Below are positions 1 through 64,000 of a stretch of 64,000 nt of DNA, piece after piece. Positions within the stretch are counted from its first letter, which is position 1. The number at the start of each line of letters is the position of its first letter. This DNA comes from Flavobacterium sp. Lineage in GTDB: Bacteria > Bacteroidota > Bacteroidia > Flavobacteriales > Flavobacteriaceae. Location: contig OZ260109.1 in the NCBI GenBank assembly GCA_965284675.1, positions 3,257,167 to 3,321,166 of the forward strand, in the 5' to 3' direction. Below the pieces are notes generated by a model. The model was not told the DNA's origin. It did no database searches and saw only the letters and a program-made list of their open reading frames with translations. The position numbers and the translations under genes were made by a program.

Positions 1-1658
1 TTGCCCGATGAAAACAAACTCGAAGACGCGAAACTTCTACCCAAAACGTCGTTGGTTGTGGTCAAACTCGCTCCGATTTGTTCGACATCTCGACGATTTC
101 CGGCCGCGATGATGATGCGGTTTTTCTTGTCGACCATCCATTTTCCGGAGATTCCGTATTTGAATTTGTTGTCTTCAAATCCGTACGCCGTATATCCTTG
201 CACACGCCATAAATCGTTGCGTCCGAAATAGGTTCGTCCACCCACGCGAACGCGAACTCCTTCGACCTCGTTATAGCCGAATGTGGAAAATATGGGTCCG
301 TAATCAAACCCTTTAAATTCTACATAACCACTTCCCAAAATGGAGACCAGATTGTACAATTGCTTGAATTTCTTGACTGTCTTTAAGGTGTCGAGCATTT
401 TATAGATGCCTTCTTCGTCTTTATTAAGTTTTTCAAAACGATTCTCGTTCCAGTATTCGTTGGATCGGTCGTAGACTGAATTATCGATAAAATTGACTTC
501 TTCTTTGTAGAAATTATCGGGCTTTTCTTCGTTGAATTTATGATTTTTGATTAGAGTTGTACGTTTTCCGTACACACCTTTTGAGGTTTCTTTTTTCCGC
601 AGAGCGAAATCGGACATCATGTGATCGCGCGTTAAAAGAAACACTGAATCGTTCAGTACTTCAAATTCTTGGTCGATGTAAATTTCTTTCACCCAGTTGA
701 TGTTGGCACTTTTGGTCACGGCCATACTGATGTTTTTGATAGCAAAAGTGGTGTCATTTACCCAGAAATTTCCTTTGAACGTGAGTTCGTTTTTCCTTCT
801 TGGATAGAACAAAATGTTGTAGCACCATTTGTCGTCGATGAACGTACTGTCGGAAAGCACGTAATTGTACACATCGATTCCGGTTCGGGAAAGCGGACTC
901 GTAAAGGCTTTATCGAAAAAAGTAAGGTAATTATCGTAGATGTCGTATTCGTTGTATAAATCTTTGATAAAAGTGTTAACCATATCGCCATTTTCGAGTC
1001 CGGAGTTCCGATTCGCCGTTAAAATTTCTTTCGTTTTATTTTTGACATTATCGCCGTATACATTGGAAATCGCTTCGTTGATGAAGATTGGCAAATAGGT
1101 TTTACCCGTAACTTTCGAGGTATCGACTTGATTGAAGATAAATTCCATGCCTTTGAAAATTTTACTTTTCATAAAAGCGCTGTCGATGGTATTCATATCA
1201 AACTCGACTTTCTCGTATTTTTCGTATTGGTATTGGTTGAACATTTTGAGTCCGTTTTTTCGACGGCGTTCCCAAATTTTTCTCAAGATATCGAGTGCAG
1301 GATTATTTTTTTTGGAGGTTTTTCCGGTATAAACTACTACTTCTTTAAGTACTTCTTCTTCCGTAAGCACTACTTTTAATTCGTAAGTTACTTTTTTAGT
1401 CAACTCCACTTCTTTGGTTACAAATCCCATGAAAGAAACTTCCAAAGCCGTGTAATCTTTTTGAGATTCAAGGTAAAATCGGCCGTCTTCGTTACTTACG
1501 ATTCCTTCGCTGGAACCGAGAAAAATGACATTGGCGAACGGAATGGGTTCGTTTTTTTTATCAACTATGATTCCGCTTACTTTGGTTTGACCCAATGCTG
1601 TTTGGAATGTAACTAGTAAAAAAATAAATCTGAGAATAATGTTCTTGGTCATAATCAT
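1..1658 (-). CDS. DUF5686 / carboxypeptidase-like regulatory domain outer-membrane protein (partial, runs off left edge)
   Basis: Not in the ORF track because its stop lies outside the window. Manual translation from ATG 1658/1652: MTKNIILRFIFLLVTFQTALGQTKVSGIIVDKKNEPIPFANVIF...LKEVVV...NPALDILRKIWERR..., later FTSPLSRTGIDVYNYVLSDS...FYPRRKNELTFKGNFWVNDTTFAIK, as in the Bacteroidota DUF5686 family. Confidence 0.85.
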   Translation of the reverse strand, partial: MIMTKNIILRFIFLLVTFQTALGQTKVSGIIVDKKNEPIPFANVIFLGSSEGIVSNEDGRFYLESQKDYTALEVSFMGFVTKEVELTKKVTYELKVVLTEEEVLKEVVVYTGKTSKKNNPALDILRKIWERRRKNGLKMFNQYQYEKYEKVEFDMNTIDSAFMKSKIFKGMEFIFNQVDTSKVTGKTYLPIFINEAISNVYGDNVKNKTKEILTANRNSGLENGDMVNTFIKDLYNEYDIYDNYLTFFDKAFTSPLSRTGIDVYNYVLSDSTFIDDKWCYNILFYPRRKNELTFKGNFWVNDTTFAIKNISMAVTKSANINWVKEIYIDQEFEVLNDSVFLLTRDHMMSDFALRKKETSKGVYGKRTTLIKNHKFNEEKPDNFYKEEVNFIDNSVYDRSNEYWNENRFEKLNKDEEGIYKMLDTLKTVKKFKQLYNLVSILGSGYVEFKGFDYGPIFSTFGYNEVEGVRVRVGGRTYFGRNDLWRVQGYTAYGFEDNKFKYGISGKWMVDKKNRIIIAAGNRRDVEQIGASLTTTNDVLGRSFASSSLFSSG

Positions 1659-1662
1659 AAAT

Positions 1663-1690
1663 AAAAAAGCCACCTACTCGGGTAGATGGC
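1663..1690 (-). terminator. Intrinsic terminator after pdhB
   Basis: Minus strand GCCATCTAC-CCGA-GTAGGTGGC followed by TTTTTT. Confidence 0.8.
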
Positions 1691-1710
1691 ATCAAATATA
1701 GTAGTTTATC

Positions 1711-2688
1711 TTATTTGTAAAGAACTTTTTTTACCGCTTTAACAACATCTTGTGCATTTGGCAACCATTCTTTTAATAAGGTTGGCGAATACGGCGCTGG
1801 TGTATCGGCAGTAGTGATTCGTTGTACAGGCGCATCCAGGTAATCAAACGCTTTATCTTGCACCATATATGCGATTTCAGAAGCTACGCTAGCAAATGGC
1901 CACGCTTCTTCTAAAACCACTAATCGATTGGTTTTCTTCACTGAAGTGATGATGGCATCGTAATCCATTGGGCGAACCGTTCTCAAATCAATAATTTCAC
2001 ACGAAATGCCTTCTTTAGCTAATTCATCAGCGGCGATATATGCTTCTTTAATTATTTTTCCGAAAGAAACAATGGTAACATCTGTTCCTTCTCTTTTAAT
2101 GTCGGCAACGCCAAGTGGGATGATGTATTCTCCGTCGGGCACTTCACCTTTGTCTCCATACATTTGCTCGCTTTCCATAAAAATAACGGGGTCGTTATCA
2201 CGAATTGCGGCTTTCAATAAACCTTTTGCATCATACACTGTGGAAGGAACAACAACTTTTAAACCTGGTGTATTAGCAAACCAATTTTCAAAGGCTTGTG
2301 AGTGTGTTGCGCCTAATTGTCCGGCAGAAGCAGTAGGACCGCGAAATACCATTGGCATGGGAAATTGTCCAGCCGACATTTGACGCATTTTTGCTGCGTT
2401 GTTGATGATTTGGTCAATTCCGACCAATGAGAAGTTAAACGTCATGTATTCTACAATCGGACGACAACCGTTCATAGCAGAACCAACCGCGATTCCCGCA
2501 AAACCTAATTCAGCTATAGGCGTATCGATGACTCTTTTCGGTCCGAATTCGTCCAACATACCTTTCGAAGCTTTGTAAGCTCCGTTGTATTCGGCTACTT
2601 CTTCACCCATTAAATATACCGATTCGTCGCGACGCATTTCTTCACTCATCGCTTCAGCAATCGCTTCTCTAAATTGTATCGTTCTCAT
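1711..2688 (-). CDS. pdhB: Pyruvate dehydrogenase E1 beta subunit
   Basis: MRTIQFREAIAEAMSEEMRRD, GEEVAEYNGAYKASKG, VIDTPIAELGF and HSQ motifs of the transketolase-like E1 beta; -7 box TACTTTTG at 2721-2728. Confidence 0.95.
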   Translation of the reverse strand: MRTIQFREAIAEAMSEEMRRDESVYLMGEEVAEYNGAYKASKGMLDEFGPKRVIDTPIAELGFAGIAVGSAMNGCRPIVEYMTFNFSLVGIDQIINNAAKMRQMSAGQFPMPMVFRGPTASAGQLGATHSQAFENWFANTPGLKVVVPSTVYDAKGLLKAAIRDNDPVIFMESEQMYGDKGEVPDGEYIIPLGVADIKREGTDVTIVSFGKIIKEAYIAADELAKEGISCEIIDLRTVRPMDYDAIITSVKKTNRLVVLEEAWPFASVASEIAYMVQDKAFDYLDAPVQRITTADTPAPYSPTLLKEWLPNAQDVVKAVKKVLYK

Positions 2689-2833
2689 ATATAAATTTCT
2701 TTGTATCTATTTTGGATAGCAAAAGTAAAAATTAAAAACGATAAAAATATTTTTTAGCGGGAATTTATACTTTGTTTGGATAAAAAAGGAGGTTTGTTTT
2801 TAACGAAAACGATGTAAATTCAACTGGAGGATT

Positions 2834-3778
2834 TTACTCAAAAAAATACTCTAAACTAAATCGTGTAAAAAGCGTTCCCGAATTGTAGGTTTTATAATCG
2901 CTAATTTTAGTATAATTTGCATCAAATGGCGTATTTTCAATTTCAAAAGTTATTGTTCCATCGCCAAAAGTAGTAGTATGCGTTTCCATAGTATTTGGAG
3001 TAATATTTCTCGCGTTAATGTTATTGACTGCATCGGTTTGCAAATGGTATAACATCATTAATGTTTTTCGACCGTAGGTAGCTTCGTTGACCATAGCTAG
3101 CGGATTTATTTGATTTGTATACGTATAGTTTGTGATCGGATTTATAAAAGTTGTTCCGCTTGAAAGCGCAACAATATATTGTTCATTTGTAACATTATTA
3201 TTTGCATCATACGTAGTTACAATGCGGTCGATACCCGTACTTGTTGTGTTATGATCTTCAAAAAAAGTGCGATTATTGTTTTGATCCAACACTATTTTTA
3301 AATTGGTTACAGTGGAATAGCTTACACCTCCATCGGTACTCCGATTCCATTGTGAAAAAATAGTATCGGCTGTATGTGTAAATGTATGCTTGGTAATGTT
3401 TGTAATTTGATTGGAAGCATTGTAGGAATCTTGCCTCAATTCAATCAAATCATTATTGGAATTGTATATATAATTTGATTGTGTAGTCATGTTGCCATTT
3501 GAAAAACCTGAAATGGTTGCTAGTCTACCATTGGAATAAGCATAAGATGTAGTGGCCGTTTGTGAAGTTGCAATGACTGTCGATACGGAGCTTACTATTT
3601 TATTTTCCTCTAATTCGTACTCAATGGTTCGAATAACATTTCCAGAGAGATCATAATTTCTCTGAATGAAATTCGTAATAGCGGTCTGATTGTCGGGAAT
3701 TAGAATAACTTCATCATCGTTACATGAAGAGAATAAAAGCGACATTAATGCAACAAGGAAGTAATTTTTTGTTTTCAT
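2834..3778 (-). CDS. Hypothetical surface lipoprotein with YD/RHS-like beta-hairpin repeats
   Basis: Lipobox LLFSSC followed by acidic NDDE; repeated Y-x-Y-x(2-3)-N/G motifs (YEYELEENK, YAYSNGRL, YIYNSNND, TYDANNN). Confidence 0.65.
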   Translation of the reverse strand: MKTKNYFLVALMSLLFSSCNDDEVILIPDNQTAITNFIQRNYDLSGNVIRTIEYELEENKIVSSVSTVIATSQTATTSYAYSNGRLATISGFSNGNMTTQSNYIYNSNNDLIELRQDSYNASNQITNITKHTFTHTADTIFSQWNRSTDGGVSYSTVTNLKIVLDQNNNRTFFEDHNTTSTGIDRIVTTYDANNNVTNEQYIVALSSGTTFINPITNYTYTNQINPLAMVNEATYGRKTLMMLYHLQTDAVNNINARNITPNTMETHTTTFGDGTITFEIENTPFDANYTKISDYKTYNSGTLFTRFSLEYFFE

Positions 3779-3809
3779 AAGGCAATTAATTATATAAGGT
3801 TATATTTCT

Positions 3810-3836
3810 ATAGACTCACTATTATGAAAAGGTTGC
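3810..3836 (-). promoter_or_regulatory. Putative ECF-sigma promoter of the lipoprotein gene
   Basis: Minus strand GCAACC-N15-GTCTAT about 30 nt upstream of ATG 3778; resembles the motif before the ECF gene at 48.8 kb. Confidence 0.5.
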
Positions 3837-4004
3837 CTGACTCACTAAAAATAATTCAACTGCTGCTGCTAAAAACTGAATTGTAATAAAAATGCTACAC
3901 TACTTTTTGACACAAGCAATGCAAAATAGTGTATCTTGCACTAGTAAATGAATTGATGTACACCATTTTACAACATCAGGAAACGTTAATTTAACTAAGT
4001 GTTC

Positions 4005-4898
4005 ATGAAGAAAATCGTCCTAGACCTCTATAAAATACTTCCGTTTAAAAAAGAGCTGTGCATTTTTATCAAAAAGTTTGGAACACCAAATAAAAAAATA
4101 TACCGAAAGCTTTATTTTGAAGGTGAATTCACTGTGCCAGTTGAAAGTGGTAAAAGTTTCAAAGTCAAAAATTATGAATACGTATACATAGAAAAATGCC
4201 TGTTTTGGAAAGGTATTTATGGCGAATGGGAGAAAAATTCATTACAAATCTGGTCAGCTTTGTCTAAGCAATCGGCCTATATTTTTGACGTAGGTGCTAA
4301 TACTGGTGTTTTTTCGTTGTTAGCAAAATGTGTCAATCCCGATTCAAAAGTCTATGCGTTTGAACCAGTGGAACGAATTTACCAAAAATTAAATCACAAT
4401 ATTAAACTGAATAACTACGACATTCAAAGTTCCAACCATGCCGTTTCAAACACCAATGGCGAAACTCTTTTTTACGATCACGAAACCAAACATCCTTTAA
4501 CAGCAAGTTTAAGAAATACTGATGTTGGAGAAAACAATTCCATTGTGGTTGCTAAAAAAATTGGGGTTACCACTCTTGATTCATTTATTGAAAACAACGC
4601 TATTCCGAGAGTCGATTTGGTTAAAATTGATGTAGAAACTTTTGAGGTGGAAGTTCTTGAAGGTTTTCAGGAAAACTTAAACAAGTACAAGCCTACCTTA
4701 TTAATCGAAGTCCTCAACGAAGAAGTCGCCAAGGGCATTTCCAAATTGATTGCCAACATAAATTATAACTTTTACAACATCAGTGAATCAAAAGGAATTA
4801 CGAAAGTAGATACCATCCACAAAAGTAGTTCGTACAATTATTTGATTTGCACTCCCGAAGTTTCGGAAAAAATTGGAATCCATCGATTTATATCATGA
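4005..4898 (+). CDS. FkbM family SAM-dependent methyltransferase
   Basis: IFDVGANTG, VYAFEP and LVKIDVETFEVEVLEG motifs; ATG 4005 preferred over GTG 3999. Confidence 0.9.
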   Translation: MKKIVLDLYKILPFKKELCIFIKKFGTPNKKIYRKLYFEGEFTVPVESGKSFKVKNYEYVYIEKCLFWKGIYGEWEKNSLQIWSALSKQSAYIFDVGANTGVFSLLAKCVNPDSKVYAFEPVERIYQKLNHNIKLNNYDIQSSNHAVSNTNGETLFYDHETKHPLTASLRNTDVGENNSIVVAKKIGVTTLDSFIENNAIPRVDLVKIDVETFEVEVLEGFQENLNKYKPTLLIEVLNEEVAKGISKLIANINYNFYNISESKGITKVDTIHKSSSYNYLICTPEVSEKIGIHRFIS

Positions 4899-5021
4899 GA
4901 GTAGTCTTTCTTAAAAAAAATTAATTTTTAAAAGCTGTACCGACTCAAACAAAAGTTAAACTTTTCAATTTCACTCCCATTATCTCTAGCGAAATCGATA
5001 TAATACTGCGTTTTTACAAAA

Positions 5022-5044
5022 AATTAGTATGCGTGCATATAATT
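5022..5044. promoter_or_regulatory. Palindromic putative operator upstream of etfBA
   Basis: AATTAG-TATGC-GT-GCATA-TAATT inverted repeat about 55 nt before the etfB start. Confidence 0.45.
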
Positions 5045-5099
5045 ATTCGAAATATATTTTATACTTTTACACTCAGAAAATTTTTTAATTCAAAATACA

Positions 5100-5846
5100 A
5101 TGAAAATATTAGTTTGCATCAGCCATGTACCTGATACTACTTCCAAAATCAACTTCGTGAACGGCGATTCTGAATTTGACACTAATGGTGTTCAATATGT
5201 AATCAACCCTAACGATGAATTCGGATTGACCAGAGCTGTTTGGTTTCAAGAGCAACAAGGCGCAAAAGTAACCGTGGTAAATGTGGGTGGAGCTGATACC
5301 GAACCAACCTTACGAAAAGCATTGGCTATTGGAGCGGACGAAGCCATTCGAGTAAATGCAACGCCAACGGACGGATTTTTTGTTGCCAAACAATTAGCCG
5401 AAGTCGTAAAAACAGGTGGTTATGATTTAGTGATTTGTGGAAAAGAATCGTTGGATTACAACGGCGGAATGGTTCCAGGAATGCTTGCAGGATTATTAGG
5501 ATTCAACTTTGTGAACTCGTGTACCGAACTTACTATCGATGGAACTTCTGCAAAAGCGGCACGTGAAATCGACGGTGGAAAAGAAATCATTTCGGCTTCT
5601 TTACCTTTAATTGTTGGTGGACAAAAAGGATTAGTAGAAGAAAAAGATTTGCGCATTCCAAACATGCGTGGCATCATGACGGCACGAACCAAAGCTTTAA
5701 CAGTTCTAGAGCCAGTAGCTTCTAACAACAATACTAAAGCGGTAAAATTTGAAAAGCCAGCTGCAAAATCGGCTGTGAAATTGTTTACTGCAGACGATAT
5801 CGATGGATTAATCAGCGCTTTACATAACGAAGCGAAAGTCATCTAA
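5100..5846 (+). CDS. etfB: Electron transfer flavoprotein beta subunit
   Basis: MKILVCISHVPDT, INPNDEFG, LRKALAIGAD, CGKESLDYNGGMV, RIPNMRGIM. Confidence 0.95.
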   Translation: MKILVCISHVPDTTSKINFVNGDSEFDTNGVQYVINPNDEFGLTRAVWFQEQQGAKVTVVNVGGADTEPTLRKALAIGADEAIRVNATPTDGFFVAKQLAEVVKTGGYDLVICGKESLDYNGGMVPGMLAGLLGFNFVNSCTELTIDGTSAKAAREIDGGKEIISASLPLIVGGQKGLVEEKDLRIPNMRGIMTARTKALTVLEPVASNNNTKAVKFEKPAAKSAVKLFTADDIDGLISALHNEAKVI

Positions 5847-5921
5847 AAATTATTATAAATTATAAATTCTGAATTTTAAATTAATTCAAAATTTGTAATT
5901 CAAAATTTAAAATAAAAAATT

Positions 5922-6890
5922 ATGTCATTATTAATATACGCAGAATCAGCCGATGGTAAATTCAAAAAAGTAGCTTTTGAATTAGCATCGTATGCGAAAA
6001 AAGTAGCTGAATCAATGGGAACAACGGTTACAGCCGTAACGGTAAATGCAACAAATGTATCTGATTTAGCCAATTACGGAGTAGATAAAGTATTGAAAGT
6101 AACCAACGACAAATTGGCCAACTTCAACGCCAAAGCCTATGCTGATGTAATCAAACAAGCCGCTCAAAAAGAAGGTGCAAAAGTAATTGTACTGTCATCT
6201 ACAACCGACAGTTTATACTTGGCACCACTAGTTGCTGTGGGATTGGATGCCGGATTTGCATCGAACGTAGTAGGCTTACCGCTTTCTACTGCCCCATTTC
6301 AAGTAAAAAGAACTGCTTTTTCGAATAAAGCATTCAACATTACTGAAATTTCAACTGATGTAAAAGTCGTTGCCATTGGTAAAAACTCATTTGGATTGGT
6401 CGAATCAGCTTCAACACTATCAGAAGAAGATTTTACTCCGAATTTAAACGATGCCGATTTCTCTGTTAAAGTAGAATCCGTAGAAAAAACAACTGGTAAA
6501 GTAACAATTGCCGATGCCGATGTTGTAGTTTCTGGTGGACGCGGATTAAAAGGTCCAGAAAATTGGGGCATGTTAGAAGAATTAGCATCTGTTCTTGGAG
6601 CGGCTACTGCTTGTTCTAAACCCGTTTCCGATTTAGGATGGCGCCCTCACAGTGAGCACGTAGGTCAAACCGGAAAACCGGTAGCAACCAATTTATACAT
6701 TGCCATTGGAATTTCAGGAGCGATTCAACACATCGCCGGAATCAACTCATCTAAAGTAAAAGTAGTCATCAATGCCGATGCGGAAGCACCATTTTTTAAG
6801 GTAGCTGACTACGGAATCGTAGGTGATGCCTTTGATATTGTGCCGCGTTTGACTCAGAAATTGAAAGAATTTAAAGCGCAAAATAGCTAA
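5922..6890 (+). CDS. etfA: Electron transfer flavoprotein alpha subunit
   Basis: ADVVVSGGRG, VGQTGK, YIAIGISGAIQHIAG, VINADAEAPFF FAD-binding motifs. Confidence 0.95.
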   Translation: MSLLIYAESADGKFKKVAFELASYAKKVAESMGTTVTAVTVNATNVSDLANYGVDKVLKVTNDKLANFNAKAYADVIKQAAQKEGAKVIVLSSTTDSLYLAPLVAVGLDAGFASNVVGLPLSTAPFQVKRTAFSNKAFNITEISTDVKVVAIGKNSFGLVESASTLSEEDFTPNLNDADFSVKVESVEKTTGKVTIADADVVVSGGRGLKGPENWGMLEELASVLGAATACSKPVSDLGWRPHSEHVGQTGKPVATNLYIAIGISGAIQHIAGINSSKVKVVINADAEAPFFKVADYGIVGDAFDIVPRLTQKLKEFKAQNS

Positions 6891-6913
6891 AAATAAAACT
6901 AACTCAAACTCGA

Positions 6914-6951
6914 TAAGCTGTCTAATTCACGTTAGGCAGCTTATTTTTTTT
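6914..6951 (+). terminator. Intrinsic terminator after etfA
   Basis: TAAGCTGTCTAA-loop-TTAGGCAGCTTA followed by a T tract. Confidence 0.85.
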
Positions 6952-7219
6952 ACGCTGAACTTGTTTCAGAGTCTCGTGACCCAAAGAGCAAAAATATATT
7001 TTGAGTTTGCATACAATCTTAAATAATAGTTTTTAGAAGCGAAACTTTTTTGTTACTTTGCAGTCGCAATTGTAGCTCTAGTTTCAAGAAGAGATTTCGA
7101 GCTAGGACGTAATCTGAATGATGTATCCTTCAGTATTTTAAGAAAAAAATGGAGCATGTAATACGATTTGTTCCAAGATAAATTAGTGACTTTGAGCCTT
7201 CGTGGCAAAAACAAAAAAT

Positions 7220-7852
7220 ATGAGTTTAGTAAAACTTACCATTAAAGGAATATCCTACAGTCAAACGCAAAATGGTGCCTATGCATTAATTTTAAATGAA
7301 GTTGACGGCGAACGAAAACTACCTATTGTTATTGGAGCTTTTGAAGCCCAATCGATTGCCATCGCTTTAGAAAAAGAAATCAAACCGCCACGTCCGTTAA
7401 CGCACGATTTGTTTAAAAGTTTTGCCGACCGATTTGATATTGTGGTGAAACAAGTCATCATTCACAAATTGGTTGACGGCGTTTTCTACTCGAGCATCAT
7501 TTGCGAAAGAGATAAAATCGAAGAAATAATCGACGCCCGAACTTCGGATGCGATTGCTTTGGCCTTGCGATTCAGCGCACCTATTTTCACCTACAAAAAC
7601 ATTTTAGACAAAGCGGGAATTTTCCTCAATCCGAATACACCCGAACTCGAAGGTCAAAATCCAGAAGACGATGATGATATTTTGTCAACACCCGAAACTT
7701 TTGGTTTAGAAAACGACGGAAGCGATTCCAACGACAGCTACAAAAAATTAAGTTTGGCCGAATTGCACGATTTATTAGAAGGCGCTGTTCAAGATGAAGA
7801 TTACGAAAAAGCGGCTAAAATTAGAGATGAAATTTCAAAGAGAGAGTCTTAA
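7220..7852 (+). CDS. Bifunctional nuclease (DUF151) with C-terminal UVR domain
   Basis: LPIVIGAFEAQSIA, RPLTHDL, DARTSDAIALALR and C-terminal AVQDEDYEKAAKIRDEI; ATG at 7220. Confidence 0.9.
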   Translation: MSLVKLTIKGISYSQTQNGAYALILNEVDGERKLPIVIGAFEAQSIAIALEKEIKPPRPLTHDLFKSFADRFDIVVKQVIIHKLVDGVFYSSIICERDKIEEIIDARTSDAIALALRFSAPIFTYKNILDKAGIFLNPNTPELEGQNPEDDDDILSTPETFGLENDGSDSNDSYKKLSLAELHDLLEGAVQDEDYEKAAKIRDEISKRES

Positions 7853-7931
7853 AAATTATTTTAAATTTTGAATTATAAATTTTAAATGGTTTTAATTCAA
7901 AATTTATAATTTAAAATTCATAATAATACCC

Positions 7932-8756
7932 ATGAAGCAATACCACGATTTAGTAAAGCAAGTTTTAGAAAACGGAACTCAAAAAGGCGACCGAACCGGA
8001 ACCGGAACCAAAAGTGTTTTTGGCTACCAAATGCGATTTGATTTAGCGGAAGGCTTTCCGATGGTAACCACCAAAAAATTACATTTAAAATCAATTATTT
8101 ACGAACTACTTTGGTTTTTAAAAGGCGATACTAACATTGATTATTTAAAAGAGAATGGTGTAAAAATCTGGGACGAATGGGCCGATGAAAATGGCGATTT
8201 AGGTCCGGTTTACGGACATCAATGGCGCAATTGGAACAGCGAAGAAATCGATCAAATTGCCGAATTAATTGATACGTTAAAGAAAAACCCAAACAGCCGT
8301 CGCATGCTGGTTTCGGCTTGGAATCCATCGGTTTTACCCGACACTTCTAAATCATTTTCAGAAAATGTAGCCAACGGAAAAGCAGCTTTGCCTCCGTGTC
8401 ACGCGTTCTTTCAATTTTATGTAGCCGACGGAAAATTGTCGTGTCAGTTGTACCAACGCAGCGCTGATATCTTTTTAGGTGTTCCTTTCAATATTGCTTC
8501 CTATGCTTTGTTTACAATGATGATTGCACAAGTATGCGATTTACAAGTAGGTGAATTCATTCACACTTTTGGCGATGCGCACATCTACAACAATCATTTT
8601 GAACAAGTGGAATTGCAACTATCACGCGAACCGAAACCGTTACCGAAAATGATTTTAAATCCAAGTATAAAAAACATTTTCGATTTTACGTTTGATGATT
8701 TTACTTTGGAGGGTTATGAACCACATCCGCATATTAAAGGAATCGTGGCAGTATAA
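7932..8756 (+). CDS. thyA: Thymidylate synthase
   Basis: [47 protein letters not shown]. Confidence 0.97.
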
Positions 8757-8793
8757 TTTTTAATTCGTAATTTGTAATTCTTAATTATTTAAT

Positions 8794-8857
8794 TACCTTT
8801 GCACACGAATTAGGATAATCCTTTTTCATACATAATAATCATTTAAATAATATTGGA
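8794..8857 (+). promoter_or_regulatory. rpsO promoter (-7 box TACCTTTG) and leader
   Basis: Bacteroidota TAnnTTTG box at 8794-8801; small AGGA-TAA-TCCT hairpin in the leader. Confidence 0.6.
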
Positions 8858-9127
8858 ATGTATTTAACTAAAGAAACAAAAGCTGAAATCTTCGCTAAAC
8901 ACGGAGGAAAAGCTGAAAACACAGGTTCTACAGAAGGTCAAGTAGCACTTTTCACTTTTAGAATCTCTCACCTAACCGAGCACTTGAAAAAAAATCGTCA
9001 CGATTATAACACGGAGCGTTCATTAGTACTTTTAGTAGGTAAAAGAAGAAGTCTTTTAGATTACTTAAAGAAAAAAGATGTTGTAAAATATCGTGAGTTA
9101 ATTAAAGAATTAGGTATTAGAAAGTAA
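8858..9127 (+). CDS. rpsO: 30S ribosomal protein S15
   Basis: NTGSTEGQVALFT, HLKKNRHD, SLVLLVGKRRSLLDYL. Confidence 0.97.
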   Translation: MYLTKETKAEIFAKHGGKAENTGSTEGQVALFTFRISHLTEHLKKNRHDYNTERSLVLLVGKRRSLLDYLKKKDVVKYRELIKELGIRK

Positions 9128-9137
9128 TACAAAATTT

Positions 9138-9164
9138 AAGAGGTGCTTTTGCGCCTCTTTTTTT
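9138..9164 (+). terminator. Terminator/attenuator between rpsO and pnp
   Basis: AAGAGGTGC-TTTT-GCGCCTCTT followed by a T tract. Confidence 0.8.
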
Positions 9165-9268
9165 TAGCGTTTATAATAGAAAAAGTTGGTTTTTCATTGG
9201 GTTTTAGGCATTAACTACGCAACAACAACACAACTACAACCCATGTTTAACTTAGAGAATTAAATTTT

Positions 9269-11461
9269 ATGATTCCACAATTATTTGTAGAAAGTATCGA
9301 TTTAGGTGATGGAAGAAGCATCACAATCGAGACAGGACGTTTGGCCAAACAAGCCGATGGTTCTGTAGTAGTAAGAATTGGAAAAACTGTTATTTTAGGA
9401 ACAGTGGTATCCGCAAGAAAAGCAAGTCCAGGTATCGATTTTTTACCGTTAACGGTAGATTATCGTGAAAAATTTGCTGCAGCAGGTCGTTTCCCTGGAG
9501 GTTTCTTTAAAAGAGAAGCTCGCCCTAGTGACAACGAAGTATTAACGATGAGATTAGTAGACCGTGTATTGCGTCCGCTTTTCCCAAGTGATTACCACGC
9601 AGAAGTTCAAGTGATGATTCAGTTAATGTCTCATGATGATGAAGTGATGCCGGATGCATTAGCAGGATTGGCCGCTTCGGCTGCTTTGGCTTTATCTGAC
9701 ATTCCTTTTGAAACCTTAATTTCGGAAGCACGAGTAGGAAGAATCGATGGTAAATTCATCATCAACCCATCTCGCGCTCAGTTAGAATTATCAGACATCG
9801 ACATGATGATTGGTGCTTCAACTGATTCTATCGCTATGGTAGAAGGTGAAATGAAAGAAATTTCAGAAGCTGAAATGGTAGAAGCCATCAAATTTGCACA
9901 CGAACATATTAAAGTACAAATTGCTGCTCAAGAACGTTTGGCTGTAGCTTTTGGAAAAAAAGAAGTACGTGAATACGAACAAGAAAAATCAGACGATGCA
10001 ATTTACGCGAAAGTAAAAGCAGCGGCTTATGATAAAATTTACGCTATTGCTAGCAAAGGTTCAGCGAAACACGAACGCTCAGCTGCATTTGACGCGGTTA
10101 AGGAAGAAGTAAAAGCATTATTTACCGAAGAAGAATTGGCAGAAAACGGAGATTTAGTTTCTAAATACTTCTACAAAACCAATAAAGAAGCGGTTCGTAA
10201 CGTAACCTTAGATTTAGGAACTCGTTTAGACGGAAGAAAAACTACAGAAATTCGCCCAATTTGGTGTGAAGTAGATTATTTACCATCGGTTCACGGTTCT
10301 GCATTGTTTACCCGTGGAGAAACTCAAGCTTTGGCAACAGCAACTTTAGGAACTTCTAGAGAAGCCAACCAAATTGATTCACCATCAGAACAAGGAGAAG
10401 AAAAATTCTACTTACACTATAATTTCCCACCATTTTCAACAGGAGAAGCTCGTCCGTTAAGAGGAACTTCAAGAAGAGAAGTAGGTCACGGAAACTTAGC
10501 GCAACGTGCGTTGAAAAACATGATTCCTGCTGAAAATCCATATACGATCCGAATTGTTTCTGAAGTATTGGAATCGAATGGTTCGTCTTCAATGGCAACC
10601 GTTTGTGCTGGAACCTTAGCTTTAATGGATGCTGGAGTTCAAATGATTCGTCCAGTTTCTGGAATTGCCATGGGATTGATTACAGACGGAGATCGTTTTG
10701 CCGTGTTGTCTGATATTTTAGGTGATGAAGATCATTTAGGAGATATGGATTTCAAGGTAACTGGAACTTCAGAAGGAATTACCGCTTGTCAAATGGACAT
10801 CAAAATCGACGGATTGAAATACGAAATCATGGAGCAAGCCTTGGCTCAAGCTCGTGACGGACGTTTACACATCTTAGGAAAATTAACTGAAACATTGGCT
10901 CAACCAAGAGCTGACGTAAAAGATCATTCTCCGAAAATCATCATGAGAACCATTCCAGGTGCTTTCATTGGCGCGTTAATCGGACCAGGTGGAAAGGTAA
11001 TTCAGGAATTACAAAAAGCTACGGGAACTACAATCGTAATTAACGAAGTAGATGAGCAAGGTGTTGTTGAAATTTTAGGTACAGATCCAGCTGGAATTGC
11101 AGCAGTATTGGCTAAAATCGATTCGATCATTTTCAAACCAACCATGGGCGAATCCTACGAAGTGAAAGTAATTAAAATGCTTGACTTTGGTGCGGTGGTA
11201 GAATATACGCAAGCGCCAGGAAACGAAGTATTGTTACACGTATCTGAATTAGCTTGGGAACGTACCGAAAATGTTTCTGATGTTGTGAAAATGGGCGATG
11301 TGTTTATGGTGAAATACTTAGGTGTTGATCCAAAAACAAGAAAAGAAAAAGTATCGAAAAAAGCTTTGATGCCAAGACCTCCAAGAGATGAGAATCGTCC
11401 ACCAAGAGACGAAAACCAAGCTCCAAGAGAAGGAAATAAAATTGCTCCCAAAGGAGAATAA
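9269..11461 (+). CDS. pnp: Polyribonucleotide nucleotidyltransferase (PNPase)
   Basis: [40 protein letters not shown], then KH (IGPGGKVI) and S1 domains. Confidence 0.97.
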
Positions 11462-11481
11462 TAATTTTATAGTTTATAAAG

Positions 11482-11515
11482 AAACCCCAACTTAAGCAAT
11501 TGAGTTGGGGTTTTT
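11482..11515 (+). terminator. pnp terminator (copy 1 of a duplicated hairpin)
   Basis: AAACCCCAACTTAA-GCAA-TTGAGTTGGGGTTTT. Confidence 0.85.
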
Positions 11516-11588
11516 AATTTTATTTCGATTTCAAGGCAACCTTTTTAACTTTTTTTCAACTACTATATACAACCCAACAAAAACTGCT

Positions 11589-12878
11589 ATGAAAAAGAAA
11601 AATATTACGTTACTATTTGGCATGCTATTCCTTTTATTTGGAACAAACAGTTGCACCGATTTAGACGATAATGAGCCTGTCAATCTTACCCGAGAAACCA
11701 TCAAAAAAGATTCTGAGTTGTATAATTTATTGGAAGCGGTGGTGAATCGAGGAGATGACCCAATTGAAAACACGGTGTGTATTGATTTTATTTATCCGTT
11801 TAAATTATTCATTTACGATGCCAATTTAGTTCCGCAAGGTGAAGTAATTTTAGGAGGAGACGATCAGTTCAGTTCTTTTTTAGCCCAGTTACCCAGCAAT
11901 CAGTCCATAAGCATCAGCTATCCGATACAAACCACCTTACCCGACGGAACCATTTTTAGTGTTGACTCGGATGCCGAACTAAAAATTGCTATCGATTCGT
12001 GTTCAAGAGAAGATATTATTAGTTATTGTAGTGGTTTATTTGGTATACCACAAGGAAGTTGTGTTTGGGAAGTTCCTTATATTGAAGGAATAAACAACGA
12101 GTTTGCTGGAGCAACTTTCACAGCGGATGGAGCAGGAACCATAACGCTCCACCATCTCAATACCACTTATGACGGGACGTGGGTGTTTTTGTTTGTAAAT
12201 GATGAATTACACCTAAACATTAACCTTTCGGGAACTTCAGCAACGGTTCAAGACTGGAATTATAATTTTAAAGTCACCACATTTACTGGAGAATTATTTG
12301 AACTCCAAACACCAACAATCACACGAATACTAGTAAAAGATTGTTCGGGTTTACTGTCATACACTATCGGGCAAACCGGACCAACTGGCGGGATAATTGC
12401 CTATGACAAAGGGGAATTTACTCACGGATGGCGCTATATCGAAGTTGCACCCACTGATGCTGTAATTGAAGAATGGGGTTGCATGAGTGAATCGATTACC
12501 AACGCACTCTACGATCAAATTGGAACCGGATATCAAAATTCTGTAGCCATTTCGAACCATCACAATGAAATGATAAATTATTTTATAAATCCAAGTGTTT
12601 GTAGCGCTCTTAACAACGGAACTGTCTCGGCTAAAACAGCTCTGAATCAAATCATCGAGTTTAAAAAAGATTGGTGTATTCCTTCTCTAGACGAACTACA
12701 ATTAGTGTATGATAACCTTCACCTTGCCAATGTCGGTAATTTTGAAGCTGTAAGTTATTGGAGTTCATCGGAAGAAAGCACCTCAAAAGCCAAATGTATT
12801 AATTTCGGTACTGGCCAAAATATCAGCTTAGACAAAAATTCTGCTGCTGTAAAAACTAGATTAATTCGCTTTTTTTAA
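11589..12878 (+). CDS. Lipoprotein with C-terminal DUF1566/Lcl-like domain
   Basis: ATG 11589, lipobox GTNSC then TDLDD; C-terminal YTIGQTGPTGGIIAY...YIEVAP...DWCIPSLDEL...YWSSSE...RLIRFF matches the DUF1566 pattern. Confidence 0.75.
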   Translation: MKKKNITLLFGMLFLLFGTNSCTDLDDNEPVNLTRETIKKDSELYNLLEAVVNRGDDPIENTVCIDFIYPFKLFIYDANLVPQGEVILGGDDQFSSFLAQLPSNQSISISYPIQTTLPDGTIFSVDSDAELKIAIDSCSREDIISYCSGLFGIPQGSCVWEVPYIEGINNEFAGATFTADGAGTITLHHLNTTYDGTWVFLFVNDELHLNINLSGTSATVQDWNYNFKVTTFTGELFELQTPTITRILVKDCSGLLSYTIGQTGPTGGIIAYDKGEFTHGWRYIEVAPTDAVIEEWGCMSESITNALYDQIGTGYQNSVAISNHHNEMINYFINPSVCSALNNGTVSAKTALNQIIEFKKDWCIPSLDELQLVYDNLHLANVGNFEAVSYWSSSEESTSKAKCINFGTGQNISLDKNSAAVKTRLIRFF

Positions 12879-12890
12879 CATCCCATTCAT

Positions 12891-13439
12891 TTGAATTTAC
12901 AGGAAATAATAGAAGGTTGTATCAAAAATAATCGAACGCACCAAAAAGCGCTCTACACACACTATGAAAAAATCTTGTTCAATCTGAGTTTGAAATATTG
13001 CGCCAACAGTCAAGAAGCTGAAGATAATCTACACGATACTTTTATTGAAATCTATTCCAATATAAAAAAATTTAAAGGTAATGGCTCTTTTGAAGGCTGG
13101 ATGAAAAAAATTGCAATCCACAAAGCCATTTCGAAATTTAAATCATCCCTACCAAACAAGCCATTAGATACCATTATCTATCCGGTTTTAGATGATGAAA
13201 TTGAACTAGATTCTGAAGGATGTACTTTGGATTTTCTACTTAAATTAATACAAGAATTGCCCAATCAATATCGCCTTGTATTCAATTTATACGAATTAGA
13301 CGATTATTCGCACAAAGATATCTCACAGCTATTAGGTATATCCGAAGGAACCTCAAAATCAAATTTACACAAAGCCAAATTGATTTTAAAAAATAAGATA
13401 AACGAAGCCACACCCAGAAAACTCAAAAATGGAATCTAA
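12891..13439 (+). CDS. ECF RNA polymerase sigma factor
   Basis: QKALYTHY, EAEDNLHD, SFEGWMKKIA (region 2); LPNQYRLVFNLY..YSHKDISQLLGISEGTSKSNLHKAK (region 4.2). Confidence 0.92.
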   Translation: MNLQEIIEGCIKNNRTHQKALYTHYEKILFNLSLKYCANSQEAEDNLHDTFIEIYSNIKKFKGNGSFEGWMKKIAIHKAISKFKSSLPNKPLDTIIYPVLDDEIELDSEGCTLDFLLKLIQELPNQYRLVFNLYELDDYSHKDISQLLGISEGTSKSNLHKAKLILKNKINEATPRKLKNGI

Positions 13440-14862
13440 AAAAAACATAGGAAAGTTGTTTAGAGAAAATCTAGAGCAATTAGATTATACTCCATCCACC
13501 AAGGTTTGGGAGCAAATCGAGTTGGATTTAGAGAAGAAAGAACGAAAAAGAAGATTTTTTCTTTGGTTCTTTTTTGGAGCTATTTTGTGTGGACTTCTGG
13601 TTGGCGGTGGTTATGCATTTTTAAGTGATACTACTACATTCATTACTAAAGAGGTTAAAGAAAATAGTTTGTCAACTGGAAAAACAAAAAGTGATTCCAT
13701 GTTTGTAACTCAAGATGAAGAAGACAAAAACAATCCTTTAAAAAAATCAATTGTAGACGGCAATTCTGAGGTAACCTCTGTAGAACAGAACCCTCAAACC
13801 CACTCCTCGGAACAAAAAAACTCTACTAATTCTTTGGGCAAACAACAAAAAACCACTTCGAACAAAATACAAACCAATTTAAAAAATAAAACAGCAGCCT
13901 ACAAAAAGAAACTATCATCCAAAAATGAAGATACTGTTGAATTGTCTAGTTCTTATGTGAAAAATCAAAGAGAATCATCCCAAACCAACTCTGAATCAAC
14001 GAAAGAGAGCACCATTAACAAATTAATTGATACCGAAAATAATATAGGTAACCCAAACAGCGATGTTCTTGATGAAGTGGTAAAAAAGTCTGCAATTGAT
14101 TCACTGATTGCGACTACAAATGATGTTACAAAAAACAAAGAAATAGACACCGAAGAAAAAGATTCATTACCACTTAAAAAAACCGAAATCGAAACCAAAG
14201 AAAAAGATGATGAAATAGTAATTGCACCCTATTACGGACTAAACTACGGTAGCTATTTTGGTGAATTTAACGCCCTATCAAACAATCGAATCCTTCAAAA
14301 AAACACCGAAACAAACTCTGCCTATGGCATTTTAATTCGATGGATGTTGGGCAATAAATTAGGAATTCAGACCGGAGTTGGAAAAATAAACAGTCGTTAC
14401 AGCACAACCGTTGAAAAAACGGGACCATCGTTCGTCAACAACCAGAATGTGGCAACTGAACCATCCGTAAACGAATTGAACACTATGTTCGCAAACGAAA
14501 CCAAAGTAAAATTAACCCTAGAAAGCACATACATTGAAGTTCCTCTCGAAGCTTATTTTGTACTTAGAGATAAAAAACTTGGCTTGGCAACAACTTTCGG
14601 TTTAAGCATACTGCTTGAAGATAAAAATAGTGTTTTCGCCGAATCTGAGTTCGTTCAAAAAATGAGGATCGGAACCCTAACCACTCTTGCTCCTACAAGT
14701 GCAACCCTAAATGCGAAAGTGAATTTATTTTATAAAATCACACCTTCGCTTCAAGTAGATCTTTATCCAACTTTTCAATACCAAGTTATGGGTCACACCG
14801 ATTCATCCAACTATTCCAACTTCTTCTTATCGGTAAGAACAGGTTTGAGTTACAAATTTTAG
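13429..14862 (+). CDS. Putative dual-membrane-spanning anti-sigma factor: N-terminal anti-sigma domain, TM helix, disordered linker, C-terminal OM beta-barrel
   Basis: Overlaps the ECF stop. aa 1-42 helical (TPSTKVWEQIELDL), KKERKRR then a hydrophobic helix at 43-65, an ~195-aa S/T/K/E/N linker, then alternating strands ending GLSYKF. Confidence 0.75.
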   Translation: MESKKNIGKLFRENLEQLDYTPSTKVWEQIELDLEKKERKRRFFLWFFFGAILCGLLVGGGYAFLSDTTTFITKEVKENSLSTGKTKSDSMFVTQDEEDKNNPLKKSIVDGNSEVTSVEQNPQTHSSEQKNSTNSLGKQQKTTSNKIQTNLKNKTAAYKKKLSSKNEDTVELSSSYVKNQRESSQTNSESTKESTINKLIDTENNIGNPNSDVLDEVVKKSAIDSLIATTNDVTKNKEIDTEEKDSLPLKKTEIETKEKDDEIVIAPYYGLNYGSYFGEFNALSNNRILQKNTETNSAYGILIRWMLGNKLGIQTGVGKINSRYSTTVEKTGPSFVNNQNVATEPSVNELNTMFANETKVKLTLESTYIEVPLEAYFVLRDKKLGLATTFGLSILLEDKNSVFAESEFVQKMRIGTLTTLAPTSATLNAKVNLFYKITPSLQVDLYPTFQYQVMGHTDSSNYSNFFLSVRTGLSYKF

Positions 14863-14884
14863 GTTAGTTATTTTTGTTAGTTAA

Positions 14885-14917
14885 TCACCAACTTGAGCAA
14901 TTGAGTTGGTTTTTTAT
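14885..14917. terminator. Terminator between convergent genes (copy 2 of the duplicated hairpin)
   Basis: ACCAACTTGA-GCAA-TTGAGTTGGT followed by a T tract; 21/22 identical to 11487-11508. Confidence 0.75.
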
Positions 14918-14931
14918 TTCATTTCCATTTA

Positions 14932-15546
14932 CTAAAAATTCCAACTTCCTGACACACCAAAATTTATTGAAGAAGCACCAAAATTTTCCTCCGATTTAGA
15001 ATTAAACAAACCATAAGGAGCATACTGATAATTACAATGCACGCCAAAACCATGCACCATAACCTTTATTCCTTGAGAAAGCGCGATGGTACTAAGAGTC
15101 GGTTTTAAATCTATTTCATCAAAAGAATCTTCATCAGGTTTACTGTAATGTAAGTATTTCCAACCGATGCCCGAATTCGATTCAATGTGAAAATTTTCGT
15201 TTTTGGAACGATACAAAAATCGCGTATACCTCAAGCCTAGCAAAAAGGCAGATTTACTTCCGTCCAATAAAATCGTCCCATCATTGAACTCATACTCGAC
15301 CGCTCGACCTTTTACTATTCCGCTTAACTCAGCTCCAAAATCTATAAACTGACGCTTTGCAATTTTGGTTCTCATGTAAAATGCAGTGGTAATCGAGCTT
15401 TCATATTTGTCAGATAGTTGCCCTAGCGGAATTCCAAAACTGACTTCGACTATATTCCTTTTATACAAGTCAATTTTTGGATAAACGATGGTGTCTTGTG
15501 CATTCATTTGAAATGCAATCAAAACCATAAAATAGATTTTATTCAT
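14932..15546 (-). CDS. Hypothetical small outer-membrane beta-barrel protein
   Basis: Short signal peptide (..QMNA/QD), amphipathic strands, C-terminal FGVSGSWNF. Confidence 0.6.
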   Translation of the reverse strand: MNKIYFMVLIAFQMNAQDTIVYPKIDLYKRNIVEVSFGIPLGQLSDKYESSITTAFYMRTKIAKRQFIDFGAELSGIVKGRAVEYEFNDGTILLDGSKSAFLLGLRYTRFLYRSKNENFHIESNSGIGWKYLHYSKPDEDSFDEIDLKPTLSTIALSQGIKVMVHGFGVHCNYQYAPYGLFNSKSEENFGASSINFGVSGSWNF

Positions 15547-16144
15547 TTTTTAAAAGTTTAAATTTATATTCCGATCCACCGGAACTTCCTCCTCCGAAGA
15601 GCAATACCATTCCTTCATTAACACAGTCATTTGCAACAATCAGTTCTCCGTCAGAAGGAAAATAAATCGTGTATTTAGACATTTCTTTTCTAATAAAAAG
15701 TATGGGAAAAGTGACCGTCTCATAGTTCGTATAGAAAACAAATTTTTTCCGATAGAGCTTTCCATAAAATTGTAATACATACTGTTGTTTGTCTGTAGTT
15801 TTAAATTTTAAAAACAGCTTGTCTTCCTTAATTTCAATCTGAATTGGTTCCGAATAGTTGATAGCATTAACATCCGAAAGGTCTTTAAGAAAACCTTTGG
15901 TATAAATCCGTATATCATTTCCGTACCTAATCGTGTCTAAATTATCATAAAAACGAGCGGAAAACTGTTTGGGAATACGCTTAAAGTCATCTTTGTTCAT
16001 TTCATTTTGAACACTACAGGATGTGAATACCATCAAAAGAAAGTAACTCCAATTTTTCTTGAACAACAGTTTCCAAACAATGAAATGTTTTTTTGGGTCT
16101 TGTAGCACAACTTTTTCTAAAAATTCTTTGCTTATTTTTTTCAT
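15539..16144 (-). CDS. Hypothetical lipoprotein (true start may be an internal TTG giving MFKKNWSYFLLMVFTSC)
   Basis: 201-aa ORF with lipobox VFTSC at about aa 43; overlaps the next gene's start. Confidence 0.55.
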   Translation of the reverse strand: MKKISKEFLEKVVLQDPKKHFIVWKLLFKKNWSYFLLMVFTSCSVQNEMNKDDFKRIPKQFSARFYDNLDTIRYGNDIRIYTKGFLKDLSDVNAINYSEPIQIEIKEDKLFLKFKTTDKQQYVLQFYGKLYRKKFVFYTNYETVTFPILFIRKEMSKYTIYFPSDGELIVANDCVNEGMVLLFGGGSSGGSEYKFKLLKNE

Positions 16145-16213
16145 AATCTTTAAATTTATTGAGTCAAATTTATTTTGTTTTTCACAAATGATATTGTGTT
16201 AAATACTAATTCG

Positions 16214-16241
16214 TACATTTGTATTTGCGAATTTCACAAAT
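16214..16241 (+). promoter_or_regulatory. -7 promoter box and palindromic operator of the BetR-like gene
   Basis: TACATTTG at 16214-16221, then ATTTGCGAA-T-TTCACAAAT (8/9 inverted repeat) ending just before ATG 16243. Confidence 0.6.
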
Positions 16242-16242
16242 T

Positions 16243-17202
16243 ATGACTCCACAAGAACTCTTATTAAAGCACATAAGAACTCAACTTTCTACGTCAACTT
16301 CTTTGAATGAGGTTATCGCTGATGTGCTGAACATCAGTTATGATGCGGCTCACCGACGTGTTTCCCTAAAAAGTAAGTTCTCCATTGAAGAAACGGTTAC
16401 ATTGTGTAATCATTACAAATTATCAATGGATACACTTTTTAGCAACAAAACCAAAGTAGTGTTCGATAAAACCAAAGCAGTTGAATCGCTTGATGATCTC
16501 GTTTTGTATTTTAAAGATTCAATGGAACATCTGAAGGAATTCAAAAACACCAATGCCACCATGTACTATTCCGCAAAGGACATTCCGCTTTTTTACACCA
16601 TTGGCGGTACGTTATTATCGAAATTCAAATTGTATGTTTGGCTGAATCTGTTGATAGGAAAAGAGAATATTTCAGCGTTTGAATCGTTTCATCTCACCCA
16701 ACAATTACAAGAATACACCTCCGAACTTCAGGCTATTTACAACGACGTTTCGGTGCACGAAATTTGGAATGACACCACCATCAATAGCACTATTCAGCAG
16801 ATATTTTACTTTTTTGAATCGGGTTTGCTAAAGCAAGAAAATGCGATTCTTTTGTATGATGATGTAAAAAAAATCATGACCGATTTGGGAAAAAAAAGCA
16901 GTAGTAATCCATCTAACTATCATTTGTACTTTAATGAATTATTGATCTTGAACAACAATGTGCACATTTCAAATTCCGAAAAACAAAAGTTGTTCATTCC
17001 GTATACAATGCTAGGTTATTTGATTACTGACGATGTTACAACCACACAAAATGCCTCTGATTATTTTGTTTACCAGCTCAAAAATTCTAAATCACTGAAC
17101 CTATCTGGAACCAGAGATCGAAAATTATTCATCAATAAAGCCATTCAAAAAATAGAGTATTACACCCAACGTGTCATCAATCATATTTCGATCGACATAT
17201 AA
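16243..17202 (+). CDS. BetR/XRE-like HTH transcriptional regulator with a large C-terminal domain
   Basis: IADVLNISYDAAHRRVSLKSKFSIEETVTLCNHYKLSMD helix-turn-helix; C-terminal YYSAKDIPLFY and SVHEIWNDTTI as in the Bacteroidota BetR-domain family. Confidence 0.75.
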   Translation: MTPQELLLKHIRTQLSTSTSLNEVIADVLNISYDAAHRRVSLKSKFSIEETVTLCNHYKLSMDTLFSNKTKVVFDKTKAVESLDDLVLYFKDSMEHLKEFKNTNATMYYSAKDIPLFYTIGGTLLSKFKLYVWLNLLIGKENISAFESFHLTQQLQEYTSELQAIYNDVSVHEIWNDTTINSTIQQIFYFFESGLLKQENAILLYDDVKKIMTDLGKKSSSNPSNYHLYFNELLILNNNVHISNSEKQKLFIPYTMLGYLITDDVTTTQNASDYFVYQLKNSKSLNLSGTRDRKLFINKAIQKIEYYTQRVINHISIDI

Positions 17203-17280
17203 TTTTTACCATTTTGTAACTTTTTCGTAACTCACTACGTATAACTACCTGAACACTTTAAAGTAAAGGAGAAAAATTAC

Positions 17281-18144
17281 ATGAGACAGCTCAAAATCAC
17301 CAAGCAGGTAACTAACCGTGAAACTGCATCCTTAGACAAATACCTACAAGAAATTGGAAAAGTTGACCTTATCACTGCTGATGAAGAAGTGGAATTGGCA
17401 CAACGCATCAAAGCAGGTGATCAACGCGCTTTAGAAAAGTTGACCAAAGCTAATCTCCGTTTCGTGGTTTCGGTGGCAAAACAATACCAAAACCAAGGGT
17501 TGACATTGCCTGATTTAATTAATGAAGGAAACTTAGGTTTGATTAAAGCGGCCCAACGTTTTGATGAAACACGTGGTTTTAAATTCATTTCGTATGCCGT
17601 TTGGTGGATTCGTCAATCGATTCTTCAAGCTTTGGCTGAACAATCTCGTATCGTTCGTTTACCGTTAAACAAAATTGGTTCGATCAATAAAATCAACAAG
17701 ATGTACGCTTTATTAGAGCAATCTAACGAACGTCCACCTTCTGCTGAAGAAATTGCAAAAGAACTAGACATGACCGTAAATGACGTAAAAGAGTCGATGA
17801 AGAACTCGGGTCGTCACTTATCCATGGACGCGCCACTTGTAGAAGGTGAAGATTCTAACTTATACGACGTTTTACGTTCAGGTGAATCTCCAAATCCAGA
17901 CAGAGAGTTGATTCACGAATCATTACGTACCGAAATTGAGCGTTCATTAGAAACCCTAACTCCAAGAGAAGCCGACGTAGTTCGTTTGTACTTTGGCTTA
18001 GGCGATCAACATCCAATGACATTAGAAGAAATTGGCGAAACATTTGACTTAACGCGTGAGCGTGTGCGTCAAATTAAAGAAAAAGCAATCCGAAGATTAA
18101 AACATACCTCAAGAAGTAAAATCTTGAAAACATATTTAGGCTAG
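17281..18144 (+). CDS. rpoD: Primary sigma-70 factor (Bacteroidota type, no region 1.1)
   Basis: [82 protein letters not shown]; 287 aa. Confidence 0.93.
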
Positions 18145-18178
18145 TCCTATAATCGCAACAACAGTTTCAAAACTGTTC

Positions 18179-18500
18179 GTTTTTTGATTGATGATTGAAA
18201 CTCCGGCTGATTACCGGAGTTTTGCTTTTTTAGGGGAAGCAAAACCCGGTCTGTTCGCTTCGCTCGGGTATCCGGAGTTTTGCTTTTATATCATCAACCA
18301 AAAAACGTTTTTTGATTGCTCCGCTTAAGCTCCGCCTGTTCGTCTCGCTAAAAAGCGAGCCTCGAGTGATGATTGAAAATCCGGTCTGTTCGCTTCGCTC
18401 GGATTTAGCTTCCCTCAGTTCGCCCTTCGGTCTCGTGTCCGGAGTTTTGCTTTTTAATCTGAACTTGTTTGCTTCGCCTGTTCGCTTCGCTCGAGTCAGA
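18179..18500. repeat. Triplicated rpoD terminator carrying REP-like GTTCGCTTCGCTCG insertions
   Basis: CCGGAGTTTTGCTTTT three times (~18215, ~18272, ~18440); CCGGTCTGTTCGCTTCGCTCGG twice (~18246, ~18381); TTGCTTCGCCTGTTCGCTTCGCTCG at ~18471. Confidence 0.8.
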
Positions 18501-18515
18501 TTCTATTAAACTGTT

Positions 18516-18615
18516 TGGGCGTGTCCTTTCAGGCCGGGCTATTCGCTGTATCTTTTGCTTCTCTCGTTCCAAAAAACGAGATACGCAAAAGGATGCCGCT
18601 CCTATCCTTCACGCA
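18516..18615 (-). repeat. Flavobacterium-type dispersed miniature repeat (GGGCGTG...GGGCT...CTATCC..ACGCA)
   Basis: Internal hairpin CTCGTT-CCAAA-AACGAG; its reverse complement shares a core with 31089-31112 and a left arm with 42207-42235. Confidence 0.65.
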
Positions 18616-18644
18616 AACCAGCAATAATTAGCCATTTATTTTTC

Positions 18645-18755
18645 TTTGCGAACTTTGCGACAAACCTTTGCGCTCTTTGCGGTTAAAATTTTACCTTTGC
18701 CAAAACAACACTAACTCATTTCAGCAACATCAGATACTGAAATAAATTCAGCATA
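18645..18755. repeat. CTTTGCG tandem repeat plus a GCTGAA..TTCAG half-element before rpe
   Basis: CTTTGCG four times at 18645-18690; ACTGAAATAAATTCAGCAT resembles the reverse complement of GCTGAACTTGTTTCAG at 6954-6969. Confidence 0.55.
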
Positions 18756-18757
18756 AA

Positions 18758-19423
18758 ATGAAAAACACTCTCATCGCTCCTTCGGTTTTAGCCGCCGATT
18801 TTGCCAACTTGCAACGCGACATCGAAATGATCAATCAATCAGAGGCCGATTGGTTTCACATCGACATCATGGACGGTGTTTTTGTTCCGAACATATCCTT
18901 CGGAATGCCCGTTTTAGAAGCCATTTCTAAACACGCCAAAAAAACAATCGACGTACATTTAATGATTGTCGATCCCGATCGATACATAAAAACATTTGCT
19001 GCCTTAGGATCAAATATCTTGACCGTTCACTACGAAGCGTGCACGCATTTGCACCGAACCTTACAAGCGATAAAAGCGGAAGGCATGAAAGCAGGCGTAG
19101 CTTTAAATCCGCATACCAATGTCGATTTGTTAGAAGACGTAATCAACGACATCGATATGGTTTGTTTGATGAGTGTAAATCCGGGTTTTGGTGGACAATC
19201 CTTCATCGAAAATACCTACACTAAAATTGAGAAATTAAAAGCAATGATTGTTCGTAAAAATGCTGCCACACTCATCGAAATAGATGGCGGAGTTACCGAT
19301 AAAAACGCGGTTCAATTAGTACATGCTGGTGCAGACGTATTGGTTGCTGGCAATTTTGTTTTTAAAGCAGCTGATCCTACTCAAACCATATCCGATTTAA
19401 AAAAATTACTACAAAAACACTAG
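18758..19423 (+). CDS. rpe: Ribulose-phosphate 3-epimerase
   Basis: IAPSVLAADF, HIDIMDGVFVPNISFG, DVHLM, LMSVNPGFGGQSF, IEIDGG. Confidence 0.97.
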   Translation: MKNTLIAPSVLAADFANLQRDIEMINQSEADWFHIDIMDGVFVPNISFGMPVLEAISKHAKKTIDVHLMIVDPDRYIKTFAALGSNILTVHYEACTHLHRTLQAIKAEGMKAGVALNPHTNVDLLEDVINDIDMVCLMSVNPGFGGQSFIENTYTKIEKLKAMIVRKNAATLIEIDGGVTDKNAVQLVHAGADVLVAGNFVFKAADPTQTISDLKKLLQKH

Positions 19424-19432
19424 TAACTCAAT

Positions 19433-19470
19433 AAAAAAGAGCCACTCACAATTTAGTGAATGGCTCTTTT
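19433..19470. terminator. Bidirectional terminator between rpe and the T9SS gene
   Basis: AAAAAAGAGCCA-CTCAC..GTGA-ATGGCTCTTTT between convergent genes. Confidence 0.8.
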
Positions 19471-19488
19471 CTTTTTTGAAAAGTTCTA

Positions 19489-20532
19489 TTATTCTTTGAT
19501 GAATTTTTTAGAAGCTATTCCTTTATCAGAAGTCAACTTCATGATGTAATTTCCAGACGCAAGATCAGAAACATTCACTTCTGAACTAGATAAATTCGGT
19601 ATACTTTTTACTACTTTACCATTTAAATCATAAACTTCAACACTAGATATTACAACATCGGTTGGAACTCTAAGTGAAATAATATTTTTTACCGGATTCG
19701 GAGATACCGTAATTGTTGCTTCAAAAGCATTTTCATTAGTTCCTAAAACGGTTCCGTTAACAATGAACGGCATATCTTGAACGAAATCGGGAGCAGTTGC
19801 AGCAGGATTTCCTGTATCCAATACACTTGCCCAAGTAGATGTTGTAACTGTTAATTGTTTGGCATTCCAACTTGGAAGACCTCTTGAACCTGTCACAGTT
19901 AATGGTGGTAAGAAAATTGCAGCATCATTGCTTGCGTGTACTTGATATACTACCCAATAGGTTCCTGCAGGTAACGCAGCTGATAATGTTCCTCTAACTT
20001 TCCAAACTTTTCTTGCAGTTCCTGGAGCAGTTCCTGGTGTCGGAGTTACAGAATTACCAACTCTGTAAATTAAAGAATCATCACTACCACTTGGATCGTA
20101 CACATCGGTTACTAAACTTCCCGCAACAACAACTCCACCTGCCGATGGATCTCCGTTATATACTTGTACTCTTAACTCGTCATTTGGTGGAACATTGCCA
20201 GCATAATTTGTTTGATAAATAAAGAAATCAAAACTAGTAACATTCCAGATTTCTCCTACTGGTACAACAAAATCATCTGCTAAAGCAAAACTTGTGGTAC
20301 CAGCAGTATTATAATAAGCACTAAATCCAAAGCTTCCGTTTGACTCAGTTGTGTTACCTGTGTCACTTTGTAGTTCACTCCATGAAAAACCAGCTGGAGC
20401 ATTCACACCGCTTGCAGAAGTTGTACCCGTCGAAAATCCACCATTAGTGTAAATCTGTTGAGCGTTTAAAAATGAACTACATGTCAACGCACATAGTAAA
20501 CTAAACGATTTTAAAGTAATTTTTCTATTCAT
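19489..20532 (-). CDS. T9SS type A sorting-domain secreted protein of unknown function
   Basis: Signal peptide from ATG 20532 (MNRKITLKSFSLLCALTCSSFLNA); CTD ITVSPNPVKN...VEVYDLNGKVVK...LASGNYIMKLTSDKGIASKKFIKE. Confidence 0.85.
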   Translation of the reverse strand: MNRKITLKSFSLLCALTCSSFLNAQQIYTNGGFSTGTTSASGVNAPAGFSWSELQSDTGNTTESNGSFGFSAYYNTAGTTSFALADDFVVPVGEIWNVTSFDFFIYQTNYAGNVPPNDELRVQVYNGDPSAGGVVVAGSLVTDVYDPSGSDDSLIYRVGNSVTPTPGTAPGTARKVWKVRGTLSAALPAGTYWVVYQVHASNDAAIFLPPLTVTGSRGLPSWNAKQLTVTTSTWASVLDTGNPAATAPDFVQDMPFIVNGTVLGTNENAFEATITVSPNPVKNIISLRVPTDVVISSVEVYDLNGKVVKSIPNLSSSEVNVSDLASGNYIMKLTSDKGIASKKFIKE

Positions 20533-20767
20533 AATTGATTTGTTTTTTAAGTTCATTATAAAAGTACAAAAATATTGGTCAAAAAAATATTTTGCCGATA
20601 AAAAACCAAAAATATTGTTAAAATTATAATTTAATTACTTCTAATTTATCTTAAAAAAATAAAAAAACACCATTAAATGCTTAAAATTATATCATTATTT
20701 TAATTTTGAAAACTCAACACTGAACATCTATTATAGTTCTTTGTATAGCATACAAAAAAATCTAAAT

Positions 20768-21589
20768 TCATTGCATATCGTAATGCTTATGATTTAACAT
20801 AATACTTACTTTCTGAAAAAGTTCTGGGAATTCTGCTTCAAACTCGAGTGGAGTTTCAAAATAATGTTCGACAATAACCGATAAGAACTCAAAGCTATTA
20901 GTGTAGGCATAGATTCGGAAATACTCAGAATTAATTAGCTTTTCCCTATTAGGTGGATGATTGACTTCCTTTTGAATCTGATTGTATACTCTATTAAAAA
21001 TAACGGCACTGGCATCTTCGCTTTTTAATCCGTGAAAATGCAACACATGACTGAATTCGTGCAATCCTAAATTTAAATTATCGTTGTTGACCTCATAACC
21101 GTGTAAAAAATCTTCCCACGAAAAAACTAGGGCTTTCATTCTCGGATTGAATTCTCCTTTATGATATACTTCGTTGATAGTAGAATAATACGAGCTAGGG
21201 TAGACTACAATCGTGTCAATAACATCAAATAAATACTTTCTCATTCCGAAAGTGAGCATGGTTGACGTAGCTGCAATGAGCACTTTAACTTCATCGGTAA
21301 TCAAGAATTCTTCTTTACCAATAAATTTATATTTTTTAATAAAAGTCGCCACTCTATGCTCGAAATAAATCTTCTTTTTGTCTGAAAGCTGATTGTAGTA
21401 GTGTACTTTTTTATTCAAAACATACAGTTGATTGGCCGTCAAAGATTGGGTTGTAGGATACCAATGAACAAAAAGGGGTTTGTTGAAAATTACACCATAA
21501 TTATCCTCAGTAACAGTAAACAAAAAACTAAACAACAACACGAGTATGGCCGCTAGCAGAATCGCAATAATGATGTATACTATAATCAT
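20768..21589 (-). CDS. Zinc-dependent peptidase, MtfA/M90 family, with N-terminal membrane anchor
   Basis: VFSWEDF, NLGLHEFSH (HEXXH), YAYTNSFEFLSVIVEHYFETP. Confidence 0.88.
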   Translation of the reverse strand: MIIVYIIIAILLAAILVLLFSFLFTVTEDNYGVIFNKPLFVHWYPTTQSLTANQLYVLNKKVHYYNQLSDKKKIYFEHRVATFIKKYKFIGKEEFLITDEVKVLIAATSTMLTFGMRKYLFDVIDTIVVYPSSYYSTINEVYHKGEFNPRMKALVFSWEDFLHGYEVNNDNLNLGLHEFSHVLHFHGLKSEDASAVIFNRVYNQIQKEVNHPPNREKLINSEYFRIYAYTNSFEFLSVIVEHYFETPLEFEAEFPELFQKVSIMLNHKHYDMQ

Positions 21590-21744
21590 TTAGTAGGGTA
21601 ACCTTTTTACAATTTAAAAAACATCAAATTAAACAAAAATAGATGTTCTCCAAATCTAATTAAAAAGAAATTAGTATCAATACAATGAAACACAAAACAA
21701 TAGAGAGTGGTAATTTACATCCTTTTAAAGTGTGTCTGCTCCCA

Positions 21745-22046
21745 ACCTTAAAGCTTCGCTTTGAGACACGAGCGGTAGCGAACTGGCGAAGCAATACTAA
21801 AAACAAAAAAGCTATTTCAAGCGAACTTGGACTTTCATTGATGTTGCAGGGTTGACTGCGTCTTCCCTGACAAAGCTCCGCTTTAAGAACACTTAAAAAC
21901 AAAAAAAGCTAATTCAAGCGAACTTGGACTTTCATTGATGTTGAAGGGTTGACTGCGTCTTCCCTGACAAAGCTCCGCTTTGATAATACTAAAAACGAAA
22001 AAAAACACTCAAGCGAGCTTGGTGTTTTTTTTCTAATTTTAGTATT
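21745..22046 (-). repeat. ~96-bp tandem repeat array downstream of tRNA-Arg
   Basis: TCAAGCGA(A/G)CTTGG at 21817, 21914 and 22009 (periods 97 and 95); two near-identical full units, one partial unit forming a hairpin, and a degenerate copy near 21750. Confidence 0.9.
21985..22046 (-). terminator. Probable terminator hairpin after tRNA-Arg
   Basis: AATACTAAAA..AAAAAAAACAC-CAAGCGAGCTTG-GTGTTTTTTTT..TTTTAGTATT long inverted repeat. Confidence 0.65.
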
Positions 22047-22052
22047 CATTCG

Positions 22053-22126
22053 TGACCTCGGCAGGGTTCGAACCTGCAACCATCAGAGCCGAAATCTGAT
22101 ATTCTATCCAGTTGAACTACGAAGCC
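22053..22126 (-). tRNA. tRNA-Arg (anticodon UCG)
   Basis: GGCTTCG-TA-GTTC AACTGGATA GAAT-A-TCAGA TT[TCG]GC TCTGA-TGGTT-GCAGG TTCGAAC CCTGC-CGAGGTC-A cloverleaf; CCA not encoded. Confidence 0.95.
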
Positions 22127-22189
22127 AATCTTAGGTGCGAAGTTAGAAGAAATAAATCGTACTTCCAACTTTGTATCTCGTACTTTAAC

Positions 22190-22639
22190 TTATACTAATA
22201 ATTTTTTGACAATAGTAGAAATGGTTTTTCCATCGGTTTTACCCGCTAATTCTTTGGACGCCATTCCCATCACTTGACCCATTGCTGCCATTCCGCTGAA
22301 ACCATTATCAGCAATAATTTTAGCCACAATTGTCTCTACGTCTGCTTCTGATAATTGAGCCGGTAAAAACTTCTCAATTACGGCTACTTGCGCCAATTCG
22401 GGCTCGGCTAAGTCAGCTCTTCCTTGTTCGGTATAAATCGTTGCACTGTCTTTGCGTTGTTTTACTAAACGTTGCAACAACTTGATTTCGTCGTCGGCGG
22501 ATAATACATCAGATGCACCCGTTTCCGTTTTGGCGAGAATGATTCCCGATTTTATGGCGCGTAACGCTTCTAAGGCAATGGTATCTTTTGCTCTCATGGC
22601 GTTTTTCATTTCGTCCATGATTTGTGTTTCTAAGCTCAT
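22190..22639 (-). CDS. GatB/YqeY domain protein
   Basis: MSLETQIMDEMKNAMRAKD..ALRAIKS, LVKQRKDSATIY, EKFLPAQLS, MGQVMG. Confidence 0.93.
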   Translation of the reverse strand: MSLETQIMDEMKNAMRAKDTIALEALRAIKSGIILAKTETGASDVLSADDEIKLLQRLVKQRKDSATIYTEQGRADLAEPELAQVAVIEKFLPAQLSEADVETIVAKIIADNGFSGMAAMGQVMGMASKELAGKTDGKTISTIVKKLLV

Positions 22640-22674
22640 CGTATTGAATTTGGATTATACTACAAAATTACTAC

Positions 22675-22800
22675 TCTAGCCCTGACCTGCCTGTCGGCAG
22701 ACAGGTTGGCCATGTATCCTGTTATTGCGAGAAACGCGGCAATCCTTTATAGATTGATTCGCTATGCTCGCAATGGCAGATACTGCGGAAAGCAGGACGA
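22675..22800. repeat. Composite miniature repeat upstream of the YqeY gene
   Basis: TCTAGCCCTGA arm (also at 31074), CCTGTC-GGCA-GACAGG hairpin, and ATTGCGAG..GCAATC..GATTG..CTCGCAAT inverted repeat. Confidence 0.65.
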
Positions 22801-22882
22801 TTGCTGAAATAACAACAATTCATCTGCTCCTAAAGGCATGCAAATTTAGTGATTTTTTTGATTGTAAAAGAGGTAATAATAC

Positions 22883-22925
22883 AAAAAAATAACCCGAAAA
22901 TGCTACATCACTTTCGGGTTAAAAA
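22883..22925 (-). terminator. Terminator after ftsZ
   Basis: AACCCGAAA..TTTCGGGTT stem with A/T tracts on both sides. Confidence 0.75.
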
Positions 22926-22944
22926 CAATTATATTAAACTACAA

Positions 22945-24906
22945 TTAATCTACATTATCGTGCAGGAACGAATTGTTAGAACGCAACTGAACATCATCGT
23001 TACTATCGGTTCCTAAAGACATTCTTGAAGCGTTTGACGCATTAGTGTTTTCAGAAATATCGATTCCGAGGCGTTTGTAAGCAGGTTCTTTTTCGAACTC
23101 TTCTACTCTCGAATTGTTCGAGTGGAATTTGTAATTGAACTCTTTTAACTTGCGTCTTCTCTCGTCAGCTCTCACTTTCAACGTTTCCTCGATGGTCATT
23201 TCAACCGGAGTTACATCTTCAAAATGAGTTGCAAATTTCGGTTGGTGTGATTCGCTGATTGGTTTTAACGTAATGTCTAATTCGGAGTCAATTGGCTCAT
23301 TCACCACGTTTGCCGCTGGTTTTGAACTGGTCAATTCCGCTTCAATTTCCATGTATTCCTCTAACGAAAACTTCACGATTCCGTCTTTACTCAATTCGGT
23401 TACCGGAACAAATTCTACGTGTTCGTTTACTTTTATATCACGCGTTTCATCGCTTAAGTCGAATAAAATTCGATCTTCTTTTACTTCTACTTCTGCCTTT
23501 GCAGCGGGAATATCAAAAGTGAACGTGATTTGCTCTTCTTTGGTTACGATTTGCGTATCAACTACTTTGATTTCGTTAATTTCTCTCGCCACTGGCGTTT
23601 GAATTTCGAAATTCATATTCGACATTGGCGATACAATTTCGAATGTAACATCCAAATTGCGGATAAAATCATTCATTGCCACCAAATCATTTTCGTTGAT
23701 TTTAGCTACGATCGGAGTTTCAATTTCTTCCTCTACCAATTCGAAAATTACCTTTTCCTCGACAACTTCTGCTTTGATTTCTGGAGTCACTTCGATTGCG
23801 TCTTCCACAATAGTAGAATTTACTGAAAGTGTTTTCTGCGTTAAATCGTGTATGAATTTTTGATCATCTTCCAACGAGTGGATGATTTTCTTTGGTTCTG
23901 TATTTACAATTCCGTTTTGTTGTTCCACGTTAAAACCCGTAGCAATAATGGTAACCGCAACGGCATCTCCGAGTGAATCGTCTTCACCTACACCCATGAT
24001 GATGTTGGCGTTGAAACCAGCTTCAGTTTGAATGTGGTCGTTGATTTCACCGATTTCATCAATCGTGATTTCACTAGTTCCGGAAACGATAAGCAACAAT
24101 ACGTTTTTGGCACCTGTAATTTTGTTGTCGTTCAACAACGGTGAATCCAACGCAGAAATAATCGCGTCTTTTGCACGGTTATCACCGCTTGCAGTAGCCG
24201 ATCCCATGATAGCAGTTCCGCTATTAGCCAACACAGTTTTAGCATCTTTTAAATCGATGTTTTGCGTGTAGTGGTGTGTAATTACTTCAGCAATACCACG
24301 AGAAGCGGTGGCCAAAACTTCATCAGCTTTGGAGAAACCAGCCTTGAAACCAAGGTTGCCGTATACTTCTCTTAGTTTATTGTTGTTGATGACGATGAGC
24401 GAATCGACTTGTCTTCTTAATTTTTCAACACCGTTTAAGGCTTGATCGGAACGTACTTTTCCTTCAAATTGAAACGGAATCGTCACAATACCTACGGTTA
24501 AAATATCTCTCTCTTTTGCCAGTTGAGCAATTACCGGCGCAGCACCCGTTCCGGTTCCACCGCCCATTCCAGCAGTAATAAAAACCATTTTGGTGTTGCT
24601 GTCAAGCATTTGTTCGATTTCTGCAATACTTTCGATTGCAGATTGTTGTCCCACATCAGGATTTGCGCCAGCTCCGAGTCCTTCGGTGAGGCTTAATCCC
24701 AATTGGATTTTGTTAGGAACTGGACTATTTTGTAGTGCTTGCGAATCGGTGTTGCATACTACAAAGTCCACTCCTTTTATTCCTTGTTTAAACATGTGGT
24801 TGATGGCATTGCTTCCGCCGCCGCCAACTCCAATAACTTTAATGACATTTGATTGATTTTTAGGTAAATCAAATGAAATGTTTCCAAATTCTGAGTTGCT
24901 CATCAT
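22945..24906 (-). CDS. ftsZ: Cell division protein FtsZ (long acidic C-terminal linker)
   Basis: IKVIGVGGGGSNA, AGMGGGTGTGAAP tubulin signature, C-terminal EPAYKR. Confidence 0.97.
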   Translation of the reverse strand: MMSNSEFGNISFDLPKNQSNVIKVIGVGGGGSNAINHMFKQGIKGVDFVVCNTDSQALQNSPVPNKIQLGLSLTEGLGAGANPDVGQQSAIESIAEIEQMLDSNTKMVFITAGMGGGTGTGAAPVIAQLAKERDILTVGIVTIPFQFEGKVRSDQALNGVEKLRRQVDSLIVINNNKLREVYGNLGFKAGFSKADEVLATASRGIAEVITHHYTQNIDLKDAKTVLANSGTAIMGSATASGDNRAKDAIISALDSPLLNDNKITGAKNVLLLIVSGTSEITIDEIGEINDHIQTEAGFNANIIMGVGEDDSLGDAVAVTIIATGFNVEQQNGIVNTEPKKIIHSLEDDQKFIHDLTQKTLSVNSTIVEDAIEVTPEIKAEVVEEKVIFELVEEEIETPIVAKINENDLVAMNDFIRNLDVTFEIVSPMSNMNFEIQTPVAREINEIKVVDTQIVTKEEQITFTFDIPAAKAEVEVKEDRILFDLSDETRDIKVNEHVEFVPVTELSKDGIVKFSLEEYMEIEAELTSSKPAANVVNEPIDSELDITLKPISESHQPKFATHFEDVTPVEMTIEETLKVRADERRRKLKEFNYKFHSNNSRVEEFEKEPAYKRLGIDISENTNASNASRMSLGTDSNDDVQLRSNNSFLHDNVD

Positions 24907-24942
24907 ACTATTTTGGTTTTGCTTTATTTTGTAATCTATTTT

Positions 24943-26328
24943 TTATTCTGCATTGTCAAGAAAATCTTTGATCTTGTCTACATATTTATCAAAAAATGAT
25001 CTTTTGATTTTTTCTCCTGTAGTTTCGGTGTCTTTGCCTTTCTTTTCTTCTACATTATGTTCTACTATCGGCGCTTCTTCTTGAAGTTCAACCACGGGTT
25101 GCGTAACGACGGGTTTAACTTCTTTGTAGCTGTCTCGCAGCTCCAATTTATAAGCGCTTTGTGTATTGTTTGCGATGCTGTTCATTACTAAACCAACAGC
25201 TGTTGCATACAACGGACTTGATATCACTTCGCTAGAATTTCCAGCGAGGTGTTCGTTTGGATAGCCAATTCTCGTATCCATCCCGGTGATGTATTCCACC
25301 AATTGCTTGATGTGATTCAGTTGTGAACCACCGCCTGTCAATACAATTCCGGCAATTAATTTCTTTTTCGACTCTTCGTGACCGTACGATTTGATTTCGG
25401 CGTATACTTGCTCGATGATTTCCACCACACGTGCATGGATGATTTTCGACAAATTCTTCAACGAAATTTCTTTCGGTTCTCTTCCGCGTAAGCCTGGAAT
25501 CGATACAATTTCGTTGTCTTTATTTTCGCCTGGCCAAGCCGAACCGAATTTTGTTTTGAGCAATTCTGCTTGTTTCTCAATAATCGAACAACCTTCTTTG
25601 ATGTCGTCGGTGATTACATTTCCTCCAAACGGAATTACTGCAGTGTGGCGAATGATTCCGTCTTTAAAAATCGCTAAATCCGTTGTTCCACCACCAATGT
25701 CGATTAAGGCAACGCCTGCTTCTTTTTCTTCCTGACTCAAAACGGCATCCGAAGAAGCCAATGGTTCAAGTGTCAATCCTGATAATTCAATTCCGGAACT
25801 TTGAATGCAACGACCCACATTTCGGATGGATGAGGCTTGTCCGACAACCACGTGAAAACTTGCTTCCAATCGGCCGCCATACATACCGATTGGTTCTTTG
25901 ATTTCGGATTGCCCGTCGATTTTGAATTCTTGTGGCAATACATGGATGATTTCTTCGCCCGGAAGCATCGCCAATTTATTCACTTGATCGATTAATAACT
26001 GGATGTCGTTTCCGCTGATTACTTCTTCGGGATTACTTCGGCTGATATAGTCAGTGTGTTGTATGCTGCGGATGTGTTGTCCGGCGATTCCAACTACTAC
26101 GTCGTTGATTTTGTAACCTGAATTTTCTTCAGCTTCGATAATTGCTTGTTGGATGGATTGAATCGTTTGCGTGATGTTATTTACCACACCACGAGCCACG
26201 CCAAGACTTTTTGACTTTCCAACGCCAAGAATCTCTAACTTACCGTATTCGTTTTTTTTGCCAATCATGGCAACGATTTTGGTCGTTCCGATGTCTAATC
26301 CAACTGCAATATTCTCTTTTTCCATCAT
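24943..26328 (-). CDS. ftsA: Cell division protein FtsA
   Basis: GLDIGTTKI, IDIGGGTTD, IVLTGGGS, YATAVGL. Confidence 0.97.
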   Translation of the reverse strand: MMEKENIAVGLDIGTTKIVAMIGKKNEYGKLEILGVGKSKSLGVARGVVNNITQTIQSIQQAIIEAEENSGYKINDVVVGIAGQHIRSIQHTDYISRSNPEEVISGNDIQLLIDQVNKLAMLPGEEIIHVLPQEFKIDGQSEIKEPIGMYGGRLEASFHVVVGQASSIRNVGRCIQSSGIELSGLTLEPLASSDAVLSQEEKEAGVALIDIGGGTTDLAIFKDGIIRHTAVIPFGGNVITDDIKEGCSIIEKQAELLKTKFGSAWPGENKDNEIVSIPGLRGREPKEISLKNLSKIIHARVVEIIEQVYAEIKSYGHEESKKKLIAGIVLTGGGSQLNHIKQLVEYITGMDTRIGYPNEHLAGNSSEVISSPLYATAVGLVMNSIANNTQSAYKLELRDSYKEVKPVVTQPVVELQEEAPIVEHNVEEKKGKDTETTGEKIKRSFFDKYVDKIKDFLDNAE

Positions 26329-26332
26329 CTAA

Positions 26333-27058
26333 TTATTTTATACAAACAACTTGTTGTGTAAACTTCAGATTTATTTTTTTATATTTTTTCACAACACTGT
26401 CGGTTACTTCTTTTTGAAAAAAGGCCTTATAGTTGCTAAACTTTCTCTCAACATTGATTGGTTTTCCAAACAAAATATCAAAATCGTAATTTCTATTCTT
26501 CATCAAAAGCTCATCTTGGGGCAAAACTTGAACACCGATGATGTTTTTTTTCAAAAATTCATCATCGTAAATCATCTTTAAAATTTCAGATAATTTTTTC
26601 CTGTTTTTGTCTGTAATCTCCCCCAAAACAAGTGGAACTCTCGCCGAATTTAATTCGGAAAGCGGCATCGTACTTCCTTCATAATCAATGTAAAAAGAAC
26701 CACTATTGTTTACTACTCGAGCTACTGGTGTTTTTTGTTTCACTATCGCTCTCAACGTGCCGTCTATGGTAACAAAAACGTCTGATTTTTCAATCATTTT
26801 ATTTTTGTTGATAGACTTCTCCAATTTGTTCAAATCTACTTCAACTTTTGCAATGGTTTTTATATCACTTTTATTTTCTATTAACAATTTATTAACCGTC
26901 TCATTGCTGATAAAAAGCGGCTCATTATTGACAATTATCACCTCGGTATTTTTGAGCTTTCTATTCGAATTTCTCTTGCCAGTAAAGGAATACAGAAATA
27001 CTACTAACGCAAACATTAGAACTAATCGTATCACTGACCAATTAAAATATTTCTTCAT
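26333..27058 (-). CDS. ftsQ: Cell division protein FtsQ/DivIB
   Basis: N-terminal TM helix, POTRA-like region, KQKTPVARV, C-terminal INLKFTQQVVC; position between murC and ftsA. Confidence 0.85.
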   Translation of the reverse strand: MKKYFNWSVIRLVLMFALVVFLYSFTGKRNSNRKLKNTEVIIVNNEPLFISNETVNKLLIENKSDIKTIAKVEVDLNKLEKSINKNKMIEKSDVFVTIDGTLRAIVKQKTPVARVVNNSGSFYIDYEGSTMPLSELNSARVPLVLGEITDKNRKKLSEILKMIYDDEFLKKNIIGVQVLPQDELLMKNRNYDFDILFGKPINVERKFSNYKAFFQKEVTDSVVKKYKKINLKFTQQVVCIK

Positions 27059-27064
27059 TTTTGT

Positions 27065-28423
27065 TTATAATTTTGCGTTTCTAACTTCCAATTCTTTTTT
27101 GATTTTTGGCACCATTTCACCGATGTCTCCAGCTCCTATTGTCACTAGGATTTTCGCATCAATTTTAACAAGTGTTGAAATCAAATCTTCTTTCGAAACC
27201 AAACGTTTATTTGGGTTGGTCATTTTGCTCATCAACCAAGAAGATGTTACTCCTTCCATAGGCAATTCTCGTGCTGGATAAATATCTAATAAAATCACTT
27301 CATCAAAAGCAGAAAGGCTTTTGGCAAAATCATCTACAAAGTCATTGGTTCTACTGAATAAATGCGGTTGAAAAACGGCTACTACTTTTTCTCCCGGATA
27401 CAATTCACGTACCGCTTGATGCACCGCATTGATTTCGGTCGGATGGTGCGCATAATCGTCGATGTACACGAAATCATCGGTTTTGATTTGGTAGGAAAAC
27501 CGGCGTTGAATTCCTTTAAATGAAGCTAACCCTTTAACAATGGCTTCGGTTGGGGTTCCATATGATTTAGCCATTGCTAAAGCGGTTAACGCATTCATTA
27601 AATTGTGTCGCCCAGGCAAGCCAAAAGCGATGTTTTTTATACTTTCTGTCGGTGTTTGCACATCGAAGACGTAGGCACTGTTTTCAATTCTAACATTGAA
27701 AGCCATATACGTTGCTTCTTCGTTTACGGCAACTGTCAATCCGTCCAACGGCACTCCTTTTGGCACAAACAAATGTGATTTGTCCTGTACCTTATCGGCA
27801 AATTCCCTGAACGAATCTTCGATGGCGGCGCTGTCTCCGTATATATCTAAATGATCGGCATCCATAGATGTTACACAGGCAATATCGGGATGTAAATGTA
27901 GAAACGAACGATCAAATTCGTCGGCTTCAACCACCGTAATGGTCTTTCCGCTGCCAATCAAATTGGACTGGTAATTTTCTACTATTCCGCCTAAAAAAGC
28001 CGTTACATCTGCACCACTTTCGTACAAAACGTGTCCGAGTATGCTTGACGTAGTGGTTTTTCCGTGCGTTCCAGCAACCGCGAAGCAAAACGTATCTTTG
28101 GTGATTAAGCCTAAAACTTCTGCTCGCTTTTTAATGGTATAATTGCGTTCGATGAAATAATTCCATTCTGAATGTGTTACCGGAACGGCAGGCGTCACGA
28201 TAACTAAGGTATTTTCTACGTAATAGTCAATCGGAATTAAATCAATTGCATCTTCAAAATGAATCTCCATTCCACCAGCTATGAGTTCGTCGGTCAAGCG
28301 CGTCGGCGTTTTATCGTAACCCGAAACCTTCTTTCCAATGTTTTGAAAATAGCGGGCAAGAGCACTCATTCCGATGCCTCCGATTCCGATGAAATAGACG
28401 TTATGTATTTGGTTTAGATTCAT
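27065..28423 (-). CDS. murC: UDP-N-acetylmuramate--L-alanine ligase
   Basis: FIGIGGIGMSALA, VAGTHGKTTT, EADEFD, DDYAHHPTEI, VFQPHLFSRT. Confidence 0.97.
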   Translation of the reverse strand: MNLNQIHNVYFIGIGGIGMSALARYFQNIGKKVSGYDKTPTRLTDELIAGGMEIHFEDAIDLIPIDYYVENTLVIVTPAVPVTHSEWNYFIERNYTIKKRAEVLGLITKDTFCFAVAGTHGKTTTSSILGHVLYESGADVTAFLGGIVENYQSNLIGSGKTITVVEADEFDRSFLHLHPDIACVTSMDADHLDIYGDSAAIEDSFREFADKVQDKSHLFVPKGVPLDGLTVAVNEEATYMAFNVRIENSAYVFDVQTPTESIKNIAFGLPGRHNLMNALTALAMAKSYGTPTEAIVKGLASFKGIQRRFSYQIKTDDFVYIDDYAHHPTEINAVHQAVRELYPGEKVVAVFQPHLFSRTNDFVDDFAKSLSAFDEVILLDIYPARELPMEGVTSSWLMSKMTNPNKRLVSKEDLISTLVKIDAKILVTIGAGDIGEMVPKIKKELEVRNAKL

Positions 28424-28427
28424 TTTA

Positions 28428-28486
28428 TTTTACACGAATTTCACGAATTTTCACGAACAATTATTATTGCGAAAATTTCACAAATT
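28428..28486. repeat. (A/T)CACGAATT short tandem repeat between murG and murC
   Basis: ACACGAATTTCACGAATTTTCACGAA, three units. Confidence 0.55.
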
Positions 28487-28488
28487 AT

Positions 28489-29580
28489 TTACTTTATCAA
28501 TTTTACTATTTCTTCAACTATATCTTTTGTCGCATTGGGTTTGGCCAATTTCCTCATGTTTTCACTGAGGTTTTTTTGTAAATTTTCATCGCGAATCAGT
28601 TTATTAAAAACCGATTCAAAATTGGAGTCCAATTCACTTTCTTTCAGCAATAACGCGCCGTTTTTATCGGTGATGGCTTTAGCGTTTTTGGTTTGATGGT
28701 CTTCGGCAACGTTGGGCGACGGAACGAATAATGTGGGTTTTCCGACCAAACACAACTCCGAAACCGACGAAGCTCCGGCTCGCGAAATCACAAAATCGGC
28801 TGCTGCATAAATCAAATCCATTCGGTCAATAAACGAAATCACTTGCACGTTTTCGACTTCAGAAAATTGCTTGTATTCCGACATGTATAAATTCCCGCAT
28901 TGCCAGATGATTTGCAGGTTATTCGCAAGCAAAAAATCAATTTCTTTCGCCATCAACTGATTGATTCGTCGTGCGCCTAAACTCCCACCAATGACTAAAA
29001 GCGTCTTTTTATTATCATCCAAATTGAAATACGACAAGGCTTCACTTCGTTTTGAATCGATGTCTAAAATATCCTGACGAACCGGATTCCCAGTAAAAAC
29101 TATCTTCTCTTTCGGGAAAAAACGTTCTAAATTTTCATAGGCCACACAAATCGTATTGGCTTTTTTACTCAGTATTTTATTGGTAATTCCGGGATAGGAA
29201 TTTTGTTCCTGAATGACCGTTGGTATGTTCATGCTGTTGGCCATTTGCAATAACGGACCGCTTGCAAAACCGCCTGTTCCAATCACAGCGTTGGGTTTAA
29301 ACTTCTTGATGATACTTCGCGACTTCAATAAACTGCTTACTAATTTCATCGGAAACATCGCGTTTTGAAGCGTTATTTTGCGTTGAATTCCCGCAATCCA
29401 CAATCCTTCAATGGCATAACCTGCTTGTGGCACTTTTTGCATTTCCATTTTATCGTTGGCGCCTACAAATAGGAATTCGGCATCGGGAAAACGATTTTTT
29501 AATTCATTGGCAATAGCAATGGCAGGATAGATATGTCCTCCTGTTCCTCCGCCGCTGATGATGAATTTGTATGGTTTCAT
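28489..29580 (-). CDS. murG: Undecaprenyl-PP-MurNAc-pentapeptide GlcNAc transferase
   Basis: [44 protein letters not shown]. Confidence 0.97.
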
Positions 29581-29581
29581 A

Positions 29582-29660
29582 TTTTTTGAATCACGGACTG
29601 AAGTCCATGGCTATTTATTATTTTATTATTGAATTCATGGCACTAAAGTGCCTAGCAATT
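29582..29660. repeat. REP-like hairpins between ftsW and murG
   Basis: CACGGACTGAAGTCCATGG and GGCAC-TAAA-GTGCC palindromes. Confidence 0.45.
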
Positions 29661-29681
29661 TAGCAATGCAATCACAATTAA

Positions 29682-30983
29682 TTATTTATTTAAAACTACA
29701 TTTATCGGGTTATCCTTAATCGAATAGTCTTCCTCTGAATCTTCTGTTTCCTCTTCTTTTAATTGTTTATCGATTAGGCGTTGCAACGCGTCTTCTCTTT
29801 TTTGTTTTTCTTGCAATTCTTCCGCAATTTCCTCTTCTTTCTTGGTTACGCTTAAAATGATTCCGATGGCGATACACGTCATCCAAACCGAGCTTCCACC
29901 CGAACTAATCAGCGGTAGCGTTTGTCCAGTTACGGGTAACAATTGAACGGCAACGGCCATATTAATCAGAGCTTGAAAAACGATAGGAAAACCCAAACCA
30001 ATGACTACTAATTTTCCGAAGGTGGAGTTGGCTTTGTGCGCGGCGATGACAAATCGGAATAGCAAAAGCAAGTACAAACAAAGCACTGAAATGCCGCCTA
30101 TGAGTCCGTATTCTTCGACAATAATCGCATAAATAAAATCGGATGACGATTGAGGAAGGAAATTCTTCTGAACACTTTTCCCCGGACCTAATCCATATAT
30201 TCCGCCGGTTGCAATGGCAGTTTTGGCGTATTCAATTTGGTATTTATCGTCGGAATCGGCGTCTTTATTTGAAAAATTCGCGATTCTATTTTCCCAAGTA
30301 GTCACCCGTTTAAAAATTCCAGGCACATGATTTGGATTGGCTTGTTCGAAAACTTTTGCAGTGAGGACAAACAGTACAAATAACAACAATCCGGAGCCCA
30401 CAATTATTCCGAGGTATTTTAAGGGATAATTCCCAGTAAATGTGAGCATCAACACCATCGCAAAAATGAGCGCTGCGGTGGAGAAGTTATTGGGCAGAAT
30501 GAGCATGATGGTAATTCCAATCGGCACCCATAAATTTACCAATGAGGTTTTGAACGGTTCTGTTTCGGATTTGGTTTTGGATAAATAGCGGGCGACAAAA
30601 ATCATCAACACAATAAACGCCAGAGCCGAAGTTTGGAATGAGATTCCGATGAACGGCACTTTGATCCAACGCGTGGCCGAGCCTTGTTCGATACCGAAAA
30701 ACAAGGTATAACTCAGCAATAGCCAAACAACGGGTAATAAAATTCTGGAAATTCCTCTAAAATAGTGGTACGGAATTTTATGGACTTGGTAAATGATAAA
30801 AAATCCGATGAAAATGTGCGCTAAATGCTTGACAAAATAGGTAATGGCATTACCCGAACCGTGTCGCATATACGCCAAATTACTACTTGCGCTAAAAACA
30901 GGCATAAACGAAAACAACGCCAAGAGAGCAACGAATGCCCAAATGACTTTATCTCCTTTTAAACTGTTTATTATTTTTAGCAT
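29682..30983 (-). CDS. ftsW: SEDS protein FtsW
   Basis: ATRWI, FQTS, GGIYGLGPGKS, LPQSSSDFIYAIIVEEYG, LPLISSGGSS; location in the dcw cluster. Confidence 0.95.
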   Translation of the reverse strand: MLKIINSLKGDKVIWAFVALLALFSFMPVFSASSNLAYMRHGSGNAITYFVKHLAHIFIGFFIIYQVHKIPYHYFRGISRILLPVVWLLLSYTLFFGIEQGSATRWIKVPFIGISFQTSALAFIVLMIFVARYLSKTKSETEPFKTSLVNLWVPIGITIMLILPNNFSTAALIFAMVLMLTFTGNYPLKYLGIIVGSGLLLFVLFVLTAKVFEQANPNHVPGIFKRVTTWENRIANFSNKDADSDDKYQIEYAKTAIATGGIYGLGPGKSVQKNFLPQSSSDFIYAIIVEEYGLIGGISVLCLYLLLLFRFVIAAHKANSTFGKLVVIGLGFPIVFQALINMAVAVQLLPVTGQTLPLISSGGSSVWMTCIAIGIILSVTKKEEEIAEELQEKQKREDALQRLIDKQLKEEETEDSEEDYSIKDNPINVVLNK

Positions 30984-31005
30984 TTTCTTTATTTACTTTT
31001 AGAAA

Positions 31006-31030
31006 AGACAGACTGCAGTCTGTCTCTACA
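31006..31030. repeat. Perfect 20-bp palindrome, GTAGAGAC-type REP-like
   Basis: AGACAGACTGCAGTCTGTCT is self-complementary (31006-31025) and is followed by CTACA. Confidence 0.6.
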
Positions 31031-31073
31031 TTGAACATCTTAAAACTTTTATATTCTTGCTTTTTGTTCCCTG

Positions 31074-31150
31074 TCTAGCCCTGATTGGATCTCGTCTTTT
31101 GGAACGAGAGAAAAGCAGGAAAAGGGATTACAAAAAAGCCCAAGCCATCC
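31074..31150 (+). repeat. TAGCCCTGA-family dispersed repeat between murD and ftsW
   Basis: TCTAGCCCTGA...ATCTCGTCTTTTGGAACGAGAGAA; the core nearly matches the reverse complement of 18558-18582. Confidence 0.65.
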
Positions 31151-31160
31151 GCTCTAAATT

Positions 31161-32495
31161 TTACAAATTCCGAACTTCTCTCTTAAATTGATTACCTCTG
31201 TCTTCGTAATTTTGAAACAAGTCGAAACTCGCACAAGCAGGCGACAATAATACGGTATCGCCTTTTTCGGCGATGTGACGCGCTGTGTTTACAGCATCGT
31301 GCATATTATCTACTTCGACCATCATGTCGACGATATTTCCGAAAGCATCGATGATTTTTTTATTGTCAATTCCAAGGCAAATAATGGCTTTTACTTTTTC
31401 ATGCACTAGCGACATCAACTCCGAATAATCGTTTCCTTTATCAACACCACCCATAATCCAAACGGTTGGTGAAGTCATGCTGTCTAGAGCAAAGAACGAA
31501 GCATTGACATTGGTCGCTTTACTGTCGTTTACGTACTGAACATTCTGAATTTTGAGCACCTTTTCCAAACGGTGTTCAACTCCTTGAAAATTAGACAAAC
31601 TTTCACGAATCGTTTGCTTTCTGATGCGCATTAATTGGGCGACAGAAGTAGCTGCCATTGCATTTTTCATGTTGTGCTTTCCTTCCAATGCAATTTGTGC
31701 TGTTTCCATTAAAAACTCTTCTTGATTGATGTTGATTTCCATAGTGTTGTTGTTTAAATAGGCTCCGTTTTCTATTCGCTTTGAAATTGAAAAGGGTATT
31801 ACTTGTGCTCTTACTTTATTGTTTTGTAACCAGTTCGAAATGGCTTCATCATCGGCGTCGTAGATGAGATAATCCTCTTCGGTTTGGTTCATTGTTATTC
31901 TAAATTTCGACGCGATGTAATTTTCATACTTGTAATCGTATCGATCTAAATGATCCGGACTGATGTTGGTAATGATGGCGATGTGCGGCTTATACTTGAT
32001 GATGCCGTCCAACTGAAAACTGCTCAACTCCAACACATACGAATCGTACGTTTCTTCGGCCACTTGCCAGGCAAAACTCTTTCCGATGTTGCCGCCTAAA
32101 CCGACGTTCAATCCACCTTCTTTGAGCAAATGATACGTCAGCATCGTCGTGGTCGTTTTTCCATTGCTTCCTGTAATTCCTATGGTGAGCGCTTGGTTAA
32201 ATTGGTCCGCAAACTCAATTTCGGAAATCACGGAAATTCCTTTTTCAACCAACTTTTTTACGATGGGCGCTTTATCGGGAATTCCGGGACTTTTCATTAC
32301 GACATCAGCGTTCAGAATTAAATCTTCTGTGTGCTGTTCGTCTTCCCATTTAATGTCATACTGATTAAGAACGTCTTTATAATTGTCTTTTATTTTTCCG
32401 AAATCGGATACAAAAACATCGTACCCTTCTTTCTTTCCCAAAATAGCTGTACCTACTCCGCTTTCACCACCACCCAGAACTACTAACCTTTGCAT
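31161..32495 (-). CDS. murD: UDP-MurNAc-L-Ala--D-Glu ligase
   Basis: Start [13 protein letters not shown] at ATG 32495 (TAATG overlap with mraY); GITGSNGKTTT, LELSSFQL, NDSKATN, LLSPACASFD. Confidence 0.97.
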   Translation of the reverse strand: MQRLVVLGGGESGVGTAILGKKEGYDVFVSDFGKIKDNYKDVLNQYDIKWEDEQHTEDLILNADVVMKSPGIPDKAPIVKKLVEKGISVISEIEFADQFNQALTIGITGSNGKTTTTMLTYHLLKEGGLNVGLGGNIGKSFAWQVAEETYDSYVLELSSFQLDGIIKYKPHIAIITNISPDHLDRYDYKYENYIASKFRITMNQTEEDYLIYDADDEAISNWLQNNKVRAQVIPFSISKRIENGAYLNNNTMEININQEEFLMETAQIALEGKHNMKNAMAATSVAQLMRIRKQTIRESLSNFQGVEHRLEKVLKIQNVQYVNDSKATNVNASFFALDSMTSPTVWIMGGVDKGNDYSELMSLVHEKVKAIICLGIDNKKIIDAFGNIVDMMVEVDNMHDAVNTARHIAEKGDTVLLSPACASFDLFQNYEDRGNQFKREVRNL

Positions 32496-33721
32496 TATCT
32501 CAATTTTAGCGTTACAATCGAAACGATGGTTAATAGAATCGTTACAATCCAAAAACGCGTTACAATTTTACTTTCGTGGTAGCCTTTTTTCTGATAATGA
32601 TGGTGCAAAGGCGACATGAGGAATACACGCCTACCTTCGCCAAATCGCTTCTTCGTGTATTTGAAATAGGTTACCTGTATGATTACGGAGGCACTTTCGG
32701 CAAAGAAAATCGCGCATAAAACGGGCAGTAACATTTCTTTTCTCACTGAAATTGCTAAAACCGCTATGATTCCGCCTATCGTTAAACTTCCGGTATCACC
32801 CATGAAAACCGATGCCGGATATGAATTGTACCATAAAAATCCGATGAGCGAACCCACGAAAGCCGCAATAAATACAGTCATTTCGCCCGAATTTGGGATG
32901 TACATGATGTTGAGATAACTCGAGAAAATAATATTCCCAGAAACGAAGGTGAAAATTCCGAGTGCCAAAACTGATATGGCCGAAGTTCCTGCGGCGAGAC
33001 CATCAATTCCGTCGGTTAAATTGGCTCCGTTTGAAACCGCTGTGATGATAAAAATCACAATTGGAATGAACACCAACCACGCCCAATTTTGATAGCCATC
33101 GCCCGTCCACGCAATGATTTGAGCGTAGTCAAATTCGTTATTTTTTACAAAAGGAATGGTCGTGGCAGTCGATTTATATTCGTTGGGAATACTCGAAATC
33201 ACATTTTCTTTTTGATTGAATGTTATTGGCGTAGACGATTTTTCGCGCACCGTCACACTTGGGTGAAAATACAATACCGAACCTACGATTAATCCCAATC
33301 CGACTTGACCAATTACTTTAAAAATTCCTTTTAATCCTTGTTTATCTTTTTTAAATATTTTGATGTAATCGTCAATGAAACCTATTGTTCCCATCCAAAC
33401 TGTCGTGATGATTAACAAAATGATGTAAATGTTGTTCAACTTGGTTAACAATAAAACCGGAATCAGTGTTGCGATGATGATGATCAATCCACCCATCGTT
33501 GGCGTTCCCGCTTTTTGCGTCTGTCCGTCCAAACCGAGTTCTCTTACGGTTTCACCTACTTGTTTGTTGCGTAGAAACGTGATGATTTTTTTACCGTAAA
33601 TGGTAGAAATCATCAACGATAAAATTATCGCCAAAGCCGAACGAAACGTGATGTACTGAAACACTCCCGTTCCCGGAACGTCTAAGGTTTTGTCTAAGTA
33701 TTCAAATAAGTAGTATAACAT
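32495..33721 (-). CDS. mraY: Phospho-MurNAc-pentapeptide transferase
   Basis: [44 protein letters not shown]. Confidence 0.97.
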
Positions 33722-33797
33722 AGTTACTATTTTAAATTTTGAATTTTAAATTTTAAATTTCTTCTCATTGCGAAACTTGTTCTTTAAAATTGAAATG

Positions 33798-35261
33798 TTA
33801 CTTGTTCATTTGTTCTAAAAACTCTTTAACCATTTTCATATCATCAAAATCGTGGCGCACGCCTTGAATTTCTTGATACGTTTCGTGTCCTTTTCCAGCG
33901 ATCAAAATGATATCATTTGGATTGGCCAGTTGGCATGCGGTTTTTATTGCTTGTTTTCTATCGACTATCGACAGTGATTTTTTAAAATTTTGAGGTTCAA
34001 CACCGGCTTCCATTTGGGCGATGATGGTTTCCGGATTTTCCGATCTCGGATTGTCGGAAGTCAGGATCACTTTATCGCTCATTGTTGTGGCAATATTGGC
34101 CATGATCGGACGCTTTGTGGTGTCACGATCTCCGCCGCAACCTACAACCGTAATCAATTGTTCGTTTTTAGTTCGGATGTCAGCAATCGTTTTTAATACG
34201 TTTTCCAACGCATCGGGCGTGTGTGCATAATCGACAATGGCGGTGATTTTTGAATCGGAGATGATGAATTGAAATCGTCCCGAAACACTTTCCAATTCCG
34301 ACAACAATCGCAATACTTCCAATCGTTCCAATCCGAGTTCGACTGCGGTTCCGTAAATCGCCAATAAATTGTAGGCATTAAAGGTTCCGATTAATCGCAC
34401 CCATACTTCACTTTCATTGATTTTAAGCAGTAAACCACCTAATTGATTTTCTAAAATTTGCGCTTTGTATTCGGCGTATGATTTTAACGCATACGTCAAT
34501 TTTCGAGCGGCTGTATTTTGAAGCATCACCAAACCGTTTTTGTCATCGATGTTCGTCAGAGCAAAAGCTGTTTTTGGCAAATGATCGAAAAACGACTTTT
34601 TTACATCGCGGTATTCTGAAAATGTTTCATGATAATCGAGGTGATCGTGCGATAAATTCGTAAAAACACCACCGGCAAACTCCAATCCTTCAGTACGCTT
34701 TTGATGTACACCGTGCGAGCTCACTTCCATAAAGCAAAACTCACACCCAATAGCGACCATTTCATTCAAATAGTGATTGATGGTTAATGAATCGGGAGTT
34801 GTATGTGTGGCTTTATATTCGACATCATCCACCATAATTTTTACCGTGGAAAGCAAACCTACTTTATAGCCTGCTTTTTTAAACAATTGAAATAAAAGCG
34901 AGGCGATGGTTGTTTTTCCGTTGGTTCCAGTGATTCCGACCAATCGCAATTTAGTTGACGGATTATCGAAATAATTGGTCGACATAAAAGCCAAAGCCGA
35001 ATTGGTGTCTTTTACTTGGATGTACGTAATTCCGGTTACAATCACTTCGGGAAGTTCGTCGCAAACAATAGCAATCGCACCCAGATTTATGGCTTTTTCA
35101 ATGAAATCATGACCGTTAGAAACTGTTCCTCGAATGGCAACAAATACGTCATTTTCCACAATTTTTCTCGAATCGAATTCGATTTTGTGGATGGCCATTT
35201 CGGTAGAGCCTTTTACGACTTCTAGCGCTACTTTATATAATATGTCTTTAAGAATAATCAC
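33798..35261 (-). CDS. murE: UDP-MurNAc-dipeptide--diaminopimelate ligase
   Basis: GITGTNGKTT, HTTPD, MEVSSH, VDYAHTPDAL, GCGGDRD, DNPR, LIAGKGHE. Confidence 0.97.
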   Translation of the reverse strand: MIILKDILYKVALEVVKGSTEMAIHKIEFDSRKIVENDVFVAIRGTVSNGHDFIEKAINLGAIAIVCDELPEVIVTGITYIQVKDTNSALAFMSTNYFDNPSTKLRLVGITGTNGKTTIASLLFQLFKKAGYKVGLLSTVKIMVDDVEYKATHTTPDSLTINHYLNEMVAIGCEFCFMEVSSHGVHQKRTEGLEFAGGVFTNLSHDHLDYHETFSEYRDVKKSFFDHLPKTAFALTNIDDKNGLVMLQNTAARKLTYALKSYAEYKAQILENQLGGLLLKINESEVWVRLIGTFNAYNLLAIYGTAVELGLERLEVLRLLSELESVSGRFQFIISDSKITAIVDYAHTPDALENVLKTIADIRTKNEQLITVVGCGGDRDTTKRPIMANIATTMSDKVILTSDNPRSENPETIIAQMEAGVEPQNFKKSLSIVDRKQAIKTACQLANPNDIILIAGKGHETYQEIQGVRHDFDDMKMVKEFLEQMNK

Positions 35262-37255
35262 GATAATTCTAATAGTATGATTTTGTTTTTCTGAATTGTT
35301 TCTCCGGGTTTGAGTGATTGTGATTTTACTTTTCCGGTTCCCACCACTCTTACTTTGAGCTTTAAATTTTCTAATAAAGCGACCGCATCCATTCCGGACA
35401 TTCCAATCAAATTCGGAACGTAAAGTGGCTTGGAATTGATTTTTGTATAATAATTATCAAAATTCTGCTCTTGTGTTTTTATTTTCTTGTTCAAGTTTTT
35501 AACCTCATTCGTCGTTGGCGCATCGGTAAAAATCTTCTGTGCAATTCGTTTAAAAACCGGACCTGCCACATCGGCACCGTAATAACCTGCTGCCACATTT
35601 GGTTTATGTACCACCACTATACACGAATATTTCGGCTCTTCAACAGGGAAGAAACCTACAAACGACGAAGCGTAATACATGCTTCCGTCTTTTTTGTGGT
35701 AATCTACTTGCGCCGTTCCCGTTTTGCCCGCCATCGAAAAATCCTTAGAATAAAGTTTTGAACCCGTTCCGCGTTTTACTACATTTTGCAAAACTGCCTT
35801 AAGTTTATTCACCGTTTCTTGGTCGCAAATCTTTTTGTTGATGACTTGCTTGTCGTATTTTTTGATGGTTTTGTTCCATTCTTTGATTTCGGAAACGAAT
35901 TGGGGTTTTACCATTTCACCGTTGTTGGCAATCGCATTGTACACAGCTAAAGTCTGCAATGGCGTGATGGCAACGTTGTATCCGAAAGCCATCCAGGGTA
36001 AAGTGTTTCTATCCCAGCCTTTTTCGCCCGGTTGATACACGGTTGGTTTTCCTTCACCTTTAAAAGGTAATCCAAGTGGCTTGTTCAATCCCATTCGGTT
36101 GATTCGATTGACGAATTCTTCTGGATTATTTTTATAATTCTCGTACACCGCTTGCACTAAAACGGTATTTGAAGACAATTCAAAACCTTTGGCCAATGAT
36201 ATTTTTCCGTACCCTTTCCCATTTGAATCCGTTACACTTTCTCCATTGTAAATAATTACGCCGCCGCGACTATCGTATACTTTGCTTGTATCCACTTTTT
36301 TATCATCTAAAAGCGCAATCATGTCAATCAACTTGAACGTTGAACCCGGTTCGTGTGATTCGGCAACCGCATAATTAATGGTTTCGTAATACGAGCCGTC
36401 TTTGGCTCTTCCCAAATTGGAAATCGCCTTTACATAGCCAGTTTTCGTTTCCATAACTACTACGCATCCATGATCGGCTTGGTAGAACTCGAGTTGTTTG
36501 AGCAAGGCATGATGGGCAATATCCTGAATGTAGACATCAATGGTGGAAATTACGTCGTAACCGTCTTGAGGTTCTACTTCATTGACATCGCGAATAGGTT
36601 TCCATTGACCTTTAGCGATTTTTTGTTTCAGAACTTTTCCGTCTTTTCCGTTAAGGTATTTTCCGTATGCGCCTTCAATGCCGACTCTTCTTAGTACGCC
36701 GTTTTCGTCTTTTCGTTCGTACCCAATCGTTCGTTCGGCGATGATGCCAATTGGATGTTCACGAACGGTTTTTTGTTCGGTAATGATTCCACCTTTATAC
36801 GTTCCTTTATTGAAAAGCGGCATATTTTTCACCTGAATGTATTCGGTGTAACTCAAGTCTTTGGCAATTAAGAAGTACCGGTTTTTATTGGTTCGAGCTT
36901 TTCGTAGTTCAGATAAAATTTCAGATTTTGGCTTTTCTAGTAATAATGCTAATTGCAACGCCAACGAATCGACATGCGTGTCGAAATCTTCTTTTTTTGG
37001 AGCCACCGCATCGAAACGAATGGTGTAATTAGGAATGGAAGTCGCCAACAAACTACCATCGGCCGAATAAATATTTCCTTTATTGGCTGGGATGACAAAG
37101 TGCTTTACCGTTTCTTGTTTGGCTAAATTTTTATAGTATTCGCCTTCCACCACTTGAATATTCGTCAACTTTACTGCAATAGCAATAGCGATCAGGAACA
37201 TAAAAAATGCTACTAGATAAATTCGGTAGGAATTATTTTTATCTGCTACTGCCAT
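35258..37255 (-). CDS. ftsI: Septal penicillin-binding protein with PASTA domain
   Basis: EPGSTFK (SXXK), SSN, AGKTGTAQ (KTG), C-terminal VPNLIGM PASTA domain. Confidence 0.93.
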   Translation of the reverse strand: MAVADKNNSYRIYLVAFFMFLIAIAIAVKLTNIQVVEGEYYKNLAKQETVKHFVIPANKGNIYSADGSLLATSIPNYTIRFDAVAPKKEDFDTHVDSLALQLALLLEKPKSEILSELRKARTNKNRYFLIAKDLSYTEYIQVKNMPLFNKGTYKGGIITEQKTVREHPIGIIAERTIGYERKDENGVLRRVGIEGAYGKYLNGKDGKVLKQKIAKGQWKPIRDVNEVEPQDGYDVISTIDVYIQDIAHHALLKQLEFYQADHGCVVVMETKTGYVKAISNLGRAKDGSYYETINYAVAESHEPGSTFKLIDMIALLDDKKVDTSKVYDSRGGVIIYNGESVTDSNGKGYGKISLAKGFELSSNTVLVQAVYENYKNNPEEFVNRINRMGLNKPLGLPFKGEGKPTVYQPGEKGWDRNTLPWMAFGYNVAITPLQTLAVYNAIANNGEMVKPQFVSEIKEWNKTIKKYDKQVINKKICDQETVNKLKAVLQNVVKRGTGSKLYSKDFSMAGKTGTAQVDYHKKDGSMYYASSFVGFFPVEEPKYSCIVVVHKPNVAAGYYGADVAGPVFKRIAQKIFTDAPTTNEVKNLNKKIKTQEQNFDNYYTKINSKPLYVPNLIGMSGMDAVALLENLKLKVRVVGTGKVKSQSLKPGETIQKNKIILLELS

Positions 37256-37593
37256 AATTTCTTGAAGAAGCTTTTCTCTTCGGGTTGTTTTACTTTTATT
37301 TTTACGGGTGGAACTTGCGAGGGAAAAATGCCTCTAGTTTCCATTTTTTTGGATATCGTTGATTCCATTTTCAGTTTCATCAACTGAGATCTTCTATCTA
37401 CAAACTCAGAGCGTAACTCTTTAACTTCATCCGATAAATCGGCTATTTTGAAAACTTTTTGTTCGAATCGGTGTGTATTGGCAATCATGATAATGGCAAG
37501 AACAATTAGAAAAACAATGAATCGCCAGTTTTTGGTAGCGTCTTCATTGACTAAAAATCGAGCTTTTAATATGTTGTATATTTTTCCTTTCAT
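37246..37593 (-). CDS. ftsL: Cell division protein FtsL-like
   Basis: TM helix followed by a coiled coil (VKELRSEFVDRRSQLM); lies between rsmH and ftsI. Confidence 0.85.
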   Translation of the reverse strand: MKGKIYNILKARFLVNEDATKNWRFIVFLIVLAIIMIANTHRFEQKVFKIADLSDEVKELRSEFVDRRSQLMKLKMESTISKKMETRGIFPSQVPPVKIKVKQPEEKSFFKKLWQ

Positions 37594-37665
37594 ATTTTCA
37601 CCACAAAGACACTAAGGCGCCAAGATTTATTTTTTATTCCTTTTCTGAATACTGTTTACTGACCA

Positions 37666-38574
37666 CTACTTCTTTTCTGCGATACGAAGTTTGGCACTTC
37701 GAGCGCGGTTGTTAATTCTGATTTCAGCATCTGATGGAACAATTAATTTCCCAATCAACTTAAAAGGAACTGAAAAATTTCCGAAAAAGTCGCGTTCGGG
37801 TTCTCCCTCAAACATGCCGTTTTTCATGAAACGCTTTACCAATCGATCTTCCAGTGAGTGATACGAAATCACACTCAATCGTCCTTCCGGTTTTAAAATC
37901 TGCAAGGATTGTTCTAAAAATTCTCTCAAAACATCCATTTCTTGATTGACTTCAATACGAACCGCTTGATAAATCTGAGCCAATATTTTATTGCTAAAAT
38001 GAGCAGGCAAATGTTTTCCTAAAATGCTTTTCAACTCTTCAGTGGTGCGAATTACCTTTTTCTCACGTGCATCGATTATGGTTCGCGATAAAGCAGGAGC
38101 ATTTTTCAATTCGCCGTAATCATAAAATACGCGTTTCAAATTTTCGTCGTCGTATTCGTTGATGACTTTAAAAGCGTCCAACTCATTTTTTTTGCTCATC
38201 CGCATATCCAAACCCGCATCAAAACGTGTGGAAAAACCTCTTTCCGGCACATCAAATTGATGCGATGACACGCCTAAATCGGCCAAAATTCCGTCTACTT
38301 CTGTGACTCCGTGGAACCTCAAAAAACGTTTGATGTATCTGAAATTTTCAGGAATCAATACAAATCGATCATCGTCTAACGCATTTTCCAAAGCATCCTC
38401 ATCCTGGTCAAAACCAAACAGTTTTCCTTTTGGCCCTAACCGACTCAAAATTTCTTTCGAATGTCCGCCGCCGCCAAAAGTCACGTCGACGTATACGCCA
38501 TCGGGATTGATATTCAATCCGTCTACTGTTTCCTTTAAAAGAACAGGATTATGATAGTCCATTGTCGTCGTCAT
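37666..38574 (-). CDS. rsmH: 16S rRNA m4C1402 methyltransferase
   Basis: HNPVLL, VDVTFGGGGHS, DLGVSSHQFD, ISYHSLEDR, NNRARSAKLR. Confidence 0.97.
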   Translation of the reverse strand: MTTTMDYHNPVLLKETVDGLNINPDGVYVDVTFGGGGHSKEILSRLGPKGKLFGFDQDEDALENALDDDRFVLIPENFRYIKRFLRFHGVTEVDGILADLGVSSHQFDVPERGFSTRFDAGLDMRMSKKNELDAFKVINEYDDENLKRVFYDYGELKNAPALSRTIIDAREKKVIRTTEELKSILGKHLPAHFSNKILAQIYQAVRIEVNQEMDVLREFLEQSLQILKPEGRLSVISYHSLEDRLVKRFMKNGMFEGEPERDFFGNFSVPFKLIGKLIVPSDAEIRINNRARSAKLRIAEKK

Positions 38575-39022
38575 TTACATTTCCCATTACGTCTTCAGCC
38601 AAATCTGCAAAGTCGACCACCGAGTCATCTATGGCTTTTTCATACAATTCTTTATCCCAAATTTCGATGATGTTCACAGCCGAATTCAACACGATATCTT
38701 TCGATATTTTCGCAAAAACGGTAAGATCTTTTGGCACGAGCAAACGGCCTAAATTATCGATTTCTACCACTTTTACTCCGGCTGAAAAACGTCGGATGAA
38801 ATCATTATTCTTTTTTACAAATCGGTTGAGCTTGTTGATTTTCTGCATCATCAAATTCCATTCACTCATCGGATACAATTCCAAACAAGGTTGAAAAACA
38901 GAACGCTTCAAGACAAAACCGTCCTGAATCGAAGCAGCCAGTTGCTTTTTTAAAGGCGCTGGCAATAACAGCCTTCCTTTAGCATCTACTTTACATTCGT
39001 ATGTTCCAATGATTGAGTTCAC
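38549..39022 (-). CDS. mraZ: Division/cell-wall cluster regulator MraZ
   Basis: GTYECKVDAKGRL and VEIDNLGRLLVPK AbrB-like repeats. Confidence 0.95.
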   Translation of the reverse strand: MNSIIGTYECKVDAKGRLLLPAPLKKQLAASIQDGFVLKRSVFQPCLELYPMSEWNLMMQKINKLNRFVKKNNDFIRRFSAGVKVVEIDNLGRLLVPKDLTVFAKISKDIVLNSAVNIIEIWDKELYEKAIDDSVVDFADLAEDVMGNVNDDDNGLS

Positions 39023-39043
39023 TACCTTATTTTACGATTAAGA

Positions 39044-39110
39044 GCAAAAATATAAAATAATTTACCACATTTTACCACTAATCTCCACTTTGTTAATAAG
39101 TTTTACCACT
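39044..39110 (-). promoter_or_regulatory. dcw promoter with MraZ-binding direct repeats
   Basis: -7 box TATTTTTG near 39045-39052; GTGG repeats at a 10-bp period (CCAC at 39065, 39075, 39085) and a fourth at 39106. Confidence 0.8.
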
Positions 39111-39431
39111 TAAATCCCTTTTTTGCCTCAAGCTGATTTTTTTTGATTTTAAATAAAAAACAAGAAATTGGTTGTAGTGATGAATTTTAGATAAAATTTT
39201 TAGACTGAATTGGAATATATTATTGATTATTTAATGATTTTCTTAAATTTTGAAAGACACATAAATCTCTTTTTATATTGATAGTGAAGCGTTTATCAAA
39301 ATGTTATTTTTCGGTTAAGAAAGAAGTTTTTTAAATTGAATGTAAAAATGTATCTTAGCGTTCTTAGATAAAAAGGTTATATTTGCAGCTTTACGCTACG
39401 ACACAAAAAGGATATAAATCGGCACTAAAAG

Positions 39432-40196
39432 ATGGAAAAAAAACTAACAAAAGAAGGAAGATATACGTACTATGAAATTGGTGAAGGCACGCCAATTCTT
39501 GTTTTACACGGATTAATGGGCGGATTGAGTAATTTTGACGCTGTTGCCGATTATTTTTCTCAAAGAGGCTACAAAATTGTTATTCCGGAATTGCCTTTGT
39601 ATTCGCAAAACATATTGAAAACCAATGTAAAAGCGTTTTCAAAATTTGTAAAAGATTTTATTACGTTCAAAAAATTTGATCGCGTGATTTTGTTGGGCAA
39701 TTCGCTTGGTGGACACATCGGATTGTACCATTCGAAAATGTATCCAGAAAAAGTGGCTGGTTTGGTTTTGACGGGAAGTTCAGGATTGTACGAAAGTGCG
39801 ATGGGCGACAGTTATCCAAAACGAGGCGATTATGAATACATCAAAAACAAAACCGAAGCCGTTTTTTACGACCCAAAAGTAGCGACCAAAGAAATGGTTG
39901 ATGAAGTATTCGGAATTGTAAATGACCGCATCAAAGTAATCAAAACCCTTACCATTGCCAAAAGTGCAATTCGTCATAATATGGCGAAAGATTTACCCAA
40001 AATGCACGTACAAACATGTTTGATTTGGGGAAAAAATGACAAAGTAACGCCGCCCGAAGTGGCCGAAGAATTTAATAAATTAATGCCGAATTCTACTTTA
40101 TATTGGATTGATGAATGCGGTCATGCTGCCATGATGGAAAAGCCGGACGAGTTCAACCGATTGCTGCACGAATGGTTGCAAAAAGTGAATTTATAA
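39432..40196 (+). CDS. Alpha/beta-fold hydrolase
   Basis: VLHGLMGG, GNSLGG nucleophile elbow, WGKND, CGHAAMME. Confidence 0.92.
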   Translation: MEKKLTKEGRYTYYEIGEGTPILVLHGLMGGLSNFDAVADYFSQRGYKIVIPELPLYSQNILKTNVKAFSKFVKDFITFKKFDRVILLGNSLGGHIGLYHSKMYPEKVAGLVLTGSSGLYESAMGDSYPKRGDYEYIKNKTEAVFYDPKVATKEMVDEVFGIVNDRIKVIKTLTIAKSAIRHNMAKDLPKMHVQTCLIWGKNDKVTPPEVAEEFNKLMPNSTLYWIDECGHAAMMEKPDEFNRLLHEWLQKVNL

Positions 40197-40277
40197 TAGA
40201 AATCGGTTCAATCAAAAAAGAGTAATCGACTTCAAAACTAAAAGTCCGATTTGGACTTTTTTACTTCAATACCTATC

Positions 40278-40889
40278 ATGAAAATAAATACCGCCGAGTT
40301 CATCATCAGTAATTCCGACGTGAGTAAATGTCCCTTAGAGCGTATTCCAGAATATGCTTTTATTGGTCGTTCGAACGTAGGGAAATCTTCGTTGATTAAT
40401 ATGTTAACCGGACGAAATAGCTTGGCCAAAACGTCGTCACGCCCCGGAAAAACTCAGTTAATCAATCATTTTAAAATCAATAATAATTGGTTTTTGGTCG
40501 ATTTACCGGGTTATGGCTATGCCAAAGTTTCGAAAAAAACGAAAGAAGTGTTTCAGCAATTCATAACCGATTATTTTGAAAAAAGAGAACAATTGGTGTG
40601 TGCCTTTGTACTGATCGACATTCGGTTGGAAGCACAGAAAATCGATCTGGAATTCATCACCTACTTGGGTGAAACTGAAGTTCCGTTTTGCATTGTTTTT
40701 ACCAAAGCCGACAAAATTGGAAAAACCAAAGTTGACTCTCATATTGCAGCTTATAAAAAGAAAATTTTGGGCAACAATTGGGCCGAAATGCCACCTTATT
40801 TTGTTACTTCATCGGTTGAATCTACAGGAAGAGAACAAGTTTTGCAGTACATCAACGATATCAACGAAGAAGTATTTAAAAACAATTAG
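40278..40889 (+). CDS. engB: Ribosome biogenesis GTPase YihA/YsxC
   Basis: GRSNVGKSS, PGKTQ, DLPGYG, TKAD; ATG at 40278. Confidence 0.95.
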   Translation: MKINTAEFIISNSDVSKCPLERIPEYAFIGRSNVGKSSLINMLTGRNSLAKTSSRPGKTQLINHFKINNNWFLVDLPGYGYAKVSKKTKEVFQQFITDYFEKREQLVCAFVLIDIRLEAQKIDLEFITYLGETEVPFCIVFTKADKIGKTKVDSHIAAYKKKILGNNWAEMPPYFVTSSVESTGREQVLQYINDINEEVFKNN

Positions 40890-40890
40890 A

Positions 40891-41226
40891 CTATTTCTTA
40901 AGCTCTAACTTTTCGGCGAAATACTCGCAAAAATCACGCATGGTATCGGCCATTTTTTCATCGTTGGTAGCACGTTGGTAGGTGTCTGACATCGCCACAA
41001 GCGTTTGATGAAAGAATTGTTTCATTTCGTCTACCGGCATGTCTTTGGTCCACAAGTCGATGCGCAACGTTTCTTTGGCATTATTATCCCAAACAGAAAG
41101 CATGATGGCCTTGGTTTGTTGGTCGTCGATGCCGCCGTCTTGTGCTGTCCAAGCCAGTGATTCGGGCACGCGGTGTTCGTCTAATTGGACATTAAATTTT
41201 ATTTCGGAGTTGAGGGAATTACTCAT
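40891..41226 (-). CDS. gldC: Gliding motility protein GldC
   Basis: LRIDLWTKDMPVDEMKQFFHQTL..MSDTY.RAT.DEKM; directly downstream of gldB. Confidence 0.92.
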   Translation of the reverse strand: MSNSLNSEIKFNVQLDEHRVPESLAWTAQDGGIDDQQTKAIMLSVWDNNAKETLRIDLWTKDMPVDEMKQFFHQTLVAMSDTYQRATNDEKMADTMRDFCEYFAEKLELKK

Positions 41227-42190
41227 TTTTTTTAGGTTTGTATTTTGATTGTTCGAAAAGTTCTTTAGCGTCCATTTTGATCATGTCCTGCAACGAGACT
41301 TTTTCGTTGTTTTCCATGAAGGAACGCACAATTTGCCAACCTACCCAACGACCGATTCTACCCGGAGATTCGTTGTCGATTTCGAGATAGAATTTAGAAA
41401 ATGGAGCCAGATTGATGAATTGATTAGGCAATTTTGAATTGGAGCTGTACAGCAATTGATTTTCGATGAAGTACGTCCAAATGTACGCTTCATTTTCCTG
41501 ACTCCATGCGATTTGTTCGGGTGTGTAACCCATTTTTTCAGCGTCGGTATAATCGTCGCTCAGCAACGCATCTTTCAAATATAATTCCTTGCCGTGGTAG
41601 ATCATTAAATTTAGTAAAGTTTCGTCGGTTGGAACCGGAACAACTCCGATTGCAAAACTCGATGCAACTTCTGGAATTAGCTGTCGTTCTTCAAAATTTT
41701 GTGTGATGTAGGTCGGAAAATCAGTATAAAAACGGTGTTCTTTGCCGAGAAATAATTCTAAAGCGATGATTAATTTATCATTGGCGTAAATGACTTTATT
41801 GTTGTAATCCATTTCGCCAATCGCGGTATAAATCGCGGGCGTTTGCACTGTTGGAAAATGGTATTTTATACGTTTGAAGACTTCTTCGATCTCGGCTTGT
41901 TTTTCGTTGAAGTTGCTATACCTTTTTTTAACTTCAAAATACAATTCACGCCAAATTGGATCTTGCATACGCGCAATCCAAACAGCATCGGGTGTTCCTT
42001 CTTGGAAAAAGTCGGGAAATTTCGCCTTTACCAATTGCAGTTCCGACGGTTTAGCTTCGTAGAACGCTTGTTCAAAACGGTAGAGTTTCATTTCGAGAGG
42101 TATTTCTTCAATGGCTTTTTCTACCTTGCTTTTTTTATCACAAGAAGTAATTAAAAAGGTAAAAAGAACTAGTATAACGAATTTTTTCAT
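41219..42190 (-). CDS. gldB: Gliding motility lipoprotein GldB
   Basis: Lipobox ITSC; APFSKFYLEIDNESPGRIGRWVGWQIVRSFM. Confidence 0.92.
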   Translation of the reverse strand: MKKFVILVLFTFLITSCDKKSKVEKAIEEIPLEMKLYRFEQAFYEAKPSELQLVKAKFPDFFQEGTPDAVWIARMQDPIWRELYFEVKKRYSNFNEKQAEIEEVFKRIKYHFPTVQTPAIYTAIGEMDYNNKVIYANDKLIIALELFLGKEHRFYTDFPTYITQNFEERQLIPEVASSFAIGVVPVPTDETLLNLMIYHGKELYLKDALLSDDYTDAEKMGYTPEQIAWSQENEAYIWTYFIENQLLYSSNSKLPNQFINLAPFSKFYLEIDNESPGRIGRWVGWQIVRSFMENNEKVSLQDMIKMDAKELFEQSKYKPKKNE

Positions 42191-42205
42191 TGATAATCGA
42201 TGGTT

Positions 42206-42285
42206 TTAGCCCAGATAGCAGCGGAAATACTTTTGCGGTTTTGAATGTGTTTTTCTTCAGCAAAAAAAGCGACTGCAAGAAGCTC
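42206..42285 (+). repeat. Degenerate TAGCCC-family repeat in the gldB leader
   Basis: TAGCCCAGATAGCAGCGGAAATACTTTTG...CAAAAAAAGCGACTGC resembles the arms at 18516-18615 (reverse), 22675 and 31074. Confidence 0.5.
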
Positions 42286-42382
42286 TTTTTTGATGGTAGA
42301 AAAACCATTTTAAACCGTCTAAAGATTGTAGCGCATAGCTGGAATTAGCTTACAATAAAAAACGTAGTATTGTTTAAATTAT

Positions 42383-42398
42383 TATTTTTGCAAATATA
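42383..42398. promoter_or_regulatory. Back-to-back -7 boxes for nadE (+) and gldBC (-)
   Basis: TATTTTTG (+, 42383-42390) abuts CAAATATA (TATATTTG on -, 42391-42398). Confidence 0.55.
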
Positions 42399-42428
42399 CA
42401 TCACACAATTCTATATCTTCAATTAAAA

Positions 42429-43235
42429 ATGGCAAAAAAAAGTACGATTCAGGTTGAAAAGGTAAACGAACACATTGTTAATTGGTTGCGCGATTATGCG
42501 GTACAAGCGAAGGTAAACGGATTTGTGATTGGGATTTCGGGCGGCGTGGATTCGGCCGTAACTTCGACACTTTGTGCGCAAACTGGGCTTGAAGTGTTGT
42601 GTGTGGAAATGCCGATACACCAGCATCCGAGTCAGGTGAATCGCGGCCGCGAACACATTACGCAACTGGAAAAAAGGTTTCCGAATGTGCGACGCGCTGA
42701 AACCGACTTAACTCCGGTTTTTGAAGGATTTGTGCAGCAAGTCCCGAATACGGACAATGAGCATCGGTTGTATTTATCGTTGGCCAATACACGGGCACGA
42801 TTGCGCATGACTACACTGTATTATTATGCTGGAATCCACGGATTATTGGTGGCAGGAACGGGAAATAAAGTGGAAGATTTTGGCGTGGGTTTTTACACGA
42901 AATATGGCGACGGTGGCGTTGATTTGAGTCCGATTGCCGATTTAATGAAAAGCGATGTATATGCTTTAGGACAGTATCTTGAAATTCCGGATTCGATTCA
43001 GAATGCAGCGCCAACCGACGGCTTATTTGGCGATTCACGAACCGATGAAGACCAGTTGGGCGCGAGTTACGACGAATTGGAATGGGCAATGTTGGAAGCT
43101 GAAAAAGGGTCGATTTCTGAGGCGTTTTTAGGTAGAGAAAAAGAGGTCTTTGACATCTACATTCGGTTGAATAGAGCCAACAAACACAAGATGTTAGCGA
43201 TACCTGTTTGCAGCATTCCGATGAATTATAAGTAA
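42429..43235 (+). CDS. nadE: NH3-dependent NAD+ synthetase
   Basis: IGISGGVDS, NTRARLRM, GTGNKVE, YTKYGDG, AAPTDGL, DEDQLG. Confidence 0.96.
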   Translation: MAKKSTIQVEKVNEHIVNWLRDYAVQAKVNGFVIGISGGVDSAVTSTLCAQTGLEVLCVEMPIHQHPSQVNRGREHITQLEKRFPNVRRAETDLTPVFEGFVQQVPNTDNEHRLYLSLANTRARLRMTTLYYYAGIHGLLVAGTGNKVEDFGVGFYTKYGDGGVDLSPIADLMKSDVYALGQYLEIPDSIQNAAPTDGLFGDSRTDEDQLGASYDELEWAMLEAEKGSISEAFLGREKEVFDIYIRLNRANKHKMLAIPVCSIPMNYK

Positions 43236-43319
43236 TTTTTTAACATTTTTTTTAGTTGTTTTAATTTTATTTTGTACTTTTACGTGTTGTTTTTTTGAAT
43301 TTTTCTAAATTATAGAGTT

Positions 43320-43949
43320 ATGATAAACGTTTGTTTAGCTGATAACTATCCGGTGGTTCATTTTGGTGTTAAGTCCTATTTTAAAGAACACCCAGAAATC
43401 AGCGTCGTCTCAAATGTCGGCAGTTTTTTTATGGTTCCTGACGCGCTCAGAAACAAAGAAATAAATGTTTTAATTATTGATTTAGAGTTGGATGGCCTCA
43501 AAAGTATCTACGAATTGAAGGCAATTATTAAAAACTTCCCCAAAACTAAAGTGCTCATTTTCTCCAACTTAAACGAGCAAATTTATGCTTCCAATGCGAT
43601 TAAAGCAGGTGTTGCAGGTTACGTCCACAAGTCGGCCAAATTGGAAACCCTCGGAACGACTATCATCAGAGTTCATCAAGGATTGATTATGATGAGTGAA
43701 AGTTTAAAGAAAAATTTAGCGCTCATTTCCAAACAAAATAAATCGGAGCGGTTGTACCGAAAATTATCCAACCGTGAAATTGAAGTTTTGCGCTTTTTGT
43801 GCGATGGAAAGAAAAACAATGAAATCTCGAAAACTTTGGGATTGAACGAAAAAACAATCAGTACGTATAAATTGCGATTATTACAAAAACTGAATGTGAC
43901 GAATTTAGTCGATTTGGTAAATAAGGCGAAAACTCTGGATATTGTTTAA
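43320..43949 (+). CDS. NarL/FixJ-family response regulator (REC plus LuxR HTH)
   Basis: LADN, LIIDLEL and YVHK receiver motifs; LSNREIEVL..GKKNNEIS..L....KTISTYK. Confidence 0.92.
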   Translation: MINVCLADNYPVVHFGVKSYFKEHPEISVVSNVGSFFMVPDALRNKEINVLIIDLELDGLKSIYELKAIIKNFPKTKVLIFSNLNEQIYASNAIKAGVAGYVHKSAKLETLGTTIIRVHQGLIMMSESLKKNLALISKQNKSERLYRKLSNREIEVLRFLCDGKKNNEISKTLGLNEKTISTYKLRLLQKLNVTNLVDLVNKAKTLDIV

Positions 43950-44002
43950 AGTACGAAGTTAGAAGTACGAGATATAAAGTACGAAGTTACAATTCAATAT
44001 AT

Positions 44003-44036
44003 AAATCCTGGTTCTGATGAATCGGGATTTTTTTTA
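44003..44036 (+). terminator. Terminator after the response regulator
   Basis: AAATCCTGGTTC-TGAT-GAATCGGGATTT followed by a T tract. Confidence 0.75.
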
Positions 44037-44045
44037 CTCAAACTT

Positions 44046-44140
44046 GTCATTGCTTCGCCAGTTCGAGCAAAGTTCTCGGGTCAGACGAAGGAGGAATCCC
44101 ATCAAAATTGATTATGAGATTCCTCCTTCGTCGGAATGAC
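44046..44140. repeat. GTCATT...AATGAC palindromic element with a nested GTTCG-type repeat
   Basis: Perfect 15-bp inverted repeat GACGAAGGAGGAATC (44084-44098) / GATTCCTCCTTCGTC (44118-44132); ATTGCTTCGCCAGTTCG (44049-44065) is the exact reverse complement of 21779-21795. Confidence 0.75.
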
Positions 44141-44182
44141 AAAACAACAAAAGTTTAATAAGATTTTAAAATCTAGGGTGAA

Positions 44183-46159
44183 CTAGTTGTGTCGGGAAAT
44201 AACTCTGCCTAGTTTTTTGGAGAAGATGTTGGTCAATCCTAAATAATCGATGACCATAGAGAGTGTTTCCGAATTATCAGTTTCGGGTTCGGATGTAATT
44301 TCGCCTTTTAATTCTTCTATAATTTTATTAACCAAAAACCATCTCAGCGTTAGAATAGTTTCGGAAACATACTGACTTATGGTCTGATTTTTATTTTTTA
44401 CATATATGTGTTTCGTTTCCCAATTGTGTAGTACTTCGCGTTCGTTATTCATCACAATTGACGTAACTTCGTTGGCGATTTCGGGTGTGATGTGTTGCAA
44501 ATACGTTTCCAATTCAAACGTCTCATTTTGATTGTAGTAATCAATTAAATGCGTGTAAATCGATTGAAACAATGGATTGGCCAGTTCGACTTCGTCTTCC
44601 TGTAAACTCAGAAAAATACGCTGGTATACTTTATAGGTATTCAATTCTTTTACTTCGGTCATTTCACCATTCTCATCGGCTTTGAGCAAAATATCTTCAA
44701 ACTCATCTTCTTCGTTTCCGTACAACAATAGAATTTCGATGATTTTATGCTCTAATTCGTATTGAATATCGACATTCGCAGCAATTGAAATGGGTTCGTT
44801 TTTATGAACTTCAAAAGCTTTTTGATCTTCTTTGTGTTTTTTACCTAATTCTTGGATGTCTTTTTTAGAAATTTGAGCTAACGTATTGAACAAAACATCT
44901 TCCGAAATATCCATGATTCGCGACGTTTCTTGAATGTAGATTTCGCGTTTGATGCGGTCTGGAATTTTAGAAATACTCGTCACCATATCCCGAATCAAGT
45001 CAGCTTTTTTGATGGGATCGTTTTTGGCTTCCTTCATCAAAAGTGACGCTTTGAACTGAATGAAATCTTTGGCATTTTCATCCAAATAGTGAACCAAATC
45101 TTCGTACGATGTTTTTCGCGCAAAACTATCGGGATCGTCGCCATCGGGAAACGAGCAGACTTTAACGTTCATTCCTTCTTCGAGAATCAAATCAATTCCG
45201 CGAATGGACGCACGCAAACCTGCCGCGTCACCATCAAATAGAACGGTAACATTTTTCGTCAACCGATTGATCAACCGAATTTGATCGGGCGTTAATGCCG
45301 TTCCGGAAGAAGATACTACATTTTCGATTCCGGATTGATGCATCTGAATCACATCGGTATAACCTTCCACCAAAAAACAATTATCGAGTTTGGCGATGGC
45401 TTGTTTGGCGTGAAAAATGCCGTACAATACTTTACTTTTATGGTATAATTCGCTTTCGGGTGAATTGAGGTATTTAGCCGCTTTTTTATCTTGCGTAAGA
45501 ATTCGTCCACCGAAACCAAGTACACGTCCGCTCATGCTTTGAATGGGAAACATCACTCGTCCTTTGAATCGGTCGAATTGCTTGTCTTCACCAACAATTG
45601 TGAGTCCGGTTTTCTCCAAATACTCCAATTGATATCCTTTTCCCAACGCTTCTTTGGTGAATGCATCCCATTGATTGGGTGAATAGCCTAATTTGAATTT
45701 TTTGATGGTTTCGTTGGTGAATCCGCGCTCCTTAAAATACGTAAATCCGATGGCTTTTCCTTCTTCTTGATTCATCAACACATCGTGGAAATAGTTGGCG
45801 GCAAATTCCGACACCAAATACATACTTTCCTTTTCGTTGGCCTCGGCTTTATCTTCTTCAGAAAGTTCGGTTTCCTCAATTTCGATGTTGTATTTTTTGG
45901 CCAGATACCGAATGGCTTCTGGATAGGTAAACTGCGAATGTTCCATTAAAAAAGTAACCGAACTTCCGCCTTTACCGGTACTAAAATCTTTCCAGATTTG
46001 TTTCACGGGCGACACCATAAATGACGGCGTTCGTTCGTCAGAAAACGGACTCAGGCCTTTGAAATTGCTACCGGCACGTTTGAGCTGGACGAAATCACCA
46101 ATGACTTCTTCCACCCGTGCGGCATCAAAAACTTTATCTATGGTTTGTTTGGTTATCAA
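44183..46159 (-). CDS. dnaG: DNA primase
   Basis: GLSPFSDERTPSF (Bacteroidota zinc-finger variant), FKGRVMFPI, KYLNSPE, LVEGYTDVI, LFDGDAAG, DPD. Confidence 0.96.
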   Translation of the reverse strand: MITKQTIDKVFDAARVEEVIGDFVQLKRAGSNFKGLSPFSDERTPSFMVSPVKQIWKDFSTGKGGSSVTFLMEHSQFTYPEAIRYLAKKYNIEIEETELSEEDKAEANEKESMYLVSEFAANYFHDVLMNQEEGKAIGFTYFKERGFTNETIKKFKLGYSPNQWDAFTKEALGKGYQLEYLEKTGLTIVGEDKQFDRFKGRVMFPIQSMSGRVLGFGGRILTQDKKAAKYLNSPESELYHKSKVLYGIFHAKQAIAKLDNCFLVEGYTDVIQMHQSGIENVVSSSGTALTPDQIRLINRLTKNVTVLFDGDAAGLRASIRGIDLILEEGMNVKVCSFPDGDDPDSFARKTSYEDLVHYLDENAKDFIQFKASLLMKEAKNDPIKKADLIRDMVTSISKIPDRIKREIYIQETSRIMDISEDVLFNTLAQISKKDIQELGKKHKEDQKAFEVHKNEPISIAANVDIQYELEHKIIEILLLYGNEEDEFEDILLKADENGEMTEVKELNTYKVYQRIFLSLQEDEVELANPLFQSIYTHLIDYYNQNETFELETYLQHITPEIANEVTSIVMNNEREVLHNWETKHIYVKNKNQTISQYVSETILTLRWFLVNKIIEELKGEITSEPETDNSETLSMVIDYLGLTNIFSKKLGRVISRHN

Positions 46160-46253
46160 GTTTGGATTTTTAGATTTTTAGATTTTTAGAAACCTAAAAA
46201 ATGAATGTCGGTAAAATTACACATTCAGAATTTAAAATTTAAAATTTAAAATA

Positions 46254-46290
46254 AAAAAAAGGCGTTTCATTGCTGAAACACCTTTTTACA
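46254..46290 (-). terminator. Terminator after the ECF cassette
   Basis: Minus strand AAAAAGGTGTTTCA-GCAA-TGAAACGCCTTTTTTT. Confidence 0.8.
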
Positions 46291-46314
46291 TTATATAACT
46301 AACTCAAACAAAAT

Positions 46315-47361
46315 TTAATTCCAATCAAATCGAACACCTAACGATATGTTATTTTGATCTACGGCGTTGTCTTTAAACAACGGATTGATATCGTATTTAA
46401 CGTACAAACTCGTTTCTCCATGTCCGAAATAAGCACTCAATCCGTATGTCCAATCGTTTACGTTCCAATTTCCTTTTTGTCGTTCGTTGATGCGGTAACC
46501 ATCAACTTCATACGACAAAAATTGTTTTGAATTGGTGTTGTATCCTACATAACCTCCTATTCCGAATCGGAAACCCCTGTGGCTGTTGAAGATTTTATCT
46601 CCGTCGGCGTTAGTTTTATTTTTCGTAAAATCGAACTCCAAGTGAAGCGGCACCGTAACATACACATTTTTAAAATAGGTGTCTTTTTTTCTTAAATGCG
46701 TTGGAAACGTTGCCAATCCGGTTTGATCTCCATTTACTACGAAATAGCGGTTATCGGTAGCATTTAAGTGATTGTACATCCATGAAAAACCGTATTTTAA
46801 ATGCAATAAATTACTGTTTTTAGACAAGCGGTAGTTGCTGGTTAATCCCCATTCGTAAAAAGTCGAGCGCAAGTATCTGAAATCAGAATTGGCAATCGAA
46901 CCATTGGTCACTAAATTATTTGCTCCAAAGGCAAAAACAACTTGCGTAGTGGTTCTCGATTCACCTTTAACTCTGCGGATCGAATCGTTTGTATTTTTCC
47001 AACCCAAATCTAATGTATAGGTTCGATCTTTTGAAACTTCTTTGATTTTTCCATCAACTTTTTGTTGTACTAAATCGTTCAATTCGGCTTGTGCAACGGC
47101 CACTTTATTTTCGATAATGGTTGCTCTTGCTTCGGCTAATTTTTGTTTTTTCTCATCAGCTTGAGCAGTAGTAAGTGAACCGTTTTCGAGTTGTTTGTTT
47201 ACTTCCTCAACCTCTATTTTTAAGGCTTCTTTTTCTTCTTTTGTGATTTTTTCAATCTTTTCGGCTATGGCTTTTGCTCGTGATTCGAACGTGTCTTGCG
47301 CATTCATTTTTGCAGCCATTAGGCAGACTACAACGGCTAAATAAAGGGTAAAATTTCTCAT
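46315..47361 (-). CDS. Outer-membrane beta-barrel protein with N-terminal coiled coil
   Basis: Signal peptide to ..MNA/Q, ~80-aa E/K-rich helical segment, then strands (YVTVPLHLEFDF, FRFGIGGYVG) ending ISLGVRFDWN. Confidence 0.75.
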   Translation of the reverse strand: MRNFTLYLAVVVCLMAAKMNAQDTFESRAKAIAEKIEKITKEEKEALKIEVEEVNKQLENGSLTTAQADEKKQKLAEARATIIENKVAVAQAELNDLVQQKVDGKIKEVSKDRTYTLDLGWKNTNDSIRRVKGESRTTTQVVFAFGANNLVTNGSIANSDFRYLRSTFYEWGLTSNYRLSKNSNLLHLKYGFSWMYNHLNATDNRYFVVNGDQTGLATFPTHLRKKDTYFKNVYVTVPLHLEFDFTKNKTNADGDKIFNSHRGFRFGIGGYVGYNTNSKQFLSYEVDGYRINERQKGNWNVNDWTYGLSAYFGHGETSLYVKYDINPLFKDNAVDQNNISLGVRFDWN

Positions 47362-47390
47362 GATATTTGATTTTTGATTAATGATGTGTA

Positions 47391-48161
47391 CTAGTCTAAA
47401 TTATTTCTATTGGTAACGGCGACTTTTACTTCTTTGTAGTTTTTGCTCACCGTTTTGAAGACTTTTTCTCGAAAAGTCAGTTCTAATTCGCCATCTACTT
47501 GCGAAAGCAAACTGTTTGCGCTGACAGTAACTTTCGATGGTTTTCGGTTCAACTCGCTAAGGGCAATTACTTCTTTGTTTTCTGAATTGATTTGGTTCGA
47601 TAAAACTGGAGTTGGATTTTTACTTTCGTTGCTAACTTTGTTTTCGGCAATTACTTCTTGATTTTGGATTGGACTATTTTTTTGTTGATTAGGCATCGAT
47701 TTTTGGGCAACTGATGAATTGGATTTGATGATTGAAACTCGGTTGTTGGTTTTCGGTTGGCGGTTGTCAGTTGTCGGTTGTTGGTTTTCGGTTGTTGGTT
47801 GAGGCGTATTTTCTTCAACTTGAACTAACGGCTGCATCTCTTGGTTGAAAGTTGGATTATTTTCTATTTTTTCTGATGAATGGGTTGCAGAATCTTTGAG
47901 TACTTCTTGCGTTACCACAGTTGTATTAGGCGTGATTTCTGAAGTATTTTGATTGAAAAAAAACAAACCAGCAGTTACGAACACCAAAATGCTTGCAGCA
48001 ATCCCGAAGCGTCGGGACAACCAGCCAAAAGAACGCTTTGTTTTTTTTTCTTCGGCAACTGAAAGCATGGCGTCCAATCGATCCCAAGATTTTTCGCTGG
48101 GTTGGATTTCTCGAGAGTTGATTTGCTCTCGGATTTGTTTTTCAAATTTATTCGGTTCCAT
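47391..48161 (-). CDS. Putative anti-sigma factor (cytoplasmic domain, TM helix, disordered linker, helical C-terminus)
   Basis: QPSEKSWDRLDAML parallels TPSTKVWEQIELDL of the 13429 protein; basic patch then TM IAASILVFVTAGLFFF; overlaps the ECF stop. Confidence 0.7.
   Translation of the reverse strand: MEPNKFEKQIREQINSREIQPSEKSWDRLDAMLSVAEEKKTKRSFGWLSRRFGIAASILVFVTAGLFFFNQNTSEITPNTTVVTQEVLKDSATHSSEKIENNPTFNQEMQPLVQVEENTPQPTTENQQPTTDNRQPKTNNRVSIIKSNSSVAQKSMPNQQKNSPIQNQEVIAENKVSNESKNPTPVLSNQINSENKEVIALSELNRKPSKVTVSANSLLSQVDGELELTFREKVFKTVSKNYKEVKVAVTNRNNLD
47739..47801 (-). repeat. Nine in-frame heptamer repeats inside the anti-sigma linker
   Basis: (C/A)AAC(C/T)(A/G)(A/C) x9 = 63 bp, encoding QPTTENQ-QPTTDNR-QPKTNNR. 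Confidence 0.85.
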
Positions 48162-48708
48162 TAGAGTAATTTTTTAACTTGTTAATTTGTTCTTGCAACA
48201 TTTTTCTAGCGTGAGAAAGTTGCGATTTGGACGTTCCTTCATTGATTCCTAACATTGCTCCAATTTCGTGGTGTTTGAATCCTTCTATCGCATATAAATT
48301 GAACACCATTTTATATCCATCGGGCAAACCATCGATTAAGGTTTGAATATCTTCTACCGAAAATTTGCTTTCGATGTTATTGAAGCTTTCCTCAAAATAC
48401 GTTTCATCTTCAATAAAGGTTACTTTTTTCTGAACTCGGAGGAACGAAATACATTCGTTGATCATAATTCTTCTCACCCAACCTTCAAAACTTCCTTTGT
48501 GTTCAAAATTTTTCAAACTTGTAAACACTTTCATAAAAGCCGTAATCATAACATCTTCCGCCTGATGTAAGTCTTTTATATACTGACGGCAAACACTTAA
48601 CATTTTAGGAGCGAATTTGGAATAGATCTTTTGTTGTGCATGACGATTGTTCTCGACAGCCAGTTCGATTAATTCTTTTTCTTCTTGATGTAAGTTAATA
48701 ACCTTCAT
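48148..48708 (-). CDS. ECF RNA polymerase sigma factor
   Basis: AQQKIYSKF, QAEDVMITAF, SFEGWVRRIM; LPDGYKMVFNLYAIEGFKHHEIGAMLGINEGTSKSQLSHARK. Confidence 0.93.
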   Translation of the reverse strand: MKVINLHQEEKELIELAVENNRHAQQKIYSKFAPKMLSVCRQYIKDLHQAEDVMITAFMKVFTSLKNFEHKGSFEGWVRRIMINECISFLRVQKKVTFIEDETYFEESFNNIESKFSVEDIQTLIDGLPDGYKMVFNLYAIEGFKHHEIGAMLGINEGTSKSQLSHARKMLQEQINKLKNYSNGTE

Positions 48709-48772
48709 TTTTAGACTTCTTAGATCGTTGGATTTTTAGAATCTTAGATTTTACATTCGGTGTTCTATTAGC

Positions 48773-48801
48773 ATAGACGAGAATGGTTTGAAAAGGGTTG
48801 C
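48773..48801 (-). promoter_or_regulatory. Putative ECF-dependent autoregulatory promoter
   Basis: GCAACC-N16-CGTCTAT about 65 nt upstream of the ECF start. Confidence 0.65.
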
Positions 48802-48807
48802 ATGAGT

Positions 48808-48942
48808 AATGTGAAAATGTGGCAATTTGTCAATGTGTCAATTTTAAAAACTTGATAATCAATTTATTAACATGTAAAAAAATAAAATATTTTAATCAAC
48901 AATTGATTCATCGGCTAATTGACACATTGCCAAATTGACACA
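48808..48942. repeat. Degenerate AATGTG(G/T)CAATTT repeat with an inverted distal arm
   Basis: 48812-48845 matches 60195-60228 at 32/34; inverted AATTGACACATT copies at 48917-48942. Confidence 0.7.
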
Positions 48943-49920
48943 TTATTTCTTCCGTTCGATGACGTAGTTCACCATCAAAATTAAACTGTCCTTGTATTCG
49001 GATGAAGGAAAATCGTGAAGTAGTTGAAGTGCTTGGTGTTGGAATTCGACCATTTTTTGTTCGGCATACGCCAATCCGTTTTGGTCTTTTACAAATTGAA
49101 TGACTTCTTTGACGCGTTTTTTGTCTTTATTGTGGTTTTTAATCGAATTGATGCACCATTTTTTTTCAGAACCCGAACAGTTATTCAAGGCATGAATTAA
49201 GGGCAAAGTCATTTTTTGCTCTTTGATGTCGATTCCCGTTGGTTTCCCAATGGCTTCATCGGTATAATCAAATAAATCATCTTTTATTTGGAACGCCATT
49301 CCGATAAGTTCACCAAACTTGCGCATGGTTTCTACTTGTGCTTCATCTTCAGAAACCGATTTAGCACCCAACGCACAACAAGCCGCAATAAGAGTCGCGG
49401 TTTTTTGACGGATGATTTCGAAGTAAATATCTTCCGTAATATCCAATCGGCGTGCTTTTTCAATTTGAAGTAACTCGCCTTCACTCATTTCGCGCACTGC
49501 GACAGAAATGATTCGGAGTAAATCGAAATCGCCATTATCAATAGAAAGCAACAATCCTTTCGAAAGTAAATAATCGCCCACTAAGACTGCAATTTTATTC
49601 TTCCAAAGTGCATTGATAGAGAAAAAACCACGTCGTTGATTGCTATCATCTACCACGTCGTCATGCACCAAAGTTGCGGTGTGAATTAATTCGATCACCG
49701 AAGCACCGCGATAGGTTCGTTCGTTTACGGTTCCGCCCGAAATCATTTTTGCCGTTAAGAAGACAAACATGGGTCGCATTTGCTTTCCCTTGCGATTGAC
49801 GATATAATACGTGATTCTGTTGAGCAACGCTACTTTGGAAGACATGGATTCGAAGAACTTTTTTTCAAAAAGTTCCATTTCTTTCAAAATGGGTTGTTTT
49901 ATTTGCGAAGTGATGTTCAT
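48943..49920 (-). CDS. Long-chain polyprenyl diphosphate synthase (IspB-like)
   Basis: KGKQMRP, ELIHTATLVHDDVVD..RRG, QKTA, FQIKDDLFD. Confidence 0.93.
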   Translation of the reverse strand: MNITSQIKQPILKEMELFEKKFFESMSSKVALLNRITYYIVNRKGKQMRPMFVFLTAKMISGGTVNERTYRGASVIELIHTATLVHDDVVDDSNQRRGFFSINALWKNKIAVLVGDYLLSKGLLLSIDNGDFDLLRIISVAVREMSEGELLQIEKARRLDITEDIYFEIIRQKTATLIAACCALGAKSVSEDEAQVETMRKFGELIGMAFQIKDDLFDYTDEAIGKPTGIDIKEQKMTLPLIHALNNCSGSEKKWCINSIKNHNKDKKRVKEVIQFVKDQNGLAYAEQKMVEFQHQALQLLHDFPSSEYKDSLILMVNYVIERKK

Positions 49921-50078
49921 CTATAATCACCCAATGAATATTGAGTTTTCAAATATACGACATAGAAACTATTTTGAAAAAAAATTGTGATTTGATTAAA
50001 CCTTTTGTTAGTTGTGATGTCCAAATAAGCAGTTAAATAATTATACTTTTTAATAATCAGTTAAACCAAAAATACCTT

Positions 50079-50963
50079 ATGAAAACAACAACAAAATTTA
50101 TTTTAGGATTAGGAGTAAGCTTATTGATTATGAGTTGCTCTAAAGAAGACAATGCCAATCCCGACTTAACGGTTGAAGAAGCAACCATCAATGCCCGAAT
50201 TGATTTGGCCAACGACGATGTTTCGGACATAGTTGAAGAACAAGAGTCAAATACGTATGCGAATTCGGTCAATGGACGTTCCAATGAAATGCCCAATACT
50301 ATATTGAGTTCCTGTGCTACCATTACACGTGTTCCAGCATTTGGAACGCCTATCACTCCGGGAACTCAAGTCACCAAAACCATTGATTTTGGGACAATCG
50401 GATGTGTACTCAACAATGGTAATTTTGTAAAAGGAAAGATAATTATTTCGTTTCTATTCCAACCCAGCGCACCTTCGCATACCATCACCTACACTTTTGA
50501 TCAATTTTACCACAACGGAATTCTATTGGGCGGAACCAAAACGTTTACCCGTGTGATGAGTGTTGAAACTCCGAACGCTCCAAGTCATCCTATTGTAACG
50601 ATGAATATGGATTTGACTGCAACCTTCCCGAACGGAAATGTGTACACCCGTGTAGGACAACGCGTTCGAGAAATCATCGAAGGATTTGATACACCTGGAA
50701 TTGTATTAGACAATATTTATCGGGTTACAGGAAGTTGGACAACTACTTATCCTAATTTAAATGATTTAACAAGCACGATCACCACACCATTACGTGTAAA
50801 AATGAGTTGCATCACACCTCAAAAACCACTTTTAGTTTCGGGTGTCATTACGTTTGTACGAAATGGGAATTCGGCTACTTTGGATTACGGAAATGGTGTG
50901 TGTGACAATATAGCGGTATACACAATTGGTGGAAATTCATATAACATTGTCATCGGAAACTAA
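50079..50963 (+). CDS. Hypothetical beta-rich surface lipoprotein
   Basis: Lipobox IMSC followed by SKED; four further Cys; TIDFG..C and LDYGNG.CD motifs. Confidence 0.7.
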   Translation: MKTTTKFILGLGVSLLIMSCSKEDNANPDLTVEEATINARIDLANDDVSDIVEEQESNTYANSVNGRSNEMPNTILSSCATITRVPAFGTPITPGTQVTKTIDFGTIGCVLNNGNFVKGKIIISFLFQPSAPSHTITYTFDQFYHNGILLGGTKTFTRVMSVETPNAPSHPIVTMNMDLTATFPNGNVYTRVGQRVREIIEGFDTPGIVLDNIYRVTGSWTTTYPNLNDLTSTITTPLRVKMSCITPQKPLLVSGVITFVRNGNSATLDYGNGVCDNIAVYTIGGNSYNIVIGN

Positions 50964-50984
50964 ACGCTTTTACTTAAGTATAAA

Positions 50985-51014
50985 AGAGAAAACTCCCGTA
51001 ATTGGGAGTTTTCT
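50985..51014. terminator. Bidirectional terminator between the lipoprotein gene and rlmN
   Basis: AGAAAACTCCC-GTAATT-GGGAGTTTTCT. Confidence 0.85.
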
Positions 51015-52050
51015 ATTGTTTATTGGCCAACTGTCCACACGCTGCATCGATGTCTTTTCCGCGACTGCGACGCACTTTAGCGACAATATCGTATTTGGAT
51101 AATTCGGTGATGTACAAATCGATGGCCGCATCAGAAGCTTGTTGAAACTCGCCGTCGTCAATCGGATTGTATTCGATTAAATTGACTTTACAAGGAACGT
51201 ATTTGCAGAATTTCACCAAAGCATCGACGGCTTCTTTGGTATCGTTGATTCCTTTCCACACTACATATTCATACGTAATTTTACTTTTGGTTTTTCGATA
51301 CCAATATTCGAGTGATTCCTTTAAATCCTTGAGTGGAAAATTTTCAGAAAAAGGCATGATTTTCGAACGTACCTCATCGATTGCCGAATGTAAGGAAACC
51401 GCTAATTTGAATTTTACTTCGTCGTCAGCCATTTTCTTGATCATTTTCGGAATTCCTGAAGTCGAAACCGTAATTCGTTTGGGCGACATGCCCAATCCTT
51501 CATCCGACGTAATTAAATCGATGGCTTTGATGACGTTGTTGTAGTTCATCAGCGGCTCGCCCATTCCCATGAAAACGATGTTGGAAAGCGGACGATTGTG
51601 GTACAACCGACTTTCTCTATCGATGGCTACTACTTGATCGTAAATTTCGCCAGGCTCCAGATTTCGCATGCGTTTTAATCGAGCTGTGGCACAAAAATTA
51701 CAATCCAAACTGCAACCTACTTGCGAAGAAACACACGCTGTGGTTCGGGTGTTGGTCGGAATTAAAACACTTTCTACGATCAAACCATCGTGCAAACGAA
51801 CCGCATTTTTTACGGTTCCGTCTTCGCTGCGCTGCATTTGGTCGACTTTGATGTGGTTGATGACAAAATTCGCTTCAAGCATGGCACGGGTTTCTTTGGA
51901 TACGTTGGTCATGTCTTCAAATCCATGCGAACCTTTACTCCACAACCATTCGTATACTTGATTCCCACGAAAGGCTTTATCGCCGTTGGCTACAAAAAAA
52001 TCGCGTAATTGTTCTTTGGTTAAACTCCGAATGTCTTTTTTCTCCATCAT
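51013..52050 (-). CDS. rlmN: Dual-specificity 23S rRNA A2503/tRNA radical-SAM methyltransferase
   Basis: CVSSQVGCSLDCNFCAT, VFMGMGEPLMN, ITVSTSG, SLH, RGKDIDAACGQL; ATG at 52050 or 52047. Confidence 0.96.
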   Translation of the reverse strand: MMEKKDIRSLTKEQLRDFFVANGDKAFRGNQVYEWLWSKGSHGFEDMTNVSKETRAMLEANFVINHIKVDQMQRSEDGTVKNAVRLHDGLIVESVLIPTNTRTTACVSSQVGCSLDCNFCATARLKRMRNLEPGEIYDQVVAIDRESRLYHNRPLSNIVFMGMGEPLMNYNNVIKAIDLITSDEGLGMSPKRITVSTSGIPKMIKKMADDEVKFKLAVSLHSAIDEVRSKIMPFSENFPLKDLKESLEYWYRKTKSKITYEYVVWKGINDTKEAVDALVKFCKYVPCKVNLIEYNPIDDGEFQQASDAAIDLYITELSKYDIVAKVRRSRGKDIDAACGQLANKQ

Positions 52051-52076
52051 CCTGCAAAGGTAAAACAATTTGTGGA

Positions 52077-53774
52077 TTACGCTCGCTTTTCCAAAACCGT
52101 ATCTTCAACGGCTAAAATGTCTAAAGCGGTTTGATTGAATAGTTGTAGTGCTTGCGCCGGAGTTTCCACAATAGGCATTCCTTTTCGATTGAGACTCGTG
52201 TTGAGTAACACCGCAATTCCTGATACCTTTTCAAACGCTTCTACCAATTTATAAAATTTAGAATTCCATGATTTTTCAATGGTTTGAACGCGCGCCGAAC
52301 CGTCTTGATGGGTTACATTACACAATTTTTCGAGGAATTCTTTTTTGGTTCGGTCGACGAGAATCATATACGGACTGTAACGTCCGACTTCAAAATACTC
52401 ACTCACTTTTTCTTTTAAAACTGCCGGAGCGAATGGCCGAAAATCTTCTCTAAATTTGATGTTTCGGTTGATGTGATCTTTCATTCCGATTATGCCCGGA
52501 TGTGCTAAAATACTGCGTCTTCCTAATGAACGTGGCCCGAATTCAGAACCCGATTGAAACCAACCGATAGTTTTTCCTTGGTTGAGTTGTTGGGCACAAT
52601 AACGTAGTAATTCATCTTCGTTTCCGAATTTAATTGTATCATAATCTTCGGAAGAAATCAAGGCTTCATCGACTTCTTGCTTGGTATAGTTTTTTCCGAA
52701 ACACGTACTTCCATCGTGCTCCACTTTCGGCTTCTTCAAATATTCTAACCAACCGTAAAAAACGCACCCTAAAGCCAATCCGTTGTCGGCGGCAGCGGGT
52801 TCGATGTACAGGTTTTTGACTACTTTCAAATCGTCGAGTTTGGCATTTGCCACCGCGTTTAAGGCAACGCCACCTGAGTAACACAAATTTTCATTTGGAA
52901 ACTGTTCTACCCTATTTTTGACACAATGGATGACGGCTTGTTCCACTTGCTCTTGCGCCCATTTGGCTATGTTGGCATAATACTCAAAATGCTCTTTGAA
53001 GTAATCATACCCTTGTGATGGATTGTTGAAATGCGATTGCCAATCGTCTTTCACCAATAATCGCCCAGACTGAAATTCGAATGCTTCGAAATTGTACATT
53101 CCGGATGTTCCAAAAGGCGCCAAACCCATTAGTTTTCCGACATCGTCCATGTCTCCAAAAACATACTTACTGATGGAGGCATAAAATCCGCCAATCGAAT
53201 GCTGTGTTGTCGGCAGCTGAAATTTTCCCGACGATTGTTCGGCCATCACACTAAAATCTTTAACTAGAGGCGTGAGTTTTTGTCCGTTGAAATGGTAAAA
53301 ACTATCTTTCTCACATTGCATTTGATGGAGTCGAAAAAAAGAAGCATCGACGAAATCTTTTTGTTCGGGATGCAATTCGATAAATTGATCTAATGGACTT
53401 CCACAACCGTCAATTACCATCACAGTACAATCTGAAAAGGGCGAAGTTCCAACCGCGCTGTACGCATGAGCCAAATGATGTGAAATATCAATTATTTTAG
53501 GCTGATTGGAATCGGAGAACACGCGTTTTCCTTTAAAAAATTCGCGTTTCGGAAGTGTAAAATTTTCGCATTGGACTACAATAGTAATGTCGTCCAACGT
53601 AATTCCTTCCGCATCCAAACAATACTGAATGGCATCGGAATCGTTTCCGCCGTCGTGTTTGATACGCGTAATGCGCTCTTTTTCGATGGCCACGCAAATC
53701 GTTCCGTCTTTGAGCAAAACAGCCGAACCGTTGTGGGATAAACCTGTTCCGAGTACGTATATGGGTTTCGACAT
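52077..53774 (-). CDS. Carbamoyltransferase, NodU/CmcH/TobZ family
   Basis: SHNGSAV, EKERITRIKH, SHHLAHAYSA, VIDGCG, GKLMGLAPFG, SGGVALNAVAN, EFGPRSLGRRSILA, KFREDFRPFAP, LLNTSLN..G.PIVETP. Confidence 0.93.
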   Translation of the reverse strand: MSKPIYVLGTGLSHNGSAVLLKDGTICVAIEKERITRIKHDGGNDSDAIQYCLDAEGITLDDITIVVQCENFTLPKREFFKGKRVFSDSNQPKIIDISHHLAHAYSAVGTSPFSDCTVMVIDGCGSPLDQFIELHPEQKDFVDASFFRLHQMQCEKDSFYHFNGQKLTPLVKDFSVMAEQSSGKFQLPTTQHSIGGFYASISKYVFGDMDDVGKLMGLAPFGTSGMYNFEAFEFQSGRLLVKDDWQSHFNNPSQGYDYFKEHFEYYANIAKWAQEQVEQAVIHCVKNRVEQFPNENLCYSGGVALNAVANAKLDDLKVVKNLYIEPAAADNGLALGCVFYGWLEYLKKPKVEHDGSTCFGKNYTKQEVDEALISSEDYDTIKFGNEDELLRYCAQQLNQGKTIGWFQSGSEFGPRSLGRRSILAHPGIIGMKDHINRNIKFREDFRPFAPAVLKEKVSEYFEVGRYSPYMILVDRTKKEFLEKLCNVTHQDGSARVQTIEKSWNSKFYKLVEAFEKVSGIAVLLNTSLNRKGMPIVETPAQALQLFNQTALDILAVEDTVLEKRA

Positions 53775-53886
53775 TCGTGTATTCTTTGTGCTAAAAATAG
53801 TATTTAAATTGCAATTGACAAGAATTTTGGACGGTATAAAATCGGTTTATTTAGTACCTTTGGGGCGAATTAAAACCGTATTAATC

Positions 53887-54528
53887 ATGCATTTTCTGTC
53901 TGAAGATTTAGAGATTTACATCGAAAACCATTCCCAAAAAGAACCCGAGTTATTGGCGCAACTCAACAAAGAAACCTACCAAAAAGTGTTGTTACCACGT
54001 ATGTTGAGCGGACATTTTCAAGGACGTGTGTTGAGTATGTTATCGAAGTTGATTCGGCCAACCAACATCCTAGAAATCGGAACCTATACGGGTTATTCTG
54101 CTTTGTGTTTGTGCGAAGGAATGCAAGAAAAGGGCGTTTTACACACCATTGACATCAAAGAAGAATTGGTTGATTTTCAACGCAAATATTTTGACAAATC
54201 GCCTTGGGGCAATCAAATTGTTCAACATTTAGGAGAAGCGGTGGATATTATTCCGAAGCTCGATGTACAATTTGATTTGGTTTTTATTGATGCCGATAAA
54301 GAAAATTATATTCATTATTTTAATCTGATTGTTCCGAAGATGAACAAAGGCGGAATTATTTTATCCGACAATGTGTTATGGAGCGGAAAAGTGGTGGAAG
54401 AAGTCCATCCCAATGATCTATCGACGAAAGTATTGTTGGAATACAATCAGCTTTTAAACACCGATGCACGTGTTGAAACGGTTTTGCTGCCGATTCGCGA
54501 TGGTTTGACCGTAAGTCGCGTGTTGTAA
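53887..54528 (+). CDS. Class I SAM-dependent O-methyltransferase (COMT/CCoAOMT-like)
   Basis: Start MHFLSED; MLSGHFQG, ILEIGTYTGYS, FIDADK, DNVLWSG, LPIRDG. Confidence 0.92.
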   Translation: MHFLSEDLEIYIENHSQKEPELLAQLNKETYQKVLLPRMLSGHFQGRVLSMLSKLIRPTNILEIGTYTGYSALCLCEGMQEKGVLHTIDIKEELVDFQRKYFDKSPWGNQIVQHLGEAVDIIPKLDVQFDLVFIDADKENYIHYFNLIVPKMNKGGIILSDNVLWSGKVVEEVHPNDLSTKVLLEYNQLLNTDARVETVLLPIRDGLTVSRVL

Positions 54529-54549
54529 TTACTATCCGAAAAATAAAAC

Positions 54550-54585
54550 AAAAAAAAATCCACAGCGGTTAAACTGTGGATTTCC
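54550..54585. terminator. Terminator between the O-methyltransferase and ice-binding genes
   Basis: A tract, then AATCCACAG-CGGTTAAA-CTGTGGATT. Confidence 0.7.
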
Positions 54586-54602
54586 AAGTGTGTAAAAAGT
54601 GG

Positions 54603-56207
54603 TTATTGAGCAATTAAGCTTCCGGATTGAAGAATTTTGTTATCCGTAAGAATTTTGTAGAAATAAAATCCAGCTGGAAAATCGCTTACATCAATAGTAG
54701 TTGTCATCGTAGATAATGGTACTGTTTTCACTTGTCTTCCTAACGCATCGTGGATTATTAATTCGGTTTTAGTTGAATTGATTCCATCTGTCAAAACTAC
54801 GTTTAAGTAATCGGTAAACGGATTCGGATACAATTGTGCTGCTTGAACTTCTTTTCCGAAATCATTCAATCCCATGGTTCCGCAACCTACTGTCATCACC
54901 GAAGTTATCGCCGCAGTACTGATAGCGCCATCGGTTGTCATAATTCTACCGTTAACTTGTGCGCCCGTTGTTACTTCAACCGCGCCGTTATTACAAATCA
55001 ACGTTCCTTTGAATTCAGAAAAATCATTGATTAAAACCGCGCCGTCCACTTTCCAATAGACATTTTTGGCTTGTGTTCCATTGATTAAAATAACTTTAGA
55101 ATTTGTGCTAGTAGAAAAAGCACCATTGATTTGAATTACAAAAACGGCATCTTCATTATCTTGACCGTTCAGGTAAATATCTCCGGTTAAAGCTGTCGCT
55201 GCATTAAGTAAATAAGTATGTGGAGTCAACACTAAATCGTTTCCAAATTGAGCAGGATACAATAACTGAATATCGAAAGGCAAGGTATTAATATAAGTAT
55301 ATGCCAATAACAAGTCTTGTGCCGCGGCATTCGTAGAAGTATCAGGAACGGGATGAATCATTCCGTTTACCAATAAAGGATCAAAACCTGTAGTTAAGCC
55401 CACGTTTGTTCCGACATCACCCGTAAGATTGGTAATGCCTGAATTCGCAACGGCTCCGTTCGACGAAAAAATAGTATAACAAATGGCACTGTTCAAATCG
55501 GGTGCTATGGGTCCGGTTAAAACAGGACTTCCACATCCCATAGGTTTAACAGCTTCAATTCCGTTTACCGAAATGGCTCCAGAAGTCGACATCGCTCGCC
55601 CTTCCAAATTAACTCCTGTACCCAATGTAATGGCCGAGTTGTTTGCAATTAAAGTGCCTTTCATAATGGTTCCGGTGGCCAAACCCACTTGACCTTCAAT
55701 TTTCTAGAATACATTACAAGATTGAGCACCATTGATTAATTTTACTTCTGAAAAAGCGTTGCTGGAAAAAGCACCATCAATTTGAAAAATGAAAACAGCA
55801 GTAGGGTCATTTTGCGCGTCTAAGGTCAACTCATCACTTAAAGTACTCACACTTGCAAGAGAATAGATTCCTTCTTGTAAAACTTGACCATTTCCAATTA
55901 ATGGATCAATAAAATAATTCGGAATGGTCTCGTCCAACTGAATGTAAGCCAAATTTAAATCGGCGTTGGCTAATGCACTGACTCCGTTTGTGTTGTTCAT
56001 CACGCCATCGACGTTACCGAAACCAGTACTCGAACCGCTGTTAGAGCCTACATGGCCTGTTAAATGAGATGCGCCGGTATTGGTGATTGCACCAACGGAA
56101 GTAAAGAGAACGAAGTTTGCACTGGTGCCAAGATTAGGTGCTTGGGCGAGCGTGCTTAAGGAGAACAGCATTGTAAATGCAACTCCAAATTGTAATTGTT
56201 TTTTCAT
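54603..56207 (-). pseudogene. Ice-binding protein (two DUF3494 domains plus T9SS CTD) interrupted by an in-frame TAG at 55704-55706
   Basis: The two ORF-track pieces share a frame: ...GAQSCNVF*KIEGQVGLATGT..., while domain 2 reads GTQAKNVYWKVDGAV. Domain 1 has LTLDAQNDPTAVFIFQI; the CTD reads LYPNPF..IIHDALGRQV..GFYFYKI. Confidence 0.8.
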
Positions 56208-56361
56208 GATTTGGGACTTTAATTGCAGAGTTATTTCTGCAAAACAAAGTACCTATGTTAATTTGAATCTTGAGTTACATCTAAATAAACTGAATTTATA
56301 TATTTCATTGATTTTTAAACTATAATGAGATTAATTTCGTAGTGGTTAATGAAATTATATG

Positions 56362-56393
56362 AAAAATGCCCGATTACTCAGGCACTTTTTGCT
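56362..56393 (-). terminator. Terminator of the RND operon
   Basis: Minus strand GTGCCTGA-GTAA-TCGGGCAT followed by TTTT. Confidence 0.75.
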
Positions 56394-56402
56394 ACATTGA
56401 AT

Positions 56403-56588
56403 TTAATCTTTCACTCCTAATTTAGTCAAAATGTCTTCCATCAAACACCATTTAGTTATGGATGATTGGAGTAAATTGGCGCCTACAAAAGCGGTAAACC
56501 ACAACCAATTCTGATTGATGTAGATTGCTAAGAGCAAACTTATGAGGATAAATGTTCCAGCGATGGCTCGGATGATTCTGTTTTTCAT
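56403..56588 (-). CDS. DUF2892 (YgaP-like) small membrane protein
   Basis: R..RAIAG, two TM helices, FVGANLLQSSITKWCLME. Confidence 0.85.
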   Translation of the reverse strand: MKNRIIRAIAGTFILISLLLAIYINQNWLWFTAFVGANLLQSSITKWCLMEDILTKLGVKD

Positions 56589-56594
56589 GATTTC

Positions 56595-56900
56595 TTAATT
56601 TGATTTTTCTATGTTTAAAACGGCTACATGGATGTTGGATGTTGATTGTTGCTTCGAATTAAAATCGGATACTAAATCAAACAACGCATCGACATTTTCC
56701 TTTTTCACAAAAGCATAATATAAAATGGATTCGGTTTCATTCATTTCGGATGCGAACCAATTGTTTTCGATACTTTCTTCAGATACGTCGCTATAGCCCG
56801 TTACCTTTTTATAGGTATAGGTTCTGACATTCGTTTTTTTGAGCATCAATTTGACGTCGTCATCAAATGATGAAATTGCGGTGATGATGAGTAGTTTCAT
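56595..56900 (-). CDS. Small hypothetical protein with a P-II-like (ferredoxin-fold) pattern
   Basis: ATG 56900: MKLLIITAI (beta), DDVKLMLKK (alpha), TYTYKKVTGY (beta), loop, ILYYAFV (beta), KENVDALFDLV (alpha), IHVAVLNIEK (beta). Confidence 0.65.
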   Translation of the reverse strand: MKLLIITAISSFDDDVKLMLKKTNVRTYTYKKVTGYSDVSEESIENNWFASEMNETESILYYAFVKKENVDALFDLVSDFNSKQQSTSNIHVAVLNIEKSN

Positions 56901-56922
56901 TTCTTTAATTGTAAGTTGTGAA

Positions 56923-59900
56923 TTATGAATTGTGAGTTTCTGTATCATCATTAACTTCTGATTTCTCCCATTTCTTTCTTTCAGTGATGTAATAGATAAG
57001 TGGAACAATAATCAGCGTTAGAATGGTGGAAACAATCGCTCCAAAAACCAACGAAATGGCTAATCCTTGGAAAATGGGATCAAAAAGTATAATCGACGCT
57101 CCAATTACAACGGCTCCAGTAGTTAATAAAATGGGCGTTGTTCGTACGGCTCCAGCTTCGATGATGGCTTGCTTGAGCGGAATTCCGTCGTTCAATCGGA
57201 TTTCGATAAAGTCGATGAGCAAGACCGAATTACGTACCATAACTCCAGCCAAAGCAATCATTCCGATGAACGAAGTTGCAGTGAAAAATGCGCCTAGCAA
57301 CCAATGTCCCAATACTATTCCGACTAACGACAGCGGGATCGCCATCATCATTACCATTGGCGTTTTGAAATTTTGGAACCAACCTACAATCAGCATGTAA
57401 ATGATTACAATTACGATTAAAAATGCAGCGCCTAAATCCCGAAATACTTCCAATGTGATTTGCCATTCGCCATCCCATTTTACCGTAAAATCGCTTTCAT
57501 CGGCGGGTTGTTCCATGTACAATTCGTTTACTTTATAGCCTTTCGGCAATTTCATTTTTTGGAGTTTTTCGTTCATTCCCAAAATAGCATACACCGGACT
57601 TTCCAATGCGCCCGCCATGTCAGCCGTTACATACACCACGCGTTTTTGATCTTTTCTGTAAATGGTTTTCTGTAACGTATCGGTTATTACTTTTACCAAA
57701 TCAGAAACCGGAACAACATTGCCGTGACTGCCTTTTATTTTTAAATTTTGGATGTCTTGCAACGACGTTTTGTCTTTGTCGTCTAATGAAAGAACAATTC
57801 CGACATTGTCAGTCGACCGTTCGTCGTACAAATTCGAAATCGGGTATTCTTTTAATAAATACGTCAAATTTCCGACTACTTGTTGTGGTGCAATTCCGTT
57901 TAACATTGCTTTTTCTTTATCAACTTCCAACTTGTATTCGGTTTGGTTGTCTTCTACCATCCAATCAATATCGACAATGTCTGAAGTGTTTTCCAAAATG
58001 TCTTTCACTTGATTGGCTACAGCAATTTGATCTTTGTAATTCGGACCGTAAATTTCGGCAACCAAAGTCGATAACACCGGCGGTCCGGGTGGAACTTCGA
58101 TAATTTTGACATTCGCACCGTATTTTCCAGCAATCTTTTGCACTTCAGGGCGGACAATTTTGGCGATGTCGTGACTTTGTAAATCGCGGTCTTCTTTGTG
58201 TAGTAAATTCACCTGAATATCGGCCATATTGCTTCCACCACGCAAATCGTAATGACGAACCAAACCGTTAAAAGTAATCGGCGCCGATGTTCCAATATAA
58301 TTTTGGTAATTCACCACTTCTGGAATCGTTGACAAATACTGAGCGATTTCTTGAGTAACTGCCGCTGTGCGTTCTAATGTAGTTCCTTCGGGTAGATCAA
58401 TGACCACTTGGAATTCGTTTTTATTGTCAAAAGGCAACATTTTTACCGCCACCGATTTGGTGAAAAACATCATCACCGAACCCAATAAAAGAAGTACCGT
58501 AATGCCCAACATCACGCGGCGTTTTTTCGAGCTTTCTAAAAACGGACGTTCCCATTTGTTGTAAATTTTGTAAATCCACGACGTTTCCAATCCTTGCACT
58601 GCTTTGTGTTCTTGCTCGTCTTTTTCGTGCAATAAATGATAACCCAAATAGGGTGTTACTGTTAACGCTACAAACAACGACAACAACATCGCAATGGAAG
58701 CACCAATTGGCATCGGACTCATATATGGACCCATCATTCCGGATACAAACGCCATCGGTAAAATAGCCGCAATTACCGTAAATGTGGCGAGAATAGTAGG
58801 ATTCCCGACTTCGTTAATCGCATAAATGGCGGCTTGTTTGAACGGCAGTCGCTTCATTTTAAAATGGCGGTGCATGTTTTCGGCGATGATGATACTGTCG
58901 TCTACTACAATTCCGACCACAAAAACTAGGGCAAAAAGTGTGATTCGGTTTAGCGTATATCCTAATAAATAATACGAAAATAAGGTCAAAGCAAATGTCA
59001 GCGGAACCGAGAAAAACACGACCAATCCGCCGCGCCATCCCATCGCTAGCATTACTAAAATGGTTACTGCAATAATGGCAATTCCGAGGTGAAGTAACAA
59101 CTCGCCTACTTTATCCGACGCTGTTTCGCCATAATTTCGGGAAACCTCAACGTGTACATCATCAGTAATTATTGTGCGCTGTAGATGTTTGACTTTTTCT
59201 AAAATCTTTTCCGAAATTTTCATAGCATCGGCACCTTTCACTTTTCCGATGGAAATGGTAACCGCTGGATATTCGGATTTATTTACAGCAAAATTTTTGT
59301 TTGTTTTTCCGTACCCAAATGACACATAACTTTTGGGAGTTGACGGTCCGTCTTGCACCAAAGCGACTTGTTTTAAATAGACTGGCATGTTTGCATTTAC
59401 TCCAACCACCAAGTTTTCAATATCTTCTGAAGTTGATAAAAACTGTCCTGTGGTTACCAAAAACTCTTGATCGTTTGACACAAAACTACCCGATTGCGAA
59501 CTACCGTTGTTGGCTTGAATCATTTGCATAATTCCCATGGCGTCAACGCCACTTTCGGCCATTTTATCTTTATCGAGCACGACTTTTACTTCGCGATTTC
59601 GTCCACCGATTTCTTTAGTGATGGCCACGTCTTTTACTTTTTCGATTTCCGACGTTACTTCTTCGGCGATTTGTCGGATTTCAAAATCATTTAATTTTTC
59701 GCTCCATAATGTCAATCCCAACATGGGAACATCATCAATGGAACGCGTTTTTACCATTGGTTTATAAACGCCTTGCGGAAACATGTTTTCGTATTTGGCC
59801 AACTCATCGTACAATTTCACGTACGAGCGTTCAACATCCTGACCTACGAAAAACTGCACAATAATCATCGCCTGACCGTTCATGGCCATGCTGTGCACAT

Positions 59901-60150
59901 GTTCCACTCCTTTGATGTTGGAAATGATTTTTTCTAACGGCTTTACGACTCTACTTTCAACCTCAGCCGGACTTGCGCCAGGATAACCCACCATTACATC
60001 GGCCATCGGGACGTTGATTTGTGGTTCTTCCTCACGCGGAATCAAAAACGAACTGTACACACCGATAATCATCAGCGCGACCATCAACAAAATGGTTAAT
60101 TTCGAGTTGATGAAAAAATGAGCTATTTTACCTGATATACCTTCTCGCAT
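56923..60150 (-). CDS. RND efflux permease (AcrB/AcrD/AcrF family)
   Basis: 1075 aa; REEEPQI, GIVVDDSIIIAEN (TM4 DD), GVMVRNSVLL (TM10), RTTPILLT. Confidence 0.95.
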   Translation of the reverse strand: MREGISGKIAHFFINSKLTILLMVALMIIGVYSSFLIPREEEPQINVPMADVMVGYPGASPAEVESRVVKPLEKIISNIKGVEHVHSMAMNGQAMIIVQFFVGQDVERSYVKLYDELAKYENMFPQGVYKPMVKTRSIDDVPMLGLTLWSEKLNDFEIRQIAEEVTSEIEKVKDVAITKEIGGRNREVKVVLDKDKMAESGVDAMGIMQMIQANNGSSQSGSFVSNDQEFLVTTGQFLSTSEDIENLVVGVNANMPVYLKQVALVQDGPSTPKSYVSFGYGKTNKNFAVNKSEYPAVTISIGKVKGADAMKISEKILEKVKHLQRTIITDDVHVEVSRNYGETASDKVGELLLHLGIAIIAVTILVMLAMGWRGGLVVFFSVPLTFALTLFSYYLLGYTLNRITLFALVFVVGIVVDDSIIIAENMHRHFKMKRLPFKQAAIYAINEVGNPTILATFTVIAAILPMAFVSGMMGPYMSPMPIGASIAMLLSLFVALTVTPYLGYHLLHEKDEQEHKAVQGLETSWIYKIYNKWERPFLESSKKRRVMLGITVLLLLGSVMMFFTKSVAVKMLPFDNKNEFQVVIDLPEGTTLERTAAVTQEIAQYLSTIPEVVNYQNYIGTSAPITFNGLVRHYDLRGGSNMADIQVNLLHKEDRDLQSHDIAKIVRPEVQKIAGKYGANVKIIEVPPGPPVLSTLVAEIYGPNYKDQIAVANQVKDILENTSDIVDIDWMVEDNQTEYKLEVDKEKAMLNGIAPQQVVGNLTYLLKEYPISNLYDERSTDNVGIVLSLDDKDKTSLQDIQNLKIKGSHGNVVPVSDLVKVITDTLQKTIYRKDQKRVVYVTADMAGALESPVYAILGMNEKLQKMKLPKGYKVNELYMEQPADESDFTVKWDGEWQITLEVFRDLGAAFLIVIVIIYMLIVGWFQNFKTPMVMMMAIPLSLVGIVLGHWLLGAFFTATSFIGMIALAGVMVRNSVLLIDFIEIRLNDGIPLKQAIIEAGAVRTTPILLTTGAVVIGASIILFDPIFQGLAISLVFGAIVSTILTLIIVPLIYYITERKKWEKSEVNDDTETHNS

Positions 60151-60151
60151 G

Positions 60152-60262
60152 TTATTTTAATTTGAAAATTTGAAAATGTGTCAATTTGTAAATTTGAAAA
60201 TGTGGCAATTTGAGAATGTGTCAATTTTGGGATAGCCTCATTGACAAATTGACTAATCGACT
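60152..60262. repeat. Degenerate AATTTGAAAATGTG repeat between the MFP and RND genes
   Basis: Tandem AATTTGAAA / AATGTG(T/G)CAATTT units with an inverted AATTGAC arm; same family as 48808-48942. Confidence 0.7.
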
Positions 60263-61346
60263 AATTGGCTAATTGTACTTTAGCTCCGTTGAATAACTTC
60301 CCGTCTGCGGATACGATATAACTCTCGTTGGCACTCAAACCTGACAACACTTCCACCTGATTTCCGAATGATTTTCCGATGCGCAACCATCGTAAAATGG
60401 CTGTATTTCCGTTACCTACTGTGTAAATTCCAGTGAGTTGACCTTGTTTGACCAAAGCAATTTCGGGAACCATTACTTTATCGAAAACTAGGTTTGTGCT
60501 TTCTTTTTTATTTTCCACAGGAAATTGAACGTTCACAAACATGCCTGATAAAATTGATTTATCGATTTGATTCAGATTTACTTTGACTAAATATTGTCCG
60601 CCTGTATTTTTAGCGGAACCACTTACTTCTGATACTTTTCCGGCTACTTCTTTATTGAGTGATTTCACCATTACTTTAACTGTCATTCCATTGGTAATCG
60701 ATGAAATATCACTTTCTGAAACCATCGCTGTGACTTGTAAACGCGATGCGCCTTCGATGCCTACTAATGGCATTCCGGGATTGGCCATATCGCCTTCTTT
60801 TACAAAAGCGTTGGTGATTTCTCCCGAAAATGGAGCTGTAATGTTGGAATAGCTGAACTGCGCCATGACTTCGTTTCGCATTTGACGTGCGCCTTCTAAC
60901 GTGGCTTTGGCCATTTCATAACGTGCGGTCATGTCATCTAATTCTTTTTGGGATGCACTTTGTTGCGCGTATAAATTCACAAAACGATCGTAGTCTTTTT
61001 TGGCATTGTTGAACGCAGCGGTTGCTTGCAAAATGGAAGCGTCTACTTGTGCTTTTTTAGCATGTAAATCGGTGTTGTTGATGCTGACTAATAATTGTCC
61101 GGCTCCCACTTTTTGCCCAACTTTTACATGTACTTTGGTTACGTAACCCATCATTCGCGTACTTAAATTAGCACTGTTTTCGGCTTCAATTTTTCCGCTT
61201 GCGGTTACAAATGGGCTGTTGTTGTCGTTGGTAGTTCCGCTTAGTTGAACTGCAATTGCAGGTTCATTGTTTGCGGTTTCTTTTTTGTCTTTTCCACACG
61301 AGATGAATAGAAAAGTTAGTGCTATAATTGTTATTGTTTTTTTCAT
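60261..61346 (-). CDS. RND periplasmic adaptor (membrane fusion lipoprotein)
   Basis: Lipobox FISC; V.VKVGQKVGAGQLL, ITAPFSGEI, VKEGD, VEVLSGL. Confidence 0.93.
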   Translation of the reverse strand: MKKTITIIALTFLFISCGKDKKETANNEPAIAVQLSGTTNDNNSPFVTASGKIEAENSANLSTRMMGYVTKVHVKVGQKVGAGQLLVSINNTDLHAKKAQVDASILQATAAFNNAKKDYDRFVNLYAQQSASQKELDDMTARYEMAKATLEGARQMRNEVMAQFSYSNITAPFSGEITNAFVKEGDMANPGMPLVGIEGASRLQVTAMVSESDISSITNGMTVKVMVKSLNKEVAGKVSEVSGSAKNTGGQYLVKVNLNQIDKSILSGMFVNVQFPVENKKESTNLVFDKVMVPEIALVKQGQLTGIYTVGNGNTAILRWLRIGKSFGNQVEVLSGLSANESYIVSADGKLFNGAKVQLAN

Positions 61347-61356
61347 TTTTTTACTG

Positions 61357-61506
61357 TTTTTTGGAACGCAGATTGGAGAAATTTCTATAATTTTTATAAT
61401 TGTTGTTCTATTTAGTTCTTATTAAGTTTACTAATTCTTACTACTCTTTTTTGGAACACAGATTGGAGAAATTTTTATAATTTTTATAATTTCTAAAATC
61501 TGTGTT
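61357..61506. repeat. 45-bp direct repeat (period 90) between tolC and the MFP gene
   Basis: TTTTTTGGAAC(G/A)CAGATTGGAGAAATTT(C/T)TATAATTTTTATAATT at 61357-61401 and 61447-61491; copy 2 is closed by AATCTGTGTT. Confidence 0.85.
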
Positions 61507-61521
61507 GGTTAGATTAAATTA

Positions 61522-62835
61522 TTATTTAGTTAAAAATTGCAAGTATTGTTTTGTGAAATTGTACTCGAAAATGGCTTGCAGATGTTCTAATTCTTTTTGA
61601 ATCATTTGGGTTTCTGAAGTCAGTAAATCGGTGGTTTTTTCCAACCCTTGTGCATATCGATTCTGACGGATTCTGAACGCTTCTTGTGATTGTTCGAACG
61701 CCAATTGCGAAAGATTTACTTTATTTTCAGCGTCTTTGAGTTGGCGACTCGTTTTATTCACTTCCAGCTGACTTTGCTTTTTATAATGATCGCCTTCGGT
61801 TTCCGATTTTTGGAATTCAGCTTTGGCTTTATCGTATTTTCCGATGGATTTGTATCCGTCAAAAACATTCCACGATAATTGTGCGCCGACTACATAGCCT
61901 TTTGCAGTAGTTCCGAATAGGTTTCTATCGTACAATTCGTAACTTCCGAAAGCATTCAATCGAGGTAAAAATGATGTTTTGGCCGATTGCAGCATTTTTC
62001 CGTATGCTTCTGTCGATTTGCTCATCGCCTGAATGTCTTTTCTACTGTCGGAAAGAATTGGATTAATCGTTTCGACTGATATAGTATTTTCTAAGTCATC
62101 TGTTGGTTTGTACAATTTATCTTTAGTGTCTTCATTCAACAGAAAAGCTAAATAGTCAGACGCATTTTGCACGTTACTTTTGGCGTACTGCAATTGATTT
62201 TCGATTTCGTTGACACGCACTTGAACGTTCAACACATCGGTTTTCTGGAGCATTCCGTTTTTGAAATAATTCTGCACTAATTTCAAATTTTCTTTGGCTG
62301 TTGTGTTGGCTTTCTCCAACACTTTAATCGCTCTGTACGATAGTTGTAATTGCATGTACGCTTTGGAAACTTCCAATTCCAAATATTCTTTGGTGCGTTC
62401 GGTTTGCAGTTGATAGGCTTCCATTTTAGCTCTAGCCGCTTTGCGTTCGAACCAACCATCAACATTGATTAGTGGTTGTTGGATTTCGAATTTAGTAGCG
62501 AAATTTTGGGTTGTTTCGGGATTGTTCAGTAAATCGGGATTGAAGTCAGATGCCGTCAAAATCTCCTGATTCAATTTGGAACCAAAAGCCATGAGCGGAT
62601 TATTAGTAGAAATTCCGGTGTGAGAAACGGTAACATTGGGTAAAAACAAAGCTCTCGACTGACTGTAATCGGCTTTAGCGGAAGCATACGATTGCTCGGC
62701 TATTTTTATCTGTAAATTTTTGTCCGAAATCTTTTGGAGTAATTCACCTTTGGAAATCGACAACGTATCCTGACCGAATCCGAAAAACGAACTCAAAAGT
62801 GTTCCTGAAAAAAGAATGTAACTGATGTTCTTCAT
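61522..62835 (-). CDS. TolC-family outer-membrane efflux protein
   Basis: Signal peptide; A(KA)DYSQSRALFLPNV, FLPRLNAFGSY, LSWNVFDG, RYAQG..TTDLL. Confidence 0.93.
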   Translation of the reverse strand: MKNISYILFSGTLLSSFFGFGQDTLSISKGELLQKISDKNLQIKIAEQSYASAKADYSQSRALFLPNVTVSHTGISTNNPLMAFGSKLNQEILTASDFNPDLLNNPETTQNFATKFEIQQPLINVDGWFERKAARAKMEAYQLQTERTKEYLELEVSKAYMQLQLSYRAIKVLEKANTTAKENLKLVQNYFKNGMLQKTDVLNVQVRVNEIENQLQYAKSNVQNASDYLAFLLNEDTKDKLYKPTDDLENTISVETINPILSDSRKDIQAMSKSTEAYGKMLQSAKTSFLPRLNAFGSYELYDRNLFGTTAKGYVVGAQLSWNVFDGYKSIGKYDKAKAEFQKSETEGDHYKKQSQLEVNKTSRQLKDAENKVNLSQLAFEQSQEAFRIRQNRYAQGLEKTTDLLTSETQMIQKELEHLQAIFEYNFTKQYLQFLTK

Positions 62836-62885
62836 AATTATGTGTCTGAATTATGAAGCAAAAATAGAACGGTAAATTCGCGCTG

Positions 62886-62920
62886 ACAGTAACAAGTGTT
62901 ACTGTGTAACATAGGTTACA
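62886..62920. promoter_or_regulatory. Tandem GTAAC-N4-GTTAC operators upstream of the tolC promoter
   Basis: ACAGTAAC-AAGT-GTTACTGT and TGTAAC-ATAG-GTTACA; minus-strand -7 box TATTTTTG near 62860-62867. Confidence 0.7.
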
Positions 62921-62955
62921 AAAAAAGGTGCTCAATTGCTCGAACACCTTTTTGT
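62921..62955 (-). terminator. Terminator after the T9SS gene
   Basis: AAAAAGGTG..CACCTTTTT stem with T tracts. Confidence 0.7.
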
Positions 62956-62971
62956 TTAGTGAAGTTAAAAT

Positions 62972-64000
62972 CTATTGAATGATGACTTTTTGAGAAACAT
63001 AAAACTTGTTGTCAAAAATAAAGGTAATAATTACCGTTTGATTGGAAGCGGTTTCCAAATCGAAATCCATGGTATTTTCACCTTGCGCAGTGTCATCGAT
63101 TTCGCCATCGGATAGTATTTTTCCATCGATGGTAGAAACAAAATAATCTACAGTCGTTGCATACGCCATTGTAAAATTGATTTTTACAATAGTGCTGGAT
63201 GTCGGATTGGGTGAAATAGTCATCGAAAAGGGATTTTTTCCGTCAATTTCATGCACATTTAGTGGTTGATTTCGAATGAGTTTCACTTCATAAATAGTAG
63301 CATTGGCGCTAGTTGTATTGGTTTGATTGACGCTAAACGGATTTTGCGTCGGACTACTCAAACCACCAACAATATGGCCAATTACGAATTCGTCTGCTGT
63401 GATTTGATCCAATTGAATTACGTCGTTGTCGTAATGAGGCAACGATTCGTTCGGAATGAATTCGGCACTTGCGCCTTTCAAACTCGGCATGGTTTCAGGC
63501 ATTTGATATTCCTGCAACGAACCATCCGCAAAGCGAGTCGTTCTACTAATTGTATTCACAAAAGGCACACTATTGTCTTGAACTAATGTGGTTCCGTTGT
63601 AATAGTACTGACTTATCCCACCAAAAAATAAGTTGTGCATACGGTTTTCAGTAGCATCATATAAAGCCGAAACAGCACTGTGGTAATTGCTCAAATATTG
63701 GTTGAAAGTCGTTTGCGGAAAATATCCGGATTCTTTAACATCAACAGGATAGAGAAAAGGAAGATCGACATTGATTTGAAAAACACCCGAAGAAATGGTG
63801 TAGCCTTGCGTTCCATCGGGAAATATTTGAGGCAACAAATTATAATCGCGTCGATGCAAATGAACCGCATCGGTAACCACTTGGTAATTGGAAATACTCA
63901 ATTGCGAACTTGAATTATCAATTTGAAATTTCTTGATACTGTTGGTGTAGGTTTGCGTGAATGTTGGATTGTTCATCGGATTGTATCTTCCGTCAAAACG
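62972..64000 (-). CDS. T9SS type A sorting-domain protein (partial, N-terminus beyond right edge)
   Basis: The frame stays open past the ORF-track ATG (RFDGRYNP-MNNPTF); CTD TISPNPT..STIDGKIL..KFYVSQKVIIQ. Confidence 0.8.
   Translation of the reverse strand, partial: RFDGRYNPMNNPTFTQTYTNSIKKFQIDNSSSQLSISNYQVVTDAVHLHRRDYNLLPQIFPDGTQGYTISSGVFQINVDLPFLYPVDVKESGYFPQTTFNQYLSNYHSAVSALYDATENRMHNLFFGGISQYYYNGTTLVQDNSVPFVNTISRTTRFADGSLQEYQMPETMPSLKGASAEFIPNESLPHYDNDVIQLDQITADEFVIGHIVGGLSSPTQNPFSVNQTNTTSANATIYEVKLIRNQPLNVHEIDGKNPFSMTISPNPTSSTIVKINFTMAYATTVDYFVSTIDGKILSDGEIDDTAQGENTMDFDLETASNQTVIITFIFDNKFYVSQKVIIQ

Follow-up and report, generated by a model that had tools for sequence, protein, structure and literature searches.

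The three genes at positions 46,315 to 48,708 of the window (the whole 64-kb stretch of Flavobacterium DNA that was analysed) form a genuine operon, conserved across Flavobacteriales, which encodes an ECF sigma factor, a single-pass anti-sigma-like protein and a small beta-barrel protein. Our best explanation, to which we give a probability of about 0.55, is that this trio is an autoregulated ECF21-type envelope-signaling operon in which the anti-sigma and the barrel protein would form a non-covalent trans-envelope link. The features, with their positions in the window, are as follows.

48774..48801, minus strand: ECF-type promoter 5' of the sigma gene, with a -35-like GCAACC, a 16-nt spacer and a -10-like CGTCTA (motif conservation)
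48148..48708, minus strand: ECF sigma factor gene, 186 aa (Pfam Sigma70_r2 and Sigma70_r4_2; TIGR02937)
47391..48161, minus strand: single-pass anti-sigma-like gene, 256 aa (ORF, AF2, alignment)
48027..48161, minus strand: cytoplasmic N-terminal region of the anti-sigma, aa 1-45, two short helices, presumed to bind sigma (conservation, hhalign)
47952..48008, minus strand: transmembrane helix of the anti-sigma, about aa 52-70 (AF2 helix 52-69; hydrophobic stretch GIAASILVFVTAGLFFF)
47541..47951, minus strand: disordered periplasmic linker of the anti-sigma, aa 71-207, low-complexity, Q/P/T/N-rich, with a degenerate QPTT(E/D)N repeat (pLDDT <50)
47403..47540, minus strand: conserved C-terminal periplasmic module of the anti-sigma, aa 208-253, KV.V.ANSLLSQVDGELE.TFREKV..V.KNYKEVKVA..NRN, candidate docking element (conservation)
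46315..47361, minus strand: barrel-protein gene, 348 aa, for a separately exported outer-membrane protein with signal peptide, helical hairpin and small beta-barrel (AF2, Foldseek)
47299..47361, minus strand: signal peptide of the barrel protein, aa 1-21, ending in ...AKMNA and followed by QDT (sequence; A-Q-E/D-T junction conserved in the alignment)
47056..47289, minus strand: periplasmic helical hairpin or coiled coil, aa 25-59 and 65-102 (AF2 pLDDT 71-83)
46318..46962, minus strand: beta-barrel domain, aa 134-348 (AF2 strands 137-347; Foldseek)
46256..46287, minus strand: intrinsic terminator-like hairpin and T-run at the operon end (sequence)
12891..14862, plus strand: comparison cassette, with an ECF sigma gene at 12891-13439 and, at 13429-14862, a Dma-like anti-sigma of 477 aa that carries a barrel fused at its C-terminus (Pfam)

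The start of the anti-sigma gene overlaps the sigma gene by 14 nt, the ATG of the barrel gene follows the anti-sigma stop after a 29-nt spacer and in a different frame, and there is a single terminator 3' of the barrel gene. The original prediction had described an ECF gene followed by a 256-aa single-pass protein lacking a barrel, and then a barrel gene with its own signal peptide, coiled coil and beta-barrel. Coordinates and features were all confirmed, the latter gene by its sequence and its AF2 model. Its statement that no frameshift signature is present was also borne out, as the two genes are intact and were separate in 85/85 related loci, with a gap of mostly 22-60 nt. The chance that the arrangement is an artefact, with ORFs called wrongly or a Dma gene disrupted by a frameshift or by pseudogenisation, is therefore close to nil, and we rejected this reading: both ORFs are intact, the first ends in a proper stop, and the second opens after the spacer with an ATG and a signal peptide, the 85 loci are alike, there are thousands of full-length homologues of each protein, and metatranscriptome contigs match the interior of the barrel gene exactly. 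Nothing in the window pointed to such an artefact. A broken anti-sigma gene (167 + 52 aa) was seen in one metagenomic relative (locus L085).

A genome scan with the barrel alignment gave 80 best loci that were all from Flavobacterium, and the order sigma, anti-sigma, barrel was found in 80/80 Flavobacterium genome loci with enough upstream DNA; the sigma factors are 76-95% identical across the genus. Contexts outside the genus were taken from contigs encoding distant barrel homologues (27-51% identity). The trio was kept in 9/9 of these, among unrelated flanking genes, the carriers including Pustulibacterium marinum, a Weeksellaceae MAG and a Flavobacteriia MAG. The original prediction was to fall if the barrel gene were not conserved beside homologous ECF/anti-sigma pairs; both the Flavobacterium loci and the nine distant relatives showed that it is. 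These data support the conclusion that the barrel gene consistently accompanies the sigma/anti-sigma pair, whatever the genomic context. By similarity, the operon is also present in gliding model flavobacteria.

Direct orthologues of the three genes are found in the fish pathogen F. psychrophilum (THC0290_0638/0639/0640, equivalent to FP2077/FP2076/FP2075; PMC9723704 supplement), with similar lengths (561, 678, and 1065 nt) and the same flanks, polyprenyl synthetase upstream and dnaG downstream, although two extra genes precede dnaG there. The two-protein idea is not wholly new, because this trio is already annotated as sigma, anti-sigma and "putative sensor" in the supplement, whose entries for it give annotation alone, without structure, topology, interaction or link to Dma. 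The three genes are listed as one polycistronic operon whose members rise together, with induction when nutrients are limiting and, to a lesser degree, by plasma, and the ECFfinder class of THC0290_0638 is ECF21. The window sigma, which is 81% identical to this orthologue, would on that basis also be of the ECF21 type.

The motif CAAC[CT]-N16-CGT[CT] was present in 80/87 orthologous upstream regions, and the remaining 7 were one base off. In the 64-kb window the sole GCAACC-N15-18-CGTC site was the one 5' of the sigma gene, and no regulon member beyond the operon itself was found there. This conservation suggests that the operon is probably autoregulated via the promoter, which may be recognised by the operon's own sigma. 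Metatranscriptome contigs showed transcription inside the barrel gene (exact match) and of related sigma genes. None of them crosses a gene junction, so they provide no operon evidence for the window itself.

No Pfam family matched the anti-sigma-like protein. AF2 predicted helices at residues 5-15 and 23-38, a transmembrane helix at 52-69, disorder from 70 to 214 (pLDDT <50) and a C-terminal helix at 215-252, the last with low confidence (pLDDT ~55). The protein thus has a short cytoplasmic N-terminal region with one transmembrane helix (AF2, hhalign), and a long disordered periplasmic linker. Neither Pfam nor AF2 indicated a sensor domain of its own in the periplasmic part. The N-terminal region (aa 1-45) showed a mean identity of 68% across the 85 loci, and the linker 17%, with many indels in the alignment. 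The N-terminal motif that had been proposed, along with a transmembrane helix and a disordered linker, as common to this protein and the Dma-like one encoded at 13429 is real: BLASTP between the two proteins gave E=5e-9, and family-profile hhalign gave a probability of 95.9% (E=5.5e-9, residues 7-74 versus 6-70). The motif itself (P-S-E-K-S-W-D-R-L versus P-S-T-K-V-W-E-Q-I) is looser family-wide, where the K is not conserved and the alignment reads P-S-x3-W-x2-(L/I). The sigma factors of the two cassettes (48148-48708 and 12891-13439) are 32% identical. By analogy with the work on Reo and Dma1 cited in PMC10927553, the N-terminus of the anti-sigma presumably binds sigma.

The C-terminal module was 61% identical on average in the 85 loci, versus 17% for the adjoining linker, and its pattern was retained in distant genera. 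It had been described as a short amphipathic helix. This was not confirmed: the hydrophobic moment of residues 215-252 was not above that of shuffled sequences, and the strongest periodicity of the helix in this species was beta-like. AF2 predicted the module as helical (with the low confidence indicated above), and it is a ~45-aa element that probably consists of two helices, not of a single short amphipathic one. hhalign against the linker and pre-barrel region of the Dma-like family gave a probability of <=0.2%, i.e., no counterpart. A 'DSL' resemblance to the Dma-like protein was accordingly set aside as chance.

For the barrel protein, of which there are 2847 homologues (802 representatives), the AF2 model (pLDDT 73) shows a signal peptide at residues 1-21/23, then a helical hairpin formed by 25-59 and 65-102, and a beta-barrel from 137 to 347. 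In Foldseek the model was closest to 8-stranded barrels of the OmpA/Ail/OmpX/NspA/OprF-N kind. The N-terminus of OmpA/OmpX-type 8-stranded barrels is periplasmic. The hairpin had a mean identity of 64%, compared with 26% for the adjoining linker (85 loci), and amphipathicity is strong in its first helix (muH 1.32, p=0.0035). The window protein itself had no match to OMP_b-brl_2 (PF13568), while 3/22 diverse relatives did (best E=3.5e-10), and a few close relatives have a precomputed PF13505 match. Some relatives carry extra periplasmic modules N-terminal to the hairpin, as expected for a sensor protein, and every one of these long variants begins with a signal peptide. There was no Pfam match for these accessory domains or for an extra ORF in one locus (L086), and PDB-sequence profile searches with both families gave nothing meaningful.

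We compared the trio with the Dma family, whose known members comprise Dma1 (BT_4721) with Das1, Dma2 with Das2, and the Reo-EcfO pair of B. fragilis (PMC10927553). The Dma-associated sigma group, including Das1 and Das2, is ECF21, and the barrel type reported for Dma1 is PF13568 (PMC10927553). The trio shares with this family its occurrence in Bacteroidota, a sigma that is probably of the ECF21 type (by the class of the F. psychrophilum orthologue), a short cytoplasmic N-terminus and single transmembrane helix homologous to those of the in-window Dma-like protein, a long disordered periplasmic linker, and a small outer-membrane beta-barrel at the far end. It differs in that the anti-sigma stops at aa 256 and ends in the 45-aa conserved module rather than a fused barrel, the barrel being the product of a separate ORF with its own signal peptide and periplasmic helical hairpin, so that no single polypeptide spans both membranes. 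The trio may correspond, in a two-protein form, to the fused Dma anti-sigma factors.

The original prediction had gone further and found that the system looks like a split Dma, a term that implies fission of a Dma: after division of a fused ancestor, a docking helix would have been added to the anti-sigma half, and a coiled coil together with a signal peptide to the barrel half. The homologous N-termini, the sigma group (ECF21 in both by the class of the orthologue) and the same order of parts (sigma-binding domain, transmembrane helix, disordered linker, barrel) are compatible with this, as is the fact that both barrel families have members matching PF13568; in the Dma-like family, 4/19 relatives match (best E=1.9e-6), and the 13429 protein itself scores E=1.8e-4, below the cut-off. 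We nevertheless consider it improbable and could not uphold the literal claim. When the split-family barrels were compared with the Dma-like ones by hhalign, full-length or barrel-only, the probability was <1%, so that the two families are not detectably related. The C-terminal module lacks a counterpart in the Dma-like pre-barrel region, and a signal peptide opens every long barrel variant. Neither a fusion nor an intermediate was found among the best 150 barrel representatives, the 85 loci or the best 120 of the 2309 anti-sigma homologues; the latter are 192-269 aa long and therefore none of them is barrel-fused. Furthermore, the split architecture occurs in both Flavobacteriaceae and Weeksellaceae and is therefore old and stable.

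Other known systems resemble the trio in part. In FecI-FecR-FecA, an ECF sigma is paired with a single-pass anti-sigma, whose periplasmic C-terminus meets the N-terminal extension of a barrel in the outer membrane. The trio likewise comprises three separate proteins with a proposed contact between the anti-sigma C-terminus and an N-terminal extension of the barrel protein, but it has helical periplasmic elements and a small OmpA/OmpX-like barrel in place of a TonB-dependent 22-stranded transducer, a FecR domain and a signaling-domain fold; neither FecR nor TonB-dependent receptor families gave a match in the trio, which is thus not of the FecIRA type. The periplasmic chaperone Skp/OmpH similarly has a K/E-rich helical hairpin 'arm', and some databases label relatives of the barrel protein 'OmpH family outer membrane protein'. 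Skp, however, is a soluble trimer that lacks a transmembrane barrel. In P. aeruginosa, the SigX-CfrX-CmpX-OprF system (ECF102), as described in PMC7826278, is a seven-gene operon that includes a mechanosensitive channel. Along with its ECF sigma and a putative anti-sigma it encodes OprF, an outer-membrane protein that has a small OmpA-like barrel as N-terminal domain and is implicated in sigma regulation. The system belongs to another ECF group and phylum, and OprF has a C-terminal peptidoglycan-binding domain, not an N-terminal coiled coil.

The C-terminal module of the anti-sigma and the hairpin of the barrel protein are the only conserved periplasmic parts of the two proteins; both would lie in the periplasm and could meet there. 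In the mechanism that we propose, sigma would be held at the inner membrane by the ~45-aa cytoplasmic N-terminus of the anti-sigma, a region of the kind that Dma and Reo also have. The disordered linker (~140 aa) would cross the periplasm and present the ~45-aa module at its end. The barrel protein, exported on its own signal peptide, would insert in the outer membrane with its N-terminal hairpin hanging into the periplasm, and the module would pack on this hairpin, the helix/coiled-coil docking that the original prediction had put forward. This contact would be a functional equivalent of the covalent link of Dma, with a topology like that of FecR-FecA. A disturbance of the outer membrane or of the barrel would loosen it and expose the anti-sigma to regulated proteolysis, and the freed sigma would use the CAACC-N16-CGTCTA promoter to express its own operon, along with a further regulon.

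Weighing against the docking are the low AF2 confidence of the C-terminal helix, the non-significant amphipathicity of that helix and the finding of no regulon member outside the operon in the window. Gene linkage alone fits a co-transcribed effector equally. The barrel protein could be the first output of the sigma factor, i.e., an outer-membrane or envelope-stress protein that is transcribed along with it and bears a Skp/OmpH-like helical arm, and we judge this rather unlikely. Envelope-stress ECF sigmas commonly transcribe OMP-handling genes, as is established for sigma-E, and the partnership of the two proteins is deduced from gene linkage and conservation alone. In addition, MI-APC analysis of 85 anti-sigma/barrel pairs (Neff 56) gave no co-variation signal between the C-terminus and the hairpin (7 observed versus 8.9 expected), but its top pairs fell in the two hypervariable linkers, reflecting alignment and phylogeny noise, and the analysis was uninformative. 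The similarity to OmpH/Skp (PF03938, residues 19-117, E=0.0096), echoed by the database names of relatives, would also agree with an output, but it is far below the gathering threshold (16.6 versus 32.4 bits) and was found in 1/22 relatives. Against this alternative, the order anti-sigma then barrel and the tight spacing persist in different families and genomic settings, something uncommon for a mere target, the C-terminal module is the sole conserved element of the periplasmic part of the anti-sigma, and the curators of the F. psychrophilum genes chose 'putative sensor'. If the barrel protein were an output, the C-terminal module would sense something else, e.g., a protease, the membrane or peptidoglycan.

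If the non-covalent link that we favor is real, both ECF21 architectures would occur in one genome, here within one 64-kb window, and an envelope-spanning link could be studied with separable parts. We suggest, tentatively, that Flavobacteriales may possess a non-covalent, two-protein version of Dma in which the 45-aa module and the hairpin form a helical bundle, and in which the reversible loss of this tether is the activating signal. Such a loss could come from outer-membrane damage, mechanical separation of the membranes, or a ligand on the barrel or on accessory domains. If the barrel protein were only a co-transcribed target, the finding would be an ordinary ECF operon. If the same type of sigma/anti-sigma pair works with a separate barrel, the link would be genetically breakable, its interface mappable and its signal testable, with the conserved promoter motif as an immediate reporter and a handle on the regulon, in a sister system that is widespread (~2,800 barrel and ~2,300 anti-sigma homologues).

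The second cassette comprises three genes, all co-oriented on the minus strand, with the following features:

48774-48801, minus strand: ECF-type promoter motif upstream of the sigma gene, GCAACC - 16-nt spacer - CGTCTA
48148-48708, minus strand: ECF sigma factor, 186 aa, with Sigma70_r2 and Sigma70_r4_2 domains
47391-48161, minus strand: anti-sigma-like protein, 256 aa; its first 14 nt lie within the sigma gene
46315-47361, minus strand: barrel protein, 348 aa; starts 29 nt past the anti-sigma stop, in another frame
46256-46287, minus strand: terminator-like hairpin and T-run downstream of the barrel gene (terminator scan)

These coordinates and frames bear out the succession first noted, of an ECF gene, a gene for a 256-aa protein and, after a 29-nt gap, a barrel gene. 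The best 80 loci of a genome scan were all from Flavobacterium, and the three genes were found in this order at every locus with enough upstream DNA. Polyprenyl synthase and DnaG flanks are common to most of these loci, and the linkage, taken alone, could be explained by genus-level synteny. Because of these shared flanks, we also examined nine barrel homologues that are more remote (27-51% identity), including those of Pustulibacterium marinum, a Weeksellaceae MAG and a Flavobacteriia MAG. Neighbouring genes were unrelated in eight of the nine loci, the Flavobacterium flanks being kept in P0250, and all nine contained an ECF sigma gene (184-191 aa), then a gene for a Pfam-less protein (218-262 aa), then the barrel gene, although at one of them the middle gene is in two pieces. 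The original prediction had been staked in part on conservation of the barrel gene beside ECF/anti-sigma pairs, and this was found both in the scan and in the distant set. The anti-sigma-to-barrel spacer was mostly 22-60 nt, and no fusion of these two genes occurred among 85 loci. The trio is real and conserved; that it is an artefact is barely conceivable. In one metagenomic relative (L085:3320-3978), the anti-sigma gene is broken by a frameshift or assembly error into ORFs of 167 and 52 aa overlapping by 4 nt. A distant locus (L093:5534-6781) encodes a retropepsin-like aspartyl protease (415 aa; PF13650/PF13975) directly downstream of the barrel gene; this enzyme is a possible site-1 protease, or its position is coincidental.

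Of 87 upstream regions of orthologues, 80 had the promoter motif CAAC[CT]-N16-CGT[CT] and the remaining 7 were one base off; the distant loci are covered by this comparison. Its conservation before the sigma gene suggests positive autoregulation of the operon, and we infer that the operon's own sigma recognises it. No other site of this type was found in the 64-kb window. Upstream of both the sigma gene and dnaG, the 5' leaders (48709-48770 and 46160-46215, respectively, both minus strand) contain repeated TCTAAAAATC / ATCTAA units, which may represent an A-rich translation leader; a similar repeat is printed for the F. psychrophilum dnaG 5'UTR (PMC9723704 supplement).

The AF2 model of the anti-sigma, built with the family alignment, had a mean pLDDT of 48 and is therefore usable for secondary structure only. 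At this low confidence, short helices at 5-15 and 23-38 near the N-terminus precede a TM helix (52-69), and a disordered region (70-214) leads to a C-terminal helix (215-252), in agreement with the TM helix and disordered linker first proposed. The predicted amphipathic character of the C-terminal helix was not confirmed, the hydrophobic moment of this segment not being significant; in distant relatives it resembles a pair of helices separated by a break. Over 85 anti-sigma/barrel pairs, mean identity to the window sequence was 68% for the N-terminus, 49% for the TM helix, 17% for the linker and 61% for the C-terminal module, making this 45-aa module (KV.V.ANSLLSQVDGELE.TFREKV..V.KNYKEVKVA..NRN) the sole conserved periplasmic element of the protein. 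It is still recognisable in distant genera (..SLL....E.E ... (A/V)..RN(Y)). In this species its top hydrophobic periodicity (47403-47540, minus strand) lies near 172 degrees, which is beta-strand-like (KVTVSA, ELELTF, EVKVAVT); AF2 nevertheless models a helix, and a helical appearance is seen in distant homologues. Docking to the barrel in strand fashion is conceivable. The linker DNA (47745-47830, minus strand) encodes a degenerate tandem Q-P-T-T-(E/D)-N repeat, whose copy number varies among Flavobacterium homologues (indels in the alignment) and which is probably why the terminator scan flags the plus strand there.

In the AF2 model of the barrel protein (pLDDT 73), the signal peptide is followed by a hairpin of two helices (25-59 and 65-102), an ill-defined linker and a beta-barrel (137-347), matching the signal peptide, coiled coil and barrel anticipated for the third gene. 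Its top structural matches were 8-stranded barrels (OmpA, Ail, OmpX, NspA, OprF-N). Over the same 85 pairs, mean identity was 64% for the hairpin, 26% for the linker and 64% for the barrel, so that the hairpin is the sole conserved periplasmic element. Cys13 in the signal peptide (47323-47325, minus strand) does not vary among the aligned Flavobacterium homologues; with V/L at -1, the residues before it are not a canonical lipobox, and the A|Q cleavage site comes later, at 21/22. In some relatives (P0250, P0356, P0343, P0244, P0335, P0379, P0309, P0314), the N-terminal periplasmic part has further modules (domains of ~130-170 aa without Pfam match, duplicated coiled-coil hairpins, proline-rich stretches), and at one locus an additional ORF of 176 aa separates the anti-sigma gene from the barrel gene (L086:3286-3816). 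This looks like sensor-module accretion.

We favour, at slightly better than even odds (about 0.55), a three-component trans-envelope signalling unit, in which the anti-sigma C-terminal module would pack against the periplasmic hairpin of the outer-membrane barrel. Such a contact, which we infer, would resemble FecR-FecA topologically and the covalent link of Dma functionally. The main alternative, that the barrel protein is merely a co-transcribed output, seems to us unlikely.

The Dma proteins of Bacteroidota act as anti-sigma factors for ECF21 sigmas. A single polypeptide comprises the sigma-binding N-terminal region, one TM helix, a long linker without order and, at the C-terminus, an 8-stranded barrel annotated OMP_b-brl_2 (PMC10927553). 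The 13429 protein of cassette 1 fits this plan, with a weak PF13568 match at 269-470 (matched by 4 of 19 relatives). A gene for a 457-aa putative lipoprotein (11505-12878, plus strand) lies immediately upstream of the cassette 1 sigma gene (12-nt gap) and may belong to the same operon; a convergent gene (14932-15546, minus strand) encodes a 204-aa secreted protein resembling a small outer-membrane barrel.

A relationship of the second cassette to Dma is favoured by the anti-sigma N-terminus, whose motif is shared with the 13429 protein (BLASTP E=5e-9) and which, with the TM helix, matches that protein's family (profile-profile probability 95.9%, E=5.5e-9). PF13568 was matched individually by 3 of 22 diverse barrels of the split family (best E=3.5e-10), so both families are of the same broad barrel type; a literal fission of Dma is nonetheless improbable, since direct profile-profile comparison shows no relationship between the window's two barrel families (probability <1%, full length and barrel-only), nothing in the Dma-like protein corresponds to the C-terminal module, no anti-sigma fusion occurs among the 150 best barrel-family representatives, and the long representatives all start with signal peptides and bear duplicated coils or additional periplasmic modules. 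Also on the side of a relationship are the sigmas: the two in the window share 32% identity, and the F. psychrophilum orthologue of the second (81% identical, same flanks) is assigned to ECF21 by ECFfinder. The cassette is probably of the ECF21/Dma type, its barrel being provided in trans, with the class taken from the assignment of this orthologue. We read it as a paralogous ECF21-type sigma/anti-sigma pair working with a separately exported barrel protein, and not as a recently fissioned Dma.

Three F. psychrophilum genes between polyprenyl synthetase and dnaG have been listed as one polycistronic operon, with THC0290_0638 (FP2077) as ECF21 sigma, THC0290_0639 (FP2076) as putative anti-sigma and THC0290_0640 (FP2075) as putative sensor, induced by nutrient limitation and less by plasma (Guerin et al. 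2021; PMC9723704 supplement). The sigma/anti-sigma/sensor reading therefore already exists as annotation, and the trio is partly anticipated. We found no description of a split counterpart of Dma in the literature. New here are the description at structure level (barrel with hairpin, conserved C-terminal module of the anti-sigma), the wide occurrence of the trio whatever its genomic context, its promoter, and an explicit account of how it relates to Dma and how it differs. A second ECF21 sigma of F. psychrophilum is accompanied by a 302-aa anti-sigma (THC0290_1586-1588 and THC0290_1653/1654 entries; PMC9723704 supplement), and units of three genes for sigma, anti-sigma and sensor may recur among flavobacteria.
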